Below are positions 1-64,000 of a stretch of 64,000 nt of DNA, one piece after another. This stretch comes from Octopus vulgaris (taxonomy: Eukaryota): the NCBI GenBank assembly GCA_951406725.2, contig OX597840.1, positions 17,298,001 to 17,362,000 of the forward strand. The letters run 5' to 3'. Below the pieces are notes generated by a model. The model saw only the letters and a list, made by a program, of their open reading frames with translations, was not told where the DNA came from and did no database searches. Numbering within the stretch: the stretch's first letter is position 1; every line of letters starts with the position of its first letter. Position numbers and translations under genes: made by a program.

Positions 1-39
1 CGTTTCTCTATTATTAATTTTACTCATGTATCTATCTTA

Positions 40-1475
40 AAATGAGCTACTAGGTGGAGGTCTGTGCTCTCCAAGTGCTTTTCTAGTTGGAATATGAATT
101 GACTGGAGAAAGTTCAAGGAACTTTTACCTCTGTTGGTGACAAAAGGTGTTTTTCTCAGAATGAAAGGCAGGTTATATGTGCCTGTGTATGAACAGCAAT
201 GCTACTTGGCTCTGAAATTGTGAATGCAGAGGACATGCAAAGATCTGAAAGAAACAGAACAGGTATGCTCCACTGGATGTGCATGGACGACGGCACATAC
301 TTTGAGAAAAATTGGGCATAAGAAGCATCAGACATGGTATTTAGGAGAGAAGACTGTTTTGGTAGGGTTATGTGATGCAGGTGGGTGAGGACAATGGTAT
401 AAAGAAGTGCCAATTGCTAAATATGGAATGGACATGTGAAAGACGCTGACCTGCGAAGATGCGGGATGAAGTGGTGAAGGCTGCCCTAAAAACGTTGAGC
501 CTCTCAGAGTAGATGACAGAGAACCACGATGGAATGCAATATGCTGTACCTGAGAAGACCTGTCCATCTCAGCAGAATTGAAGTTCTGTCAAGCCTTCCT
601 CCACAACTCATCTTCTGACACTCACTCTTTCATCAATCTTTTGTTTCCATCAATCTTGTTTCCATCAATCTTCTGTTTCCATCAATCTTCTGTTTCCATC
701 AATCTTGTTTCCATCAATATTCTGTTTCCATCAATCTTGTTTCCATCAATCTTCTGTTTCCATCAATCTTGTTTCCATCAATCTTCTGTTTCCATCAATC
801 TTGTTTCCATCAATCTTCTGTTTCCATCAATCTTGTTTCCATCAATCTTCTGTTTCCATCAATCTTGTTTCCATCAATCTTGTTTCCATCAATCTTCTGT
901 TTCCATCAATCTTGTTTCCATCAATCTTCTGTTTCCATCAATCTTCTGTTTCCATCAATCTTCTGTTTCCATCAATCTTCTATGTTACCCTATTTCCTTC
1001 CTTCACTTCCCCCCTACACTGAACTGATACTCTCTTCATCCAACTCATTCCACATCTCTAATCATCTGTCACACTATTTTCACCTATTGCCCTTACTTTC
1101 ACATCCACCCTTACCTCTCTCCAATCCTATTCTGTCTCATCTTCACATTGTACCTGGACTTTATATCTTTCCAGGTGGGCAAAAACACCTGCTGCTCTCT
1201 CTCTCCATCATAGTTTCTTATTCCTCAAGTCTATGCTCTGCTCAGCTGATGGGGTCTTATATCTTGGGAGTATTTAGCAACCTCACCAGGGTTGATGCCA
1301 TGTAAAAAGTACTCAATACACTCTGTTAAGATGTTGGCATCAGGAAGGGCATCCAGTTGTAGAATCCATGCCAAAGCAGATGTAGAGCCCTCTCACTTAT
1401 CAGTTCTTCTCAAACCATCCAACCAATGGCTGCATGGAAAAGAGTATTAAAATGATGATGATGATGATGGTGATG
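40..1475 (+). mobile_element. Decayed RTE-clade LINE 3' portion (ORF C-terminus, 3' UTR, (GAT)n tail)
   Basis: 100-560 aligns by eye with the RTE ORF at 17510-18000 (ttacctctg-tggtgacaaa, tgtgtatgaacagcaatgcta, tggatgtg). The conserved 3' core aggaagggcatccagttgtagaa is at ~1341 and the gatgatg tail at ~1452. Confidence 0.7.
630..982. repeat. Minisatellite of mixed 15/17-bp units (ccatcaatcttgttt / ccatcaatcttctgttt)
   Basis: About 20 directly visible tandem units; they generate the spurious ORFs at 578-1305. Confidence 0.95.
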
Positions 1476-1502
1476 TGTATGTATGTATTTCTCTCTCTCT
1501 CT

Positions 1503-1544
<42 letters not shown>

Positions 1545-1559
1545 TTCTTTTATTTTTTT

Positions 1560-1734
1560 CAATCATTTTTTTCAATCACCTTTAGTCGAGCAAATCGTCC
1601 CCAGAGCTTATTTTTTGTAAGCGTAGTACTTATTCTATCGGTTTCTTTTGCCGAACCGCTAAGTTACGGGGGACATAAACACACCAGCATCAGTTGTCAA
1701 GCGATGTTGGGGAGACAAACACACACATACACAC

Positions 1735-1766
<32 letters not shown>

Positions 1767-1915
1767 GCGATGGGTTTCTTCCAGTTTCCGTCTACCAAAT
1801 CCACTCACAAGGCTTTGGTCAGCTCTAGGCTATAGTAGAAGACACTAGCCCAAGGTGCCACACAGTGGGACTGAACCCAGAACCATGTGATTGGGAAGCA
1901 AGCTATGTACCACAC
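1560..1915 (-). mobile_element. tRNA-derived SINE family A, reverse copy
   Basis: Reverse complement of the copy at 2203-2606, with internal (CA)/(TA) tract. Confidence 0.85.
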
Positions 1916-2075
1916 AATATATTTGTGAACTGTTTGTTGATTCACTTTGTACTTGTAGCAATTAAACATCTCAGACGAACTAAAATTGTACAGTCTGCTT
2001 CTGTTTATATCTGTCGTATCATATCTATTTAATATGTATGTATATTTATGTATAATATGTATGTATATATGTGTG

Positions 2076-2121
<46 letters not shown>

Positions 2122-2202
2122 GAAAGAGAGGGGGAGGAAGAGAGAAAGAGAGGGGGAGGAAGAGAGAGAGAGAAGGGGAAAGAGATATATAGACACATAG
2201 AC

Positions 2203-2606
2203 GTAGGAGTGGCTGTGTAGTAAGTAGCTTGCTTACCAACCACATGGTTCCGGGTTCAATCCCACTGCGTGTCACCTTGGGCAAGTGTCTTCTGCTATAG
2301 CCTCGGGCCGACCAATGCCTTGTGAGTGGATTTGGTAGATGGAAACTGAAAGAAGCCTGTCGTATATATATGTATATATATATGTATGTATGTGTGTGTA
2401 TATGTTTGTGTGTCTGTGTTTGTTCCCCTAGCATTGCTTGACAACCAATGCTGGTGTGTTTATGTCCCCGTCACTTAGCAGTTTGGCAAAAAGAGACCGA
2501 TAGAATAAGTACTGGGCTTACAAAGAATAAGTCCTGGGGTCGATTTGCTCGACTAAAGGCGGTGCTCCAGCATGGCCGCAGTCAAATGACTGAAACAAGT
2601 AAAGAG
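2203..2606 (+). mobile_element. tRNA-derived SINE family A, full length
   Basis: A-box-like tggctgtgtagt, B-box ggttcaatccc, caccttgggcaagtgtct core, internal (TA)(TG) microsatellite, 3' part ending cagcatggccgcagtcaaatgactgaaacaagtaaa. Many copies in the window. Confidence 0.9.
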
Positions 2607-2785
2607 CATACACACAGGTATATAAATAATTCCCTTCTCTTGGCTAATTCTAACTCACCCCCCCCCCCTACATCAAGTTTCTTTATACTTCATGCTTCTC
2701 TCTCTGCCTTTATCCATTATATTACTGGCAATACTTTAGCTGATTAATCTTGGATTAGAGTGTAGTCTAATCTAGCAATACAGCC

Positions 2786-2832
<47 letters not shown>

Positions 2833-2896
2833 AATCTGTCTATCTATCTATCTATATCTCTGTATGTATGTATGTAGCTATCCATCCATCTATCTA

Positions 2897-2957
<61 letters not shown>

Positions 2958-3079
2958 TTATCTATCTGCATATCTACATATCTGCCTTTCTACATATCTA
3001 CATATCTACCATTTCTCTTTATCTGCCTATCTACCTATCTGTCTATCTTTCTACCATATCTATCTGTCTGTCTATCTGC

Positions 3080-3162
<83 letters not shown>

Positions 3163-3186
3163 GCTATCTTTCTACCATATCTATCA

Positions 3187-3266
<80 letters not shown>

Positions 3267-3317
3267 GTCTGTCTATCTTTCTACCATATCTATCAGTCTG
3301 TCTGTCTGTCTATCTGC

Positions 3318-3391
<74 letters not shown>

Positions 3392-3482
3392 GTCTATCTT
3401 TCTACCATATCTATCAGTCTGTCTGTCTGTCTGTCTATCTGCCTATCTATCTATCTATCTATCTATCTATTTCTCTATCTAT
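2786..3482. repeat. Compound (TCTA)n/(TCTG)n microsatellite with higher-order repeat
   Basis: The spacer ctatctttctaccatatctatc recurs four times between ~3040 and ~3420. Confidence 0.9.
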
Positions 3483-3850
3483 CCACCATATCAAGTCACA
3501 GAAAAACTGAGGGTCTCATCAGATTAAACGTCCCCACACCCACTGGCCCTAACCCACATCCTACATCCCCTATCTCACATCCCAATCCCACATCCCACAT
3601 CCCACCCCAACATCCTGCACTACTTACTTACACCCTGCGGCCAATCATTAACATTAATCCTCCTTACATAAATGACCTTGCTAACGAAGAACGCAGTCGT
3701 TAAACACAGAAGATAAGCTACCCCAGACCTATCTATTCTCTCTTCTTTCACAAACTGTTTTTATTATTTTCATTTTCTCTTCCTCCCACTCACAATCCCC
3801 TCTCTCCCTCTCTCTCTCTCTTCCTCTCTCTCTTTCTCTCCCATCCTTCT

Positions 3851-3893
<43 letters not shown>

Positions 3894-4383
3894 CTTACTA
3901 TAAACACCAGACACAGTCACAAAGCATTATGAGTAATGAAACAGATTGCTTAACATTGAAGAGAGGTAAACTTGAGAAAATAGTCTGCAGGAAAATTTAT
4001 TTGAATTACTAAAATCTGTGTGTGTGTGTGTTCACAGTTTGTGTGTTTGTAAATAGTTAAATGCACATAATCTATGTATATGTGTAAGTATATATGTACA
4101 TATGAACCCTGTTGCAGACTCACGCACACACACACACACATGTATATAGTTATGGTATATTCTGTTAAGAATGTAGTAGAGTAAAGTATAAAGATCGTCC
4201 ACCTTCAGATTTCACAGTGCTACCCTGTAATATTATACATACTTCCAGATTTGCATTTGGGCTTCTGTTGTGTGTGAAGGGATCATTGAAAATATCTGGA
4301 GTCAACAGGAAGGAGTATGGTTGGACATTGAAAATAAATGTCCAATCGTACTTCTTGTAAAGTTCAAAGTTTTTCACCTATAT

Positions 4384-4951
4384 ATTAGGTCATCTAGTAT
4401 GAAATTTGTAGTAAAGTATATGGTAAACTTTGACAGCTGCTCATTTTGCATCATTATTATATTTTGACAATCTTTACTTCTTGTTAGAAAGCTGATACAT
4501 CTATTTCTTTATTCTAACTCATTTTGCACTTTATAAAGTATTTATAAATCGTTTTTTGCTATTTTTGTTCAGAGATGGATAAGTTGGAAATTCGTACAGC
4601 TTTGAAATATGAGTTCTTTCTTGGAAATACAGCACCGCAGAAAGCTCGGAATATTAACGGAATATTCCATTCTAATGTTATTACACAGCAGACAGTATGA
4701 AATTGGTTTGCAAAATTTCGTTCTGGTAACTTTGACCTCACAAATGAACAACACAGTCGACCAGAAACAAAGGTGAATAATGACGAACTGATAGCTACCG
4801 TCGAGTCAGATCCATCTCAATGTGCCCGTGAATTATCGTTGTTGTTTGGTGTTAGCAAGCAAATAATATTTACTCACATAGTTCAAATCGGTAAAGTGAA
4901 AAAGTTGGATAAGTGGGTTCCACATGAACTCAATGAAAATCAGAATCAACA
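4384..4951 (+). mobile_element. Truncated mariner (Mos1-like) transposon, 5' part
   Basis: Translates MDKLEIRTALKYEF...WFAKFRSGNFDL...DPSQCARELS...KKLDKWVPHELNE (HTH plus WVPHEL motif) with a stop. TIR-like attaggtcat at ~4384. Confidence 0.85.
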
Positions 4952-4974
4952 ATATGTATATATATATATACACG

Positions 4975-5019
<45 letters not shown>

Positions 5020-5020
5020 A

Positions 5021-5063
<43 letters not shown>

Positions 5064-5184
5064 AACTTTTTGTAAAAGTTCCTACCGTTAATGGTTATAT
5101 TTCCATACTGAAAACTACTTGGTAATAATTGTTGATTTTAAAATTAATAATTATTTACCCTTATATTATTATATACATATACAT

Positions 5185-5245
<61 letters not shown>

Positions 5246-5319
5246 CACACACGTATATATATATATACATATAGATATATATACATATATATATATGTGT
5301 ATATATATATACACAGATG

Positions 5320-6170
5320 AATTAGATACTTAAGTTGAAGCACCAAAAATTAGTGCAGTATTATCCGTACAACTTCAAAGTAAGGTGAATAAAATCAAAA
5401 TAAGCAACAGGATATCCAGAGGTGATGCAGTACGACCATTTCAAGCGGCTCCATTTAATTGAACAAAGCAATCATTACATTAATTTAAATGTAGGGCTAT
5501 CTTCAGTTGCTTAAATAAATAGAATTTTTAATCAGTTGGACACATTAATATAATTTTATTCAAATTCTCTAATAGAACAAGAAGAGGAAAAGAGTCCATG
5601 TTGCTACTAATGTAGCTAAGAATATACTGCACTTCTAAGAACTGTATGGTGTTTGTTAGGGCCATAGCTTGTAAAGGATTGTGGTTCACTTTTAATTTAT
5701 TAGTCTTTTTTTTTTATCAACGACAAAATCTAAGGCTAGAGGACAGTGTCTGTTTAGAATGGAGGGCAGGAGTGGGTTGACAGTTTATAGTTGGGTATGG
5801 TCATAAATATAGTCAGGATTTTAGGATTTGTGTCTAGGCTGGGTAGGGGAAGACCCCAAATCAAGATGTTAATTACCAGTTCAAGGGTTAAGACGCTAAT
5901 AAAACCTATGATGTTAATACAGAGGAAATTACCATGGATGATTGTATATAAACAATATTGTTATGTTGTATAAATATAAAAATCAAGATTACTAAAAATG
6001 ATGTTAAAAATAAAATAATGATTGCATTGTTCAGTTAAATGGAGCCGCTTGAAACGGTCGTACTGCATCACCTCTGGATATCCTGTTGCTAATTTTGATT
6101 TTATTCACCTTACTTAGAGTTGTATGGATAATACCGTGCTGACTTGGTGCTTCAACGTAAGTACCTAATT
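5320..6170. mobile_element. Inverted-repeat module (~155-bp arms at 5320-5477 and 6016-6170) with hammerhead motif; Penelope-like pLTR remnant
   Basis: Arms are reverse complements. Minus strand 5426-5510 reads gcaa-CTGAAGA-tagc...gctt-GAAAT-ggtc-GTA-ctgc; the right arm keeps GAAAC-ggtc-GTA. Confidence 0.7.
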
Positions 6171-6182
6171 CAACTGAATCTC

Positions 6183-6247
<65 letters not shown>

Positions 6248-6338
6248 TAATCCAAACACAAAGAGAAAACACAACAACGCGAGGACGTGAAACAAATATA
6301 GTATTATTGGACGCTCAGGAAAGATGGGAAGAAGGAGG

Positions 6339-6373
6339 GTTTTATGTTTCGAGTGGAGCTCTTCGTCAGAAAC
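6339..6373 (-). ncRNA. Minimal hammerhead ribozyme motif in a short Penelope-type repeat (~6245-6450)
   Basis: Minus strand: gttt-CTGACGA-agagctccactc-GAAAC-ATA-aaac (stem I gttt/aaac, stem II gag/ctc). Confidence 0.7.
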
Positions 6374-6939
6374 ATAGGAAAAGGAAAGATCCAGAGAAGG
6401 GAAGACGGAGGAAAATAAATCGCCAACAGTACACATGCGGTCTACATGTCTAATGATTGAAACAAATAAAAGATAAGCGAGTACTGTTAATAGGCCTGTT
6501 ACTGCAGAATTTGTTTTGATATAGAATCTCTTAAGGACTGTTAAAAACACAATAAATATCAGAGGGAGATATAAATTTCTCCTCACAGCAGCAGCTGGTG
6601 AATGTGTTGGATACATTTCAGCCTTTTTTAGGCCTTTTCAATGACGCATTCTTGCAGCTAGTCACATTTTCAGAGGAGAATTCCTCACTTTTGAAATAGG
6701 AAACAGTGAATTGATCATTTACTGATGTTGCAAACAGTCTCCTGGGTGATTAAAAGTCTGGTATACACAATTAAATATACATGCATTCATAAACACAACT
6801 CGTTAAGTGTGACAGTTTAAGGAGCTTTTACTCTTTTACAGGACATGACCACCTCTCTAAAGCTGGTGCCACAAGCAGTGCACTTAGTAACAGCTTGTAA
6901 GGTGATGATATTAGGAAGGGTGTCCAGATGAAATAACAC

Positions 6940-7350
6940 CATCATCATCATTTAACGTTCATTTTCCATGCTGGCATGGGTTGGATGACTTGACAGGAGC
7001 TGGGAAGGCCAGGCGTCACACCAGGTTTCAGAATCTGTTTTGGCTTCATTTCTACAGCTGGATGTCCTTCCTAACACCAACCACTTCACAGAGTGTACTG
7101 GGTGTTTTTTATGTGGTACCATCAAAGGTACTTTTTATGTGGCACCAGCACCAGAGCTTTTTACACAGCATCTTAGTTTTAGGATCTCGATTCTGTTGTG
7201 GTGGGTGGGTCTTCTCAAGCACAGCATTGCACCATTTATCTCAGTCCTCTGTCATCTCCGTTCTAAGGTTCAGTGTTTTGAAATCGGCCTTCAGGACTTC
7301 TTCCTGTGTATTCCTGGGTTTCCATCTTCCACAATTTCCCTCCACTTTAA
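6940..7350 (-). mobile_element. RTE LINE 3' fragment
   Basis: (ATC)n then ccatgctggcatgggttgga and ctggatgtccttcctaacacc (reverse 3' core). The reverse ORF end VEGNCGRWKPRNTQEEV is at ~7295-7347. Confidence 0.75.
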
Positions 7351-8137
7351 TAACCAGGCCAAAAATATATCCTGAGCGAGACAACATTCTCTAACCTTAA
7401 TAAGCAATACTTGCAAATGTATTCTGACAATAATTGCAATGACACCTCCAACCCATGCCAGTATGGAAAGTGAGAGTAAAACAACAATGGTGATCATGAT
7501 GAGGATAACAGGCATACAAGGTGATACGAACAGAATGGGAATATTTTATAATTTGAGAGAAATTAAAAATAACAAAAAAAAGAAAGCAAACACACACACA
7601 CACACACACACAAACACACGCACACACACACAAACACACAAAGAATATTCATTGTAAATAATGCATATACTTGAAAGTTTATCAAACTCACATTGTGTGG
7701 TGAATATGAGCACCATACCCAAAGTATTGAGCAAGCACCTCACCCTATGTTTACCCAATTGTCTTGTTTAAATACTGTCTAACAATATTATCATAATTCT
7801 ATGAAACATCAAATTAAATAAATTGCAGCTAATCTTTTTTCATTTCATCTTTAGAGCCTGTTGTGCTTTGATAAGGTGGATATAGCCAATAATTAAATGA
7901 TTTAGCATCTGAAAACAAGAACAAATAAATCTAGAAGGAAGCATATTTATGTATGTGTGTCATGCCTGTCACTAAGGTGGAGTACTGGATGGCACTGCCC
8001 CCCCCCCCCTCACTAAACAATGGTGCATCTTCAGATTTAGAAAATATAGTTTACAAAAACATTTGGCAAGAAAATAAAAAAAATTTTTAAATGACCATCC
8101 CAAAATTAATGATAGTTTACAAAAATCTTCCTGCTAT

Positions 8138-8400
8138 ATCATCATCATCATCATCATCATCGTTTAGCGTCCACTTTCCATGCTGGCATGGGTTGGACGG
8201 TTCAACTGGGGTCTGGGAAGACAGAAGGCTGCACCAGGCCCAGTCTGGTCTGGCAATGTTTCTACGGCTGGATGCCCTTCCTAACGCCAACCACTCCATG
8301 AGTGTAGTGGGTGCTTTTTACGTGCCACCAGCACAGGTGCCAGATGGGGCTGGCAAACGGCCACGATCGGATGGTGCTTTTTATCTGCCACCGGCACGGA
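8138..8400 (-). mobile_element. RTE LINE 3' end fragment between two diverged copies of a direct repeat (~8010-8137 and ~8458-8586)
   Basis: Reverse RTE 3' core with (ATC)n. The flanking cttcagatttag...gtttacaaaa...gctata is duplicated. Confidence 0.75.
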
Positions 8401-9679
8401 CATGTCTTGAAATCTGACTAACATTCCCATTGCTAAGGGGGTACCCCTTCACTAGTCAATGGTTCACCTTCAGATTTAGGAAATACAGTTTGTAAAAATA
8501 TTTCACAAGAAAATAAAATTAAAAAAAAATTAATAAAATGACCATCTCAAAATACAACAATAGTTTACAAAAATTTTCCCGCTATACAAATTAGTGCCCA
8601 TCCAGAATATTCTGAAGTACCCCCAGGCACCAGAGTCTAGCAACAGGCCTGGTGTGTGTGTGTGTGTTTTTGTGTCCATGTTTGTCCCCACCACCATTTG
8701 ACATCTAGTATTGGTCTGTTCACACCCGGGATGGGCAACTTTTCATCAACTGGGACCCCATCGTACCATTTCCAAGTGAGAGAGGGTCGCATGATAAAAC
8801 ACATATGCATGAAATAATACTTTACACTGAATTTTTTTGCAGTTCTTAATTTTATTTGTCTTAGCACGAAATTGTATTTGTCTTAGTATGAAATTAATAA
8901 CCTAGAAACTCTTTGAGGGCCACACAACATATTGAGGGTCACAGGTTACCCAAACATGGTTTACACCCTTGTAAATCAGCAGCTTGGCAAAAGAGACTAA
9001 TAGAATAATATCCTGGTTTAAAAAAAAAACAAAAGAAAACAGAAAATCGAGTACAGAGATCAATTCATTCAACCAAAATTCTTTGAGACAGTGCCCCAGC
9101 ATGGCCACAGCCTAATGACAAAAACAATTAAGTAAAAGTTTAAACAAAAGATAAAAGTGAAAGTAAAAGTCACAAACAGCCTTAATTGCCTCTCAATATG
9201 TACATATTTGAGTGTTAGCCATCATATGATGGCTGCCTTTGGAAGTATACTTTTGGCCCCAAGGGTAGTTTTGATAAAAGTTCAGTTATAATTATTGCAT
9301 GTATGCCATATACCCTGGTATTACCCAGGGTGGCAAAAGTGTAGTGATATTATGGTAGCAATTGTAATAATGGCATATTCAGTTGGGAAAGTTTGGTATA
9401 AATTCTTAAGTTAGCAAATGAACAGCTTTAAGTGATTAAAGGGACAAAAAACAAACCACATAAAAAAACAAAATAAAACAAAACAAACAAACAAAAAGTG
9501 ACTCTGCTAACGAACAGTTTCCACTGAAAAGTATCTAAGGGGAAATAGTCATTATGATAATTATTAAATATTGGAGAGCCTTTCTTTTCTGGCTACAACC
9601 AATTACTCGGTCCTCCTCCTCCTCCTCCTTGTCATCGCCACCACCACTGTCACTACCATCATCATCGTCATCATCATTG

Positions 9680-9718
<39 letters not shown>

Positions 9719-10107
9719 CCATCTGTATCTATGTCTCTTTTCCTCTCTCACGACAGTGTGTGTGTGTAGTATTCCTTTGATCATTGCCTACCACCAAGCC
9801 TAGTATATGCCCTCATCTGCCTCCTCCCCCTCCTCTGTTTCTTTTTCACTCTCACCATAGTGTGTGTGTAGGATTCCTTTCATCATTACCTGCCACCAAA
9901 CCTAGTATGTGCACTCATCCTTCACTTTTTATGTTAACTTACTCCATTATCTCTCTTTCTCTCTTTCTTTCTTTCTCTCTCTCTCTCTCTTACCCCCCCC
10001 CCATTCCTCTATGTAAAGTGTGACCAACCATCCAACCAACCAACAAACCAATTGACTGACCAACATTTACATCAGCTTTTATGATACAGAGATTACATAC
10101 ACACAGG

Positions 10108-10252
10108 TGGGGGTATGGCTGTGTGGTAAGAATCATGCTTCCCATTCACATGTGTCTGGGTTCAATCTCACTGAGGGACACCCTGGCCAGGTGCTTCTAC
10201 TCTCAAAGCCTTGTGAATGGATTTGGTAGATGGAAACTGAAAGAGATCCATC
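10108..10252 (+). mobile_element. SINE family A head
   Basis: tggctgtgtggtaag, gggttcaatctc, gccttgtgaatggatttggtagatggaaactgaa. Confidence 0.75.
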
Positions 10253-11005
10253 ATGGATGAGGAGAGCTGTGTCAAGAAGTGTTACACCCTAACAGTGGAA
10301 GGAACCCGTGGAAGAGGGAGACCCAGGAAGACATAGGATGAGGTTGTGAAGTATTACCTTTAAACATTGGGCCTCACAGAGGCAATGACAAGAGACTGAG
10401 ACCTCTGGAGTTATGCTGTGATTGAGAAGACCCGGCAAGTAAAGTGAGATCACAGCCGTAGCCTACACTAGTGTTGCATAAGCAGCCCATTTTAAAAGTA
10501 CCCTTGAATCATCAGGTGATACGCTGCCCTTGAGAAGACTTATTGAGTCAAGTAAAATAAAAAACCAAAATCAAATCAAAATCAAAATGGAAATTGTAGT
10601 TGACGCCCTATGCCAGTCCCACCTGACTGGAACCTGTACTGGTGGCACATAATAAGCACTATTCAAGCGTGAGTCGATGCCAGTCTCACCTGACTGGAAC
10701 CTGTACTGGTGGCACATAATAAGCACTATTCAAGCGTGGGTCGATGCCAGTTCCGCCTGACTGGCTTCTGTGCTGGTGGCATGTAAAGAGCACCACCCAA
10801 ATGTGGTTTATGCCAGTGCTGCTTGACTGGCTCCCATACAACTGGCATGTAAAAAGCACCCACTACACTCTTGGAGTCCTTGGTGTTAGGAAGGGCATGC
10901 TGCTGGAGAAACCTTGCCACATCAGATTGACTTGCCAGTCCCCCAATCAAATCGTCCAACCCATGTCAGCGGGAAAAACGAATGTGAAATGATGATGATG
11001 ATGAT
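10253..11005 (+). mobile_element. RTE LINE 3' portion with tandem ~63-bp UTR repeats
   Basis: MDEESCVKKCYTLTVEGTRGRGRPRKT matches the RTE C-terminus at 17814-17900. UTR repeats at 10610-10860, then 3' core and (GAT)n tail. Confidence 0.85.
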
Positions 11006-11034
11006 ATAGGTATATATATACATATACTTCCTCT

Positions 11035-11445
11035 CTCTTTTACTCTTTTACTTGTTTCAATCATTTGACTGCGGCCATGCTGGAGCACCACCTTTAGCCG
11101 AGCAAATCGACCCCATGACTTATTCTTTGTATTCCTAGTACTTATTCTATCGGGATCTTTTGCCGAACTGCTAAGTTACAGGGACGTAAACACACCAGCA
11201 CCAGTTGTCAAGCGATGTTGGGGGGTGAGGGTACAAACACAGACACACAAACACATACACATACATATATATAAACATATATACGACGGGCTTCTTTCAG
11301 TTTCCGTCCACCAAATCCACTCACAAGGCTATGGTCGGCCCGAGGCTATAGTAGAAGACACTTGCCCAAGGTGCCACACAGTGGGACTAAACCTGGAACC
11401 ATGTGGTTGGTAAGCAAGCTACTTACCACAGTCACTCCTGCGCCT
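11035..11445 (-). mobile_element. SINE family A, full-length reverse copy
   Basis: Reverse complement of 2203-2606. Confidence 0.9.
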
Positions 11446-11569
11446 ATATATACACATATACATATATTTCTATATGTATATGTGTAGGACAGCCACATTA
11501 TATATATATATAATGATAGATCGTTAGCTCCTACACGCATTTTTTTCTCTCCTTGTTTTTTTCTATGTC

Positions 11570-11605
11570 CCTTCTGTAGAAGAGCGTAGGCTCGAAACGT
11601 AAAAG
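11570..11605 (+). ncRNA. Minimal hammerhead-like motif with variant core, in a short Penelope-type repeat (~11520-11700)
   Basis: cctt-CTGTAGA-agagcgtaggctc-GAAAC-GTA-aaag. Stem II is gagc/gctc; core CUGUAGA deviates from CUGANGA. Confidence 0.55.
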
Positions 11606-11697
11606 ACTCTTTCTATTCCTGAGCGTTATACTAATACATTTGTTTGTTTGTACTCCACCTGCTTTTGCCTTTTGTTTATTTTTGTAAACTTTCCCTT

Positions 11698-11743
<46 letters not shown>

Positions 11744-11782
11744 GAACAAAAATACTGGAGAACACATACATATACATGTATA

Positions 11783-11825
<43 letters not shown>

Positions 11826-11828
11826 ATA

Positions 11829-11995
11829 GGTGCAGCCATAGCTGTGTGGTAAGAAGCTTGCTTCCTAATCACAGGGTTCCAGTTTCAGTCCCATTGCTTG
11901 GAATCTTGTGCAAGTGTCTTCTTCTATAGCCTTGGGCCGACCAAAGCCTTGTGAGTGGGTTTGGTAGATGAAAGCTGAAAGAAGCCTGTCATATT

Positions 11996-12046
<51 letters not shown>

Positions 12047-12430
12047 TTGACAACCAATGTTGGTTTGGCGAAAGTGACTGATTGAATAAAGACCAGGCTG
12101 ACAAAGAATAAGTCCAGGGAGCAATTTCTTCGACTAAAACGTGGTGCTGCAGCATGGCCACAGCCAAAATAACTGAAACAAGCAAAAGAATAAAAGAATA
12201 TATTGATGTGTGCCATTGTGTATATGCTTGTCCCCTACTACTGTTCGACAACCAATGTTGGTTTGTTTATATCCCTGTAACTTAGTTCTGAAAAAGACAT
12301 TAACAGACTAAGTACCTGGCTTTAAGAAGGATAATAAAGGATTGGGGTCAATTCATTCAATGAAACCCTTTGAAAATGGTGCTCCAACATAGCTGCAGTC
12401 CAATGGCTTGAGACAAGTAAAAGATTAAAG
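11829..12430 (+). mobile_element. SINE family A, decayed, with duplicated 3' half
   Basis: Head at 11829-11990; 3' modules at ~12045-12195 and ~12230-12425. Confidence 0.75.
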
Positions 12431-12771
12431 ATGAAAATACAATCCTCGATTATCCCTAAAATTGATGGAATGGTCAGGGTTAGAATGTCTTTAATATTAG
12501 GTCTGCTGAATCGAAAGGGTTGAGCAGAGGTTAAATAGCAACAATGACATATTCCAGGCAAGTTCCAACTTGAAACGGTTTGGCTATTGTCACCAGAACA
12601 ATACCTTGTCGTAGTCCTTTCTCTAATTTTTAATTACTCTTTGTGTTGTGGTGGGGGAGGTAGCAGTGCTGGCAGTGGCGGCGAAGGTGGCGAGGGACAC
12701 AATGGTAGTGGTGGTGGTGGTGGTGGTGGTGTGTGTAGGAGTGAGACACTACCACCACAACCACCACCACC

Positions 12772-12805
<34 letters not shown>

Positions 12806-13091
12806 CAATCATTGTTATCATCGTAATTTTGATCACTGCCAGCACCACCACTAGACACAACTACCACATCTGTCACCATCACTTACTAAAACACCTCCAG
12901 CACTACCACACCAACCAATATTTCAGTACCCAATATATACGTAATATATACATAGTTTCATACATGTGTGTATATATATATATATATATGTAAACATAGG
13001 TATACATGAAACATACACACACATACATATGTATGTATGTATGTATATATGTATGTATGTATTTATGTATGTATGTATGTATGTATGTATG

Positions 13092-13137
<46 letters not shown>

Positions 13138-13163
13138 CACACACATATATATATATATTTATA

Positions 13164-26141: not shown

Positions 26142-26177
26142 CAGCTGTAATAGATATTTAATACAATAACATTTTGG

Positions 26178-26221
<44 letters not shown>

Positions 26222-26227
26222 CATACA

Positions 26228-26263
<36 letters not shown>

Positions 26264-26505
26264 TATATATTGGTGATTAATTAGGTATTTCTCCAAACAT
26301 TTACCAAATGTTCACAATTAGGTATTCACAAAATAAATTATTCGATGATTAATATATAATAATTACAATAATAATTCTCGTAAAATAAGAATTTAGAATT
26401 ATTCTGTTGGATAATTCTAGATATGTTACCTTAATTTCCCAGAGAATTTAATATCAATAATAATAATAATTATTATTATGAAGAGTGTGTGTGTGCGCAT
26501 GCATA

Positions 26506-26537
<32 letters not shown>

Positions 26538-26854
26538 CAGTATTGAACACACATGCACCAGGTGTGTTTTGCTAGTTCATAGGTAGGCTGTGATTATAGA
26601 TGTAGGAGAATATATTCTCATCGATTCACCTGCAAGACATAGACAAAGGAGACATGCATCTTTTGTATATGTGTTTCTTACCAAAGTTCTCCAAAACTGT
26701 TTGTCTTAGAGGAAAACGGATTTGATTTTCAAGATTTGCATCCCAAGGAGAAAGTTTTTGGTGATTAGTAATCAAAGTATATAATTAGCAATGAGAAATT
26801 AGTCAACTTCCAGATCAACAACACTGAATGTCTTTAGAAGCCACCATCTTAAAC

Positions 26855-26893
<39 letters not shown>

Positions 26894-27007
26894 CGTGCAT
26901 GTGTGTGTCACATCTTATAACTGTCTGTCTCTATACCTCTCTCAATCTGTCCATCTGTCTCTTATGCTTTTCCCTTCTCCATATATATTCATCACACACA
27001 CACACTC

Positions 27008-27040
<33 letters not shown>

Positions 27041-27234
27041 ATATCTATATCTCTCATGCATGCTGCTCTCTGTTTCTCTCATTTTTGATATGGCATGAAA
27101 TGCAAGACAGTCCCAGGAGGCAAGCATGCCCTTCTATGTACCTCTTACCATCTGTCTATCTGTCTTTCTCGGTCTTTTACACTTTTCTCATTTTAAACTT
27201 TTCCCCTCTCTCTATATATTTACCACACACACTC

Positions 27235-27269
<35 letters not shown>

Positions 27270-27540
27270 ATGCATCTCTCTCATGCTGAATGTGTGCATG
27301 CTTGTAAATGTGTGTGTGTGTGTGTATGCATGTATGTAAGGAATTTGATTTGGGTGACAGAGTTGGAAGACCCTCACAAAACATCTGCAATGAGCCCATG
27401 AGGCACTAACAAAGAAGGAATAGTCTTGATATGCATAACAACAAACCTTGTACATTGCATAGTCTCAGGAGACAACCTGATTCTGGGATGTGTCAGTCAG
27501 ATGGTAAGTGCACAGAGCCTCCATCTCCGTCTCTGGAGAC

Positions 27541-27760
27541 GATGTCCCATTTCAATTCAAATGACTTCAATTTCCAGTGAGTCTTAATTTTCTCATTACC
27601 ATCAACAACTCACAACGGCAAACATTTCTGGTTGCCTGTTTACACGCTGAAGCGTACTGCTTCATCCATGGTCAGCTTTACACTGGATTTTGAAGAGTGG
27701 GAAGTATGAAAGATCTTTACATTTAAGCACCAAATGGGGAAACAAAGAATCTGCCCCAAA
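27541..27760 (+). pseudogene. Helitron RepHel PIF1-helicase C-terminal remnant
   Basis: In-frame DVPFQFK*LQFPVSLNFLITINNSQRQTFLVACLHAEAYCFIHGQLYTGF*RVG matches the PIF1 motifs QFP..TINKSQGQT..FSHGQLYVA.SRV. Confidence 0.85.
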
Positions 27761-28271
27761 TAATGCAGAAATCCTTCCTGATCAAGGGGCCTATCTGTCG
27801 GAAACAACTTTGTCAAATGTGGAACAAAAAAAACTGAAACAAAAGTGTTCTTTGTGAAAATTGTCCAGCAACAACAGGCTAATCAGTGTTGAGAGGGTCC
27901 AGGTGAGGGCTGGTGTCTAAGGGGACAGTAGAGAAAAGGGAGGCATTGGGAGAAAGCCAGTGGATTGGGGGACACTATGAATTTATAATATCATTATAGT
28001 ATCATATACTAATTATATAATATATTAAATATAAAATGATTCCTAGTATATATAAATTAGTAAAATATTTATATATAAAAACAGGGGTGGGGGCGCTGAG
28101 GGTATTATGTGACCATGAGGTGGGGCAGTGGCCCACAAAGTTTGAGAACCTCTGGTACACACTTATCTTTGTATATATATATATAAATATATATGTATGA
28201 ATGCATGTATGTATTTTAATTCTTTCACTTGTCTCAGCTTTAAAGCTGCGGTCATGCTGGGGCACCACCTT

Positions 28272-29655
28272 TGGCTGCACTACACCATTATTTGAAACCA
28301 CATCTGATATGTGGGATTTGGTGCACGAGGGAGTTTGATGCAGCTGCCTTCATCTGTGTTTCCTGCCATGAGATGGGCTCATCTGAAACCCTTGACAGGA
28401 GGAGATCCAGTTTTGTAAGCCGAGGGAAGAAGTTTGGAACGGTGAAGGTGAGGTTTGCCACCAAAGAGGAGGCAGCCTCACATTCCCCCACTATTCTATA
28501 CACTGACAAGGTGATGCTGCTGCCCATGGATAGGGGTAGGTGCAGTGCTTGGATTAGAGTTGGAAGAGTGCCACTGGAAATAAAGACAGAGTGATTGATG
28601 GCCGTCTGTTCTGGCTGCCACAAAGTAAAGTCCCGAATTGGGACCAGTGGAAAAAACGAGCATGTTAAACAGGTGGGGATGCTGTGTCGAGATGTAGCTT
28701 TTTGCTATGTTTGAAGACATTGAGAGGATCCCCTACCAAATATAGATTGTGGGAGAAAGTTCCCGATCGAATTGTTATGAATGCGGTGTGAGGGTCCATA
28801 TGAGGAAGCAGTGCCCCAAGCAGAGTGAGAAGGCTGTGGAGAAAGACCAAGAAGAAGTGGAAACTGGAGTACAAATTGAAGCATTGAAAGATGGAGATGC
28901 CAAAAGCGATGCGAAGTGCATCAGAGACACAGAAGAAGTAAAGACGAAGGGAGACAGAAAAAAAGCAGCAAAGAAGGGGAGTGACGGGTTTGTCAACCCC
29001 AAAAGGCAAAAGAAGGCAAAATCAAGAGAACATTCACTAGGACCAGCAGCAGAAACAGAGAGGATGCTCCAAAAAGGTAGGGATCTGCCTAATTTCAAGC
29101 ATATGCATACAGTAGGGATGGAACCAAGAGAGAAAGAATTTAAACATAAAACACTCTTAGTCTACTATGAAAAGAATCTTTGATATGGAAAGGAGAATGT
29201 CCAAGTGGAAGGGATTAGTAAGGAGGAAGCTGTCCAGGGAGAAATTAAAGGAGAATGAAAGGTGTGTTTTATTGAATGACGATAGATATGATGCCTTCAT
29301 GGATTCATGTGGAGAATTGGTGACTATGGTTGATGGGTCAGTGTGGTATGACACCCTGCCGGCTGTGGTTGAACATGAAGAGTTGAAAAATTTTAGAAAA
29401 AATATAAAATAGAATATGAACAATATAAAAAAAATGAAGATGAGAACTTTTTGGGGAGGAGGAAAAAACTGTCCAAAATAATGCCTAAATGTAACCACTC
29501 AACTTCAGGGGTCGAATGGGCATTGTGCCTCATTTTATTTATTCTTTCTTGCTCGATATTTTTTTTGTATTCTTGTTTTCCCCGATATATATTTTGTATT
29601 GTTTTTGTAATGTGCAACCTCTATATTTAGCCCCTTGTGGGTAATAAAAAATTGA
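28272..29655 (+). mobile_element. Decayed retroelement encoding only an L1/Tx1-type ORF1 (zinc knuckle), followed by a 3' UTR
   Basis: RRM-like FVSRGKKFGTVKVRFATKEEA…IRVGRVPLEI; CCHC knuckle CYECGVRVHMRKQC; charged tail with DGFVNPKRQKK. No EN/RT before the ccccttgtgggtaataaa end. Confidence 0.65.
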
Positions 29656-30128
29656 GGACACTGGTGTTGCCTTGGCGGAGGTTTGCGCTCTCTAAGTTCT
29701 CTTGTTAATATTAATATTATCATTATCATTATTGTTATCATTGTTTGTTGTTGCTGTTGTTACTGCTATTGTTGTTGTTATCAATGCACATTCATACCAA
29801 TCTGCGGACACTCACCTCAACTGAAATATTAAACTTGAATGCAGAAAGAAAATGAAAATAAAATAAACATAAAAATAAAACATATAAAAGAAAAAGAAAA
29901 AAAAAGAAGTCTAAAGAAATATGTACGACAAAGAGATCATTAGGTTTATCAGAATTTACCTGAAAGAAGTGACACAATGCACAGACAAGATATGTGTGTA
30001 TGTGTTGTGTATGTGTGTGTGTGTATATATATATAGGTGTGTGTGTGTGTATATATATATATATATGTATATATATATGTATACACACATATATATATAT
30101 ATACACATATATATATATATATATATAT

Positions 30129-30183
<55 letters not shown>

Positions 30184-30184
<1 letters not shown>

Positions 30185-30500
30185 AAGGCATGTGCTTTAG
30201 TGGTTAGGGCATTTGGCTCATGATCGTAAAGTTGTCAGTTCAATTTGCGGCGACGTGTTGTGTCCTTGAGCAAGACACTTTATTTCCCATTGCTCTAGTC
30301 CACTCAGCTGGCAAAAATGAGTTGTACCTAAATTTCAAAGGGACAGCCTTGTCACATTCTGTGTGACGCTGAATCTACCTGAGAACTACGTTAAGGGTAC
30401 ATGTGTGTGGAGTGCTTGGCCACTTGCACTTTAATTTCATGAGCAAGCTGTTCTGTTGGTCGTATCAGCTGGGACCCTCGTCGTCGTAACCGACAGAGTT
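30184..30500 (+). mobile_element. tRNA-derived SINE family B
   Basis: gaaggcatgtgctttagtggttagggc head; tgtgtccttgagcaagacactttattt…ccactcagctg body. Confidence 0.75.
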
Positions 30501-30509
30501 CTCCTTTTC

Positions 30510-30540
<31 letters not shown>

Positions 30541-30549
<9 letters not shown>

Positions 30550-30763
30550 GTGTACATTTAAACACAAGAGAAAACCACCTTTAACAGGTGATTTTAACAT
30601 GCTAGAAGAAGCAGTTAAAACGATCAAAACCACATTTAAGTGCAATTCTTGAAGGGAAAACCACTACTTTTGGTTTTGGTCATTTTGACTGCTTCTTCTA
30701 GCATGTAAAAATTACCTGTTAAAGGTAGTTTTCTCTTGTGTTTAAATGTACACTATTTTATAT
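30541..30763. repeat. Palindrome with ~90-bp arms (Penelope-type inverted junction or MITE)
   Basis: tataaaatagtgtacatttaaacacaagagaaaac… is mirrored by …gttttctcttgtgtttaaatgtacactattttata. Confidence 0.85.
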
Positions 30764-30841
30764 TGAGAATATGTTGTCTGTTGACTTTTTATACATGCTA
30801 GGTCACTGGTGGTGAAATTTCTAAGATTATTCGCTACCCTG

Positions 30842-30902
<61 letters not shown>

Positions 30903-30939
30903 GTGTGTGCACACACATACACAAATACACAAGGGTTTT

Positions 30940-32100
30940 CCTGAAAAGTTCCTGGCTTTAAGGGTGTTGCAAATGGCCTGCTTGGAGGCTTGACCTTCCG
31001 AGCAAGACTATTCTTATCGTTATCTACTTTGACGGTTGAAATATCAAGTTTCCTTATAATTCTTTTATGATATTGCTTTATGGCCAGCTTTGGTTTCATT
31101 TTTATTTCACAGCAAACTCCAGCATGGTCAGACCATCATTCCGCCTTGTGGCTTTGGACAATCGCTTAGTCAGTCTAGTGTCTATGACCTGATTCAGGAT
31201 AATGCCATGTTATTTTGTTTTTATCAGACTGTTGAAAAAGTGTATTGTCTTGCAACTGTAAATGATGAAGCAGCATGGTTATTCCACGCCAGAAAAGGAG
31301 GCCAGACAAAATACTCAAGAAGCTATACAAGATATTTCTAAACATGAAACCACTAAGATAAAGATGAAACATGCTAAAATAAAAAAGAAGTTCACTGCTA
31401 AAATGAAAATGAAACAAACAAGCATACACTAACGAAATAAGATATCCATATTCACCACAGCACAGACGAGGGATAGCCCAACGCATTCTCGTAGAAAGAA
31501 TTTAGTTAATTAAATAGCATTCAACATTTGCTCACGCATGCAGTTTAAATGAAATGTGATGACAATAATTAAAGCAAGGAAGAATGAAAATTCAGCTTCT
31601 CTGAACATTTTTCGTTCACCTCAGAAGTATTCTGTTGGTAACCACTCCCCACCCAGCCAAGAACATTTGCAAACTTCAACAAACTGCTGTTGCTGCTGCT
31701 AATTTGAATTTTACCCAAACAAACAGTTGAGGAAAACATCTCATAGAAAAATGTGTAGCGGCACAAGCAGTCAGCACCATATTGGATGAGATCTCGCAGC
31801 AGCCTTTGCCATCTCCAAGACTGGAGCAAGTCCTCACTTGAATCCATTTGCCATATGCGAGATCACATCGTGGCTCGTGATGGCAAACTTTATATAAGGG
31901 CAAAACAGAAACAGATTCATTCTCTCTCTTTCTGCCTCTTAGCAGCAGCGCTTGTTGATCGCACTCCACTGGCTGAGGCTTTCTGCCTGTCTATCTCCAG
32001 AGGCAATGCGCCCACACTAACGGAGCTATGTACACAACACACACAGCTAAAGATGGTAGCTGAGAGCAGCACACTACACCTTTCCTGTAAATAAACCAGT
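30940..32100. mobile_element. Heavily decayed Tc1/mariner-like remnants
   Basis: TIR-like ctgaaaagttcctggcttt at ~30950, and an SPHLNP reading resembling SPDLNP near 31830. No clean frame. Confidence 0.3.
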
Positions 32101-32241
32101 TGTAAATAACGTTTGTACTTGAAGTCTTCTCTCTTCGCCTACCGGAAGCCTGAACAACATGAAGAACAAAAAGAGATAATGGAAGAAGGCGATATTCTCC
32201 CAATATCTTATACCTTGCCATCCATTATAAATGTAATGGTT

Positions 32242-32525
<284 letters not shown>

Positions 32526-32585
32526 AGCCTAATTTAAACTAATAGCAGAAGAAAATTCCCCTTCACAAAAATGTCATACTTATAT

Positions 32586-32664
32586 GCCTTGAAGAGGTCA
32601 TACTAATAATGCATAAATTGTTGCATACAAATATGCAGATGTTGCGATCGAAACACGTCAGACT
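32586..32664 (+). ncRNA. Degenerate hammerhead-like motif
   Basis: gcct-TGAAGA-ggtc…gatc-GAAAC-ac-GTC-agac; first core base and stem I are imperfect. Confidence 0.4.
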
Positions 32665-32742
32665 ATTATTACGAATAAACTAACTGGAAATAAACATAAA
32701 GTTTGAATGGTCAAATTCTTCATTCTCTTCATTCTCCTTATT

Positions 32743-32774
<32 letters not shown>

Positions 32775-32776
<2 letters not shown>

Positions 32777-32950
32777 CATTATCATCATTTAACTCCTGTT
32801 TTCCATGGGTTGCATGGGTTGGAAGGGGCTGGCTAGGCAGAAGATTGCACCAGGCTTCACTGTCTGTTCTGGCAGGGTTTTTACAGCTGGATGCCCTTCC
32901 TAACACCAACCACCATACAATGTGGAGTGTGTGCTTTTTATGTGGCACCA
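32775..32950 (-). mobile_element. RTE LINE 3' end fragment
   Basis: acagctggatgcccttcctaacaccaaccac (reverse 3' core). Confidence 0.8.
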
Positions 32951-33139
32951 TACATTTATATATATATACATGTATATACATATATACACACATGCACGTT
33001 CACACATGCACATACACATACGTTGTATATATATATATATATATATTACAAAGGAATAATAATAATAACAATAATAATAATAATAATACACATGCACACA
33101 CACACACATACACACCATTTAGCATTCAAACTGACCATT

Positions 33140-33672
33140 TCCAGTATGGACTTGACAGAGCAAAGAAGTGGTATGAACATAAACCTGAAGTCATCATCGA
33201 AAATGGAAATGCAAAGACCCTATGGGACTTTATGATTCAGTACGACCATGAGATAGAGAACAGGAAACCAGAGATAGTGTTAATTGAGAAAGAAAGCAAA
33301 CTATGCTGGATCAAAGATATAGCATGCCCAGCTGACAACAAGGTATACGATAAGGAAGAAAGAAAAGTTGATAGATATAACAGGTTAGCTTGGGAAGTTA
33401 AGCAGTTGTGGTCGCTGAAAAAAGGTGGTAGTAGTACCAATAATTGTTGGAGCCCTGGGAACGGTGAGTAAAAATCTTGAGAAGTACATGGAACAAATAG
33501 GGGCTGCAATAAGGGTGGAGCACTTGCAGAAAACAGCGCTGCTTGGAACCACTCGAATACTCCAGATGGTGCTCAAAAAATTAGGGGTGTTGCCTTAGTT
33601 CACTGGGAGTGAACAGCTGACACCATAGTACATCTCCAGCATTAGAAGCTGTGCAAAGGCAATAATAATAAT
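33140..33672 (+). mobile_element. R4/Dong-clade LINE 3' fragment (third family), restriction-like endonuclease domain
   Basis: WYEHKPE…LWDFMIQYDHEIENRKPEIV…KDIACP…KVDRY; after a frameshift VVPIIVGALG…LQKTALLGT. Ends in (AAT)n. Confidence 0.85.
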
Positions 33673-33714
<42 letters not shown>

Positions 33715-33727
33715 AAAAATAATAATA

Positions 33728-33763
<36 letters not shown>

Positions 33764-34062
33764 TAAGTGTTACATTTCATAGAGTAATCAGAAGGCTAAA
33801 AGGTTAAAGCATTCAGCACAACAGATTTGAGGCTAATTTGGCACAGCAACCAACAATGTTGTTGGTCATGTTCTTGTTGTTGAAGCTGTGTGCTTTGCAT
33901 GTTTTTGTTTTTTCTTTTCAGAATAGAAGGCACATAAAAGAATGCAAAGCATGTAGATAAGATTGTAACATGCTAAAACAGGATTATACCTGCTCTGACC
34001 TTGTGCCTATAGAACAAGGAATAATAATGATGACGATGATGATGATGACAATAATAATAATG

Positions 34063-34136
34063 ATTTCTTTATTAAAACCACAAAGGGTTTACATTAAGTA
34101 AAATATTATGGACAGCACAGGACAAAACAAAGAATG

Positions 34137-34170
<34 letters not shown>

Positions 34171-34585
34171 AGTATGTGTGTGTGTGTGTGAGTATGTGTG
34201 TGTGTGTGTGTTGTGGGGGTTTTGCATGTAAACAAGATAAACAACGAAATAAAAAAAATTCAACAATGTATAATCCCCAATAGTGAGGAGATATTTGGGG
34301 GCTGCTCATGGAAAAACCCCATAAAAACCATAGGTACCCTGACTTTTGGAGCAAGAGCCTTTTTTCCCTTTCTTTTCTTCAGTAGCAGTCATATGCCCAG
34401 GGCAGGCTCGTTCACTCGCACCATTCTTGCCACTGCCGTCCACCTTTCAGCAAAATGGCTAGAAGACAACAATTCCATCTCTACCCTTATTTTCCTTTTC
34501 AAGCGAAACTTGAAGAAGTTGATTAGGGATTGATAAAAAAGAAAAGTGTTTGTCTTCAGCCCCTTCAATTTCATCCATCATACAC
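34063..34585 (-). mobile_element. Tx1/L1-like LINE ORF2 C-terminus and 3' UTR
   Basis: Minus ORF LINFFKFRLKRKIRVEMELLSSSHFAERWTAVARMVRVN, then a T-rich UTR ending ccctttgtggttttaataaagaaa. Confidence 0.6.
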
Positions 34586-34888
34586 CCTCCTCTTGCCAAG
34601 GAGTGCTCCTACAATTGTAGAATCTGGCAATGCATTAATTCCACCTCTTCTTATTAATAACTGCATTGCTTCTTCCCAGGTAAACTGATATCTGACTGTT
34701 TTAAGAAGACTTCAAAAATATCTAGCAGGGACGTGCAGCTTGGGTAGGCAAGGTAGGCAATGCCTACCCTGAATAAAACAGATCGATAGTAACATTTCCT
34801 TTTATGACAAAATATGTACCTAATTCAATGAAATTATGTAGGTTACTCTGATTACTATACATAAAATGCAAAATATTTTATTTTTTTG

Positions 34889-35046
34889 TAGGAGTGGCTG
34901 TGTGGTAAGTAGCTTGCTTACCAACCACATGGTTCTGGGTTCAGTCCAATTGCATGGCACCTTGGGCAACTGTCTTCTACTATAGCCTCAGGCCGACCAA
35001 AGCCTTGTGAGGGGATTTGGTAGACAAAAACTGAAAGAAGCCCATC

Positions 35047-35050
<4 letters not shown>
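34889..35050 (+). mobile_element. SINE family A head
   Basis: ggagtggctgtgtggtaagtagcttgcttaccaaccacatgg. Confidence 0.85.
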
Positions 35051-35109
<59 letters not shown>

Positions 35110-35111
<2 letters not shown>

Positions 35112-35964
35112 TGGTGAAGCACGACCTTCGGACGTTAGGTCTCACCATGGAAATGACTAGAGACCGAGACCTATGGAAGTATGCTGTGCGTGAGAAGACC
35201 CGGCAAGACTAGTGAAGCCATAATCCGTGGCCCCTACCTGGGACGTAGTCAGTCCACCTGTGCATACCTTCCTTCTTGTGACACTTGTGAAGACCTGTTG
35301 AGGCAAGTGAGAATCGAATCGTATCAAATCAAATCGAACCAAATCAAAATAGATGAACATCAATGGAATTTGTATCCTTGTGGTACCAGTGCCGGTGGCA
35401 CATAAGAAAACCATCCGAACGTGACCGTAGCCAGTACCGCAATGACTGGCCTCCGTGCTGAGGGCACGTAACAAACACCATCCGAGCGTGGCCGTCCGCC
35501 AGCCTCGTCTGGCACCTGTGTCGGTGACACATAAGAAAACACCATCCGAGCGTGGCCGTCTGCCAGCCTCGTCTGGCACCTGTGTCGGTGGCACATAAAA
35601 AACACCATCCGAGCGTGGCCGTCTGCCAGCCTCGTCTGGCACCTGTGTCGGTGGCACATAAAAAACACCATCCGAGCGTGGCCGTCTGCCAGCCTCGTCT
35701 GGCACCTGTGTCGGTGGCACATAAAAAACACCATCCGAGCGTGGCCGTCTGCCAGCCTCGTCTGGCACCTGTGTCGGTGGCACATAAAATCACCCACTAC
35801 ACTCTCGGAGTGGTTGGCGTTAGGAAGGGCATCCAGCTGTAGAAACACTGCCACATCTGACTGGCCTGGTGCAGCCTTCGGGCTTCCCAGACCCCAGTTG
35901 AACCGTCCAACCCATGCTAGCATGGAAAGCGGACGTTAAACGATGATGATGATGATGATGATGA

Positions 35965-35965
<1 letters not shown>
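35110..35965 (+). mobile_element. Young RTE LINE 3' end with five near-identical 63-bp UTR repeats (35477-35790)
   Basis: ORF end VVKHDLRTLGLTMEMTRDRDLWKYAVREKTRQD*. Repeat starts at 35477, 35541, 35604, 35667 and 35730. CpGs retained; (GAT)n tail. Confidence 0.92.
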
Positions 35966-36001
<36 letters not shown>

Positions 36002-36008
36002 ATATATG

Positions 36009-36342
36009 TGAAGGCACATGGCTCAGTGGTTAGAGCGTCGAGCTTACGATCGTGAGATTGTGAGCTCGAATCCCGGACCGGGCTGCGTGTTGTGTTCTTG
36101 AGCAAGGCACTTTATTTCACGTTGCTCCAGTTCACTCAGCTGTAGAAATGAGTTGCGACGTCACTGGTGCCAAGCTGTATCGACCTTTGTCTTTCCCTTG
36201 GATAACACTGGTGGCGTGGAGAGGGGAGGCTGGTATGCATGGGCGACTGCTGGTCTTCCATAAAACAACCTTGCCCGGACTTGTGTCTAGGAGGGTAACT
36301 TTCTAGGTGCAATCCCATGGTCATTCATGACCAAAGGGGGTC
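36009..36342 (+). mobile_element. tRNA-derived SINE family B, well preserved
   Basis: tggctcagtggttagagcg A box, gctcgaatccc B box, tgtgttcttgagcaaggcacttt body. Confidence 0.85.
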
Positions 36343-36358
36343 TTGATATATATGTATG

Positions 36359-36391
<33 letters not shown>

Positions 36392-36395
36392 GTAT

Positions 36396-36433
<38 letters not shown>

Positions 36434-37216
36434 GTGTATGTGTGTGTATATGTATAACGTTTCAGCAAAAGTGACTGACAGAATAAGTGCTAGTCAATTT
36501 GCTCGACTAAAGGTGGTGCTCCAGCATGGCCATAGTCAAATAAATGAAACAAGTAAATGAGTAAAAGAGTAAAAGGGTAGTGCAAAAGTGGGTAACTGAA
36601 TTTAGGAGGGAATGGAGAGTCTTGAAGAAGACCCAAGGTCTGGATATCCTGCAAATTCCACCACTGAGGAAAACATTGATCATGTTCAGCACATGGTAAT
36701 GGATGACAGGTGGTTGACTATATATGAAATAGCCAATGCTATAAGCATATCCAGTGAGGGAGTTGGGAATATTCTGCTCAATGAACTTGGCATGAGGAAG
36801 GTCTCTTTCTATTCAGTGGATGACACATCTCACACCTGAACAAAAGTACACCAGGCTAATCGCATCACAGGAAAATCTAACTTTGTTTGAAACAAATCCT
36901 GCTGGCTGGTTCTCCTGAACATTTCCTAACCTAGGATGAGTGTTGGGTTCATCTCTTTGAGCCTCAGACAAAGAGATAATCCATGTAGTGGAAACACCCC
37001 ATCTCACCTGCTCAAGGCTAAGGTGGTTTGATCTGCAGGGAAGATGACAGCCTTAGTTTTTTAGGATGCAAAATGAATTGTGCTTCAAATGGGTCACACC
37101 ATCAATGGAATGTACTATGCCAACCTACTAAGGCAGATTCAAAAGGCTATCAAGACCAAATGCTGAGGAACACTGATGATAAGGGTCTTCATCATGACAA
37201 TATTCCAGCACACAAG

Positions 37217-37614
37217 ATGGCGAGTGGGCAGAAACGTTAGCGCACTGCACGAAATGCTGAGCGGTATTTCGTTTGTCTTCACATTCTGAGTTCAAATTCT
37301 ACCGAGGTCGACTTTGCCTTTTATCCTTTCGTTTCTTGCATCGCGAACGCTTCTTCGCGCGTCGACCCGTGTCGTTTTCGCCTTCTTCTTCTTCTTCTCC
37401 TCCTCCTCCGCGGCGACGAGGAAGGAGCTGGCGCGCGCGTATACGAACGGCGGCCGAACTCGCGAGCGCCCTCGCGCCCCCTGTTTTCGGCCCCTCCGAT
37501 TCCTTTCGTTCTCGTTTCCGATCGTCGGAATTAAGTACCAGTTGCATACTGGGGTCAATCTAATCAACTACCCCCTCCCCCAAAATTTTGGGCCTTGTGC
37601 CTAGAGGAGAAAAG
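37217..37614 (+). mobile_element. SINE family C with degenerate 18-bp TSD, containing a foreign-looking insert
   Basis: TSD aatattccagcacacaag (37199-37216) / aatattctagtatataag (37615-37632). Body matches 19056-19220. Confidence 0.85.
37333..37528. other. GC- and CpG-rich insert of unknown origin
   Basis: Hand count gives ~125 G+C and ~34 CpG in 37331-37530. Absent from the sister SINE copy at ~19170. Confidence 0.85.
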
Positions 37615-38056
37615 AATATTCTAGTATATAAGTCCCTGGTTTCAATGGCTTCTGTGTGTGACGATGGCTTTGAACTGGTTGATGGCCCTCTTTATTCTCC
37701 TAACTAGGCCCCTTCCTCCAACATGAATAAACACTTGGCTGGGAAGCAGTATCACATTGATGATGTCATATCTGTTGTTGATGACATTTTTGATGAATAG
37801 GATGAAAGCTTCTTCACCAATGACATCTAAGCACTCCAACACTGAGTGGACCGCAAGGGGGTTTATGTTGGACAATAAACCTCATTTGCTAGCATTCCAT
37901 GACAATATCTTGGTCAGCCTATGAACTTTTGAGGCGTTAGGAAGGGCATCACTCATCCATGTCTGTCAAAACAGACACAGAGCCTTCAGCTAGTGAGCTC
38001 CTGTCAAACCAGCCAACCCATGCCAGCATGGAAAACGGACGTTAAATGATGATGAA

Positions 38057-38122
<66 letters not shown>

Positions 38123-64000: not shown

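Follow-up and report, generated by a model that had tools for sequence, protein, structure and literature searches.

A patch of host rDNA 5′ETS within an old SINE of Octopus vulgaris, probably left by end-joining repair

Short pieces of distant sequence caught at mended breaks, and rDNA found away from its arrays, have been described in several systems. Class 2 templated sequence insertions, or TSIPs (Onozawa and Aplan), measured 73-414 bp with a median of 191 bp in a cell-line assay, and in the human cell assay such patches are argued to come from RNA templates (PMC5110952). The SD-MMEJ criterion of Yu and McVey asks for a repeat, 4 bp or longer and no more than 20 bp away, that takes in the junction and one base on each side, with chance rates for the permissive form of 43-54% (PMC2943611). 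Dna2-deficient yeast accumulates distant templated insertions at breaks, with rDNA donors implied (PMC11724301). The human genome contains dispersed rDNA pseudogenes and short rDNA strings (Robicheau et al., PMC5381670), and rDNA-containing SINE families such as SINE28 carry rRNA-derived modules and have amplified (PMC10946416). In the literature searched, which does not extend to most subscription papers, no paper on ETS patches in octopus was found.

The window analyzed here is a stretch of 64,000 nucleotides from Octopus vulgaris (contig OX597840.1, positions 17,298,001 to 17,362,000, forward strand), in which a piece of 5′ETS from the host's own rDNA interrupts an old SINE. The best explanation is end-joining repair of a germline double-strand break in that SINE, to which we assign a probability of about 0.86. 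The insert and its surroundings comprise the following parts, numbered from the first letter of the window:

36579..37216, + strand: decayed mariner-type DNA transposon, left of the SINE, 83.0% identical to a majority sequence built from 19 copies in the genome
37199..37216, + strand: left TSD of the SINE, 18 nt
37217..37331, + strand: host SINE, 5′ part, carrying motifs like an A box and a B box (by sequence), 88-91% identical to sister copies
37332..37528, + strand: rDNA 5′ETS piece, 197 nt, replacing 9 nt of the SINE (from own-genome matches and the donor alignment)
37529..37614, + strand: 3′ part of the host SINE, 90-95% identical to sister copies
37615..37632, + strand: right TSD of the SINE, 18 nt, with four CpA>TpA changes
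37633..37933, + strand: mariner, right of the SINE, 79.1% identical to the majority sequence of 19 copies

The insert thus lies in a SINE at 37217-37614, at position 116 of 212 of that element, and the SINE lies in the decayed mariner, a nesting that an earlier note had proposed and that is borne out by mariner sequence continuing directly after the right TSD copy. The majority sequence of the 19 mariner copies yields a transposase-like frame containing YSPDLAPSD, which we take to be a mariner-type motif.

The same note had singled out the insert as CpG- and GC-rich and unlike anything else in the window. For CpG this holds: the 196 nt at 37333-37528 contain 34 CpG as counted within the window, against 17 in the next CpG-richest 196-nt stretch, and the observed/expected CpG ratio is 1.80 in the insert versus 0.37 for the window. 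The insert's GC content of 63.3% was confirmed as well, but GC by itself is not unique to it, as positions 41001-42000, with a GCT/GCC microsatellite, reach 61.8%. This other GC-rich island includes a long GCT/GCC trinucleotide tract at 41110-41740 that is poly-alanine-like in one frame. A CpG-rich tandem repeat with a unit of ~59 nt and 17 CpG per 196 nt occupies 35400-35700 and beyond.

A search of the octopus's own genome (2.8 Gb, 227 contigs) with the insert returned 38 matches, all 35 of 35 candidates having been scored. Eukaryotic SSU rRNA adjoins the match in 13 of the 13 loci scanned, and the match stops 57-93 nt short of the 18S start in every one of the 19 donors. Because SSU rRNA stands beside the matches, which are collinear and just upstream of 18S, the insert is identified as a piece of host 5′ETS; it is 98% identical to host rDNA. 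Among the matches are a tandem array on C20, whose period is 18,360 nt, as well as dispersed units on C1, C5, C11, C16 and other contigs, and the donors on C1, C5, C20 and others are intact. In the closest donor, a dispersed unit at C1:41.38 Mb, the captured piece corresponds to 269 to 76 nt upstream of 18S; it lies in the sense orientation relative both to pre-rRNA and to the SINE. The 196 aligned positions show one substitution and one 3-nt gap, both within a CTT/CTC microsatellite, and are identical elsewhere. None of the 34 CpG of the insert differ from this donor, in agreement with the earlier observation that the insert shows no CpG decay.

A C at 37339 is common only to the insert and the C1:41.38 Mb unit among the 19 donors, and the donor form of that unit is present once in the assembly. 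From C20 array units the insert differs by 3-5 substitutions and 3-5 gaps, and the main array is 89-94% identical to it. The coding parts of the C1 unit are 99.4-99.5% identical to the array, and a tree of 20 rows puts the insert, the C1 unit and the array together in one open clade of 12 rows. Judged by these alignments, the donor appears to be the C1:41.38 Mb unit or an array type from which that unit came.

Several features of the rDNA sites were recorded along the way. The dispersed stretch at C1:41.38-41.40 Mb (L065-L068) is ~20 kb long, has an inverted ITS segment of ~870 nt, and carries a 28S interrupted by 1.77 kb. The 18.4-kb array lies at C20:23.94-24.08 Mb and a second cluster, of spacer repeats, at C33:0.18-0.25 Mb. 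Dispersed units on C1, C5, C11, C14, C16, C28 and C29 are many and display graded ETS types, 75-98% identical to the probe, which are usable as a record of spacer turnover.

The contrast in composition with the window is the sole point in favor of foreign DNA or a small functional RNA, both of which had been entertained for this insert along with horizontal transfer and contamination. Since the sequence is host rDNA 5′ETS and has the composition of the rDNA unit (GC 64.7%, 30 CpG per 196 nt), it is not foreign; the 98% identity refutes that origin. As for a structured RNA, the predicted fold has z = -0.64, with 51 of 200 shuffles folding as well, and Rfam gave 0 matches within the window. Taken together, a foreign or functional-RNA origin is vanishingly improbable, and the patch most likely has no function. 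The notion that the insert represents a closed ETS fold domain was likewise abandoned, because 31 pairs of the predicted donor fold leave the captured piece.

The host SINE is an old, tRNA-type element. A search with its 5′ part gave 3907 first-look candidates, of which 40 were scored, yielding 52 matches; against the majority sequence of 29 sister copies it is off consensus at 20/200 positions (17/112 in the 5′ part, 3/88 in the 3′ part), a divergence that takes in subfamily differences too. Five of 20 CpG bases in the host SINE have decayed. The 18-bp TSD on which the earlier claim of old age partly rested is real and has four C>T differences. All four are at CpA, in the right copy only and within 8 nt, by chance or through a local deamination event.

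From its closest donor the insert diverges at 1/196 positions versus 20/200 for the SINE (Fisher p = 1.4e-5), so the insert is far younger than its host, and the proposed recent capture into an older SINE is upheld. The order of events was mariner, then SINE, then patch. Octopus transposons are reported to be little methylated (PMC9476566), yet the sister SINEs show CpG decay; the ages are therefore argued from the rates as measured, with no assumption about methylation. In these sisters (L090-L118), transitions occupy ~25% of CpG bases (127/516, summed by hand) against ~9% divergence overall. Contigs of runs X4 and X18 cross both outer borders of the SINE and represent a haplotype that differs at 8 positions over 294-298 nt and at 3 over 195 nt, and the deep ETS contigs of X4 diverge from the insert behind 37478 and 37514; these contigs suggest that the SINE is older than the captured ETS type. 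X4 and X18 (36967-37923) bear different organism labels and the same alternative haplotype, with X18 labelled like X1 and X2, a pattern that suggests a species complex or a difference in labels.

These ages bear on the possibility of a chimeric retrocopy, in which a LINE reverse transcriptase would have jumped from SINE RNA onto pre-rRNA and then returned during insertion of the SINE itself. Such template switching needs an insert in sense to both RNAs, as is found here with a chance of 1 in 2, and an 8-mer is common to SINE and ETS. The ages clash with it, however: the SINE is 10% off consensus and its TSD copies differ at 4/18 positions, whereas the insert has 0 substitutions outside the microsatellite. 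Moreover, the X4/X18 haplotype keeps the same mariner-SINE borders, while the deep ETS contigs of X4 do not match the insert throughout. We regard a chimeric retrocopy as very unlikely.

The commonest form of the SINE at the site, found in 11 of 48 copies tallied, reads TTTCG-GGGTCGATA-AATT, and its middle 9 nt are lost in the host copy. Of the earlier estimate that about 9 nt had been replaced by about 196, the loss stands, but the donor-only part, 37332-37528, is 197 nt long. The right junction is blunt; at the left, SINE and donor have 2 nt in common, or 3 nt if the host copy already had T next, as in 3/48 tallied copies. The repeats at the junctions are as follows:

37330..37331, + strand: microhomology CG, 2 nt, common to SINE and donor
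37324..37333, + strand: direct repeat of 10 nt that spans the left junction, with 8 nt of SINE and 2 nt of donor sequence
37501..37510, + strand: second copy of the 10-mer, native to donor-type ETS
37516..37530, + strand: 6-bp inverted repeat across the right junction, 4 bp of native ETS and 2 A from the SINE

Both copies of the 10-mer and the terminal hairpin had been noticed before; both are confirmed, with the qualification that the second 10-mer is native rDNA and that the hairpin joins four inner rDNA base pairs to a last two A supplied by the SINE. The 8-nt core of the 10-mer occurs once in the 19.8-kb C1 unit, within the captured piece, and 0 times in the array unit examined. Of real rDNA windows of 197 nt, 1.0% contain it (190/19,602), against 7.4% when the insert was shuffled 20,000 times. 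When sister SINEs were joined in simulation to random rDNA pieces (4000 trials per set, one drawn from the whole unit and one from the ETS only), a 10-nt junction repeat arose singly in 5-6% of trials and one of 6 nt, counted at either junction, in 19-21%; singly, then, the repeats carry little weight. The two coincided, 10 nt at one junction and a near repeat of 6 nt at the other, in 0.68% of joins with the whole unit and 0.55% of those with the ETS alone, a rate to be read as suggestive only because the thresholds were taken afterwards from the observed values.

No TSD and no poly(A) were found at the insert's own ends, where there is instead a deletion of 9 nt; the marks of class 1 (LINE-mediated) insertions, a TSD of at least 5 bp and poly(A), are accordingly absent, with a deletion and no tail in their place. 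By sequence criteria the insert would be classified as a class 2 templated sequence insertion, given its distant and intact donor, the lack of TSD and poly(A), and the microdeletion with microhomology. It resembles the TSIPs, as far as the available text describes them, in being a piece of ~200 bp from a distant locus with a microdeletion, microhomology, no TSD or poly(A) and intact donors; it differs in being a germline event in an invertebrate, and rDNA 5′ETS is not among the donors listed in that part of the report (PMC5110952). Sister SINEs display the empty form at the site, and the age gap fits later insertion into a pre-existing SINE.

At the right junction the 6-bp repeat is directly adjacent, within the range given by Yu and McVey; at the left, a 4-nt repeat lies within 30 bp and the 10-nt repeat at 170 nt. 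The likeness to SD-MMEJ is that the right end is an apparent blunt join in an inverted repeat within 20 bp and that the left end sits in a direct repeat. Unlike the model, in which repeats adjoin the break on the same molecule, the left primer repeat of the insert is in trans and 170 nt off, outside the ±20 bp window (PMC2943611). With the yeast insertions the insert shares a copy-paste origin from repetitive, fragile regions caught at breaks; theirs followed induced breaks in mutants, whereas the insert is natural and inherited (PMC11724301).

The sense orientation of the insert is also what an endonuclease-guided event might leave, in which a SINE-targeting LINE cut at this site and its reverse transcriptase copied pre-rRNA instead of its own RNA. 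Of 133 SINE alignments in the loci examined, however, 101 cross the site unbroken, and these alignments reveal no hot spot of interruption at this SINE base. Five alignments end near the site and six begin near it, the host locus being included in each group, and three of the six came via a probe starting there. The deletion and the lack of TSD and poly(A) also stand against such an event, which we judge to be highly improbable.

The junction pattern instead fits templated break repair with synthesized microhomology. The SINE, already old, would have suffered a double-strand break in the germline, whose left end would have paired with the donor through the 8-nt match and been extended by 2 nt; CGTT may then have allowed the extended end to re-anneal at a point 170 nt farther upstream. 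At its right end the patch would have folded back and gained AA by snap-back synthesis, and this AA could have paired with the right end of the SINE. Polymerase theta is the candidate enzyme for these steps. The 9-nt loss, microhomology and junction repeats make repair filler, one of several origins listed in the earlier note, the best reading. The insert is an ordinary scar of a known repair kind and not foreign DNA; neutral in effect, it carries little weight when taken alone. It offers a clean natural example, the acceptor's earlier state being readable from thousands of sister SINEs, and would serve as a population marker if polymorphic.

An artefact of assembly or library preparation, in which a chimeric read placed a high-copy rDNA piece in the consensus, also had to be weighed. 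No record was found across either junction in contigs of runs X1, X2, X4 and X18 over 36700-37950, a comparison in which 37369-37427 was repeat-masked and rare paths are lost. Nor was one found over 37312-37548 in contig runs X2/X4 and raw-read runs X22/X23, where 37312-37427 was skipped and the raw-read runs gave 0 reads even on rDNA. Both comparisons thus had little power and weigh neither way. The rDNA is, in addition, very deep in these runs, with contig depths of 2,000-25,000 and more. On the other side, the most probable source for a chimera is the dominant array type, from which the insert is set apart by 3-5 substitutions and 3-5 gaps versus C20 units, and the insert differs from every assembled donor. 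The flanks match contigs of single-copy depth from two studies (X1, X2), exactly over 36971-37289 and with 0-1 differences over 37593/4-37787, and the clean 9-nt loss with junction repeats gives repair-like ends. An artefact is held to be decidedly unlikely, the two main grounds being the non-dominant rDNA type of the insert and its resemblance to a repair product at the ends; the insert is real in the assembly. Joints in the contigs that skip the insert derive from sister SINEs, and an empty allele at the locus is indistinguishable from such paralogues. A further idea, that the main rDNA type of X1 is the insert type, was dropped, as a short contig between two indels explains the table equally well.

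The chimera of SINE and rDNA is unique in the assembly. The 22-mer across the right junction has one occurrence in 2.8 Gb, so no second copy of the chimera exists there, and an ordinary SINE subfamily feature, once a conceivable reading, is set aside. SINE and insert together are covered only by the self match among the 52 matches obtained from the best 40 of 3907 candidates, and no other locus among the 133 alignments pairs a 5′ and a 3′ SINE half around an insert. SINE3 is an rDNA-containing SINE. The likeness of the insert to such families is that rDNA is joined to a SINE; unlike theirs, its chimera is single and unamplified, with the rDNA piece in mid-SINE (PMC10946416).

Isolated rDNA pieces are found elsewhere in the genome. 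For the ETS, 22 loci were classified, fewer than the 38 matches (20 fetched or chosen from the search, plus 9 weaker matches), and 7 of the 22 loci besides the insert are isolated pieces of ~110-730 nt (L016, L057-L060, L062, L063); L056 and L061 are compound, and the remaining classified loci are long units. An 18S probe of equal length, 197 nt, gave 34 matches versus 38 for the ETS probe. Among the 18 non-array 18S loci classified, from which 12 array-type and 4 weak matches were left out, isolated pieces of 204-512 nt account for 8 (L163, L167, L168, L171, L172, L176, L177, L178), and the compound locus L061 recurs. Together, the two 197-nt probes, ETS and 18S, yield no fewer than 15 isolated rDNA pieces besides the insert, 0.1-0.7 kb in length. 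Scaling ~8 per probe over the ~9-kb transcribed part leads to a rough inference of about a hundred or more rDNA pieces genome-wide. The human case is similar in having whole units and small rDNA pieces away from the arrays, decaying; in the present one the piece is young, and a multi-copy SINE as acceptor makes its junctions readable (PMC5381670).

Similar counts from the ETS (38) and 18S (34) probes disfavor mature rRNA as the template. More likely, the template was rDNA, either a free fragment or the locus, rather than mature rRNA; nascent pre-rRNA is a further candidate. A probe from the non-transcribed spacer gave at least 255 candidates, and the best 40 scored were all arrays or long units; short patches are uncountable there. 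A broader proposal is that germline breaks are routinely mended with nascent pre-rRNA copied into DNA, leaving about a hundred or more patches of all ages, with primer and snap-back synthesis at both ends in the present case. We consider it unlikely. If it were true, each patch would freeze the spacer type of its day and provide a dated record of rDNA turnover. Recurrent rDNA patches could show whether DNA or RNA templates are used in break repair, and the rate of spacer turnover.

The suggestion that the 3′ end of the insert marks a pre-rRNA cleavage site, an idea that came from yeast A0, was rejected: other ETS pieces end at ~-102, -42, +15, +25, +31 and +61. One of the 18S pieces, 359 nt at L172:1224-1582 (C5:23.837 Mb), has non-rDNA flanks and is 100% identical to the array, from which it follows that rDNA shedding is still going on; this piece is a very young patch and likely polymorphic. 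At L057:870-1227 (C3:62.371 Mb), a 157-nt piece from the ETS and start of 18S lies between 78-nt inverted copies of flanking sequence that are 93.6% alike, an arrangement that is a repair scar of the fold-back type.
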